In this document: positions 1-64,000 of the stretch, one piece after another | Numbering within the stretch: the stretch's first letter is position 1 | How the letters are laid out: every line of letters starts with the position of its first letter | NCBI RefSeq assembly: GCF_004010195.1 | Contig: NC_057753.1 | Location: 13,133,446 to 13,197,445, forward strand | Direction of reading: 5' to 3' | Origin: Chiloscyllium plagiosum | Taxonomy: Eukaryota | Length of the DNA: 64,000 bases | Notes under the pieces: generated by a model | Seen by the model: only the letters and a program-made list of their open reading frames with translations | Told to the model about the DNA's origin: nothing | The model's database searches: none | Position numbers and translations under genes: made by a program

Positions 1-185
1 GTAAGGGCGTGCTGCTACTATAGTCAACTCAGCCACATTAGGGAGATTTAAACAATCCTTAGATAAGCACATGGTTGATTCTGGGATAGTGTATGGGGGC
101 CAGCTGAGAATAGTTCATAGGTCGGCGCAACATCAAGGGGCGAAGAGCCTGTACTGCGCTGTATTGTTCTGTGTTCTATGTTTTA
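1..185 (+). mobile_element. 3' end of a CR1-type LINE/SINE tail (truncated)
   Basis: Ends in GGTCGGCGCAACATC...GAAGAGCCTGTACTGCGCTGTATTGTTCTGTGTTCTATGTT, resembling the 3' tail of elasmobranch CR1/SINE repeats; recognised from memory, not searched. Confidence 0.55.
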
Positions 186-199
186 TATGTACTTCTGAA

Positions 200-3100
200 G
201 GACTATTGTGAAAAAAATGTACTTGTAACAGGTTTAACGGTGAGACAAGAAGTGCTCAATTATGTAAAGTTAGTTTAGAGTGTCCAGTGAAGAATGGAGA
301 ATTCGTGGTAGGAGTACTGGATAAACTCTCACCTCCAGGAATACAGTTCGTTGTTGCTAATTATATCGCTGATTCACCATTAGGAGTGCTGCCTACTGTG
401 ATGGAATCTCGGGCAACTGAACTATTGTAGGACACAAATCCTGGACATTTTCCTGACTGTGTTGTAATGAGGTCACAAAATCACCATCTGAATCAGGAGA
501 GAACAAAGATTATAGATAAGAACGTTGAAACATTAGCAGAAGCTTGTTTGATCAGATAGTTGACAAAAAAGGAGCTTATAGACGACAATGCAGACATCTT
601 TAGCTCTGATAAGTTAACTGAGTTACAGCAAAAAGATGAAAGCTTAAAGCAATTGTATCAAAAGGCATAGACAGAAATTGAATTCGAATATATCCCTGAA
701 TGTTGTTATCTTAAAAATAATTTCTTAATGAGACCATCGCGTATTCAGGCAGATGAGAACTGGGCAGAAGTTCATCAAATCAAATTACCAGTGGAGAATA
801 GAAATGAGTCGATGCAAATAGCGGATGAACTACCACTTAGGGGTTATTACGGCGTAAGGAAAACACAAGCTAAAATACAGAAACAGTTTTACTGGCCTGG
901 ACTACACAAGGATGTAGTTGATTTTTTTCCAGACGTGTCATAAATGTCAGATAATTGAAAAACCACAGTAGTAATAAAACCCGCACTTTTAATATCTTTT
1001 TGTGCATTTGAGGAACGTTTTTAAATAAATGTTTCTATTGGAAAGCTTTTTTTAAAACTTTTACAAAACATTTCCTATTGCCAGTGTCTTTTTTGATTGT
1101 GCGGGTCCCCTACCTCAGACAAAATGTGGGAATCAGTATTTGCTCACAATAATGCATGTGTCGACTAGATTCCCAAGGGTGTTCCAATATGCAATATCAT
1201 ATATAAAAGTGTTGGAAAGGAATTACTCAAATTTTTCACGGGTTACGGACTACCAACAGAAATACAATCACATCACGGGTAAAACATCACATCAAAATTA
1301 TGTAAGAAAGTTATGGACAATTTAGGAATTAAGCAATTTAAATCTACTGCGTAACATCCAGAATTGCAGATAGTGCGAGAAAGGCGGCATCAGGTATTAC
1401 AGGCCATGTTGAGGGCTTATAATCAAGAGTATTTCGATGATTGGGATAACAAAATTCCGTTTGTGCATTTTGCGATCAGAGATGCACAGGTTGCATCCTC
1501 CAAATTCAGTCCATTTAAATTAGATTTTGGCAATGAAGTGAGAGGACAGTTAAAATTTATTAAACCGAAATTGGGATATCAGGATTCGGAGACCACATAT
1601 TTGGATTATGTATCAAATTTTACAGAACGATTAAATAGAGCTGGGAGTTGGCTAGACAGCTATCTATAGTATAGCAGCATACAAGGAAGAAGGAAAGAAA
1701 TTTAAAATTTGCAATTTTGTTATCGGGGTAAGATTTTAGTGTTGCTTCTAGTGAAGGTCAACATTTAAAATCAAGGTCTTGTGGCCCTTATCAAGTTGAA
1801 AGGAAATTTAGTGAGGTGAACTACTTGATAAGGACTCCAGACAGAAAGAAATCTCACAAAGTGTGTCATGTGACTATGATCATAAATTATTTTGACAGGG
1901 ATGGAAACCAAGAGGAGAATGTGTTGCTGATTACAACACAGAGGAAATAACCAAGTTCAGAGGATTCTGAATTGGACATTCCTCAAATTAAATTGGCTAA
2001 TGAGAAAGTTGTAAAAAAAATTGGGATACATTATTGGGTTAACTTTCCAGAGGAAAATCTGAAATTATCTGACTGAATGGTTGCTATCACATCGAGAGAT
2101 AAGGGGAATTAAGCTGGGAAGTACTAATCTAACCATGCATCATGTCGAATTAGGAGATGCTGTTCCGTTTAAGAAGCATTCTTTTGGCATAAACCTCTAA
2201 AATTAGCGCAGGTTCAAAAGGAGACTAAATGCATGCTCCAAGACATAATCGAAGTCTTTTACAGTGACTGGAGCTCACACATAGTAATGGAGCCAAAACC
2301 AAACGGTTATGTGTGGACTATCACAAAGTCAATGCAGTTACAAAGACTGATGCATATTCGATTCTGGGATTGGAAGAGTGTGTTGAGATAGTGGGACAAG
2401 CAACTTATATTTCTATGCTAGACTTGCTTGGAGGATACTGGAGGTACCTTTGTCAGAAAGACCAAATGCATTTTCGACTTTTGTCTTTCCGAATGGAGTA
2501 TATGAGTTTAAAGTCGTGCCACTTGACAAGAAAAATGCACCAGCCACATTTCAGAGACTAACCAATAGGTTTATTGCAGGGTTACCCAACTGTGTTATAT
2601 ATATCGATGATCTAGTGATTTTCAGTCATCGTTATGTATGACATAGAAGGGACGTTTACAACATTTATCAGGCTTGTTCGATCGACTTTGGAAGGCAAGT
2701 TTGGTAATAAACCTGGATAAAAATGAATTTGCTAAAGCCCAAGTCACCTTCTTGTGCCATGTTATTGAACACGGATAAGTGGCCCCATGTGATGGAAAAG
2801 CAAAGGTAATTGGGTAGGTGCCCATGTGATCGAAAGAAGAGCAGTACTACCGGTCTGGGATTGAGAGAATGCCATCGAAAATGTGTACCAAATTTTAGCA
2901 GTGTGGCTGCTCCATTCACTGAATTGCTAAAGAAAGGCAAGAAGTTTCAGTGGGCAGTGGACTGTCAGAAGGCATTTGACAGCCTGAAAGCTGTGTTAAC
3001 CATTGCCCTGGTATTAGCCACACTTAATTACGCAAAGCGATTCAAGGTGACTATCGAACAAGTGACGTGGATGTTGCTGTGCTCTTGCAAGAAGACGACG

Positions 3101-3569
3101 AGAAGATTGAATGACCTATCCGGTATTCCTCCAGGAAGTTGAACGTTCCTCAGCAAAAATATTCGATGGTTGAGAAAGAGACTTGGAACTTGGTGTTGGC
3201 ATGACAACATTTCAGTGTTTCTGTTACCTGTAAAGTAACTGAGACAATCATGTAGGCTGATAAACACCCATTGATTTCTGTGGAAAAATGTAAGAGCAAA
3301 ACTACTAGACTGCTACGATCGAGCTTGTTGTTACAGCCATTCAATCTGAAAATTATGCAGGTGATTAGACAAGAAAACATGATTGCCAACGCATTGTCAA
3401 GACACGATTGAGAAACGGAGGCATCCGGTGGCAGAAATACATCAGATTTGCACGTTTGTTGTAAATGTAATGTGTATGTGTGCTTTAGAGTACTAATAAA
3501 TATTTTAAGGAGTTTTAAAATTAACCAACTTCGGATATTATCGGTTCACTGTTTTTAAGAGGGGAGGTA
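200..3569 (+). mobile_element. Degenerate Gypsy/Ty3 LTR retrotransposon pol region, Gmr1-like order (integrase, RT, RNase H)
   Basis: Broken ORFs: integrase Zn-binding FYWPGLHKDV (728-943); rve core (1140-1669, WDNKIPFVHFAIRD...FSPF); GPY motif near 1783; RT DYHKVNAVTKTDAY and NAPATFQR...YIDDL (2313-2641); RNase H-like end ENMIANALSR near 3373-3402. Purine tract AAGAGGGGAGG at 3557-3567 followed by TG at 3570. Many stops and frameshifts. Confidence 0.85.
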
Positions 3570-4030
3570 TGACGAAGGTTATGCAGTACTTTTTTTTATT
3601 TAGAGGTCATAAATGACAGACACGGACAAGTCTGGGGTGTGGGGCTTGATTGCCAATCTGTTCATAGCTAACAGCACTGCCTCGGGCNNNNNNNNNNNNN
3701 NNNNNNNNNNNNNNNNNNNNNNNNNNNNNNNNNNNNNNNNNNNNNNNNNNNNNNNNNNNNNNNNNNNNNNNNNNNNNNNNNNNNNNNNNNNNNNNNNNNN
3801 NNNNNNNNNNNNNNNNNNNNNNNNNNNNNNNNNNNNCTTGTGTTTGATTTTAACTTTTGTGCCAAGGAGTGTTTATGGGGATTGCTGCACATGTTTGAAA
3901 GAGTATCATTTCGTTGGAATGATCTGTTGGATTTCGGATAGTTTAAGTAAACCAATATTCTGTTTTCTGTTGTTTGTTTTTCATTCACTAATATTGTAAC
4001 TGTCACTGTGAACATTGCTGTATCAAAATC
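3570..4030 (+). mobile_element. Probable 3' LTR of the Gypsy element, interrupted by an assembly gap
   Basis: Begins TG just after the polypurine tract; right end uncertain; N-run 3688-3836. Confidence 0.45.
3688..3836. other. Assembly gap (N-run)
   Basis: Run of n characters. Confidence 1.
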
Positions 4031-4866
4031 TGGGAGAATCCAGAAGATGGGTTTCTAGTGCCTCATTGCACAGCGTATGCAAACGCATCGCTTCTCAATA
4101 CCTTGTGTCTTATATTCCCTGGCCCCGCTTTCCAGGTAAAGATTGGCTTCACGATCTGCTTGTGCTCCCATGATCCAGTTCAATTGATCTTGGGGACTGA
4201 ACAGTCACAGGGAGCTGGAGGTGAGACAGGGAAAGGCAGAAAAAGATGTGACATCAAGGTGCTAAGAGTTTGTCATTTGTGTAATCTCCTTTTGTTGAGG
4301 AAAGTCTGCCAGATGCTGTCATTTATAACTCGCAGGAGACACAATGGTTGTTTTAGTGGATTTTGGAAATTGAAGGTTGCACATCAGCAGTCTGTGGTAC
4401 TATTTCAACTCAATGTCCATTTCAAACCCCAATTCACAGCAACAGGTCATACTGTCTGTAGAAGTCACTTGTGCTCCTCCGATTTTTTTTTAATGTCAAA
4501 GAAACCAGTGCCTTGGGACTGGGAGCTCACATGAAGAAATGGCACAATTCAGATCTTAAGGCTTGATGTTAACATCATTGCCCTTTGTCAAAATTCGTGC
4601 TTGCATCGCCAGGCCCAGAGTATGATTTCCTGCCATAGATGCCATGGTCACGTGTATCAGGCATTTTTGAAATTGGGTATCAGAGTAGCACATCAAAGGC
4701 TGCAGCGCCATCAGCTTTTTTTGCTGTGCTCAGTCTGACTACATTGTCCATTCTATGTGGGCCTCGCATTGTCATTAGTTGCACTCCGCTGCAGTAGGGC
4801 AGTTATGTGTATTTTTGCTCCAAAAGGAATAATGTGGATTGCAATGCTTTGCAATTACGTCCCACT

Positions 4867-5330
4867 ATGCAGAACAGTCTCTCACTGCTCCTTACCATGC
4901 TATAATTTCATAGTAGGTATCTCCTTTCCAGCATATATCAGTTCTCTCCGAGTATTGTGACGAAGTTATTGCTCGGATTGAGATCGTAACAGATGTCCTG
5001 GTGATAACGATGATAATTATTAGACCAGGTTTTCTATTTGAGTGGAGCCACCAAGCAACATTGGCACAGCTAGTTCCTGAAATTATGATTGAAAAGGGAA
5101 GAAATGTCACAGTCACCGACATCTTAAGAATCAGTAGCGATCAAAAGTATCTACTGCTGTAGTAATCACGTGGACAATCTCATGGAATGTCATTCGTATT
5201 GTAGGAAGGAATTCAAAAATACATTCCGACGTCCCTGAACGTTTCTCTTCAACCTTTGACAGCATTGGCCAGATTGCCTAATGCAAGATCAGCAATACAC
5301 TCTGCAGTGCAGTGCTGTGCTACGGAACCC
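4867..5330 (+). pseudogene. Relic TCR V segment related to the 10.0/43.6 kb family
   Basis: WSHQATLAQLVPEIMIEKGRNVTVT (from 5043) aligns with WSQEDTVEQADTEMTVKEGGNVTLT; HSDVPERFSSTF...KISN aligns with NPDFPERFSFTF...TISK. Leader-like MQNSLSLLLTML* at 4867. Stops, frameshifts, Cys23 lost, no RSS. Confidence 0.7.
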
Positions 5331-5769
5331 ATGGTACTCCGCAAATTTAGCAGATTTCATGCAAATAAATGCACACCAAACTCTTCTGGTTAATAAACAG
5401 TACATCGAGATCTCACAATGGAAACACAATAGACAGTTCATTGTTTACTCTAAGTTTTGTTAGTGTTAAAAATAATCTTAATATCTGTAATTTGTCGCTG
5501 GACCTCTGCGTTAACTCTTGATGTAAACTATTCCAAGATGACTAGACAGCGTTATCATTGTCAACATTAATTATATCGTAAATAATAATGAAGATTTACA
5601 GCAATAAAGAGGAAGACGTGATTAACTTTTATTTCTTGCGAATTACTTGTTTACTGAGAAGCAATGAACGAGAAACAATATATTAATGGCAAGTTGTGGG
5701 GAGTGCCCTCATGGTATCCCTTTGGCCTGTGAACCTGCAACTGGGGTGTCCTCCTTCCAAGCTGCAGTT

Positions 5770-5885
5770 TAGATTCCCAGAACATTTCTCTGTCGATCAG
5801 ACCAATGTCAAATGGGGAACAATCTGGCTTACCATCTCGGAGCTTCAGCTATCTGACGCTGTGGTACGTCACTGTGCACAGATTC
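5770..5885 (+). pseudogene. Relic TCR V fragment (FR3 only)
   Basis: RFPEHFSVDQTNVKWGTIWLTISELQLSDAVVRHCAQ matches the LTISxLQLSDxAxYYCA FR3 motif of the other V genes here; no RSS. Confidence 0.65.
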
Positions 5886-6664
5886 TCTCTGCAACAAGAA
5901 AGAGGTAGCATTGGAACAAGGAACAGCAGTAGACCGTGTGTCCCCTCAAGTCTGCTTCGCTATTTAATGAAACTATGGCTGATCTGTTTGTAACCAAATG
6001 TAGCATTCCCGTTTATCCCCGATGATCTTTCATCCTGTTGTTTAGCAGTAATATTTCTACTTCCTTTTAAAAATATTCGAAGAATTTACTTCTATTACCT
6101 TTTCTGAAAGTGAGTTCTCATGACTCACCCATAGAAAATAATAACTAAATATATCATCTCTGTTATGAGTGGGCCTTACACTACTTTTAAGAAGCGGCCT
6201 CTCCTTTTGCACTTTACAATCAGAGAAAACATCCTCTCCACGTCTACACTCGAAAAGACCACTCAGCAGAAACTGGCGCAGTATATGCTTCACGTTCCAG
6301 GGTCATAAGCACGTTTGGCGCAGATGGCGAACCCTATTCTGTTTCTGAATACATGACCATGGGACATAATACGTTTCATTGGACAGTTTTAATGCAAGTT
6401 GGGATTTAGTAACTCACCCAGGAATGCAGCGCCTCTTCCATTCCAGTGTTTTTTTTTAATATGGATCATGGAGAATCATGCAGCTTGAGACTTAGGATTC
6501 GAAATCCAATCTTTTTGAGTTAGGTTTGAAGGAGGTTCATATTTACTCTGAAGTTCTAATGGAGTACCATCATCAGAATATCACATTTTGTTTGTCATTC
6601 ACGGATTAAATTACTCCTTATTCTGATAAAGGAATATAGCATCGACTTATTCAGTTCTTTGTCC

Positions 6665-6880
6665 AGAGTGTTGTTCTGGAAAGGCACTGTAGGTCAAGCA
6701 GCATCCAAGAAGCAGGAGAATCGACGTTTCAGGCATAAGACCTTCATTCAGATTGAGGCTTATGCCTGAAACTACGATTCTCCTGCTCCTTGGATGCTGC
6801 CTGACCTGATGTGTTTTGTTTTTCAAGCACCATAATCTTGTATCTCATCTCCAGCATCTGCAGTCCTGACTTCCTCCTTC
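6665..6880. mobile_element. Palindromic Penelope-derived short element (two inverted 3'-end copies with decayed hammerhead cores)
   Basis: GCAGCATCCAAGAAGCAGGAGAATCG...CGATTCTCCTGCTCCTTGGATGCTGC inverted arms; same family as 31089-31220, 46935-47020 and 55505-55661. Confidence 0.7.
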
Positions 6881-8307
6881 TTCAGTTCCTCACCAAACTT
6901 GTGAGACACCATGTAAATAAGGGCGTTGATTCAGAAACTGAGTAACTGGAGAAGATCAATCATTTCTTAAAGGATGTACCACATCTCACTGAAATTATTT
7001 CAGTGAGGTATCACTTACCTGAAATCCGAGGAGCAGGAAACGTCCGACATAGATCAATTCACAGGAGGAAGCTTCATGAGATGGGGAAGAGCAAGATAAT
7101 GGACGTCCTGCGATTTAACAGTTCTATATCTTGTCGCTTCTCGTAACACCTAAGCCTCTTATAGGTTTCTGCTGACCTTTAAGATGATGCTCAGGTGCGT
7201 TCTGTTCTATCCATTCGGCTCCTAATCTTATTGCATCCTTTGTTCAAACTTGCAAAAATACAGAAATGAACTGAGAGTCATATTGCTTCACCTCAGGAAG
7301 GCAATTGGTAAGAGTATGGTCTAAGGAAGCACTCGCAAATGGGAGTCATTAGACATCAGTGTGAAAATCCCCGCTGATTTGAATCAGAACTGAAACCAGG
7401 AAGCCGGGATAGGCAGAAAATTACAGGCCAGTTCGTCCGACAACTGTGGTGAAAGGTATTGAAAAGCTTCTGAGGGACAGCATTAATCCACATTTGGAAA
7501 TGCAGGATTGTTTGAAAGGCTGCTGAAATGTATTGAGGTACCAGCATGAAACGTTGGTACAAAACTTAAGAATCCATGATAGCCAAGGCAAGTGTGATTA
7601 GGAAATGATAACAGCTCTAATGGTGCAGTGGTAGTGTCTGGATCTCTAAGCCAGGAAATCTCATCTGCTTCAAAGGTACTAAATCACACATCTGAACATG
7701 TTGATTAGAAAATGTGTAAACCAGAATTTCACCTGACTTTAAGGCCTTCAATTTGAGCAGAGAAAAGACAATGAGGTTATCTCCTTTACCAAAGGGGATC
7801 AGAGAAAGTTTCTGTCTGTTCAAAAATAGCGCTGTTTTCATCGACCGATTGCACCTGGTTGTCTCCCAACCAAAGAAATATTATTTTAGACAAGGATTAT
7901 TACAATGGAAAATAAGCTTTATTTAGGAAAGTGTGACCTTTTTAACTATCTGGCACAGTCTATCTAAATGAGAGGGTGAAAGTTTCTATGTTGCCAAAGG
8001 AAACGTCATTACTTGAAAAAGGAGAGCATGGAAAATGTGGACGTGAAAAACGGTGTGAATAGTATTTCAGCTTCAACGTGTATATACACCAGCAGAGGGT
8101 GGCACTGCACCGCACAAAATATAGGATGGAATTCGGAAAGGAACTGTGGCTTTACTAATCATTATTATGCCTCCAGACATTATAACTCCTATTGCTGCTG
8201 CCAATATCTTCTAAAAAAAAATAATAACTATCAATCCACGCTCTTGAGACCATTTCCAATCTTTTGAGCTTGTACCTAACCAGATACTGAAACAGAGAGA
8301 AAGACAG

Positions 8308-8356
8308 ACACACACACACGCACACACACGCACACATACACACACTTACACACACA
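8308..8356 (+). repeat. Imperfect (CA)n microsatellite; inverted paralogue at about 37050-37110
   Basis: ACACACACACACGCACACACACGCACACATACACACAC. Confidence 0.85.
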
Positions 8357-10052
8357 GGAGAATGCACAAGCAGATATTCAAGTTTGCACACGATACATCG
8401 AGTCATACAGGGAAAGAATTTTACAGCACATGAAAATGCTCTTTGCAGCAACAAAACTGCGCTTGTCAATAACAAGAAATTAACTATTCTAATCTTATCT
8501 TCTAACAATTGTCCAATTCCCTTGGATTGCCTAGTATCACAAGTACTTGTAGAAAGAATTATCAAATGCTAACACGGCTTTTTCCTCTACCACTCTCAAT
8601 GATTGCCTGCTGGATTCTGGACAAACGTTGGCTGAATAAAAACACTTTTGCTGAACCTATTGCATCTTACGTTAAACTTCTGCAGTGATCATCGAGGTGT
8701 CCATCAACAGGAAACATTTATTCCTGTCCATTCTACCTATGTTTGTTCCTTTCCTTACGATGTGTATCCCTCCTAATTTTCACATGCCAATCATGACCAC
8801 TGAGTCTCCTCTGCTCCAAGGGTTACTGCCCGTTACCTTGATTCCTCTGGCTGGCTTCCTTCCGGCCCAGTGTGGTGTTTACACCTCTGATGTCAAATCT
8901 TTACTGATTTTGTAAGAGCAGCTTTTTCTCTGACTTTGCTGCTTTTAAGTCAAGAATTCACGTTTACTTTTAAAAAGGTATACAAGAAGAATATATCTAC
9001 GATTCCTGAACAGTAATTAAAGCAATGCAATGGTGGTGAAAGAGCAAATTCCTCACGACTACAGCACCTGGAAGGTATTGTTCAATCTTTAAGCTTGTCT
9101 CAATAGTACAGATCCCTGGACCATGCAAAACTCCGGGTCGGTCTCATTGATTTGATTCGTAGTATGCAGACAGGAGCTGGACAACTGTAGAAAAACAGAG
9201 GATTCAGAACGATGGAGAAAATTGGGAGTGGAGGAAACGAATGTGGAGCTGCGCTTGGAGTTCAGCCAGAGATTATTTGTGAGACTGGGATTTACTGATT
9301 TGAAGAAACGAGAGACATGTGAATCATGTGAATTTTAAACAAATTATTGTCCTCACGTCATATTAAGGTTAACTAAAACTTTACTGAGCAGCTGAGTGCT
9401 GAAAAACTTGGTTGATAGGAATCCATCATACCAAAGTGTTTTCTCTTGTTTGGAGTTCAGTAATCAATGCAACACGATCGGGAGAATTGACAAAGAAGAG
9501 AAACACGCTTTCTTTTACACGTTTAACCTTATTATATTCTAAAATTTCCAGTGTAAGTGGGTTTTGATTCAATGCTAATTTTCCGAATATTTTTGCGAAA
9601 ACACATCGAAAGGAATTAAATTTACACAGCTACAGAATGTGGCAACTACATGAATGTTTAAAAGGGAAACCACAGACACAATGCAAAGAATAGCTTCCAT
9701 TTGTATTGTGTAATTATGCAATCCTTGATCTTTTATCTTCTCCCTCTCTATTCGTTCGTCAGTGATGCTGTGCTCGGGTGCAGGACGGCCACAGACTTAG
9801 CAGCATCCAATAGTTCCGGATGGATCTGTGTTGCGTTGCATGCCTTCTGTTCTCACAGGGAGCAATGCGTTCACTCAGAGCTAAGTCTGCTGCAGTTCCG
9901 CCTTCAGCTTCCATTTTGTTCCGCCTTCCCTTCCCTGTGATAACACAGAGATCGCTGCAGCCGTCACTGTTTGTCATTGAGAGCAACGGGTTTGGCCAGG
10001 ATCTCAGACACAGGGTTTTACAGACTGCAGAATTACAAACCCAGAGTGCACC

Positions 10053-10531
10053 ATGAGGAATCTTCTCGCACCAATGCTCGTCATTTTCTCAATTATCAGT
10101 AATGCTTCTTCCTCGTGACATTCTATTTCCACCTGCCACAGATGTTTCAAAATCAGATGCCATTATTAGGAAAACATTGACGGTAATGAGCATGATTTTG
10201 AATATTATTTTTCGTTTTTCTTAGAATGGAGTCAGGAAGACACGGTGGAACAAGCAGACACTGAAATGACTGTTAAGGAAGGCGGCAATGTCACACTCAC
10301 CTGCAGCTTGACGACAAGCGATTCCAGCCCAGACGTTTATTGGTACAATCAGCTGGCAGGGCAGCCTCCACAGTATATGGTTTATATACTTGGAGGAAAG
10401 ATTGTAAAGAGGAATCCTGATTTTCCTGAACGATTCTCTTTCACATTTACTAAATCCACGAAGAATACAGAGCTAACAATCAGCAAGGCCATCATCTCTG
10501 ACTTCGCCATGTATTTCTGTGCTTTGAAGCC
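10053..10531 (+). CDS. TRAV: T-cell receptor alpha/delta V segment, intact (exon1 10053-10098, exon2 10225-10531)
   Basis: Leader MRNLLAPMLVIFSII with phase-1 GT..AG intron; V exon KWSQEDTVEQ...VTLTC...VYWYNQ...ISDFAMYFCALKP with Cys23, Trp41 and Cys104; immediately followed by CACAGTG. TRAV versus TRDV usage cannot be decided from germline alone. Confidence 0.92.
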
Positions 10532-10571
10532 CACAGTGATACAGAGTTATGACACAGCCCCTATAAAAACT
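10532..10571 (+). other. Recombination signal sequence, 24-bp spacer
   Basis: Heptamer CACAGTG 10532-10538; spacer 10539-10562; nonamer ATAAAAACT 10563-10571. Confidence 0.85.
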
Positions 10572-12989
10572 CAGTAAGCTCACCAAAAGGTATTTTCGTA
10601 CCGAGAAACAGAAAGAACAATTCAGCTCCAGAGAAAGATTCATAGAGAAGCCACTTAAAGTGAGAAAAAAAGAGTGCACAATAAATTAAAGTTCGCTTCG
10701 TTTCAGAGGAATACCAGTATATTAGCTTCAGATGCAAGCGTGCTAAGAATGTACTAGACAAACCTATCAGTGGAGTTTCGTTTCCAATTTTGTGTCCCAC
10801 CAAACTATTCCAATGTCTTGCCTTCTCATCCCTCCAGTCAGTGTCCTTTATTTCCATAGATTATTTTGCCAGGGAACTTTGCATCGCATAAAACTTGCTA
10901 TATGATTTTATTGTTGAGAAATAGAGCCATCCCATTTAGTGGAATTGCAGACTGAGTATCAAATATAAATGAAATGCCTCACTCCTCTGTTCACAGCTTT
11001 GAGGCAAGTCATCAGAACAAGCCGCAGAGACAGCCAGCTCACCAAATTCCATCTTAAGTTCTGCTCCCAGGCAACGAGTTTAATATTGTTTTTTTCAACA
11101 GTTATATGAAATGTGGAATGAATGAAAGCCACAATAGTTTTTTTTTTCGGTTGTCCATCGATAATCATCAAACAAAATTAAAGTTGTCAAAAGGCAATTC
11201 TGAAGAGGCTCCTAAGCGTATAACATGCTTTGCAGCAGAAACTTAAATCTTCTTACATTCTGTGTCCTACAATTTGAAATGTTTTGCCATATATGTTTAC
11301 AAATGTCACTATTCAGCAAATATTTTGGGAAAATGCAACCTTTTGTCACATTATGCACTGCTGCAATAGAATGGTGCATCAACTGATTAATTCAAATTAG
11401 TTTAATGAACTTCCGGTGATATCTAACGGAATTGGATCCTCACAGACAGCTGCTGCAGTGAAGAGGGAGATCTGCAGATTATCAGTAGTTTAATGAGTCC
11501 TGTGTCCGTTAAATTAATGAATTTAAATCAGTGTGCTAGGCTCTGACTGGAATGTTTTTCTTTAAATGTTCGCCTGAAGCGTGCTTTCATTCACCTCAAG
11601 GATCCTGTCGCATATTGAATAAAAAAGTGTTCAATTTTGTTCCAGAAGGCATTCAAAGAATTTCCTTCACTTCAAATATCAAATATACTGATATTTGTGT
11701 CGGCCGATTATATAGAATGCAAGACATTGCCTAATTTTGGAATTTGCCACAGACATGGCCGAAGAGGTGGTGAATCAGTAAAAAGGTATGGAAACAGAAA
11801 AATGCTGGAAGTCACAGCGCATCAGGCTGCATTCATGGATAAAGAGGAAGCTAGCGTTTAAAGTCTATATGTTAGAAGTCGGAGCTGATAAAAAGTAAAA
11901 AGCATGCCCCGGCATATTGACAAACACACAATGACGGAGTTGAAGACAAACTGGTTCTCCCTGAAATGGTTATTCGCAAACAAACAGGAAAATGCACCTG
12001 ATATCCGTGTCTCAGCGGATAGTTTGTTTAGGAGGGACACACGGAAAAATAAAATCAATTGGCAGTTGCATTGTTCTGCATGTCAGCCAATCAGCTTACT
12101 GCTTTTTTATTCAACAATTCAAGACGCCAGCAAAGGATGGTGAGAAATAGAGTGAAATTGAAATCGAGGCTAACCTGCAGTTGAATCTGATACTGCACTT
12201 GAAATTTGGAAGTTTTTGTGCTTGTCCTCATGCATGCAAGGCAGAAACCTATAATATTTTCTTCTAAGCAATGCTTAGATTGTTCTTTCACAACGGGCAC
12301 TTGATGCCAGTAGGCACGATGTTTGTCTTTGAAATGGATTTTGCATGAGAATTTGGAGTAGTTGGTGTCTGAGATTCGCTGTTGTATTGCAGCATACAAT
12401 GCACCGAGGTGCTGGAAAAGTCATAAAATACCTTCATTGCCTATTTGATACGGAATATGTGTTACATTGATCAGTAAAATCGAAAATGAATTGAGGATCC
12501 TGAGAGTACATCATGGTGTATAAAAATGTATTTTATTGCCCCCTTGCTATAGATCCACTTGACAGAGACTGATCGCAGTACAGTGGGTTCACATTGTCCT
12601 GAGTCAGTGATTGTTACCCATTTGCAAAATACTATTCTGAGTTTTCCATCAGAGAAGCTGAATGTATTCTGATTCTGATAATACAAGGCTCAGAGTAAGG
12701 GTTTTTAACACACATTGGTTGCATCCCTACCCTCGATGTAGGCAGCGTGCATTGAAGTATCACTTAGTCCAAGGATGCGTTTTAAGTTTCTTTTGAAAAT
12801 GTCGACAGTAGCTGTCGCACCCAATGAGCACTACTAGTGTTCAGTGACGAAATGTGTGTCTATATATTTCAGAAGAAAAACTGCCTCATTTTCTCTTACA
12901 GTCCGGAATAAGACATTGTCACATAGCATCTGTGTCCTTGGTGCAGTGTGTCATAAATTCGCAGTGACTTTGCAACTTAAAGCACAGTT

Positions 12990-13275
12990 TTAAGGCATAG
13001 GTAGAGTGGATAGCCAGAGAAGTTTTTCTACGGCAGAAATGGCTATCGCCAAGGGGTTTGGAGGAAGGTTTAGGGAAAATGCCAGAGGTCGTTTCTTTGC
13101 ACAGTGAGTTGTGGAATGTACTGCCAGCAGTGGTAGTAGATTCCGATACATTAGGGACATTTAAGCGACTCTTGGATACCCACGTGGATGAATGCAAATT
13201 GAAAGGTGTGAATATTAGTTTCATCTTAGAGTAGTTTCATCTTAGATTAGTTTCATTTTAGAGTTTCATCTTGAG
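12990..13275 (+). mobile_element. CR1 LINE 3' fragment with about four tandem 16-bp tail repeats (TAGTTTCATCTTAGAG)
   Basis: TGGAATGTACTGCCAGCAGTGGTAGTAGA...ACATTTAAGCGACTCTTGGAT CR1 3' motif; inverted paralogues at about 35.4-35.75 and 39.7-40.0 kb. Confidence 0.65.
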
Positions 13276-14044
13276 AATATAATCAAATGAAGCTCAGACA
13301 TAAGGCCGAAATCTGCCAATGACTGAAATCTGTCCTTGTCCTGGGTTGCGATCTAATATCAAGCAAGTTTCAAAATATTTTTGTATTGCTGTGCTTCAGA
13401 GATAGTGCCCTTAGGCCAGAAGGAATGCATTCAACGTTCACAGTAGGAAATACAAAGGGCCACATTCTTGTTACATGCCACGTTGGGAAAAGATTGCTCT
13501 TGAAGTCGGAAGTAGAAACGGTGTTCTCTCAAAGGTTCCTCATGATCGTGTCAGATTACGTGTCTCTTCTGATGACTATTAATTTCTTAACTCCACACAG
13601 CAACTTTGACAGGTTCTGTTTTGGTACAGAACTGAGTGGTGCAGACTTGGTGTTACTGAGGTAATGTAAGGCAATTGTATGGGAACAGCAGCCCCTCGTT
13701 TGCAGTTCCAAGTGCTCAGTATTTGATGAATTGCATTATCTATGTATCCATGTCAGGATTCCTGTTAAACCCCAATCTATCTATCATATAATTCGTGAAT
13801 TCGAGACAATTCTTAACATATTCTAAAGGTCTTTTAGATGTTATCAGTTGTTATCTTGCTGTAAGTATCTCTAACAGTAATCCTTCTCAATGAAACCTGG
13901 ATTTAAGTACACCAGCAGATTAAGGCACGAGTGGAATAACACTGCAAATACTCGCCTATGTTATCCAAACTTTTAGCTTTTATGTGATTCTGTGCCCCAA
14001 GGCACAGTAATATAATCTTTCGTACTCAGACCGATTATATTGAG

Positions 14045-14800
14045 ATGTCATTTACATAAATGATTTGGATGTGAGCATAAGAGGTACAATTAGTAAGTTT
14101 GCAGATGACACCAAAATTGGAGATGTAGTGGGCAGTGAAGAGGGTTACGTCAGATTACAACAGGATCGGGACCAGATGGGCTGAGACGTGGCAGATGGAG
14201 TTTAGTTTACATAAATGCGAGGTGCTGCATTTTGGGAAAGCAAATCTTAGCAGGACTTATACACTTGATGGTAAGGTCCTGGGGAGTGTTGCTGAATAAA
14301 TACACCTTGGAGTGCAGGTTCATAGCTCCTTGAAAGTGGAGTTGCAGGAAGATAGGATAGTGAAGAAGGCGTTTGGTATGCTTTCCTTTATTGGTCAGAG
14401 TATTGAGTACAGGAATTGGGAGGTCATGTTGCGGCTGTATAGGACATTGGTAAGGCCACTGTTGGAATCAAAGTCTTTTCTCTGGGGTTGGGGAGTCCAG
14501 AACTGGAGGGCATAGGTTTAGGGTGAGAGGGAAAAGATATAAAAGAGACCTAAGGGACAACTTTTTCACGCAGAGGGTGGTACGTGGATGGAATGAGCTG
14601 TCAGAGAATGTGGTGGAGGCTGGTACAATTGCAACATTTAAGAGGTATTTGGATGGGTATATCAATAGGAAGGGTTTGGAGGGATAAGGGCCGGGTGCTA
14701 GCAGGTGGGATTACATTGGGTTGGGATATTTTGTTGGCATGGACAGGTTGGAACGATGGGTCTGTTTCCATGCTGTACATCTCTATGACTCTTCGACTCT
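14045..14800 (+). mobile_element. 5'-truncated CR1 LINE (RT C-terminus and 3' UTR)
   Basis: Encodes SKFADDTKIG...KCEVLHFGK...LGVQVH...LYRTLVRPLLE; ends CTCTATGACTCTTCGACTCT; absent from paralogous sites at about 34.6 and 38.65 kb. Confidence 0.88.
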
Positions 14801-15834
14801 ATAACTGTACTTACTATGGATGTCAGCAGTTACCATATATATATGGTTCTGAAACTTCCTCAAGGTCCCATGTTACCACTTTAGTGAAAATCGCTGTTGG
14901 ATTGTGTACTAGTTTCTACAGAGACCACTGCATGTAACTTGTGTCCAGATTTCTATAGTCACAATCCAACTTCACAGACACGCTTCAGCCACGGCTGTGA
15001 TCGCCAGAGACTGTGTTACTCGATCTGCATGTCGGCCACCTATGGGCACCGACGAAAAACGTATGAATAAGTTACCAATATCCATCCAAGCGAGTTTGTG
15101 CATGAGCAATTATGCGGAGGGTCTAGTTTACCGAGCTGTCCTTAGTCTGGCAATTTCACCTCAGTAATAGTATCAAACACGATTACAAATGTTGAAAAAT
15201 TAATCTAAACTGAGTCTTCATGAACATATACTAACACAGGCTCTTTCAATTAACAGAAAACTAGTATGATCAAAAACGTTTTGAAATGTAATTCTGTTAG
15301 AAAGTTTTAATGGGATGAGAGTGAGTTGCGAAAAAAAGAGCGAACATGGACTCTGTTAATTTCTTTTCTCACAATGTTCAACTCATCCAAGCAGTGGACC
15401 GCCTAAGCCCGTAATTTCAGAACGTCTTTCAGGTGGACAGGCCCATTGTTACCTCATCACTTCATAGGAACGGCTCATTTGACCTCGTTCACTGCTGGAA
15501 GACAGCCTCATTATGACCGCACCACTTTAGGGGGATCAGAATCATTGTAATATCACTGAGGTCAGAATGCCTCTTGGTTTTGACCCTGCAGTCACACATG
15601 ACTCGCTTTCCAGTTGGATCCAGCTGAATGACGTTGGAATGACTCAATGAATGTATTCAGGATTTATGATTGTCATAACAAGGTAAAAATGACAAATAGG
15701 CTTTCCCAGATATTTGCAGCTGCGTAGACTGAAAGTTTATTAATCTTAATGACCATGTCAGATTGTCATTATGTCCATTTTAAATCGTTAACTATAAGCT
15801 AACGGTCACTTCCTACTCTGGGCAATAGGGAATG

Positions 15835-16175
15835 CGATGGTGTCGTGGGATTGTCGCTCAACTGTTAAGCCAGAAACGTAGGCAATGTTCTAGGGAATTA
15901 GTTCCGGATCCCACCATGGCAGAGTGTGGAAATCGAATCCAATAAAGAAAGTCTGAATTAGGGTTCTAATGGTCATCATGATTGCCAGTTGTCAAACAAA
16001 CCCATCTCAGTCACCAATGTCTTTTAACGAGGGCAATACCATTCTTTCCTGGTCTGGTCTACATGCGAATCCGGTCCCACAGCAAAATCTTTGATTCTCA
16101 ACTACACTCTGGGCAATTAGAGATGGACAATAAATACTGGCCAGGTCAGTGATGCCCAGATCCCATGAATAAAAG
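15835..16175 (+). mobile_element. tRNA-derived shark SINE; inverted paralogues at about 30680-31030 and 37920-38250
   Basis: 5' A/B-box-like region and 3' GGGCAATTAGAGATGGACAATAAATACTGGCC...CCCATGAATAAAA tail. Confidence 0.6.
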
Positions 16176-19100
16176 ACATAACAATGTCAGATGCGTCTTG
16201 GGAACTTTGGATGCACGCAATTATGTCAGGAGTCTAGGGTTCAGTTTCTGGTACGAGTAGTAAGACTGAAGAGATTGATTAGAACATGAGATCAGCGGTA
16301 ATGATGCGGTGGTAGCGTCTGAATCGGGTAAGCCAGGAAAACTCACTTACGTCAAAATGCTGAATCACACATCTGAACATGTTGATTAGGAAAAATGTAA
16401 ATCACCATTGCACCGGACATGAAGGACTTCAATCTGAGCACGGAAACCAAAATAAGACTATCCTCTTTCCCAAAGAGGGTCAGAGTAAGTCTCTGTGTGT
16501 TCAAAGCTGTGCCCTCTTGATCGACCAATTGCACGTGATTATTTCGAATCAAAGTAACAATAGTTTAGACAAACAATATTGCAGAGAAAAAGAAGTTTTA
16601 TTTAGGACAGTATGACGTTTAACTATACGAAACAGCGTATCTAATACGAGAGATCAAAAGAGTCCATGTTAAATCGCCAAAGGATCCCGTCATCAGTTAC
16701 CAAGTGAATTGGGTTTGGAAAAAGTGAAGTTGAAAAATGATGTGAATAGGCATTTCAAATACATACATTCACAATAATCTGAATGATTAATGAGACTGCC
16801 GATGTTTTATCACTCTAATCACTTTATACCCTGTCCCCACCGCAATCCTCCTTAATCTATTCTTCATCAGTCAACAGTGAACAGGTATAGTATGCAGACA
16901 GATTTCCCGAGACCTAGGCATCACTATGTCTGCTCCATCAATGCGGCTGCAAACGAGAGCTATTGCGCACCTTCTTTGCTTTGTCGACACTGTAGTTGCT
17001 TCGCATACAATTTTCGTTTGTTGTGAGCAATCTGTTCTGAATTCGTGAATCAGGAGATTATTGCCGCTGGCCCATCTCTGTCATTGGTTAGATCAGCCGC
17101 AAAATGAAGCAGTGATATGTAATTCTGCTCTGACTTAATGTTTCCTGTGTTAAAGTCTGGTGGACTCAGGAAGTATCAAAAAGAATGATCTCGTCCTCCC
17201 TCCTCATTAAGTCGTGACACAGTCGTTATTTCTTCTATGTAAAACTCTATTTTCCCCATTCCTACTCTAATGTCTATAACAACAGCAGTGATGCGGTAAT
17301 GCTGATGAAAAATATGGTTATGATTATCTAAATTAAGCTAGTTCTAGTTGTTGCTGTCACTTTCAAATATTGTAACTGAGCTGAGAAGAAGTGGTGCAAC
17401 ATCATTTTATATATAAACAACTGTTGAAGAAGAAATTGATGACAATCTATAATAAATCTAGAACACAAATATTCAACCTTGTTCTGACGCACTCTACATC
17501 TACACATTCTCCATAATTCATGCTTTGGCTCATGGAGAACACGAATTACAGAATTGTGAATTAGTTTTACCTCCATATTTTACAAAACTGCGAAAAGTAA
17601 CAAAGTAAGAATCGACACTACCCAGAACATTGACACTGATGTCATGAGAAGCATAGAAGCCTGCAAAGACCCTGAGAAAATTTCCATAGTATGATTTCCA
17701 TGTATTGCTCGCCAGAGAACGCCATTTTACCGTGGCACAGGTGAAATAATTCGAAGTCCACGGTCTACCTTAAATTGAATGCAACATTAAACATCGATTG
17801 GTCAGTGATCCCCATGAATCTCTTCCGTATGAGATTATTATTTAGTCTATATCGTCACACAATGCCATGTCTACTTAAACCTACTTTCCAGTCGACTCCA
17901 GAACAAGGTGTTCTAAGACACAATCCTGAAAAATATCTATGTGCTTTCCATCTTGCCTACCTGGAGCTGATTGACATTTACAGCATAAGTATGGATTAAA
18001 ATATCCCATGATTACCTCGAAATTCTGAAAAGTTAACATGACTTTTTTCTTTATGCCGCACTAAATTCTTGTTTAAGAGTATGTGGCCACACACAACCCT
18101 CATTTCCTGCTTTGAAAGTTTTGATTTTCTGTTTAAAACCTATTCCACAGCCTAATTTCTCTAAGTTGGTCTTTCTTTCCATAATGTTTATGGTATTACT
18201 GACAAACATAGCTAACCCCCCACCATTTTCCTTCTTCCTGTACTTCTGAAATATCCTATAACCTTCCATATGCAGTTACCCTTCCATGTTCTTTTTCTGA
18301 AATGCCTTTATAATGATTACGAGATTGTACTACATATTTTTTGTTTGCCCATTTTGTTCGGAGTGAATTGGCCATTCACGTCTCGAGGCAATGAACACTT
18401 TATACATTTTGCTTATCCTCCAGTCATTTCTCTTAAACTTCCTATAGATTTGTACTCTCTATACCCTAATGTCACAGCCAGGTGGTCATTTTGTCACATG
18501 TAAACTATTTTTTCTTCCACTCTTTAATTTACTGCATTCTCCGAAATTTCATTAATTATCCTGCAACATCTAGTTTCAAATCTTCTCTACTTTCCAACTT
18601 ACATCATTTACATCAACATTCAACTTAATGTCTCATCTTTGGAAATCCCACATTCTCCAGTAACAGTGCTGGTGCATAACTTCTCCCACACCAATTCTTC
18701 AGAAAATCACTCATCTCTCCAGTTTGACTTTTCTTATTCCAAGTTGTTCAGGAACATAACGAAGATTCGATACCTCTTTGACATTCTGTTTCATAATTTC
18801 GTGCCTCGTACCTTGTACAGATTGAACAGTACTTTTTTGTCCTCCTGAGCCATTCGTACATTTGTGTCACATGACGGTGGGATCCTCTCCGTCGGGATCC
18901 TGTCCTTCCAACTTCACTTTGCTTTCCCTCAGATGGTTTACTAAAATCTGGCACCAGTCAGACAGCATATGAGATTCTGAAGGGGATTGATGGAACAGAT
19001 AAAATGAGGAAATTCATTCTTGTTGAGGAATCTAGAAGACAGGGGACATATTAATGAAAAGGGCATTCTCATTTAGAGATTTACAGACGAGCAATTTTCT

Positions 19101-19465
19101 TTGAGGGTCATCATCATTTGAAAATCACTTGCCCTCAATATAAAGCCTTCCAATTAATAGTGGCTAGATAAAGTGAGAATAACACAGAATGCCTGAAAAT
19201 GTGAGGGCGAGCAAATGGTAAGGCAGCCTCACATAAACAGCCAATGAATAGATTGGAGACAGCCAACCATATGTATTCCTTATATAACAGTGACTGGTCA
19301 CCGGTTAATGTCCGATTTGAGGAACCCCAGCTAATTGCAACTGGGAGTCAGACCGCTGAGTTTCACAGTAAGTAAAGGCTGCTTTTTATCTGCGATCAGT
19401 CGCTGACACAAGACTGTACGAGCCATCATTTTAAGAGAGTCTTATTTGCTGTCGAACTACATACC

Positions 19466-19909
19466 ATGTATTTTCTGTGTGCTTTACTGATACTCATGGC
19501 TATGCTGCTCAGTAAGTCTGAGCTGAAACCGTCATTATATGTTTTATTGTATTTGTCTGTATGCATGTTTTTAATCTATTTTATGTGTTTATTACAGGAA
19601 CGAGTGGGTAAGATTCTGTTTTCCAGGATCCGTTTCAGTTTAAACTTCACGAAGGATAGACCTTAAAACTGAACTGGAGCTGCACAAAACAGAATATAGT
19701 GTATCAACTCTCCTCGGTTATATGCAGTTTCGCGGGGTAGCTCTGACACATTTACTGAAGCGATTCAACAGTGGAAAAAGAGAACAGTTTTCTGAGCAGC
19801 GTTCTCGAATTGGGACGAAGACCAGCAAACAGTTCCAGTAAATTTCACGGAATTCATGTCTCTGACTCTGCCACTGATTACTGCATACTGCTACTTACTC
19901 AATTATATT
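19466..19909 (+). pseudogene. TCR V pseudogene
   Basis: Leader MYFLCALLILMAMLL (19466-19511, GTAAGT donor); acceptor at 19597; exon RTSG*DSVFQDPFQFKLHEG*TLKLN...HVSDSATDYC with stops and frameshifts; decayed heptamer CACGGTG 19910-19916. Confidence 0.8.
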
Positions 19910-20636
19910 CACGGTGCAGTCAACCAAGAACGACACTTATCTCCACCCGTTCCACAGATTCGGATCTCTGATCTCCATTGAGAATTTTTAATGTAGTCAA
20001 AATGAGAACGGGCAGTATTTTTCCAAAGACCTCTTTCTGCGTTGTTTTCTGTACAAAATCTTTCTTTTGAGCATATGTGTATCTTATTAGTGGCACAACT
20101 CTTTGCATGACTGCCTGAAATTATTTGCTGTTACACATCAGTAGCCCAACATAACGATTGACAATTAAAAGAATCAGAGTTGGAGTTAATGTCTGTGTCG
20201 CTTGTTTGTTATATCCCACGGAGCGGTCATTTTTGGTTCATTTCAGAATGATGTTCATAGAGTTGTGACATTAACGGTAAAAGGATTCCGAGATTACGCA
20301 GGATCGTGGATGCACTGCAGATCAGAAATTGTCCTATTGAATGGCAGAGCAGTTTGAACGACGAAGTGGTCTCCTGCAGCTCACATTCTGCGTTCATGCG
20401 ACGAACTCTCTGTTGTCATTGACGGTAGAACAAAGGGATTGTCATCGCATTGCGTGTCATATCTTGTCTATGCCAGATATTAATCAATCATCCGCCAGTC
20501 CGGATATGACATGGTCCCAACATTGATTTGAAACCGTCCAGCTTCCGTTTCCTCTGTTCAAACCCACAATTGGCTCTGAGCTAATACAATTCAGCTATAT
20601 GTCCCTCCGTTTAAATCCACTACTCGCTCTGTGAGC

Positions 20637-21140
20637 ATGTCGCTTCATATTGCTTACTCATTCCTAATTGTAGCATTTCTCGTAAGTGGTAAGTTGCTGA
20701 TGTGTAAAAGGTATACAATATGGGATCAGCAGTCTTCCCTTTAGCTATGTTTCACAGTATTACAATATGTGCCCTTAATTTGGGAATGGTTGTTGTAATC
20801 GTCTGTTAACTTCATTTCTTTCTAAATTTCTGTAGGTGTTAATTGTGCAGATGATGTCTCAGAGAAGCCAGTTACTGTAGCACAGATTTAAGGAGATTCA
20901 GTGACTATTCATTTCAGCTATTCAACCACACTTCGTTTATATTCCTTACAATTGTACCGCCAAGATCCGGGTGCACCTCCAACGTTCTTGATCTACATCC
21001 CTGCAAAAGGAAAGGTCGTCAGAGCAAAAGATGTTGGCGCTCGATTTTCTACATTCCTGGACACTTCGAACATGGAGGGGAATTTCACCACCCGTAGGCT
21101 CCAGCTGTCTGACAGCACGGAGTATTACTGTGCGCTGAGA
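20637..21140 (+). pseudogene. TCR V pseudogene of the Cys23/Trp41-less family (exon1 20637-20688, exon2 20836-21140)
   Basis: Leader MSLHIAYSFLIVAFLVS; single in-frame TAA at 20889-20891 where the paralogue has GAA; ends YYCALR plus CACAGTG; RSS spacer carries a 14-nt deletion. Confidence 0.88.
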
Positions 21141-21167
21141 CACAGTGACTGGAAGTAGATAAACACT
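21141..21167 (+). other. RSS with shortened spacer (heptamer + 11 nt + ATAAACACT)
   Basis: Compared with 63463-63501, AGGGAGTCTCGTAC is missing. Confidence 0.7.
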
Positions 21168-22140
21168 GCCCACTTTAACAAAGCGCAAACTATGGCTGAT
21201 ACAGTAATAATTAACATTACTTCTTAATTTATACTGGAATTCACTGATTTCAAATGAACCAAAACAATTCATAAGGCGACACCACTGGGGAGGGCGTGTT
21301 CTCCTCATTTGAATAAAATTCAAATGCTTCGTTACTGAATGTAAAATCTTCAGAAAATTAAAGCCATTGCAATCGAGTGACTGTCAAAAATATTTCAGCC
21401 GGTAAAGAAGGTGCACACAATAGAACATGAAGCAACATTAACTGAATACTGAATAACGTGGAGGTAAATAGCAACAACACCTACAGCCTTACCTGTTAGG
21501 TCAAGATTTGCCAAAGCATGTCATCCATATTTCAAATATATTTGCAATCTGACTCTTTTCTTTAGACTGGTTTCTGATCATCCAGGCACTATCCTGCAAA
21601 CGTGGTGCTCACTGTTTCTGTGTGACAGATTACTTTATCTAACTTTGTTCCTTCACTTTGAACTTCATATCGATAACACCTCCTCGCACCTGCTCATCCT
21701 TTGAAGACCTGGAATTACTAGGTACAGGCATGTTTAATATGATGATACCTGCAAACTGGTTATTGCAATTATTAGGACTTTCGCTGGATAGGTTCCAATG
21801 TACACTACAAATTGATATTTCAAATCAAAACTTGCTCTTCATTTGCAGTGAGATATTTCTGAAACTACCAGACGAGGACATATCTCGTTCTAGTCTACGT
21901 GAAACATTTTCTTACTTCATTGCAGAAGCGATTTCCCAGAGATGGTCAAATAAACAGTAGTTATTTGCTCCCTTGCACAGTCACTGTCAATATCAGTAAT
22001 CGATGTGAAGATTTTTAATGATGTTTATGTGGGCTACTCTTAAGTTTTTCCCGTTCAGGCATCTACTGAAGCAACAATGTGCGACACACTATTGTTAACC
22101 GCCTTCAACAGGCAACAGCTGTGACCCAGAAACCTGCAGC

Positions 22141-22179
22141 AGTTATTGTACGAGGCTTTCGCTCATTCCCCTCACTGTG
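22141..22179 (-). other. 23-bp-spacer RSS
   Basis: Minus strand CACAGTG (22179-22173), 23-nt spacer, ACAATAACT (22149-22141). Confidence 0.9.
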
Positions 22180-23568
22180 AGGCTCATTGCGCAATAATAG
22201 GCCGCGGTGTCAGACAGGATCAGCTCTGAAATGGTCAGTCGATACAAGTTTTCAGATTTCTGGAGTGTACCAAAAAAACGGGTCTGAGCGAAGTCCGCCT
22301 TAAGTTCAGCACCACTGCTCACCATCTTCCGGACTGCAAACTCGGGCTGTCTTCCCGGGTACTGACGGTACCAGAACAAGTAAAAAGCATTGCCGGTGTA
22401 GGTGCAATTGAACGTGACATCTTTTCCCTCTGTCTGTGCGAACCAGGGCTCCCGCTGAGTATCAGAATCTCCATCACTCATAACTGAAACACAAGATAAA
22501 ATAAAGCTGAAATCATTGATTAAAAGTGCAGCTAGAAATGCGAACTGACAGCAGAAATGTCACATTCCGCTTGACGCAAAATTAAACAAGGCATTTTAAC
22601 GTAAAGCAAAAAAAAAACCCCCAAAAAAAAATACGGATGCTGGAAAGCTTAGTTGTGTAGAAGGGTTACTGGATCCGAAACTGCTTTAATTCTGCTTTTT
22701 CTCCAAGATGCTATCAAACGTGTGGACCTTTCTCAGCAATTTCTGCTTTCTTTTAACATAAAACCTTCTTCAGAATAACTGGTAAATAGTCCACACGAGA
22801 ATCCCGCTTCCCCATGGTCTAATTTCTTTTGCTTGTCCATCTTTCAATCTCTTCATAGTCTTTTTTAGATGATTTGCCCTTCATGACTGCATGGCCTGAC
22901 TCAACTAAACCTGTAGCCGGCGAGTTCTATGTTCATAAAACCTTCTTCAGAATAACTAGTAAATAGTCCACACGAGAATCCCACTTCCCCATGGTCTAAT
23001 TTCTTTTGCTTGTCCATCTTTCAATCACTTCATAATCTTTTTTAGATGATTTGCCCTTCATGACTGCATGGCCTGACTCAACTAAACCTGTAGCCGGCGA
23101 GTTCTATGTTCTGAAGCCAAAACAGAATTCCCTTAATATTACTATTTGATCATATTTCTGCATTTTATACTAAGACTCGTCGTTTTCGAATCCTCCCTCG
23201 GCTGAAGCATTGTCTCTATGTCGACTTCACCTCCCCAAAAAAAAATTGCATCAGTTTTCTCTTTATTAGCGAAACTAAGTTTCACATGTTTGGATTTTAT
23301 GTTTACAAAACTATCATCCGTTAATGCTGGTATCATCACCGTAATTATTCTTCTTTGCGTTTTGTGCCCCTTTCTTCTCCCTGCAAAACACAGAGAAAAT
23401 GGGTACACAATAGCTAAAGAGTAAAGCAACCAGAGTCCAATACTTCCTGAAAATAGTACGGGTTTGGATCACACTTAGAAATAGAGAGATTGATGCCTTT
23501 TCTTAAGTGTAAAAGTTGTTACCAAAAATGAATGCCACCGAGGTCATCACAAAAACTGAAAACTGCAT
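22180..23568 (-). CDS. TRAV: T-cell receptor alpha/delta V segment, intact (exon1 23568-23523, exon2 22483-22180)
   Basis: Leader MQFSVFVMTSVAFIF with phase-1 GTAAC donor; acceptor TTTCAG; V exon VMSDGDSDTQREP...VTFNCTY...LFWYRQYPG...LSDTAAYYCAMS; canonical Cys/Trp/Cys; intron about 1.04 kb. Confidence 0.9.
22757..23110. repeat. Near-identical tandem duplication, 2 x 177 bp, in the V intron
   Basis: Units start at 22757 and 22934 (CATAAAACCTTCTTCAGAATAAC...); only a few substitutions; single copy in the paralogue at about 26460-26650. Confidence 0.92.
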
Positions 23569-23668
23569 CGTTGCTGCTCTGGTTCCTGGACACTTGTTTG
23601 TGTTTCAGAAAGCTGCAGAATGTCGCATAAGAGATAAAAGAAACCCAGAGCATTGGCTGAGATTAGTT

Positions 23669-23676
23669 TGATGTCA
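23669..23676. promoter_or_regulatory. CRE-like element about 100 bp upstream of the V start codon
   Basis: TGATGTCA; CRE-like motifs are established in TCR V promoters; function here is inferred. Confidence 0.35.
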
Positions 23677-26033
23677 TATCCTCCGCAGCAAGGAGCTGCA
23701 ATTACTGAATCTGGTTGGTTGAGTCACTTTCGCCTGCAAGGTCGGTGTTTCTGGCAACAAACTCACATTCTGTTGATTAGACCAAAAAAACGGTAAATGT
23801 AGACAGACTGGTCTCCAATAAACCTGACAGTCTTCTCTTTCATCTCATTTTTATATTATTTCAAATAAGTAGAGGTATGATGTACATGAAGATTCCTTGT
23901 TTATTTTACTCACAGTGACTGATCAGGCTGAAGTTGTCATTGGATTTGGCTTGGATTAATTTCACACTGGAGACGCACAAGGTATTTCCTTATCACTTTC
24001 TGTAAGTGATTCACGGCTGTGGAATGGATGGCATTTGGAGACATGAAGTTCAAAAAGGAGACAACATCGTGAGGCAGGAAAAGCATGAGGAGATTGGCAA
24101 ATCGAAATGCAATGGGATTAATTTTATGGGAGCGGGAAATGCTTTCGAGGATTGCTCCTGCAAACAGAATACATCCCAGTACTAAAGGAACAATCTGAAG
24201 TCGAATCGATGTTGGGGACACTGCCACCTCGCTCTGTGCTACTGGTGCACAGCGTTGGAAACAGACAGACCATCTCAACATAAACGTACACTAAGTGGGA
24301 GGTCCGTGATGCTGAGTTTGAAGTATCAAGGTTACGAATTCACATCTCCAGATTATGAAGGTTAAGGGGAATGAAAACAAAAACATAAAATATGCAGGAG
24401 CAAGATGTAGTGAACTCAGAAGCGAAGAGAATTGGAAATGTGCACAGAGATAATGCAAAAGCATACATGAAAGTCGATAGTAGTGATGGAAAGACAGGTA
24501 AAGTGTAGAAACACAGCAATAATAATAGCAAAGGACAGAATAATGAAAAACGATAGAATGAGCAAAAAAGGAACAATGTGAAGCATAACGAGTGCGATGC
24601 ATAGAATTAAAGATCAGAGTAAATTATAAATTAATGAAATATGAAGGAAGTGGCTTCCTTTAACATTACTCACATTTTACTAACAGGTACACAATCCAAT
24701 TGTTTCGAAAACGAAGCACAAAAGCCTTTATTCGATACCACTCGTCATTAAAACTTTCATTTTCTGATTTGCAGTATTTCTGAGATCCCAGTGGCCATGG
24801 AGCAATTCAAAGATTTCTGACTCTTCTAAAACCTCTATATACTTCTCGTCTTATAGAATCGTTGTGACATTGTTCCCACGTGCCTTCACACTTATATCAC
24901 CTGCAAACTTGGCAGGAGTACATTCACTTCCATCAGGGTTCGACTGCTGTCTTAATGTGCTTTTCTGCTATCTTGTAACTTCCATCCATGTCTTGCAAAA
25001 AATCCTTTAGCCATTTGGGCGCCGATGTTAAAGCAGGCATTCAACTGCAACACTCCTTGAAAATGTGACAGTGAACCGTCTTATTCAGACACGACAGAGA
25101 AACTGGCATCAGTACAGTAGTTACATTTGCGATGGTACAATGCAAACTTACAGAAAATTCAGTTGCTATGAATCTTACCAATAAATGTAGCAAATGTAAA
25201 ACTGTCCACCATTTAAGCCGTTAAGAATTTAATTGTTTATCCACCTCCTCACTTAGCCCAACTCCCTCAGATCCACTGATGTTCAACATGGGGTGAAGGG
25301 AGCTGTCATAGTCACCAATCAGCTCTGTCAACTGGGGACCTCTAGTTCTGATACTCGAGGAATATGAACTGTATTCCTTCTCTGACTGTGAGTACTGAAA
25401 AATGCAAGAATTAACTGCCAACATTGGATTAATCTGTCTCCGAAACCCCATTGTCTGCTGAATAAATCCACGTTGTTCTTTCCTCCTGCGATCATATGAA
25501 GTGTTCATATTTCTCAAAGTACTGAATTTTTAAAACAAGCCTCAATCAGAGATCCCGAACATCGATTTCGACTTCAGGATTCTCGTTCAATACTGGTATG
25601 TGTTCTGTTTGCGTGACATTCTTGGACAAGCAATTCCCGCTCCGATGAAAGGCATCCCATCACGTTTCGACTTGCCAAACCCATCTGGTTCTTCCCGCCT
25701 CACGATGTTGTCTCATTTTTGAGATTCAGATCCCCAAATTCCACCAATTCCACATCAGTGAATCACTTACAGAAAGTATCAAGGAAATACATTGTGCATC
25801 TCCAGTGTGAATTTAATCGAAGCCAAACCAAATGACGAATTCAGTCTGATGTAAACCAGTACTATTTCCAGTAATTATTGGACTGTGGTTGCTTTTCTCT
25901 TTAGCTACTGTGAACTGATTTTCTCTACGCTTTGCAGAAAGAAGAAAGGTACTCAAAACACAAAAAAGTGTAACTAAACTGATGATACCAGCATTAAGGG
26001 ATGATACCTTTGGAAACGTAAAATCCAAAAATG

Positions 26034-26287
26034 AATCCAGAGAGTGGGCCTCCACTGCCCCCTGTGTGGAATGCTCTGCCACAGGGGGCAGTGGAGGCCC
26101 ACTCTCTGGATTCATTTAAGAAGGAGTTGGATAGAGCTCTCAAAGATAGTGGAATCAAGGGTTATGGAGATAAGGCAGGAACAGGATACTGATTAGGAAT
26201 GATCAGCCATGATTATATTGAATGGCGGTGCAGGCTCGAAGGGCTGAATGGCCTACTCCTGCACCTATTGTCTATTGTCTATTGTCT
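26034..26287 (+). mobile_element. Short CR1 3' insertion with 5' fold-back and AAAAATG target-site duplication
   Basis: Tail (CTATTGT)3; AAAAATG on both sides (26027-26033, 26288-26294); absent from the paralogous intron at about 23285. Confidence 0.85.
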
Positions 26288-26898
26288 AAAAATGTGAAAC
26301 TTAGTTTCTCTAATAAAGATAAATCTGACAAAATGTTTTGTCGTGGTCAACACTGACATAAATTGTTAGCTGAGGGAGGATTCGCAAACGACAAGTCTTA
26401 GTATAAGATGCAGAAATATGATCTAATAGTAATGTCAAGGGAATTATGTTTTGGCTTCAGAACATAGAACTCACCGGCTTCAGGTTTATTTGAGTCAGGC
26501 CATACAGTCATGACGGGGACGCAACTAAATAGATTATGAAAAGATTGAAAGATGGACGTGCTAATGAAATAAGAGCAAGGGGGAAGCGGGATTCTCGTGT
26601 GGATTGCTGACATGGACATTTGCCAGATCTTCCGAAGTAGGTTTTAAGCTAAACAGAAACAGAAATTGCTGAGAAACGTCCACATGTTTGCGAGCATCTT
26701 GGAGAAAAAGCAGAATTAAAGCAGTTTCGGATCCTGTAATCCTCCTTCACAACTGAGCTTTCCAGCATCCGGAGATTTTTTATTTTGCATTACGTTGAAA
26801 TACCTGTTTCAAACAGAATGTGATATTTTGCTGTCAGTTCGCATTTCTCACTGCACCGTAAATCAATTATTTCAGTTTTCCTTAACCTTGTGTTCCAG

Positions 26899-27198
26899 AT
26901 CTGAGCAATGGTGATTCTGTTACTCAACCGGAACCCTCGCTCACGCAGACAGTGAGAGACAAGATGTCACTTTAAACTGCACCTATACAGCTTATTATTT
27001 GTTCTGGTACTGTCAGTATCCTGGAAAGCAGCTCAAGTTTGCAGTCCAGAGGTTGGAGAGCTGTGGTGCTGTACTTTAGGCGGATTTCGCTCAGATCCGG
27101 TTTTCTGATACAATAGAGAAATCTGTCAAGTTGGACCGAATGACCACCCCGAAGCTGGTGCTGTGTGACACCGCGGTCTATTACTGTGCAATGAGCCT
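26899..27198 (+). pseudogene. TCR V pseudogene, inverted paralogue of 22180-23568, lacking leader exon
   Basis: LSNGDSVTQPEP...NCTY...LFWYCQYPG...VL*ADFAQ...DTAVYYCAMS; 2-nt frameshift in FR1, TAG stop; leader and promoter deleted at about 25850. Confidence 0.88.
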
Positions 27199-27236
27199 CA
27201 CAGTGGAGGAACGAGAGAAAGCCTTGTATAATAATT
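27199..27236 (+). other. RSS with 22-bp spacer
   Basis: CACAGTG 27199-27205; 22 nt; ATAATAATT 27228-27236. Confidence 0.75.
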
Positions 27237-27854
27237 GCTGCAGGTTTCTGCGTCACAGCTGTTGCCTTTTCTGGGCTGTAGGCCACAGGGTGTCACACAT
27301 TGTTGCTTCAGCAGATATCTGAACGGGGAAACATTGAAGATAGTCCACATAAACATCATTGTGAATTGGAGGGCTTTATACAGGCGGAAAGAGGACCACA
27401 AAAACGATGAACCTCAAAGAAAAGAAATTCTTGCCAAATCTTTAAAGAATGGGACTGGTCTTTTCATTAATATCCCCTCTCTTTTCCAGATCCCTCAATA
27501 AGAATAGACCTCCGCTCTGTATCTGCTCTATAAATCCCTTTCAGAATAATTTTTGCTGCCTGATTGGTTCCAGATTTTAGTACATCATCTAAGGGAAGGA
27601 ACGTGAAGTGGGGTGGACACGATCTGGAGGGAGAGAATCCCATCTTTGTGAGACACAAATGTACGAACAGCATAAGAATATAAACAAGAGAGGTGCTGCA
27701 CAATCTGTACGAGGTACGACGCAATAAATTATCAAGCAGAACGTCAAAGTTCGTCTCGAATCTTCTGTTTATTCATGGACCACGTGGAATAGGAAAAATC
27801 AAGTTACAGAGATGAGTGATTTTTGGAAAGATTCGTGCGGGAAAAGTCAAGCTT

Positions 27855-28210
27855 CAACACCTATGTTGTGGTTCTGTTCGCCGAGCTGGAAATTTTTGTT
27901 GCAAACGTTTCGTCCCCTGTCTAGGTGACATCGTCAGTGCTTGGGAGCCTCCTGTGAAGCGCTTCTGTGGTGTTTCCTCCGGCATTTATAGTGGCCTGTC
28001 CCTGCCGCTTCCGGTTGTCAGTTTCAGCTGTCCGCTGTAGTGGCCGGTATATTGGGTCCAGGTCGATGTGTTTGTCGATGGAGTTTGTGGATGAGTGCCA
28101 AGCTTCCACGAATTCCCTGGCTGTTCTTTGTTTCGCTTGCCCTATAATGGTAGTGTTGTCCCAGTCGAATTCATGTTGCTTGTTGTCTGCGTGTGTGGCT
28201 ACTAAGCACC
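27855..28210 (-). mobile_element. Penelope-like element 3' fragment (endonuclease C-terminus and 3' UTR)
   Basis: Minus strand HEFDWDNTTIIGQAKQRTAREFVEAWHSSTNSIDKHIDLDPIYRPL; absent from paralogous 18.6-18.7 and 61.0-61.1 kb. Confidence 0.75.
27901..27940 (-). ncRNA. Minimal hammerhead ribozyme motif (Penelope-associated)
   Basis: GCA-CUGACGA-U-GUCACC(UAGACA)GGGGAC-GAAA-CG-UU-UGC: intact core, stem II, 3-bp stem I and palindromic ACGU stem III. Confidence 0.65.
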
Positions 28211-31088
28211 TGTACTGGACAACGCGGGGATATGCACAGCTGAGATAACATTAACCTGAATAGTGCCGGGACCTTTGTTAATATAAATGACATAACTAGG
28301 AAAGCAGGGAAGATTTGAAACTAAATGATGCAGGATAATTAATGAAGTTTCGGAGAATGTGGTAACTCAAAGAATGGAAGGAAAAGACATGTTCAAATAA
28401 CTAAATGGCATTCTGGCCATGAGATTTGAGAGTACAAATCTAAGAAAAATAACGAGGAGAAATAATGGGAGGATAAACAGAAAATATAAAATGTTAAGTA
28501 CCTTTAGATCTGAATGCCCATTACAGTCACAACAGAATAGGTCAGCCAAAAATGCAAATCCAAACAGATAAGTGCATTCTTGTAGTCGTTAGAAAGACAT
28601 TTCTGAAAAAAATACATGGAAGGATACTTGAATGTGGAAGGTTACAGGATATTCAGAAGGAAAGGAAGACAGAAAATGTCGAAAGGTAGCTATATTTGCT
28701 AATTATGCATTAAGCATCAAAAAAGGGAAGACCATCTTAGAGAAACTAGAATGTGGAATGCGTTTCAGGTAGTGAAGTGAAACTTTCAAAGCAGGAAATG
28801 AGAGTGGTGTGTGGCCACTCCCCTTCAAATAGGAAGTGGCTATAGCATTTTTCAGAAGTTTCGAGATAATCATGGAATATTTTAATCTATATTTCTACTG
28901 TAAATGTCAAACGGCTAAAGCTAGCCTAGATGGAAAGCTCAGAGAGGCTTTTCAGGATAGTTTCTTAGAGCAGCTTGCTGTGGAGTCGACTGGACAACAG
29001 GTCTTAGTAGACAGGACATTGTGTAACGGTATCAGACTAAATAATAACGTCATAATGAAGACATTCATGGAGACCAATGACCAAAGCTGTTGAAAGTTGC
29101 ATTCACTTTGAGGGAGACTGTGGACTTCAAATTATTTCACCTGCTTCATGGTAAAATGGCGTTCTTTGTCAAACAATACATGGAAATCTCGTTATGGAGT
29201 TTTGATCAGAATCTTTGCAGCATTATATGCTTCTATGACATCAGTCTCAAACTTCAGGGTAGTATCAATTATTACTTTAATACTTTCCTCGGTTCCATTA
29301 TACATGGAAGAAAAATTAATTCGGGATTCTGAAATTCCTGTTCTCAGTGGGCCAAAGCGTGAATTATAGAACACGCCTAGATACGGACTATATCAGAACA
29401 AGAGTGAATATTCGTGTTAAAGGTTTAATTTAGTATGTCATCAATTTCTTCAACAGTGATATCAAAAATTTGATTCCACACTAGTTCATGTCACTTCAGG
29501 AACCAGATTTAATAGCGGCACCAACAATCAGAACAAGCTTAGTTTAGATAATCATCACCATCTTTTTCATCAGCACAACACCGCATCACTATTACTGTGA
29601 CAGACTTTCGAGCAATCATGGGGAGAATGGAATTTTACTGAAAGGAAATATCAACTGTGTTGTCAGTTAATGCTGAGGAGAGGGTGCGAAATTGTTCTGT
29701 TTGATACTTCCTGAGTCTATCAGCCTTTAACACAGAAAACATTCAGTCAGAGCAGAAGTACAGATCCTTATTTCATTTCGCTGCTGATCTAACCAATGAC
29801 AGGAAAAGACTAGCAGCAGCAATCTCCCTATTCATGAATTCAGAGCAGATTACTTACAGCAAATGAAAGTTGTGTGGCGAGCAAATACAGTGTCGAAAGA
29901 GTGAAGTAGGTGTGATGGCTCTCAGTTGCAGCCGCAGTGATGGAGTGGACATAGTGACGCCTTGGTCTCGAGAAATCTGTCTGCATCCTACGCCTGTTCA
30001 GTTAACTGATGAAGAACAGCTGAAAGAGGAATACGGGTGGAAATGGTATATGAAGTGAATAGAGTAATAAAACATGAGCGAACACATTAATAATTCCAAT
30101 TGTTATTCCTGCACCTATTTGAAATGCTTATTTACATCGTTTTTCACCTTCTCTTTTTGATATTCCATTTACTTGACAACTGATGACAGTTTCTTTTGAC
30201 GATTTAACATGAAGTCGTTTGCCTGCTCATTTTAGATACGCTGTTTCAGATAGATAAAAGATCACACTGCCCTAAATAAAATTTATTCTTCAATTGTCAG
30301 AATCCTTGTCAAAATATAGTCAGTTTGGTTGGAAAAAATCAGGCACAATCGGTCGATCACAAGGGCACAGCTTTAAACACACAGAGACTTTCTCCGATCC
30401 TCTTTTGTAAAGGGGATAATCTCATTTTTATTTCCTTGTTCAGATTGAAGTCCTTCATGTCAGGTGCATACTTTTTCAACAACATGTTCATGATGTGTCA
30501 TTTAGCATCTTTGAAGCAGGTGACATTTCCTGGCTTAGAGATCCAGACATTATCATTGAATTGTTGGCATTTTCTGGTCAACCAGCTCAGAGTTAGTACT
30601 CACACCAACAGTTGAACCCGGGCCTGCTGTCTGAGTTGAACCTGTCCTAATCTCCAGAGACGCATCCACTTTTGTTTTTTTTTCTTTCATGGGACGTTGG
30701 CATCGCTGGGTAGAGAAGCATTTATTGCCGATCTCTAGTTTCCCAGAGGGGGTTTGAGATTCAACCACATTGCTGTGGGTCTTGATTCATATGTAAATCA
30801 GGCCAGGTAAGAATGGCAGTTTCCTTACCTAAAAGAGGTGAGTGACTGAGATCGGTTTGTCTGACAAGCGTCAACAGATTCATAATGATCATTGGAGCCC
30901 AAATTCAAGGTTTTTCATTGAATTCAAATTCCACCCTCTGACATGGTGGTATTCGAATCTGAGACTCTAAAACATCGCCTGCATCTTGGCATTAACAGTC
31001 AGTGGTAATCCAACTATTCCATGGCGTTCCCTATTGCCCAGGATGGGAACTGACTGTTACCTCATAGTCTATTATTTTAAATGGCTCG

Positions 31089-33660
31089 GTAAAAACAATA
31101 ACTGCAGATGCTAGAAATCAGATTCTGGATTCGAGTGGTGCTGGAAAAGCACAGCAGTTCAGGCCGCATCCGAGGAGCAAGAAAATCGACGTTTCGGGCA
31201 AAACCACTTCATCAGGAATACAGGCAGAGTGCCTGAAGGGTGGAGAGATAAATGAGAGGAGGATGGGGGTGGGAAGAAAGTAGCATAATGTACAGTGGGT
31301 GAGTGGAGGTGGGGGTGAAGGTGTTAGGTCAGGGAAGAGGGTGGGGAAGGTAGCAAAGAGTACAATGGGTGGATGGGGGTGGGATGAAGGTGATAGGTCA
31401 GAGAGGAGGGTGGAGTGGATAGATGGAAAAGAAGATAGGCAGGTAGAACAAGTCATGAGGACAGTGCTGAGCTGGAAGTTTGGAACTGGGGTGAGGTGGA
31501 GGAAGGGGAAATGAGGAAACTGGTGAAGTCCGCATTGAGTCCCTGGGATTGAAGTTTTCCGAGGTGGAAGATGAGGCGTTCTTTCTCCAGGCGTCGGGTG
31601 TGAGGGAGCAGCGGTGGAGGAGGCCCAGGACTTCCATGTCCTCCACAGACTGGGAGGGGGAGTTGAAATGTTGGGCCACAGGGCGGTGTGGTTGATTCGT
31701 GCGGGTGTTCCATAGATGTTCCCTAAAGCGCTGTGCTAGAAGGCGTCCAGTCTCCCCAATGTAGAGGAGACCGCATCGGGAGCAATGATACAATAAATGA
31801 TATTGGTGGATGTGCAGGTAAAACTTTGATGCATGTGTCAGGCTCCTTTAGCGCCTTGGATGGAGGTGAGGGAGGGGGTGTGGGCGCAGTTCTTGTAGAT
31901 TGTGGACGAGATGTGTTGGAGGGCATCTTTAACCACGTGGGAAGGGAAATTGCGGGCTCTAAAGAAGGAGGCCATCTGGTGTGTTCTGTGGTGGAACTGG
32001 TCCTCTCAGGAACAGATACGGCGGAAGCAGAGGAATTAGGAATACGGGATGGCATTTGTGCAGGAGGTAGGGTGGGAAGAAGTATTATCTAGGTAGCTGT
32101 GGGAGTCGGTGGGTTTGTAAAAAATGACGGTGTCAAGTCGGTCATCATTAATAGAGATGTAGAGGTCCAGGAAGGGGAGGGACGCGTCAGAGATGATCCA
32201 AGTAAATTTAAGGTCAGGGTGGAATGTGTTAGTGAAGTTGATGAATTGCTCAACCTCCCTGCAGGAGCACGAGGTAGCACCAATACAGTCATCAATGTAG
32301 CGGAGGAAGAGGAGGGGAGTGGTGCCGGTGTAATTACGGAAGATGGACTGTTCTACGTAGCCAACAAAGAGACAGGCATAGCTGGGGCCCATACGGGTGC
32401 CCATGGCTACCCCTTTGGTCTGGAAGAAGTGGGAGGATTCGAAGGAGAAAATGTTAAGGGTGAGTTCCAGTTCGGCCAAACGAATGAGATTGTCGCTGGA
32501 GGGTACTGTTGGGGTCGTCGGGAGAGGAAGAAATGGAGGGCTTGGAGGCCCTGGTCATGGCGGATGGAGGTGTAGAGGGATTGGATATCCATGGTGAAGA
32601 TGCGACGTTGGGGGCCAGGGAAACTGAAGTCATGGAGGAGGTGGAGGGCATAGGTGGTGTCTCGAACGTATGTGGGAATTTCCTGTACTAGGGGGGATAG
32701 GACAGTGTCGAGGTAGGTAGAGATGAGTTCAGTGGGGTAGGAGCATGCTGAGAAAATGGGTCGGCCAGGGTGGTCAGGCTTGTGGATCTTGGGAAGGAGG
32801 GAGAACCGGGCAGTGCGGGGTTCCCGGACTATGAGGTTGGAAACTGTGCTGGGAGATCTCCTGAGGTGATGAGGTTCTGTATGGTGTGATAGATGATGTT
32901 TCGGTGATGGGGGCTGGGGTCATGGTCGAGGGGGCGGTAAGAAGAGGTGTCCTCGAGTTGGTGTCTGGCTTCAGTGGTGTAGAGGTTAGTGTGCCAGACT
33001 ACCACTGCACCCCCTTTATCTGCTGGCTTGATGGTGAGGTCGGGATTGGAGCAGAGGGAGTGGAGGGAAGGGCGTTGTGAGGGTGAGAGGTTGGAGTGGG
33101 AGAGGGGTGTAGACAGGTTGAGGCGGTTAATGTCCCGGCGGCAATTGAAAATGAAGAGGTCGAGGGCAGGTAATAGGCCAGCACGTGGTTTCCAGTTGGA
33201 TGGAGTGTGTTGGAGGTGGGCGAAGGGGTCCTCGGAAGGTGGGTGGGAGACCTGATTGTAAAAGTAAGCTCGGAGGCGGAGGCGGCAGAAGAAATGTTCG
33301 ACGTCATGGCATGTATTAAATTCATTGATACGTGGGCGGAGGGGGTTGAAAGTGAGACCTTTGCTGAGGACTGATCGCCCTCAGTGACGCAGAGGTCTGG
33401 AGGGATGTTAGAACTCGGCAGGGCTGGGAGCTGGGATCTGGTGTAGGTGTGGAGCTGGGAGTAGGGGGGGAGCCTGTAACAGAAGTGGGCGTTGTGTTGG
33501 AGGGAATTGGGTGGAGTCATTAGCAGGAGTGCTATTCCCCTCAGGGTTCTGAGGGGCGGGGATGGTGACAGTGGGATCTGCGGGAGGCGTATCAGCAGAA
33601 TGCAGGTGAGTGGCGTTAGTGGGGGCGGAGGTATTGGCAAACACAGAAGTGGGGGGCCGG
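31089..33660 (-). mobile_element. Penelope-like retroelement (RT and GIY-YIG endonuclease), frameshifted
   Basis: RT: MDIQSLYTSIRH, QTKGVAMGTRMGPSYACLFVG, RYIDD, LPFLD, YKPTDSHSYL. GIY-YIG: CSRCGLLYIGETGR...RFREH...VAQHFN. 3' end carries a hammerhead-like motif at 31184-31219 with mutated stem II. Absent from the paralogous site at about 15740-15780. Confidence 0.92.
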
Positions 33661-33842
33661 AAGATAAACTTTCAGTCTACGCATCTCCAAACTAAATTTC
33701 TGTGAAAGTCTGCTGGTCATTTATGAAAATTAATTAATCCTGAATACATGCCTTGGGCCATTCCAATGTTATCCAGTTGAATTCAACCAGGAAGTGAGTC
33801 TCGGGCGTTAGCAGCGCCAAAACCAAGGGGTGTTCTAACCTG

Positions 33843-33990
33843 AGTGAGGTCACAATGAACTTGATACCCCTAAAAGGTTGAGGTCATCTTGAGGCAGTCT
33901 CCCTGCAGTTACTTAGGTCACAATGGACCTGTCCCCATGCAGTGAGTTCATAATGGGCTTGTACCTATGCAATGAGTGAGGTCACAAAGG
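33843..33990 (+). repeat. Degenerate minisatellite, about 34-bp period, five units centred on AGGTCA/AGTTCA
   Basis: Hexamers at 33847, 33881, 33915, 33945 and 33979. Confidence 0.6.
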
Positions 33991-36900
33991 AAAAATTGCT
34001 CTGTGGCTCTGGTTTTAGACACTATTGTCTAGGTGAACTGAATATCTTGAAGACTAAGTTAAACAGTGTCTGTGTTCGCTCTTCGCAACTCACTCTCATT
34101 ACATTATAGGTTTCTTACAGAAGTGTACTCCAAACATTTTTGATTAAAGAAATAGTTTTCTTTTAATTGAAAGAGTCTGTGTTAGTTATGTCCATAAAGG
34201 CACATTGTTCAACGTCTGACGTCGTGTTTGATATTATTATTGAGATGAAATAGCCATATAATGGACAGCTAGGAAAATTATATACTCCACATGCTCGCTC
34301 ATGTATAAACTCGCTTGAGAATGGATACTAGCAACTAATTCATACTTTATTCGTCTGTGCCCACTGTGGGCCTACGTGCAAATCGAGTAACAGAGCATCT
34401 GGAGACCATAACCATGACTGAAGAACGTCTGTGAAAATGGATTTTGGCTATAGAAACCTAGACACCCCCTACATGCAGTGGTATCTGCAGAAACTGGTAC
34501 ACATTCCAAATCTGATTTTTACCAAAGTAGTTACGTTTGACGATGAGGAATTGTCAGGACCACATGTATGGCAACTGTAGATATCTGTTGTAAGTACTGT
34601 TTACTCAATATAAGCAGTCTGAGTACGAAATGTATAGTGGTCTATTACAATACCATAAGCCGTGAAATCAGATAACAGTGAAAAGCTTGGAGAACACAGT
34701 GAGTACTTCCAGCTTTATCCCACTCGTGCCTTTATCTGATGGTGTACTTTGATCTCGCCTTCATAGAAAAGGAAAACTAGGAGACTTACTTATTGTAAGA
34801 TGACATAACGACTCCTGTACAAGAGACCTTTAGAATATGTTAGCATTATCTCGATTTCACGATTTATATGATAAATACGTCGGATCGGAACAGGAATCCT
34901 GACATAGATAGATAGATAATGCAATCCGTCAAATACTGAGCACTTACAACTGCAAATGAGGGACTGCTAATCCAATACAGTTACCTCACATAACATTGCA
35001 ACACTAAGTCTGCACCACTCAGTTCTGTACCAAAACAGACCTTAGATCTAAGTTGATGTATGGATTTAACATATTAATGCGCCATCACAATAGACTCGTA
35101 ATGTGACACTATTATGAGGAACCTTTTAGAGAACACGGTTTCTGACTCAGACTTCAACAGTTTTTTTTTCAGTACATGGCATGAAACAAGAGTGTGGCGG
35201 GTTTTTTTTCCTATGGTGAAATTAGACACAGTCCTCTAGCCTACAGCTAAGGGTACTATCTCTGAACCATAATAACCCAAAAAATGTTTTGAAACTTGGC
35301 ACATATTAAATTGTAACCCAAGACAGGGACAGGTTTCACTTATTGGCAGATCGTAGCCTTATTTTCATGCTTCATTTGCTTCTGTTGCCAATATTCAGTC
35401 TACAAATGGACGAAACAGCAGCTTAGAACTTAGAACAGAGGAAACAGTACAGCACCGAATAGAGGCTTTGGCTCTCAGTTTTGTTTTATCCTACTTTATC
35501 CTACTGTAGATGAAACTCACCCTCAGACTCTTTTTCTTTTCAAATATTCACGTGGCTATCCAAGAGTCGTTTAAATGTCCCCAATGTATCTGACTCTTCT
35601 GGCAATTCTGGTAGCATATTCCACGCACCCAACACTCTCTGGGTAAAGAAACGACCTCTGAAATCTCCCCTAAACCTTCATCCAAGCCACGTCATGATAA
35701 CCATTTCCGTCGTTGGAGAACGTCTTTGGCTATCCACTCTATCTCTGCCTCACGTCACAGCTTGTTTTAAATTGTGAAATCACAAGGAATCTATGACACA
35801 CTGTACCAAGGACACAGAAGCCTTATTCTAGACTGTAACCGATCGTAAGAGTGTCTAAAATAAGACAATCTCTCTCCTGAAATGCATAGATACACAGTTC
35901 GTTACTGAACACTGGTCATGCTCATTGGGCTCTACAGGCACTGGCGTCATTTTCTAAACAACAGTATCACGTACCCTTAGACAAGGTAAAACTTCAATGC
36001 AAGCTGCCTACATCGAGGTCAGGGATGCTACCAATGTGCGATAAGGACCCTAAATCTGAACCTTGCATTATCAGAATAAGAACATTTAGCTGTTTTGATG
36101 GAAAACTCAAAATGTGATTTCTGCAAATGGGTAACAATCACCGACTCAGGTCAATGCGAAACTGCTGTACTGCCATCAGCCTGTGTCGAGTATATCTATA
36201 GCAAGAGTGAAATAAAATGCGTTTTACCATACACCATGAAGTACTGTCAGGATCCTCAATTCATTTTCATTTCTCCTGTTCATGGTAACACATATTCCCT
36301 ATCAAACATGCAATGAAGGCATTTCATGTCAATGAACCTCCGACACCGTCTGCTCCAAATTTTCAAACTAAATCCATTTCAAAGGCAAACATCGTGGCTG
36401 CTAGGCATCAAGTGCCCGTTATGAAAGAACAATCTAATTTGTCAACTCTCTCGATCGTGTTGCATAGATTACTGAAATCTAAACAAGTGAAAACAATTTG
36501 GCATGATGGATCCAATCAACCAAGCTTTACAGCGCTCAGCAGCTCAGTAAAGTTTTAGTTAACGTTAATGTGGCATGACGGCAATAATATTGTCTTGACT
36601 AAAATTCGATTGAAATTCGAGTTTCGATTGAAAGGACAGGATCAAATGTTGATAGAATGCACAGAGGTAAATGTTCCCATTGGTGAACGCTTCAATGACC
36701 GCTGCATAAATTTAAAGTAAGAGGCATTATTAGATTCAGGGAAAGTGTGAAGAGCTTTTATTCATCTGACGCGTTTCCAAAATCTGAAAGCCAGTCTTTG
36801 AGGATGGTAGAGGCAAAAACCCTGTTAGCATTTGGTAATTCTTTTAACATGTACATGCGATGCCAAGTAATCCAAAGGAATTGGCCAATTTTTGGAAGAT

Positions 36901-39900
36901 GAGGTTGGAATAGTCAATTGCTCGTTAATGACCAGCGCAGATGTGATGGTCCACGGGATATTTTCATGTGCAGCAAAATTCTTTGCCTGTACTATTCTAT
37001 GTCTCGTTCTGCACGTTTCTGTGCCCGAATGTCTGCTTTTGCATTCTCCTGTTTGTGCGTGTAAGCGTGTATGTATATGTGTGTACATGTATGTGTGTGT
37101 GTGTGTTTCTGTTTGTATCAATATCTGGTTAGGTACAAGTTCAAAAGATTGGAGATGATCTCGAGAGCGTGGGTTGATCATTATTAAGTTTCGGTTTTAG
37201 AAGAGACAGTGAGAGATATAATGTCTGGAGGGATAATACTGACTTAATAAAGTCACAGTTCCTTTCCAGATTCAATGATCTTATATTTTGGGTGATACAT
37301 TGCCACCCTTTGCTGGTGTATATTCGCTGCATACTAGCACAGGTTGAAGCCAATATGCTATTCAAATTGTTTTGCGCCTCCACGTTTTCCATGCTCTTGT
37401 TATTTTTCAACTAATGACAGTTTCCTTTGGCGGCTTGACATAGAATTTTTTGCACTGACATTTTAGATTATCTGTTTCAGACAGTTAAAACTGCCCTAAA
37501 TAAAAGTTATCTTTCACTGTAATAATACTTGTTTAAAATGTTGTAGCTTTGGTTGGAGCCAACCAAGTGCAATCAATCGATCAAAACAGCACAATTTTGA
37601 ACAGACAGAGACGCTCTCCAATCCTCTTTGGTAAAGACAAAAGACCTGATTCTCGCTTCCTTGCTAGGATTGAAGGCCTTAATGTCAGGTGCAATGCTAG
37701 TTTACATATTTTCTAAACAATATGTTCAGATGTGTGATTTAGCATCTTTGAAACAGGTGTGTTTCCTAGATCAGAGATCCAGATACTACCACCGCAACGT
37801 TACAGCTGTTATCATTTCCTAATCAGCCTGCTCAGAGTTAATGCTCACATCAGAAATTCAACACGTGCCTCATGTCATAATTGCACTTGCCCAAAACTCA
37901 GAAGTTCAACTTTGTTGTTCCTTTTTATTCGTGGAATGTGGGCATCTCTAGCCAGAGCAGTATTTATTGCTCATGTGTCATTGCCCAGAGGGGAGTTAAG
38001 AATCAAGCAAATTGCTACGGATTCGCATGCAGATTAGACCTGGTAAGAATGGCAATTTCCTTCTCTAAAGGACATTAGAGACTCAGATTTTTTTTTCTGA
38101 CAATTCACAATGGGTTCATAGTCATCATTGGGGCCTTACTTTCCCACTTTGCTGTTTTCAAATTCCACCATGCTGCGATTCAAATCTGAGTCGGCAGCAC
38201 ACTGCCTTGTTCTCTGGATTAACAGCCCAGCGATAATCCCACTCCATCATCTGTTTCCTAGGATGGGAATGGAATGTTAATTCATGAGCAATGATTAAAC
38301 AATATCAATGCTTTGATAACATTACTGAGGTGAAATAACCATATAAAGACAGCTCGTAAAATTAGAGACTCCACATAAATTCTCACATACAAACTCGTTT
38401 GTGTGATTATTGGTAAATATTTCATACTTTCTTCGTCTGTGTCCACAGGTGGCCTAACTGCAGGTCGAATAACACAGTCTTTGGAGACAATAGCCGTGAC
38501 TGAAGAGTATCAGTGAAATTGGATTACATGCAGTGGTATCTGCACAAACTGGTACAAAATCCAAAAATAATTATTAATAATGTGGTAACATGAGATGATA
38601 AAGAGGTTTGAGGACCGTATATATGATAACAGTGGCCACCTATAATAAGTACAGTTACTTCAATATAAGCAGTCTGAGTATGATTGTTATAGTGGGCTAC
38701 CAGTGAACCATGAGGCACAGAATCAGGTAAAAGCTAAAAGCTTGGAAAACATCTGCGAGTATTTGCAGGTTTATTCCACTCGTGCCTTTATCTGCTTTTG
38801 TATTTTGATTCTGGCTTCACAGAAAAGGAAAACTGGTAGACCTACTTATTACAAGTTGCTTGAAACAAACAGCATCCAAAAAAACAGCTGAGAACATGAA
38901 CATAGGATGTACAGCACAGAACAGGTCCTTCAACCCTCCATGTTGTGCCGACCTTATATCCTACTCTACGATCAAACTATGCTACATACCCTTCATCTTA
39001 CTATTATCGATGTGCCTATTATTTGTTGCTTCTGTCCAAAAGACCTTCAGAACATATTAAGAGTTATTTCAAATTCACGTTTTGTATGGTAAATAGATTG
39101 GATCGTAACATGAATCCTGAAATGCATGCAGAGATAATGCAATCCACCAAACACTGTGTACTTGGAACTGCAAATGAGGGACTGTTGTTCCCAAACACTT
39201 AACTCACATTAATTCAGTAACACTGAGTCTGCACCATTCGGTTCTGTGCCAAAACAGAATTTATCAAAGTCGATGGATGGATTTATAATGTCAATACGCA
39301 ATCATGGTCGACTCCTTATCTATTGCTCTCATGAGAAACGCTTTGAAGAACACCGTTTCTGCTTCAGACTTAAACAACACTTTATTTCGTCAAACAATTT
39401 GAACGTGCCTGTAAACAACTCTCTGGCCATTTGTATTTACTCGGGTGAATCTTGAATACAATCCTTCTGGCCTCGTGCACAGAGCATTATCCCTGAAGTA
39501 CGACCACGCAAAAAATATTTTGAAACTTCTCTGATAGTAAATAGCTACCCAGGACAGAGACAGGATGCACTCATTGTCAAGCCGAGGCCTTAATTCCGTC
39601 CACAATTTGATAATGTTCCCAATATTAAGATAGTTCTGCAAGCTACAAATAGCCTGAACATCAGCTTAGAACACAGAACACAGAACAGTATAGGCTCTTC
39701 GGCCCTCAACATTGTGCTTACCTTTTATCCCATTCTAAGATCCAACTAAGAAACATACACTTAATATACTATCATCCATGTTCCTAACCAAGAGTAGCTA
39801 AATGTTCCTCATGTATATGATTCCACTACCACCTCTTACAGTGCTTTCTACGCACCCACCACTCGCTGTGGAAAGAACCTACCTCAGACATATCCCTAAG

Positions 39901-41649
39901 TGTTCCTCCAATTACCTTAAAATTATACCCCCCGTGGTAGCCATTTCCGCCCTGGAAAATGTATCTGGCTATCTGCTCTGTCTATGCCTCACATCATACC
40001 TTGTTTTAAATTTGGATGTCATTATGAATCAATGATACAGTGTAGTCAAGACACAGGTGCAGAGGGACAATCCACTATCCTTGACTGTCACCATCAAGAA
40101 GAGATTTGACCTTCTATTCTGAAATGTATAGGCTCACAGTTCGTTACTAATCACTGGTAGTGCTCATTGGTGCTACAGTCACTGTGGACATATTTTAAAC
40201 AACATTAGACACGCATTCTTAAACTAAATAAGAATTCAATGTAGGCTGCCTATACCAAGGTCAGGAATGCTACCAATGTGCGATAAGAATCCTTAGTTCT
40301 GAGCGTTCTATTATCGGAATCAGAATGCATTCAGCTGCTCTGATGGAAACGTCAAGTGCAGTATCTCTGTGGATACAGTCACTGACATTGAGAATCCGCT
40401 GTAATGACATTAGTCTCTGTCAAGTAGATCTATAGCAAGTAGGCAACAATATATGTTTTCCTTACATCATGTTGTACTCTCATGATCCTCAATCTATTTC
40501 CAATTTTACTGATCGTTGCAACACATATTCCCTATCAAACGTGCAATGAAGGCGTTTTATATCTTTCCCTGCACCTCGGTGCATTGTCAGCAACAATATA
40601 ACAGCGAATCTCAGACATTGACTGCTGCAAATTCTCAAACGAAATCCATTTCAATGGTGAACAAGTGCCCGTTATGAAAGAAAAATCTAAGCATTGCTGT
40701 GAAAAATAAATGTTGGTATTTCCCGCCTTGCATGAATGAGGACAGGCACAAAATAACTCCAAATTTCAAGTGCCCTATCAATTTCAACTGCAGGAGAGCC
40801 CGGTTTCGATTTCATTCTATTTCTCGCTGACCGTGGAATAGGTGTTGAATTGTAGAATAAAGAAGCAGTTAACTGATTGGCTGACATGCAAAACAATGCA
40901 TCTAAAATATTGATTGGAAGTTGCCTGGTGCTTCCGTTCAGAACAAACTATCAGCAGAGATACGGATAACAGGTACATCTTCCTATCTGATCATGAATAA
41001 CTATTTCAGGGAGAACCAATTTATTTTCAAATTTGTTATCATGTCTGAGAAAACATTTCGTTGCATGGTTTTTACTTTTTACAAGCGCTGATCAAGTGTC
41101 ATCTAACTTTACATACCATCTTCCTCTCTCTCCATGAATTCTGCCGGATGCGCTGTGGTTTCAGGCCTTTTTTTTTTCTTTCTATACTTATCAGTTAATC
41201 ATCACAATGGTCATGTTACACGACAAATTCCAAAATTAAGCTATCTCTTTCATTTTACATCATCGAAAGACAGAAATTTCAATATATTGATTTGTAGTGA
41301 AGTACACTATATGTACGCCATGTGGCACCAAGTTGAAAACGTTTGCTTTCAAATTGAGACAGGGTCCTCCAGGTCAATGGAAATAAGCGTCCGGCAAGTA
41401 TTTATAGAAGGATGTCCCAGCACGAACCGCTCACACTGATTTAAGTCATTTATTTAACAGACACAGGACTCATTAACCTGCTGATAATCAGCAGATGTCC
41501 CTCTTCACTACTGCAGGTGTCCGTGAGAGTACACTGCCATTAGATGTCAATGGTAGCTCATTTAAATAATTTGAATTAATCATAAAATGCACAATCTTAT
41601 TCCAGCAGTGCATAATGTGATAAATGTTATATTTTCTTTCCAAAATAAA

Positions 41650-42830
41650 TGATAATAGACAATAGGTTCAGGAGGAGACCATTCTGCCCTTTGAGCCTAC
41701 ACCACCATTCAATTTGATCATGGCTGATCATCCTTAATCAGTATCCTGTTCCTGCCTTATCTCACATCAAATTTTACCTAGCTCTTTGCTAAGTCGGTTT
41801 GGACTTTCCAGTCTGTCTTTCTCAATTTCTTCTTCTAACTTTATCTGTTTGTTTCTCTCTTTTTATGTTTGGGCTATTCATTCTTTTGCTTTTCCCTTGC
41901 TATCATCTGGAATTTAAGCGGTTTCATTTGCGTTTGAATTTTAACTATTTCTATTAACTCTGCATGCATTTCTGGCAATTTTAAACGCTAATCTGTTACA
42001 ACAATAACCTCCATCTCCAGCTTGTTTGCCAATTTTAAAACGTCTGCCTTCATCACGTTTGGTAGGTAAGCCGGCGTTTCCGCAAACTTTGTCAAGGCAC
42101 TCATCATGTAAATCAGCCGAAATCTACGCAAGAATAGAGAATTCCAATCCGGACCACTAAAATTCTTTAAATCCAAAAGTTCAAACTCCAATATTGAATT
42201 AGAGATTTTGATTCCAGACCAGATTCCCCATTAGTTATAGACCGGACTAAAACTCATATCCCCCAAATTGTTTTCATTACATAACCTAGACTGTAACTTT
42301 TACATTTATTTCAAGGTAGTAGCTTCCAGTAATGATTCAACCAGTCTACGACTAAATAAAAACACATTCTATGCTTAGTGCACAATTAATATACCAAAAA
42401 AAGACACAACTTTAAATCTGTTAAAGTACTTAACAATGTAATGCATTTTTAACAACTAATTATCAACTGTTCCAGTATAGACAGTGTCCATCAAACACAT
42501 CCTTTGGCAAAAATCCAACTCAGCAAGGCATTTTAGTTTTCCTTGAGTCCTTCCTAATCTGGAGGAAAGAAACAATCTGATCCTTTTGATATTTAAGGGG
42601 AGGTCCCACTATCTAAGGTTTCACTCTCACAGCCAGAAAGTCACACCTTTGCTTCAGAAGTGAGCAGAGAACTCGCACTAACAGGGAGCAAAAATTGAGG
42701 ATGAAGGGCAAATGGTCGTAATGTCGATTCTCCTGATACTCGGGTGCTGCCTTACCGGCTGTGCTTTTCCAGTTTCCTATCAGCCAACCAACTTTCAATC
42801 CAAGTTAGTGCTTTGCCCCCAATACCATGC
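41650..42830 (-). mobile_element. CR1 tail followed by Gypsy gag N-terminal relic and LTR
   Basis: CR1 3' tail at 41650-41765; minus strand NVMKADVLKLANKLEM and a purine-rich coiled-coil-like region; LTR-like from about 42234; absent from paralogue at about 11.3 kb. Confidence 0.55.
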
Positions 42831-43603
42831 GCCCTATTCGTCATGAAATTTAGAAACTTCTATGGAAAAAAAAAATTCGGCTTGTAAGATACAGAATGTA
42901 ATAAAAATCAACTTGCCACAACACAGTATGTTCTACTCTAAGGAGCATCTTTATTATTGTCTTTTTATATCTTTATTATTGTTTGATGATTATTAGTGGA
43001 TGTCCGACACAGCCAATTGTGGATTTCAAATGTGAATCTTCTATTCATTCAACATTTCATATAACTGTTGAAGAAGCTGCATTTAACACCCAACCTGGGA
43101 AAGGATTTTAACATGTACGTTGTGAGCTGGCGGTCTCTGCGGCTTGTTCTGATTATTTCTCTCAAATGTGTGGAAGGAAAAGTTCGGCATTTCATTTATA
43201 TGTGCTACTCAGTCAGCAATTCCTGTTAATGAGAAAACATTATTTCTGAACTAACATACCGACAGAAAGTTTTGCATTACCAGAAGTCCACAAGTAAAAT
43301 GTAATTTCTCTCGTGATGTAGAATTTCACTGCCTGTACCGATGGGAAGTTATGATATTGGAGTAGCTTAGTGGGAAACAAGATCAGAAACAGAGCTCCAT
43401 GGATGGGTTTGTGCAGTTCATTCTTAGCAGGTTTGCATTCGAAGCTAACATATTGATGTATCTCTGAATAGTAGCTAACTTTAAGTTATCGTGCATTTTT
43501 TTTTCAAACTTAAAGTCACTCCTCTGACTCTTCCTCTGGAGCTTAATTGTTCCTTCTGTTTCAAGGTGTGAATGAGCCTTCTTTAACTGGCACTCTCAGC
43601 GTG

Positions 43604-43643
43604 AGTTTTTGTAGGGGCTGTGCCATTACTCTGTATCAGTGTG
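43604..43643 (-). other. RSS, 24-bp spacer, variant heptamer
   Basis: Minus strand CACACTG (43643-43637), spacer 43636-43613, ACAAAAACT (43612-43604). Confidence 0.85.
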
Positions 43644-44123
43644 AGCGTCATTGCACAGAAATACATGGCACAGTCAGAGATGATGGCCATGCTGATTGTT
43701 AACTCCGCATGCTTCGTGGATTTCGTAAATTTGAAAGCGAATCGTTCAGGAACATCTGGATTCTTCTTGACAATGTTTTCTCCAGCTATATAAACCATGT
43801 ACCTTGGAGGCTGCCCTGGCAGCTGACTGTACCAGTGAACATAAGGGTTGGGATCGCTTGTCTTCAAACTGCAGGTTAGTGTGACATTGCCTTCCTCTTT
43901 AACTGCCAATTCAGAGTCTGGCTGTTCCACCGTATCTTGCTGACTCCATTCTAAGAAAAACAAAAAGCAATTTTCAAGATTACGTCCATTACCGTCATTG
44001 TTTTCCGAATATTAACCCTTAGGTTGCAAACATCTGTGTCTGGAGAAATGGAATATTAATGGGAAACAAACACTTACTGAGAATTGAAACAATGATGAGG
44101 AGTGGTGTGAGAATATTCCTCAT
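43644..44123 (-). CDS. TRAV: T-cell receptor alpha/delta V segment, intact (exon1 44123-44078, exon2 43950-43644); paralogue of 10053-10531
   Basis: Leader MRNILTPLLIIVSIL with GTAAGT donor; KWSQQDTVEQ...VTLTC...VHWYSQ...ISDCAMYFCAMT. Confidence 0.92.
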
Positions 44124-46391
44124 GGTGCACTCTGAGTATGTAATTCTGCAGTCTGGAAAATCCTTTGTCAGAGATCCTGATCAAAGCTGTTTCACTCGAT
44201 GAGTAACAGTGACGGCTACTGCGATCTCTGCAGTATCACAGAGAAGGGAAGGCGCGTCAGAGACAAGGCAGCAAACGGAAGCTGAGGGTGGATCTGCAGC
44301 AGATACAGCTCTGAGTGAACTCATTATGCCGTGTCAGAACAGAAGGTGAACAATGCCGTACAGCCGCATCCAGAAGGGTTGAACGTTGAAAAGTCTGATA
44401 CAACCCTGCCCGAGCAAAGAATCACCAACAATCAAATATGGAGGGGGGCATAAATGATCAAGGATTTCATAATTACATAATACAGGTAGAAGCTTATTCC
44501 GTCAATTATAACTGTAGCTGCTCTTTGAAACATGCTTGTATGTAGTTTCACAGCCACAGCTATTGTTCTGCAGCTGTGCAAAATTTATCACCTTCTACGT
44601 GTCTTTGCAATAACATTCTGAAAGTTAGCATTGAATCAACGTCCACTTACATTTGAAATTCTAGATTATAATAAGATTCAATGTGTAAAATCAAGTGTGT
44701 TTCTCTTGTCAATGCTACTGATCGTGTTCCACGGATTACTGAACCCCGAACAAGTGAAAGTAATTTGGCATGATGGATTCTATCAACCCAACGTATTAGC
44801 GCTCAGCAGTTCAGTAAAATTTTCATTAACCTTAAGTTGACAGGAGGAGAATAATATTTTCTTCTCTAGAATTCGCGTGATTCAGGTGTCTGATTATCTT
44901 TCATTTCTCCAAGTCAGTAAACCAAATCATGCACCCTTCCTGATCTCTGGACTGCAATCCAAATCCAGCTCCGCATCTGTTTGGTCCACTCCCAACTTTT
45001 CCCTCTTTCTGTCTCCTCTGTTCTTCTGCGGTTGTCAAGCTCCTGTCTACATATTGCGAATCAAATCACTGAGGCTGATTCGGGGTTTTGGGCTTCCAAA
45101 GGATCTTTGTCATTAAGAAAAGATACAAGATTAACCAATACCTTCCCAGGTTCTGTAGTTCTAACGAGGTTGCTTTTTCTCTCTCGTTGCCCAGCTTCAA
45201 TTCCTGTTGAGGAAACAATGATATATTCTTTTTGTGCAAACTGTTAAAGTGAACGTGAATTCCTGGCATTAAAACAGCAAATTTAGAGACAAAGCAGTTC
45301 TGCCGGAATCAATAATGGATTCACAGCACAGGTAAAAACACCACCCTGGGCCGGAAGAAAGCATGCCGTCCCAATCAAAGTAACCAGCTGTAACCGTCTA
45401 GGATGATACATATTGGATTCATAGGTGTTTTGTTATATTTTTTCTTTCGAATTTTACAATGAACCTTCAGGCGAAAGTATGCATTTGCTACAATGGGGAT
45501 TGGGACCATTTTGAGACCCACAAAGGAAAACTTGCCGAGGGTGAAAGAAGTCTCAATAGTGACAGGCACTCAGATTGGAAGGAGGCTTCCTATCTAGCTA
45601 AGATGCTATTCCCTTTGGGGGCACAAATTTCTAGATCCTTGAGAATGATCGGAAACGAAAAACTAAGGTTAATTTTATATTCTGAGCGAGTCATCAGGTG
45701 CATTATTAAAGTCAGTGATACAGAATGACAAAGACAATAAAATTTGGTGCGCTGAGAACAACTTCACTGAGTCCTAAAAACATCGCTTTTACCACTCAAT
45801 CACCACAATGACTTGGAAATATGTATAGATGATATTCATTTAGGCTATGCTGAAAAACATTTCACAGCCGTGTATCTGCCGGTTGGGTGCAAAACAAATC
45901 AACAGATTCCTCACAATTGGGGTTTCTTATTCTTCTAATCAGAACCCATATCGCTACTACCATACTTGCTTATTGCAGGACGCACAGAAGCACCTGAAAT
46001 GGGGAACCAATTTCAAACCCGCGGTTCAAAGATTCGGAAACGTAAACCCTCCGATCAAGCGCCTTCTAATGGATAGCTGTCGTCACTTCAATGGGACATA
46101 AGCACCGCAACAATGTGGGACCTACAGGCTCCTCCACACTCATTTTTCAATGTTAGGTCCTGGTGGATCACGATCCCTAATACGAGATCTCCACCTGATC
46201 CCGGTAGATTTTCATTCATTTACAGCCACAAATATCTCTATCTCAGACTTCGATATGCACTGAGCATCCACACATATATGGGTTAGAGAAATCGAAAGAT
46301 GTACAACCCCTTGACTCAATTAAAACCCATGCATGCACTTGTTGAGGCTGCATCTCTACAAGAAGTGAGTCAAGGGCAGCATGCCAGAGTT

Positions 46392-46457
46392 GGCCCAGTG
46401 GTGCAATGGATAACGTTTCTGATTACAAATCAGGAGTTTGAACTCTTTCGCAGCTCA
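46392..46457 (+). pseudogene. tRNA-Arg(ACG)-derived pseudogene
   Basis: GGCCCAGTGGTGCAATGGATAACGTTTCTGATTACAAATCAGGA resembles the 5' half of vertebrate tRNA-Arg-ACG (GGGCCAGTGGCGCAATGGATAACGCGTCTGACTACGGATCAGAA); anticodon arm mutated and T-arm partly deleted. Confidence 0.7.
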
Positions 46458-46934
46458 GGTGTAGTTTAAAGTTGTCTCTCGTTTCTTCACTCTCTGTCTG
46501 CATGGACAATTCATGTTGCTCCATAGTCACATTTTTCATATTGTTATTGAAATAGATCTCCGTTTCCTGTGTTAATTTAGATAAGTGCTTCATCATTCCC
46601 CCTACATATATTATGAAGAAGCACTTAGTTCCAACAGAATATTACAGAAGCAAATTTAATCTCATTCAGACTTACACTTCCTCCTCAATGTTATTATCCA
46701 TTTTCGTCAGCATGTGCTCCTAGATTTCATATTGGTCTCACTCTGAAATCAGGTTCATTTCAATGCCCAACACAAAGTGAATTGCAAACCAGATGGACGA
46801 ACAATGGGACAGAAGTTTCTCAGTGATGCAAATCCCATGGAGAGTTCATTTACAGATTCACAGCAGTGAACTATTCAATCACATCAATAAATCTTGCTGG
46901 GAAAAGTTTTAAGAAGTTGGTCTGACTTTTATTT

Positions 46935-47020
46935 CTGGATTAGTGGTGCTGGAAAAGCACAGGAATTCAGGCAGCATCCGAGGAGCAGTAAAATCGACGT
47001 TTCGGGCAAAAGCCCTGCAT
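46935..47020 (-). mobile_element. Short Penelope 3'-end fragment with truncated hammerhead
   Basis: Minus strand GGGCTTTTGCCCGAAACGTCGATTTT but the CUGAUGA box is lost. Confidence 0.7.
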
Positions 47021-47269
47021 TTCTGATCATTCACTCGCTGATTATGTAAATAAGGTTGGAGGTTTAGTGAGCGAGCTATAATCTCACTGTTCTACTTTTC
47101 TTCTACTCCTTAACCATGAGCTGAGGGAGGGCGAATCATTGATGGGTTTGTTTGAATCCAATCACTTCATACATTTCTCAGTGTTTGATCTAACTCCATG
47201 GAAAGTTAGATTATCAACAGATTTCCAATGGACTTCCATTAAAAGGAACATATATAAACACTGCTATAG

Positions 47270-49940
47270 TTACTCATAGATTCACACGGTCAGATAAATG
47301 TACAGCACCGAAGCAGGTCATTCGGTCCAACTCGTCCATGCCGACCAGATATCCAAACGCAATCTCATCCCACCTGCCAGCACCCCACTCATAACCCGCC
47401 AAACCCTTCCTGTTCATATACCCATTCAGATGTCTTTTAACTATTGCAATTGAACTAGCCTCCACCACTTCCTCTGGCAGTCCATTCCACACACAATCCA
47501 TCCTCTACATGGAAACGTTGCCCCTTAGGTCTCTTTCATATCTTTCCCCTCTCACCTTAAACCTATGCCCTCTAGTTCTGGGCACCCCGCCCCATGGAAA
47601 AGGCCTCCTCTATTTACCGTAACCATGCCCCTCATGATTTTATAAACCTCTATAAGGTCACCCCCTCAACTTCTGACGCTCCAAGGAAAACAGCCCGAGC
47701 TCATTCAACCTCTCCATATCGCTCAAATCCTCCAACCCTGGCAACATGCTTGTAAATCTTCTCTGAACCCTTTCAGAACATCCTTCCGATAGGAAGGAGA
47801 CCAGAATTGCGCGCAATATTCCATAAGTGGCCTGATCAATGTCCTGCACAACCGCAACATGACCTTCCAACTCCTGTACTCAATACTCTGATCTAAAAAG
47901 GAAAGCATACTAAACGCCTTCTTGACTATACTAACTACCTGCGACTCCATTTTCAAGGAGATATCTGCCTGCACTCCAAGGTCGCTTTGTTCAGCAACAC
48001 TCCCAAGGACCTTACCATTAAGTACATACGTCCTGCTAAGATTTGTTTTCCCAAATGCAACAACTCGCATTTATCTAAATTAAACTCCATCTATCACTGC
48101 TCAGCCCATTGGCTCATCCAATCAAGATCCCGTTGTAATTCGAGGTAACCTTCTCTGTTGTCCACTACACCTTCAATTTTGGTGTCATCTGCAAACTTAC
48201 TAACTATACCTCTTAAGTCCAAATCCAAGTCATTTCAATAAAGTAGTGGACCCAGCACTGATCCTTGTGGCACTCCAGTGGACACAGGCTTCCAATCTGA
48301 AAACCAACACCCCATCACCACTCTCTGTCTACTACCTTTGAGTCAATTCTGTATCCAAAAAGCTAGTTCTCACTGCAGTCCATGAGATCTAACCTTGCTA
48401 ACCAGTCTCCCATGGGGAACCTTTTCAAACGCCTTATAGATCATGCCCAAATAGATCACGTCTACTGCTCTGCCCTCATCAATCCTCTTTGTTACTTCTT
48501 CAAAAAAATCAATCAAGTTTGTGAGACATGATTTCCCACGCACAAAACTATGTTGATTATCCCTAATACATGTGCATCCTGAACCTCATGATTCCCTCCA
48601 ACAACATGCCCACACCGAAGTCAGGCTCACTGGCCTTAGTTCCCTGACTTGTCCTTACCACCCTTCTTAAATAGTGGCACCACGTTAGCCAGCCGCCAGT
48701 ATTCCGGCACCCCACCTGTGACTATTGATGATACAAACGTCTCAGCAATCACTTCCCTAGCTGCCCACGGGGTTCGAGGGTACCGCTGAGCAGGTCCTGG
48801 AGATTTATCCACTTTTATGCGTTTCAAGACATCCAACACTTCCTCATCAGTAATGTGGGCATTTTTCAGGATGTCACCATCTATTTCCATTCTATATCTT
48901 TTATGTCTTTTTCCACAGTAAAAACTAATGCAAAATACTCGTTACACTTCCTCATCAGTAATGTGGGCATTTTTCAGGATGTCACCATCTATTTCCATTC
49001 TATATCTGTCATGTCTTTTTCCACAGTAAAAACTAATGCAAAATACTCGTTAGTATCTCCCCCATCTCCTGTGGCTCCACACAAACGCTGCGTTGCTGAT
49101 CTTTGAAAGACCCTATTATCTCCCTAGTTACCCTTTTGTCCTTAATGTATTTATTAAAAACCCTTTGGATTCCCATTAACTCTACTTGCCAAAGCTATCT
49201 CATGGACCCTTTTTGCACTTCTGATTTCCTTCTTAAGTACACTCTTATTCCCTTTATACTCTTCTAAGGATTCACTTGATGTATCCTCTCTATACCTGAC
49301 ATATGCTTCCTTCTTTTTCATAACCAAACCCTCAATTTCTTTAGTCATCCAACGTTGTCTATACCAAACACTCTTTCCTTTCACCCTAACAGGAATATAC
49401 TGTCTCTGTGCTCTCATTATCTTATTTCTGAAGGTGTCCCATTTTCCAACCTCTGAATATCTGCCCCCAGTCAGCTTTTGAAAGTTCTTGTCTAATCCAG
49501 TCAAACTTGGCCTTTTTCCGATTTAAAACTTCAACTTTTAGATCTGGTCTATCTTTTTCCACCACTATTTTGAAAGTAATAGAGTTACGGTCGCTGGCCC
49601 CAAAGTGCTCCCCCACTGACACCTCAGTTAGCTGCCCTGCCTTATTTCCAACGAGTAGGTCAAGTTTGGCACATTCTCCAATAGGTACATCCACATAATG
49701 AATCAAAAACATTTTCTTGTACATGCTTAACAAGTTCATCTGCATCTAAACTCTTAACAATATAGCAGTCCCAGTCTCTGTTTGGAAAGTTAAAATCCCC
49801 CACTATAACCACCCTATTATTCTTATACATAACTGAAATGTCCTTACAAATTTGTTTCTCAATTTCCCTCGGATTATTAGGGGATCTATAATACAATCCC
49901 AAATTGGTGATCATCCCTTTCTTATTGCTCAGTTCCCACT
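47270..49940 (-). mobile_element. CR1 LINE ORF2 (APE endonuclease and RT) with 3' UTR, degenerate
   Basis: GLYYRSPN...VGDFNFP; LDLLVGN...EHFGASD; KSPGP...WRLANVVPLFKKG; KFADDTK; LIRPLMEYCAQFWSP. Multiple stops and frameshifts. Confidence 0.92.
48836..49052. repeat. Tandem duplication 2 x 108 bp within the CR1
   Basis: Units start at 48836 and 48944 (ACACTTCCTCATCAGTAATGTGGG...); nearly identical. Confidence 0.9.
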
Positions 49941-49944
49941 CAAT

Positions 49945-50298
49945 GAATAAGAGTTCTGTTTAGAGAATAATAACTGCCCTTCTAACTTCAATCTGTAAGT
50001 ATCTGCTCCGTTTCTTGTACTGTGTCTTAAAGGTGTTTGCTTATTGGGACTGTTGTTTATATTCGGAGAAGCATACTTAAGTCTAGTTTGCATAGATTGA
50101 GTTCTGTAGTGGTTCTTTATTCTGTTCTTCGTGTTTTACTGTGTGTTTTTGTGATTTTTTTGTCTGGTTTAAAACTGGCAGTAAATCTCGCTAAACCTGG
50201 GTAATTTTCACTGTTCACTTCCCGAAACAAATCACAAAGATATGGTCTGGGCTGCCAGCTTATGAACTTTTTGAGTGGTCTGACCTAGTCCATAACAC
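49945..50298 (+). mobile_element. Probable Gypsy LTR 3' part; related pieces at about 52100-52667(+) and 53757-53900(-)
   Basis: T-rich sequence ending GGTCTGACCTAGTCCATAACA; the reverse complement TGTTATGGACCAGA begins at 53757. Confidence 0.45.
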
Positions 50299-53200
50299 CA
50301 CATTATCTAACTGTTCCTATTTTACTCGACTACTTATTTGTATCGTTTTTGTGTCTCTCCTTCTCTCTTTGTCTTAATCTTTATCTGATTCTTGGTTCTC
50401 TCGATTGCCTGAATCCTAATCATTTCTCCCCTATCTCAGAGTCTCTCTTTCCTTCTACAATGCGCCAGAAAAGTACGAATTGTAGAATGTTCAATTTCTC
50501 CTCGTGTGGCATTTTATCGAGTTCCACAAAATTTAGTGATGTGTGAATCAGAACAGTTATAACAGCCTAAGTAGAATTTGAGTTAATAAACAATAATCTG
50601 CGTTTCTTAAAATGAAAAGCAGTGACAGCGTTATTTGTTGAAGACGATCAGCGTCCACGATAACTTTCGCACTAATCAAAATTAGCTGATTAACACAAAA
50701 CTGTGTTGGGCCTGAAGTGTAGTCGATGGTATGATCATAAATAAATAAATATGGGGAAAAAAACTATTCAATCCATAGATTCTGTTCCAACATTCATTGA
50801 GATCATGGCTGATCTGGTAATCTTCAACTGCACGCTCCTTCCTGTTCCCCAGAGCACTGGAGTCCTTTGCCACTTGAAATTCTGTCTATTTTTAACTTCT
50901 GCCTTAAAGTGCAGAATGTCAATTGAACTTGTAGCGTTCCAGTTGCCAGCCACATTTCCTCTTAATCCAAATAAGCAAATTGGATGTAGGAGTATCCTAT
51001 GATGTTTTTGAGTTCGTCTTCATTGCAAGGTATGTGAGTAAAGGAAAAAGGAAGTCACTGCAGTTTTACAGGGCATTGATAAGGTCACACCTGGATTCCT
51101 CTGCACAATTATCTATCCTTTCCGAAGAAAACATATAGTTTTCAGAGAGGGAGTGCAGTAAGCATTCAACAGACTGATTCCAGGGATGAAAGGTGGTCAA
51201 AAAAGGAGATCATGATGCAAGATATTTCCACTGGTCAGCTCATGTACATTAAGGGGTCTGATCTCAGTCTAAGCAGTAGGCCTTGTCAGACTGAGATAAG
51301 GACAATATTGTTCAATCACAGAGTAGTGAACCTGCGAAGTTCTCTGCCAAATAAGGTGGTTAGTGTGAATTTACTTAATCCGTTCAAAAAAGAAGTATGA
51401 AGCTATCATTATTTCTAACAGAGTCGCGGTGCCTTTGCTGTTTGCAATGACATAAAATCGCTTTCATGTTAAGAGCTTGTGCATGAGCAATAAATACTTA
51501 ACTGCTGAACGGGAATAGAACCCCAAACATGGCAGTCAAAGAAATGAATCTGAGGCACTGGATCAACAGAGAAACTGCAATGGATCTGTGTATATTTTCT
51601 TAATGATATTGATTTTATTTAATTCGCGATCACCAGAGTAGAGATAACCCGATAATTGATCAAGTGGTCGATTTTTTTTACAGCATGGAAAGAGGCCATT
51701 CAACGAATCATGTCAGTGCTGGTCATCTAACCTTCATCCATTTTAGCTCCAATTTCCAACACTTGACTCTTCATCTAGTCTGCTCTGACGTTTCAAGTAC
51801 TTACCTGAATAATTCTTCAATGTACTGAAGGGTTCAATGGAACAAAAACAGTTCTTTCAGCCAATAACAGGAGCCTTTGTTGTTCACTGGAACATGAAAT
51901 CCACACTTGCACCTTTGAGACAGTTCCAAAAGACTGAATTCTTTCTCGGAACCATTCCTCTCTTTCCCAAATGTGTGTTTCAGTTTCAAACTTGTTCTAT
52001 GATGTACCTTGGGCCGCTTCATTTGTGATTATGTTTCTCCTTAAAATGATTATGTTGTCCTTTTTTACCAGGAGTTCATGAAAATGTAAGTTCTGAAATT
52101 TTTGTGTTTGGATGCGTTTTAGGGCCAATTTGATTATAGTTAACAGAAACTGCCTCAGGCAAAAACCTTTTGAGTTTAAAAAAAACACTCGTACAATGAA
52201 AGGGGAGTAGCCAGTTCTCCCAGCTCAGCTGTTCTTTCATTTGTTTGTTTTTTGGCTGTCTGGCTATTTACTGAAAGCAGTCAGCAATCGTGAAGCTGGT
52301 GGATGCAGAAGTTTTGTCAATGTCGAAAGCTTTCTCTAATACCTCTCATATAAGACATTGGGTTTGAGTTTACCTTTTGCATCAAGCGGTGTTTATGGGG
52401 ATTTAACAATTATTGGGAACAGCAGCATTAAGTTGAGATAGTCTGTTGGTTTTTGGATAGTTTATGTTATTCTGCTTTCTGTTCTCTTTGGTTCGTTTTA
52501 CATTGGGTAATCTTGCAAATAAATTCAGTTTTATCTAAAGGAAAGTGATGTAACCAGCTCTATCACCCCGGAATATTCACATTGCACCTGCTTCTGACAA
52601 GTAGCAAAGTTAGGGTCTGTGCTACTTCCTTGAAATGTTTTGATGAGATCTGGTCTTTTCCAAAACACTGTGAACTTTCATAACTCCTTAAACTTTTGGG
52701 ATATCTCCAGGAACAGCAAATCTTTTAGCTTCGCAGGCATTTCAATCATCCAGCTACATTCTAATCATTTAAACTTCTGCTATTGGAGGTCTTATCGCTT
52801 TTCTGTATATGTGTCGTTATCTCTGATAAAGAAATTAGGTTCCTGATTAGGTAAATAATACCGATTACACTACAGAAATGCTCCATTACATAGAACATAA
52901 TTTGCGATATCATCAACTATGAAAGTGTTCTATCCATGTCCATCTCTCTCTTAATGTGAGAACATTCAATGTCAACGAGTATTTTCAATGAAGTGGTGGT
53001 CACTGCCTTTTTGAGGAAGGGAATTCGAAACACTCACGAACCTCTGCAGAAAAATATTCCCCTTCTCTCTGTCTTAAATGGATAGCTCTTTTAAAAATTG
53101 ACACGCTCAGTGAATGACCTCCAGCTGCAGTACACCTCAAAAGTATCTCTTCAATATATTTGCTAGAAGAAACTTCGAACAAAAGTGACACCTTCCCAAA

Positions 53201-53423
53201 TATCTGCTGTTTTTGCAGCAGCTTCAATTTACCAGCAGATGTTGGCATTCTATCATTTTAATCAGAAGGCAACCACATGGTGCAATGCTTTGACGTTGTT
53301 ATTTCTTCCACCTCAAGCCAAATGCATCTCCCATTGCGTGCAGAGATGAAAGCAAACACAATCAAAGACACGCACACGCCCGCAGACAAACAAAACAAAA
53401 ACACAGACGCACACAGGTATGCA

Positions 53424-53700
53424 GGTGGCACGGTGGCTCAATGGTTAGTACTGCTGCCTCACAGCCCTTGGGTCACAGGTTCGGTTCCAGCTTCGGGTGA
53501 CTGTCTGCATGGGGCTTGAACATTCTCCCTGTGTCTCCGTGGGTTTCCTCTCACAGTCCAAAGATGTGCACATCAGGTAGATTGCCCATAATGTTAAGTG
53601 CATTAGTCAGAGGGAAATGGGTCCGGGTGGGTTACTCTTCGGAGGGTCGGTATGGACTAGCTGGGCTGAAGGGCCTGTTTCCACACTGTAGGAACTCTAA
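53424..53700 (+). mobile_element. HE1/V-SINE-type tRNA-derived SINE
   Basis: GGTGGCACGGTGGCTCAATGGTTAG A-box, GGTTCGGTTCC B-box, core CATTCTCCCTGTGTCTCCGTGGGTTTCCTC...CCAAAGATGTG, tail GAAGGGCCTGTTTCCACACTGTAG. Confidence 0.85.
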
Positions 53701-54332
53701 TCATATGCACACACAAAAGGAAAATATTAATAGACAAACAAAATGCACAAATACCCTGTTATGGACCAGATCAAACCCCATCAAAATATATTTAGAAATT
53801 AACATGTATTCTAAGTATTCTGTATTTCAAGATTAATGAATGCATTACGATCCAGATGCAATCAGATTGGTGTAACTACTCGATTTTAGACAAGGTGCAT
53901 TTCATTTTTATGCTGCTCCTTCATCAGGTAACTCGTGGACTGGATCATGGGGCACAGAATTTACAATAGAAGATCAAAGTGTCATACAACTGATATGACT
54001 AGTTATCTGACGAAGAAAAAGTGCTCCCAAAGCTTGTACTTTCAAATAAACCTGTTAGGTTATAAGCTGGTATTGTATGATTTTAATTCTGTCCACCAAT
54101 GTACATCATTGGCACCTTGACATGCTGGTGAGAAAAAATTACTTTCAATTTCCAGAGAATTCCACTAGAGGGTGGTGCGTGTCTGTGGTAAATATTGAAC
54201 ATGATATCTGGAGTCAGAGTGATGTTACAGACAGAAAGCAGTTGTTAAAGTGAAACATTTGGTACAGAAAGACAAACAGATAGACATGACCAGAAGGTGG
54301 CTCTAAGTGAAACTTGAAGAGGGCGTTTTACT

Positions 54333-54680
54333 AGTTGTTAACACTTAATATTTTTCTCCTGGCTCTAAACGGAGCTCTGTGACAAGTGCTTAACTCCACA
54401 TTTCATGTAATTTGAAAATGTTTCAAATTTACAGAGTCCTTTTGTTTCTTCCCACAGATATTAAAGGTCAGAATAAGCATACATCAATGAAATATGAGGA
54501 AATTGGCCTTTCCTTTAACGTTAATCACATTTTACTAACAGTTACACAATCCAATTGTCACGAAAACGATGCACAAAAACCTACTATTCAATACCAGCTA
54601 TTGCTAATTTTGGTTTTTTTCCCATTTTTTCATTGGAAGCATTTCTGAGATTCCAGTCGCTGTGAATCAGTTAACTCAAT
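54333..54680 (+). pseudogene. Tentative very old V relic; partial direct paralogue at about 24634-24800
   Basis: Leader-like LLTLNIFLLALN, strong acceptor TTTTGTTTCTTCCCACAG, exon start DIKGQ, then YTIQL..RK and SISEIPVA in shifted frames. Confidence 0.35.
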
Positions 54681-55504
54681 ATTCTTCGTGGATTTAGTAA
54701 ATGTGAAAGAGAGTCGTTCAAGAAAATCAGGATTCCTCTTTACAACTGGAAGTAACACCAACACATTATCCCCAACTGCAAAATTACAAATTTGCTATTT
54801 CTTATCCACTTTTTGTTTCAATGTATGCTGTGATATTCTTAAATGCTGTCTAGCCAACGCCCCAGCTCTATTTAATCGTTCGCTAAAATTTGTCACAGAG
54901 GCCAAATGGGTGGTCTCTATATTCTAACTTATTAATTTCTCCTTAATCAATTTTAACCTCTTACTTCATACCGGAAATTTATTTCAAATGGACTGAATTG
55001 GAACTATTCATCCGTGCAGCTCTGAACACAAAAAGTACAAATAGAACTCCCTTATCCTAATCATCTGGATAATCCTGACCATAAGCCTGCAACATGGTCT
55101 ATAGGGTTGAATGCCTTCTCTCTAGCGTTCCCTGCCATTCTGGGTGGTACAGAGTAGATTGGAGTACCTTCATTCCCAAGTTATCCATAACCTCCTTGAA
55201 TAGTACGGATGTGAAGTTTGATCCTTGAGCTCACTGAATATCTATTGGCAGTCTGTATCTAGTTAGAAAAAATTAAGTAGTTCTTCTACACTCCTTTTTG
55301 AAGTGATGTTGCATAGTGGGATTACCTCTGGAAATCATTATTGTTAATACCTACCTATTTCCACTTTTTGTTTGAGGTAGGGGATCTACACAATCAATCA
55401 AGATTCTTGTGAAAGGTTCCTCAAATGCTGGAATAGGTATTGAAGGTATAGGTTTTATTACTGCCTGTCGTTTTGAGATTAGTTGACATGTATGACACAT
55501 CTGG

Positions 55505-55661
55505 ATTAGTGGTGCTGGAAGAGTGGTGCTTTATTCCTGATGAAGGGCTTTTGCCCGAAACGTCGATTTTACTGCTCCTCGGATGCTACCTGAACAGCTG
55601 TGCTCTTCCAGCACCACTAATCCAGAATCTGGTTTCCAGCATCTGCAGTCATTGTTTGTAC
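55505..55661 (+). mobile_element. Short Penelope-derived insertion with 5' inversion and about 18-bp target-site duplication
   Basis: Flanked by CATGTATGACACATCTGG (55487-55504) and CATTTATGACACATCTGG (55662-55679); 23-bp inverted repeat at 55501-55523 and 55603-55625. Confidence 0.8.
55533..55568 (+). ncRNA. Minimal hammerhead ribozyme motif
   Basis: AUUC-CUGAUGA-A-GGGC(UUUU)GCCC-GAAA-CG-UC-GAUU; predicted cleavage after C55564. Confidence 0.7.
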
Positions 55662-56281
55662 CATTTATGACACATCTGGCAAAATTCAACTGCAGCTTTG
55701 TGTAGTCGAGACTAGTGGAATGTCCTTGTATTTTAGCCTGTGGTTTCTTCACCACTAAATAACCTCCAAGTGGTAGCTCATGTGACACTTGCAGCACCTC
55801 CTTTTTTTACCCTACTAGCAAAGCAATTTGATGCATCTCTGCCCATTTCTCATCTGCTTGGCTGTATGGTGGTCTCCATTTTTCGTTAAGTAATAGCACA
55901 CAGGGATGCATTCACTCTCCTTCTCTGTAAATGACCTTTGATACAACTGCTTTAAGTTCTCATCTTTCTGCTGTAATTCAATAAGCTTAGCAGAGCTAAA
56001 GTTACTTGCATGTTTACTTGTTTTCTGCTTCTCTGTGCCATTTTTCTGATTAGAAAAGGTCTCGGATAACACTATGTCAGTTTCCATATTTGTGCCTTTT
56101 TATCCAACCTGCATCAGCTTGTGCATCTGTGATCTTGTGATCACACAATCAGGGAAAGGTCCTGGGTAAACATTCTCCATGCCTTCAGTTGCTTGCATCT
56201 TCATTGGCTTTTCAACCAGTGTAGGGATCCCAAAAGCGTGCTGATTAAAACACTGAAGTAGATAGATGCCACCATTCGTGA

Positions 56282-56320
56282 GTTTTTTGTTTAGGGTCTT
56301 AAGATCTACACAATGCTGGG
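56282..56320 (-). other. Inactivated 23-RSS
   Basis: Minus strand heptamer CCCAGCA (CAC lost), 23-nt spacer, ACAAAAAAC. Confidence 0.6.
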
Positions 56321-56862
56321 CCTCACTGCGCAGTAATGGACTGCCCAGTCTTCCACATTCAGGTTGTTTACATTGCGATAACCAGCTTTTGCAGATGTAT
56401 CAGTAAACAACAAGTCTTGTCGTGAAATTCCGGTTTCACATTTCTACTTCATTAACACTCCAGGTTGGAGGCTATTCCGTTGTCTTTCCTTATTACTGCT
56501 TGTTGCCAATATGCAGGGTTGTACATTCACACTATAACTTCACCGAATTCTCTCTTTGCACAGTTACTATCACTGGAGAGTGAGTTCATCTCTCTACACA
56601 TATATTACACCTGCGATGGTAGAGAAACTAAAGACTGGGTGGTAAAATGGAAATTATCTAAATCCGTGTCTTTTTTTATGATTGTATGCAAATATCCATT
56701 CATCGATCTGTCCATAATATGCTCACATCTGATCGCTTCATTCACCAGGTTCCATTAGAAATGAAGTATCCGTCTAGACTGAGTTGATTTCATTTAAATT
56801 CAATATAAATCTACACAGGCGTATTTACTCTCCAATCCAACCAGAAGTATAATCAGAAACGT
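56321..56862 (-). pseudogene. TCR V pseudogene not visible in the ORF track
   Basis: Leader (ACG)FLIILLVGLE with GTAAAT donor (56862-56829); acceptor at 56611; THSPVIVTVQRENSVKL*CEC... and FTDTSAKAGYRNVNNLNVEDWAVHYCAVR; stops and frameshifts. Confidence 0.8.
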
Positions 56863-58282
56863 GTTTGAGGGAATTTGTGGCAGTGAAGTGCCCGATGAGA
56901 AGCTGAATAGGGTGAAAGAAGAATTGAGCACCTCTTTCGAAGACTTTCAGCTGGAAAAGATCAAAGGTTCTCAGTCCATATAGAAGATTGGATGATCCTG
57001 AATCAGAACGTTATCCAGCGCAGAAACAGATCCTTCCATCCAATTCGTACATGCTGACCAGATATTTTGAACTGATCTTGTCCCATTTGCCTGAATTAGG
57101 CCCATATCCCTCTGAATACTTCCTATTCATGTATCTATCTGCATGTCTTTTAAATGCAATTGTACTCGCCTCCACTACTACCTCTGCCAGCACTTTCCAT
57201 TGCATGCGACCTCCTCTGCATGGAACAGTCCCTTTCAAATCCTTCTAGCTCACCTTCATACCTCTTCAAATTCCATGTTTTTCGTCACTTGAAGAAGGAG
57301 TACGTGCACAAACATCGAGATTCAAACCTCATTCTTTCTGCTCCATCTGTTCTATTCACAATTGACAGCTACCACACAATTGGCCTTTGTGTCTGCACTA
57401 TTCGTGACCACAGCATCCGTGAGTTGTTCTCATTTTGTCTGTTGGGAAAATTGTGGCCGCTATTGCACTGCTGTCATTAGTTGGAATGGAAGTGCAGTGG
57501 AACTAAGAATCCAACAGAGTTTCTTCCGTCTGTACATATCTAAATAGACAAACCTACATTCACACATTGCCTTGAGATGCTCAAAGTTTAAGTCCAGGCA
57601 CTTCGACCGCATCACATTGACCAGAGTAATTTCAAAGTGTCAAACTCATTTGTTCTAAATAAATAATCTTCTGCCATAAATACTAAATCAAGATCACACA
57701 GGCAAGACTATAATCTATTTACTGTTCTGATTTCCTTTTAGATGTCATTGATGTTAATTCATCTTAACATGTTGTCCAATCTGACCATTCGTCAGAACTG
57801 AAGGGAAATATAAAATGATGATTTTTGAGTGTTGTCGGAAGGTGGGGGAAGAAGAAGGTAAGAACTTTTTTCTGCATTTTTCAACCGTCATAGGTCAATG
57901 CTGAGTCCCACAATTTGAGGAAAACCAAGAAACATCAAGCAGGTCTTTTTTGTGTCTGTAAATGGAATTGAAACAATGAGGATATCGTTCTGAAGAAGAC
58001 TCATTCTGCGCCAGAAACATGAACTCTATTTCTTTCTTGCCATATGTTTTTCTAACGCACTAGGCTTCTCCAGCATCCTCTCTATTAAAATGTCTTAAAA
58101 TATTCCTTTAATTTCTTACATCGTTTTGCCTTTGCTCTCAGAGGAACTGATACATGTGGTCTATTTTTATAGGTGTCATTAAAATATAATTTCCTTCTCA
58201 ATGTCCATGTTATTATAGTTGATACTTTCGTCGTCGTGTGTTCTGGGCGGCCTCACAACATGTTGCATGAAGTCTTCTTCCC

Positions 58283-58433
58283 NNNNNNNNNNNNNNNNNN
58301 NNNNNNNNNNNNNNNNNNNNNNNNNNNNNNNNNNNNNNNNNNNNNNNNNNNNNNNNNNNNNNNNNNNNNNNNNNNNNNNNNNNNNNNNNNNNNNNNNNNN
58401 NNNNNNNNNNNNNNNNNNNNNNNNNNNNNNNNN
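58283..58433. other. Assembly gap (N-run)
   Basis: Run of n characters. Confidence 1.
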
Positions 58434-60166
58434 TGAACCCAAGGATATCCAAACCATTTTAGTCACAATTAAGTAATTTTTTTCATTTGTAATGTTGGAA
58501 ATGCAAAATCAATGGTGAGCAAAGTGTGATTCCACAAAAGAAAATCGAGCAGCAATCTGTTTTCAGTTCTAACATATGATGGACAAATGTTGGACGACAA
58601 GGATAAACTTTTTTTTTACTAGAATACCAGCAGTGAAGTACTAAACACTCCAAATCAGAGATTGAAAACACTCAGTGGTTTAGCGTCTCATTCAGAAAGA
58701 CAGCGCGTCTGATAGCTTGTCATTCCTTTAGCATTTGCAACAGGTAAGTGTGGACGCTGGTCTATGGGCATCACAATTCTGACTCGGTGAACGCACTACA
58801 TCTGACACCAGGCAGAAAGAGGGGGAGAATGCTGATCAATCATTCATTCCAAGCTATGTGTTTTTTTTCTCACTGTTTTATGCAACCAATATCCCAGGCA
58901 AAGGAAAAAGTTAACATTTTCTGCAGCTCCTTTCTGAAATTGGTCTGGGCAACTGTCTATATGAAGATATTGTTGGAAGAACAGAGCAACTGGAACATGC
59001 TAGTCTTCTTTTGAAAGATGCATTGTGAGTCAGTGATATGCAGGCTGCTGAAGTAAACCTTAACTGTAAATTGGACATAAAGGGAAACCAAGCATGCGTG
59101 ATCCACAGGCAGAGCAAGCTGAGAGATTGTAAAGAACAACGAACGTCTTGCAGTTGGGCACCACTGGGTGTCTGCCAATCTCAATAACTCAGAATCTCTT
59201 ACGGGGTCAGCGAGCCACTAGATTACATGTTACAGGCAGGGCATTGAGTCGGAAAATGAAAGGCAGAAATGAGTTTAATAAATGGTCCAGCCAGTCATAG
59301 ACCTGCCAGGCAGGTAACCTATGGAAAGTTGATTTGATGTCACAGAACCAGGGTACTCCATCCAACAAGTTCAGTGGCTGGTGGATTAAATGGAAAGGAA
59401 TGGTCCAAAGCACAGACTATTCATATGACCAGCAATTCAGTTTTCTCAGTGTAACACTTGATCTTCAGATTTTGCAGCAGATGGTCACAAAGCAGTCCAT
59501 GATGAATGGCACTTTCAACAACACTGAACAACATGAGCAACAAAAACTAGCACAGTTCTAAATCTACACCCAGCGGTGGTAGAAAGCAGACTATACCTAA
59601 AGTAGAGGCGGGTGACCCGGTCTTGCATGACTGCTATGATCATGACAAGGAAATCTGACACTGCTATCGTCACGAGGTAGTAGGTAATGCACTGAAAATG
59701 TCCACACTATTTTCAGCATAGGATTGCACAATCACCACTAAGTTGTTTATGAGGGATAAAAACAGAGATTTCTCTTACAAAGCAGGCTTAAACCACCAAC
59801 CATTGCCTGACTCAAGCTATTATTGAAACTATCCAGATGTGTCTATTTGCCAGCTCCAAAGTTAATGCTAATTAATCCACACCGCATGCTCAATTGAACA
59901 TTTCCAAATGCAGGTATCGTTGCAAATATTGATTCACACAGCATCCGCTGTATGATCCGCTCAGTCAATCCAACTTAGTGCTAAAAAGATTTAGCTCAGT
60001 TATACTTGCTCATTGCTGAGTATGGCAATATGGCTATTCGGGCTTTTTTTTAACTGGCACAGACAATCAAAGGAAATGCGAACTGATGTAGTATTAAGCT
60101 AGTTTAAGCTAGCTCTGATTGTTGATGTGACTTTTATATCTGGTTACTGGAGCAATAGGAAGTAGT

Positions 60167-60490
60167 GGTGGCCCGGTGGCTCTCAGGGCCAGGGACCTGG
60201 GTTTGATTCCAACCTTGGGTGACTGGCTGTGTGGAGTTTGCACATTCTAGACGTGTCTGCGTGTGTTTCCCCTGACTGCCCTGGTTTCCTGCCACAATCT
60301 AAAGATGTGAAGATTAGGTGTATCAGCCATGACAAATTGCCCATAAGGTTCAGGCATGTGTAGGCATAATGCAGTAGTCAAGGGGTGATAATAGGCTTGG
60401 GCAATGGGTCTCGGTGCATTACTCTTTGGAGGGTCAGTGTGGACTTGTTAGGCTGAAGGGCCTGTTTCCACACTGTAGCTATTCTATGAA
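60167..60490 (+). mobile_element. HE1/V-SINE-type SINE
   Basis: TGTGTGGAGTTTGCACATTCT...GTGTCTGCGTG...AAAGATGTG core and GAAGGGCCTGTTTCCACACTGTAG tail. Confidence 0.85.
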
Positions 60491-61830
60491 GTACAACATC
60501 AAAACTTTTTGTAGGACTGTTGAAGTAGAAATTGATGACACACTAAAATAAACGTTGAACACAAATATTCACCCTTGTTCTGATGGAGTTCACATGTACA
60601 CATAGTCCATAATTCACATTTTGGCTCATTGACAACAGGAATGTTGGAATGACGAATTGGTTTTTGTTCTGTATAAATAACTTTACAATGGCTACTAGGT
60701 TGTGCTACTCATTTCGATTTGAACTTGCGGTTTACCTATTTTGTTGCAAGTGTATTGGGCATTCAGATCTAGAGGCACTTAACGAGTTATAGGTTTTTGT
60801 TTATCTTCTAGTCATTTCTCTTAATTTCCTCTTAGATTTGTGCTCTCCTCACCCTTATGTCAGGGCCAAGTTGTCATTTTGTCACACTCTTCCACTCTTC
60901 AATTTACTGCACTCTCCGAAATTTCATTAATTAACCTGCATCATTTAGTTTCAAATCTTCTCGACCTTCCTGGTTTTGTAAATTCACATCAACAAAGCAA
61001 CCAGCACCACACAGCTTAATGTGGCCTCATTTTTGCAAATACAACATTCACCAGTACCAGTGCTGCTGCATGACTTCTCCTTCAGCAATCATTCAGAAAA
61101 TCACTCATCTCTCTAACTTAACTTTTTTCTATTTCCACATGGTTCAGTAATATACCAAAGGCTCGATACGAACTTGGACATTCAGCTTCATAATTTCGTA
61201 CTTCGTACAGATTTCAAACAGCCTCTTCCATTTATCCACCTGCGCCATTTGTACATTAGTGCAAGGATGGGATCCTCTCCTTCGAGATCCTCTCCGTCAC
61301 AATTCACATTCCTCTCCCTTAGATGACGTACTAAAATCTGGCACACTCAGACAGCATATAAGATACTGAAGGGGATCGATACAGCAGATAAAGAGAGGAA
61401 GTATATTCTTATTGAGGAATCTAAAACGGAGGGGGCATATTAATGAAAAGGGCAGTCCCATTCTTTAGAGATTTGAGGGAGGACTTATTTTCTTTGAGGG
61501 TCATTATTCTTTGTGATTCTGTTTCCCTCAGTACAAAGCCATCCAATTCATAGTGGCGAGATAAAGCGTGAACGAGATGGAATCTCTGAAGTTGTGAGGT
61601 AGAGCAAATGGTGAGGAAGACACAAACAATCAAGCTATAGATTGGAGACAGCCAACCATATTTATTCCTAATGTAACAGTGACTGAAGAACCAGCCAATT
61701 GCAACTGGAAGTCATACCGCCGGGTTTTTCAGTAAGAAAAGCCTGCTTTTGAAATGCGATCAGTCACTGATATAAGACTATAAAAGCCATCGTTTTACAC
61801 AACGTATTATTTGCTGTTGAACTACGTACC

Positions 61831-62230
61831 ATGTATACTCTGTATTATACACTGAAACTCATGGCTATGCTGCTCGGTGCGTCTGAGCTGAAACCGTCAT
61901 TACATGTTTCATTGCTTTTTGCTGCACACATCTTTTTGATCCATTTTTTATCCATGATTCAGTTTTCCAGGATCCGTTTCAGTTTGACTTCATGAAGGAC
62001 AGGCTCTAAAACTGAACTGTAGCGACACAACAGAATCCTCGAATCCATCCAGTATCCCAAGGAAACTCTTGAGTTATTTGCTGAGGTGATCTAAAGGGGA
62101 AAGGGAGACAGGTCTCCAGAGTTTTCTGAGCAGCTTGCTCTAATTTGGACGAAGACGAGCAAAGAGTTCCTTTCAATATCGCCCAGTTCTTGTCTCTGAC
62201 TCTGCCGCCTATTACTGCACACTGCTGCCC
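61831..62230 (+). pseudogene. TCR V pseudogene, paralogue of 19466-19909
   Basis: Leader MYTLYYTLKLMAMLL; original acceptor deleted; DSVFQDPFQF...LKLNCS...VSDSAAYYCTL; frameshifts; heptamer lost. Confidence 0.78.
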
Positions 62231-62826
62231 ATGTTGCTGTAGAGGTGCAGTCAAACAATAGACAACTCTTACCTCCACCCATGCACAGATTCTGATCTGC
62301 GTTATGAATTGCTAACATAGTCAAAACTCACAAAAGCCACTTTTTCCAACGATTTCTTTCTGTGTTACGTTCTGTGCAAAACCCTGTGCAATAGCTGTTG
62401 TATGTATTATTCGTGGCGCAACTCATTGCAAGACAGACTCGGAAATTAAGACAGCGACCAAATTCGTTCTTGCACATCAGTACCCTCACTCAAAGATTGG
62501 CACTTCAAAGAACCATGCTTTGAGTTGATATCTCTCTTGTTATTTTCTTGTATCCCAGAGAGCCGTCATTTTTGGTTTCTTTCAGAATGATGTTGACAGA
62601 GTTGTGATCTTCGATTATGCAAGATCTTGGATGCGCTGTAAATCAAAAATATCCGATTGAAAGGCAGAGCAGTCTAAAGGGCCACATAGCCTTCTGCAAC
62701 TCCCACTCTGCGTGCATGCGACTAACTCTGTGTAGTCATTGACAGTAAAATAGAGGCTTTGTCAGCTGATTGTGTGTCACAGCGTGTCTGCGTCAGCTAT
62801 GAATCAATCGTCATCGAATCCGGACG

Positions 62827-62834
62827 TGACGTCT
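62827..62834. promoter_or_regulatory. CRE-like element upstream of the 62957 V gene
   Basis: TGACGTCT about 130 bp before the ATG; the pseudogene paralogue has TGACATGG at about 20507. Confidence 0.4.
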
Positions 62835-62956
62835 TCCCAATTTTCATTTGAAACCGGTCAGCTTCAGTTTCTTCTATTCAAACCCACAATTGACTCTGAG
62901 CTGATACCATTCATTTATAGCTCGCTCTGTTTAAACCCTCTAACTTCTCTTTAAGC

Positions 62957-63462
62957 ATGTCTCTTCATATTACTTACTTATTCGTAACCGTAACAGTTCT
63001 CTTAAGTGGTAAGTTGCTGAGTTTTAAAACGTACGCAATATGGGATCAGCAATCTCCCCTTCAGCTGTTTTTCACTGTATTATGATACATGTCTTTAATT
63101 TGAAAATAGTTATGATAATCGTCCATTAAATTCATTTTTTTCTAAATTTCAGTCGGCGTTAATTGTGCAGACCATGTCTCACAGAAGCCGGTTACAATAG
63201 CGCAGATTGAAGGAGATTCGGTGACTATTCATTTCAGCTATTCAACCACTGCTGATTCATATTCCTTACAATTGTACCGCCAAGATCCGGGTACACCTCC
63301 GACATTCTTGATCTACATCCCTAAATACGGAAATGTCTTCAAAGCAAAAGACGTTGGCGATCGATTTTCTGCATCTCTGAACACTTCCAGTACGGAGGGG
63401 AATTTTACCATCAGCAGACTTCAGCTGTCTGACAGCGCGATGTATTACTGTGCGCTGAGAGA
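62957..63462 (+). CDS. TRAV: TCR alpha/delta-type V segment with open spliced ORF but non-canonical Ig core (exon1 62957-63008, exon2 63153-63462)
   Basis: MSLHITYLFVTVTVLLS-VGVNCADHVSQKPVTIAQIEGDSVTIHFSYSTTADSYSLQLYRQDPG...LQLSDSAMYYCALR; Cys23 is Phe (TTC 63233) and Trp41 is Leu (TTG 63272); no stops. Confidence 0.82.
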
Positions 63463-63501
63463 CACAGTGACTGGAAGTAGAGGGAGTCTCGTACATAAAC
63501 A
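63463..63501 (+). other. 23-bp-spacer RSS
   Basis: CACAGTG 63463-63469; 23 nt; ACATAAACA 63493-63501. Confidence 0.9.
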
Positions 63502-64000
63502 CCGCCCCAATGTAACAAAGTGCAAAGTGTGAATGGTATAGTTGGGGGGACAGTCGGAAATAACACTTACTTCCCCAATTTATACAAGAATTCACTGAAT
63601 TCAAATGAACCAAAGCAATTAATAAGGCGACAGCATTGGGGCAGGTGTGTTGTCCTCAGATGATATCGAATACATTTTGAATAAAATGCAAATATGTGAT
63701 TAGCGAATCTATCCCATTCTGAAAATTAAATTCATTGTAATCGAATGACTGTCAAAAATATTCCAACCGGTAAAGAAGGTGTATAGAACAGAACATGAGG
63801 CAAAAGCTACTAAATTGTGTGGATGCGGAGGAAAATGAAAACTGTACCTACAGTCTTATGTGGAATATCTAGATTTGCAAGAGAATTTTTATTAATCTCA
63901 AAGGTATATTTTCAATTCCGCTTTTGTCCACGGGCTGGTTTCTGATCATCCAAGGTACATTTTGGGAAATTGGAGCTCAATATTCCTGTGAAGCAGATTA

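Follow-up and report, generated by a model that had tools for sequence, protein, structure and literature searches.

The analysed window, a 64,000-base stretch of Chiloscyllium plagiosum contig NC_057753.1, contains two related T-cell receptor (TCR) V genes, an intact one at 63 kb and a pseudogene at 20 kb. Both feature Phe in place of the first conserved Cys (IMGT position 23) and Leu in place of the conserved Trp (IMGT position 41), as the earlier note on this DNA had stated. The Cys23-Cys104 disulfide and Trp41 are found in nearly all antibody and TCR V domains. The features of the two genes are as follows, numbered within the window.

20637..21167, + strand, pseudogene paralogue with Phe23/Leu41; TAA at 20889-20891 and 14-base deletion in the recombination signal
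62827..62834, + strand, CRE-like promoter site; 7/8 bases of the palindrome
62957..63008, + strand, leader exon of the intact V gene; 52 bases, ATG at 62957, found in spliced contigs of runs X1, X2 and X3
63009..63152, + strand, leader intron; GT..AG, 144 bases, donor at 63009
63153..63462, + strand, V exon; frame open up to the heptamer, Pfam V-set
63233..63235, + strand, Phe codon at IMGT 23 (first Cys position), placed by column alignment to canonical V exons
63272..63274, + strand, Leu codon at IMGT 41 (conserved Trp position), placed by column alignment to canonical V exons
63401..63409, + strand, Asn-Phe-Thr N-glycosylation sequon containing the Phe at IMGT 89 (usually Leu)
63449..63451, + strand, Cys104 codon, kept
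63463..63501, + strand, recombination signal (RSS); consensus heptamer at 63463, 23-base spacer, nonamer with 2 mismatches

The 63 kb gene is organised as a complete TCR alpha/delta V segment, i.e., with a leader exon, an intron in phase 1, as is the case in such segments, a V exon and an RSS with a 23-base spacer. All the elements previously attributed to it (leader, open frame, consensus heptamer, spacer and CRE-like site) were located. Either the full CRE palindrome TGACGTCA or the one-off version of the 63 kb gene, TGACGTCT, is present in 5 of the 12 family loci inspected, the full form being found at a similar place in 4 loci other than the 63 kb gene. The acceptor AG (63150-63155 region) is positioned 3 bases upstream relative to the paralogues, which adds one in-frame codon; the same shifted acceptor is present in an orthologue from another species and is used in transcript-type contigs. 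A Cys codon at the end of the leader (63164-63166) is invariant in the 12 aligned family rows and is missing from the canonical families of the same locus; the residue is probably removed together with the signal peptide.

IMGT region boundaries were assigned by us. The columns of positions 23 and 41 align without gaps to Cys and Trp, respectively, in all 13 canonical V exons of the locus used as reference, which rules out misalignment of the key columns as the cause of Phe23 and Leu41.

The earlier note had described the family represented by the two copies as looking maintained. This holds for the 63 kb gene but not for the 20 kb copy, and the two-copy comparison had thus rested on a pseudogene. 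The TAA of the 20 kb copy is an in-frame stop in FR1, the 14-base deletion removes 12 bases of the spacer and the first part of the nonamer (as judged by eye), and the CRE-like site is missing, in both its full and its one-off form. Neither the stop nor the deletion is mentioned in the earlier note. The V exons of the two copies show 45 differences in 306 bases, and flanks and intron are 76-80% identical. The DNA around both key sites is indeed the same in the two copies (identity is complete over 63221-63249 and 63259-63292), and the CDR differences were confirmed (6/21 bases in CDR1 and 5/18 in CDR2). The 20 kb copy has decayed as genes commonly do under birth-and-death evolution. Interpretation as a duplicated pseudogene fits this copy only, the 63 kb gene being intact.

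A DNA search of the C. plagiosum genome yielded 29 matches, 27 of which lie on the contig of the window, at 12.3-14.5 Mb. One was a duplicate match and one a canonical V gene; four further loci were retrieved by protein search, for a total of 31 family loci, counts that are lower bounds. The V exon is open in 11 loci and broken in 20. The family is large and expanded, and the 63 kb gene is one of its intact members. Leader, GT-AG intron and RSS were intact in 8 of the 11 open loci according to our scan. Three related open genes (L008, L009 and L010) have GC-AG leader introns with otherwise consensus sites, and carry heptamer and nonamer matches.

Leu41, Phe89, Cys104 and an N-F-T/S sequon are each conserved in 11/11 open exons, and Phe23 is found in 10, the exception being L007, which has Cys23. 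In terms of the residues by which IMGT classifies a V gene as functional, all 11 open exons encode a hydrophobic residue at position 89 and Cys104, 10 have Phe for Cys23 and all have Leu for Trp41. In a tree of 22 family and 19 canonical rows, from which 9 short or fragmentary family loci were left out, the family forms one clade with 100/100 support. The loss had been suggested to predate the duplication of the 20 and 63 kb copies; it is in fact far older, the family forming a single clade and the loss being present in Chiloscyllium punctatum and nurse shark as well. Among the nearest relatives outside the family is a canonical alphaV4-like family of the same locus (L030-L041, L045), which can be aligned to it without gaps, shows a similar selection pattern and is 37-45% identical to it. 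Unlike the shark family, alphaV4-like genes feature Cys23 and Trp41 in 13/13 exons, and have Leu89 with no sequon there.

Pairwise dN/dS values (Nei-Gojobori, with codon bootstrap ranges) were calculated for the 11 open family exons and for 13 canonical exons of the same locus. In the family, dN/dS was 0.28 (0.19-0.40) in the frameworks, with 0.11 in FR2, and 0.60 (0.37-1.02) in CDR1+2; in the canonical control, the corresponding framework and CDR1+2 values were 0.36 (0.26-0.48) and 0.77. Pairs are not independent and exons were picked for being open, biases that the control shares. Leu41 is encoded by TTG, CTG and CTA within the family. The family frameworks are under purifying selection. The idea that the loss was tolerated by selection, for which a comparison of frameworks and CDRs had been proposed, is supported by a framework ratio that is not neutral.

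Four sequencing runs (X1, X2, X3 and X9) were compared with positions 62850-63650. X3 bears the best-matching species label, taken as that of the window, and X1 and X2 that of another species. For X1-X3, an RNA source is guessed at or left unrecorded, and the contigs that show splicing are not those that show rearrangement; their splice joints suggest that they are likely transcripts. In all three, contigs cover leader and V exon of the window and nothing past the heptamer, and a short unspliced piece is found in X3 only. The 144-base GT..AG intron is skipped at the shifted acceptor in an X3 contig, and X1 and X2 contigs carry the same extra codon there. One X1 contig is identical to the window at 242 of 248 bases over 63215-63462, and none of the 6 differences falls in codons 23, 41, 89 or 104. 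The same contig continues in frame into a J ending in LKLIFG (translated by eye), which matches, with one mismatch, a genomic segment flanked by a 12-spacer signal and a donor.

This segment belongs to a group of 118 J-like motifs, all on the + strand of the family's own contig (G000:C44:14.56-14.70 Mb; L051-L064), 2 of which map near 14.56 Mb and 116 densely at 14.59-14.70 Mb. The locus thus features both a large J cluster and in-frame J joining, the joint being that of a related species' contig. The X3 contig ends 5 bases before the RSS, and no V-J joint of the exact 63 kb gene was seen under its own species label. No matching reads were obtained from X9 (single-cell RNA, about 2 in 100 reads examined), a sample too thin to serve as a test. 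An alpha constant exon was not located, and a nurse shark constant-alpha primer had no match. Most of the open genes of the family are on the minus strand, and their joining to J would involve inversion.

The family very probably corresponds to nurse shark TCR alphaV10 (TRA V10), a match based on motifs and a hand count. Both families share the motifs LQLYRQ, TFLIYIP and EGNFTI, lack Cys23 and Trp41 and carry the same sequon (PMC5931798). Among 247 proteins, the diagnostic motifs were found only in the query and in two C. punctatum proteins, which have Phe23 with either Leu or Val41. By hand count, alphaV10.1 and L011 are identical at 61 of 95 residues (~64%); identity spans 60-78% within the family and 37-45% with other families. 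In the nurse shark paper, alphaV families are delimited at 70% nucleotide and 75% amino-acid identity (PMC5931798).

TRA V10 accounts for 45 of 539 nurse shark clones, a share that is not a usage frequency, since clones were partly amplified with a family primer (Ott 2018, PMC5931798). The clones, primed from constant alpha, derive from thymus and spiral valve and are rearranged to J and constant alpha; they comprise 26 unique CDR3-J protein sequences, and two V10 groups belong to a hypermutation set stated to be in frame (PMC5931798). In the supplement, all 43 alphaV10.1 rows have Ile-Ser-Tyr where the first Cys would be, with Leu41 and no Cys codon (by eye and text search), two alphaV10.2 rows have Phe23/Phe41 (by eye), and the N-F-T sequon is present in 45/45 rows (PMC5931798). 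alphaV10.1 therefore differs from the C. plagiosum family in having Tyr23 instead of Phe23. By codon count, the supplementary alignment shifts alphaV10 by one codon at the first-Cys column, which may have hidden the substitution.

The family is present in three named or coded shark lineages. Two checks proposed in the earlier note have turned out in its favour, at least in the material available to us: probable elasmobranch counterparts without the two residues exist, in C. punctatum (with Leu or Val41) and in nurse shark, and in-frame rearranged forms are provided by the X1 joint from a related species and by the alphaV10 clones (PMC5931798).

The same note had left undecided whether the family had been described. 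Its sequences have been, under the name alphaV10, but a remark on the missing residues was not found: in the main text as accessible, "tryptophan" and "disulfide" do not occur, "cysteine" occurs twice, both times in relation to primers, and no passage deals with missing residues (PMC5931798). The double loss thus apparently went unremarked in published sequences; we put at roughly one in three the chance that a remark exists in further shark TCR papers, in supplements or in the figures of Ott 2018. How many germline copies exist, how they are selected and that one member bears Cys23 are findings of the present analysis, not described in that paper as accessible (PMC5931798).

The family is real and maintained, and very likely functional. 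Its genes could alternatively be transcribed and rearranged without producing a working receptor, cells being rescued by further alpha rearrangement or by the other allele, and the copies being passengers. Such a scenario would agree with the 20 broken loci among 31, with IMGT rules, which would class genes lacking Cys23/Trp41 as ORF rather than functional (PMC8559430), and with the fact that the case for receptor function comes from genes and contigs and not from protein. However, framework dN/dS does not exceed that of the canonical control, Leu41 is kept via three different codons, the family persists in the three shark lineages, and the nurse shark clones are in frame and clonally repeated (PMC5931798). 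We regard passenger status as very improbable.

Our main interpretation, to which we assign a probability of about 0.8, is that the 63 kb gene is an alphaV10-like TCR alpha V gene that rearranges to J and likely folds and works via a disulfide-free hydrophobic core. A V domain devoid of Cys23 and Trp41 would still fold as a V sandwich, in which Phe or Tyr23, Leu41, Phe89 and a buried free Cys104 would pack in place of the Cys-Cys-Trp pin. The Leu89-to-Phe exchange may fill the room left by Trp41, and the conserved sequon beside Phe89, together with pairing with the beta chain, would probably add stability. A compensating role of Phe89 is only suggested: the residue is family-wide, while Leu89 holds in 143/143 canonical domains with the column filled (4/147 are gapped). 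Some light chains of solved structure combine Phe89 with Trp41. At least 10 of the 11 open exons retain Tyr42, Gln44 and Tyr103, which are interface residues.

Structure predictions obtained using AlphaFold had a pLDDT of 49.5 with 12 family rows. With 53 rows, 41 of which were relatives from outside the family, they revealed a V-type sandwich with a pLDDT of 92, which matches V domains with a TM of about 0.8-0.9. The J-encoded G strand is absent from both models. The result is indicative of compatibility with the V fold, not of stability. The repacked core and the free Cys104 are predictions, and folding and function of the protein are considered likely from models and genes.

The conservation of Cys104 in every open exon, and that of the leader-end Cys in a family whose canonical neighbours lack it, would also be expected if the domain were not disulfide-free. 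Cys104 might pair with another Cys, e.g., the invariant one before the predicted mature N-terminus, or one in the partner chain. The leader-end Cys, however, is located at the expected signal peptidase cut, by our reading of the small-residue rule, and Cys104 lies mid strand F in the AlphaFold model, a residue that faces the core in V domains. Pairing of this kind seems very improbable to us. A functional domain with non-standard V geometry, i.e., a looser or partly open core whose folding depends wholly on the beta chain, would accord with the loss of both disulfide and Trp and with the low confidence of the family-only model. Low confidence is nevertheless expected with a 12-row alignment, and strand pattern, lengths and interface residues match those of canonical V exons without gaps; we give this geometry hardly any credit compared with a standard sandwich built around a repacked core.

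Precedents for V domains lacking one of the two residues are known. The VH of antibody ABPC48 is reportedly of somatic origin and carries a Tyr substitution. It is a natural example of a V domain able to work with one conserved cysteine missing, but is a single antibody and not a germline family, and no Trp41 loss is stated in the accessible part of the source (PMC5734687). Closer is salmonid TRAV1, a germline subgroup of TCR alpha V genes in which Cys23 is consistently replaced by Tyr and which is expressed in productive joints (PMC8559430). As in the shark family, the first Cys is replaced by an aromatic residue; unlike it, TRAV1 and related teleost V genes keep Trp41 and Leu or Met89. The shark family and the teleost Tyr23 genes are not joined in the best tree, although the AU test did not reject a common origin (p 0.28).

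Profile searches identified Tyr23 with Trp41 in 15 of 206 domains. Double loss was found among these domains in two C. punctatum proteins only, the query being the third, and among 354 domains of a further search in one, which is probably broken and also lacks Cys104; protein annotation of V genes is poor, and the range of the family is therefore not bounded by profile searches. A single-protein search gave 1 match, with none among longer proteins, and a search of the ESM Atlas returned generic TCR V clusters only. In four teleost TCR-like V domains (P0008, P0027, P0062 and P0148), Leu appears to occupy the first-Cys column of our profile alignment, perhaps because of an alignment register error. 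Our literature search, which covered the shark TCR literature in part, yielded no report of a TCR V family without both residues, and the accessible portions of PMC10322711, PMC12227049 and PMC9614664 contain nothing on double loss. Loss of Cys23 alone has a teleost precedent, and none was found, within the literature covered, for the double loss. Families without Cys23 and Trp41 are likely under-annotated, because annotation rules downgrade such genes.

The Cys23-bearing member, L007 (G000:C44:12767955-12768296), features TGT where other family members have TTC, together with Leu41. The broken L019 and L020, which lie off the main contig (on C90161 and C45), also combine Cys23 with Leu41. L007 is nested inside the family in the best tree, although the AU test did not reject a basal place (p 0.09). 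In nurse shark alphaV10.2, CDR1 is longer by one codon, as in L007, and position 23 is encoded by TTT, one base from TGT, as read by eye (PMC5931798). It is plausible from these sequences that the Cys23 of L007 was regained rather than retained, in which case the immunoglobulin disulfide would have been naturally lost and naturally rebuilt within one locus.

A broader scenario, which we consider speculative and unlikely, is that carpet sharks possess dedicated T cells relying on a second V architecture (Phe/Tyr23-Leu41-Phe89, a conserved glycan and free Cys104), which through its changed geometry or flexibility would serve a distinct class of ligands, L007 having regained Cys23 by a single-base change. 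The family raises a testable question on shark T-cell subsets. The natural series of Phe23, Tyr23 and Cys23, all without Trp41, could serve to test what an immunoglobulin core needs, and the family is a candidate blueprint for disulfide-independent V domains.

Other V sequences are present in the window. Canonical V exons with Cys23, Trp41 and RSSs map at ~10.2-10.6 kb (+), 22.2-22.5 kb (-) and 43.6-44.0 kb (-), and broken V remnants with frameshifts and stops at ~26.9-27.2 kb and 61.9-62.2 kb (+).
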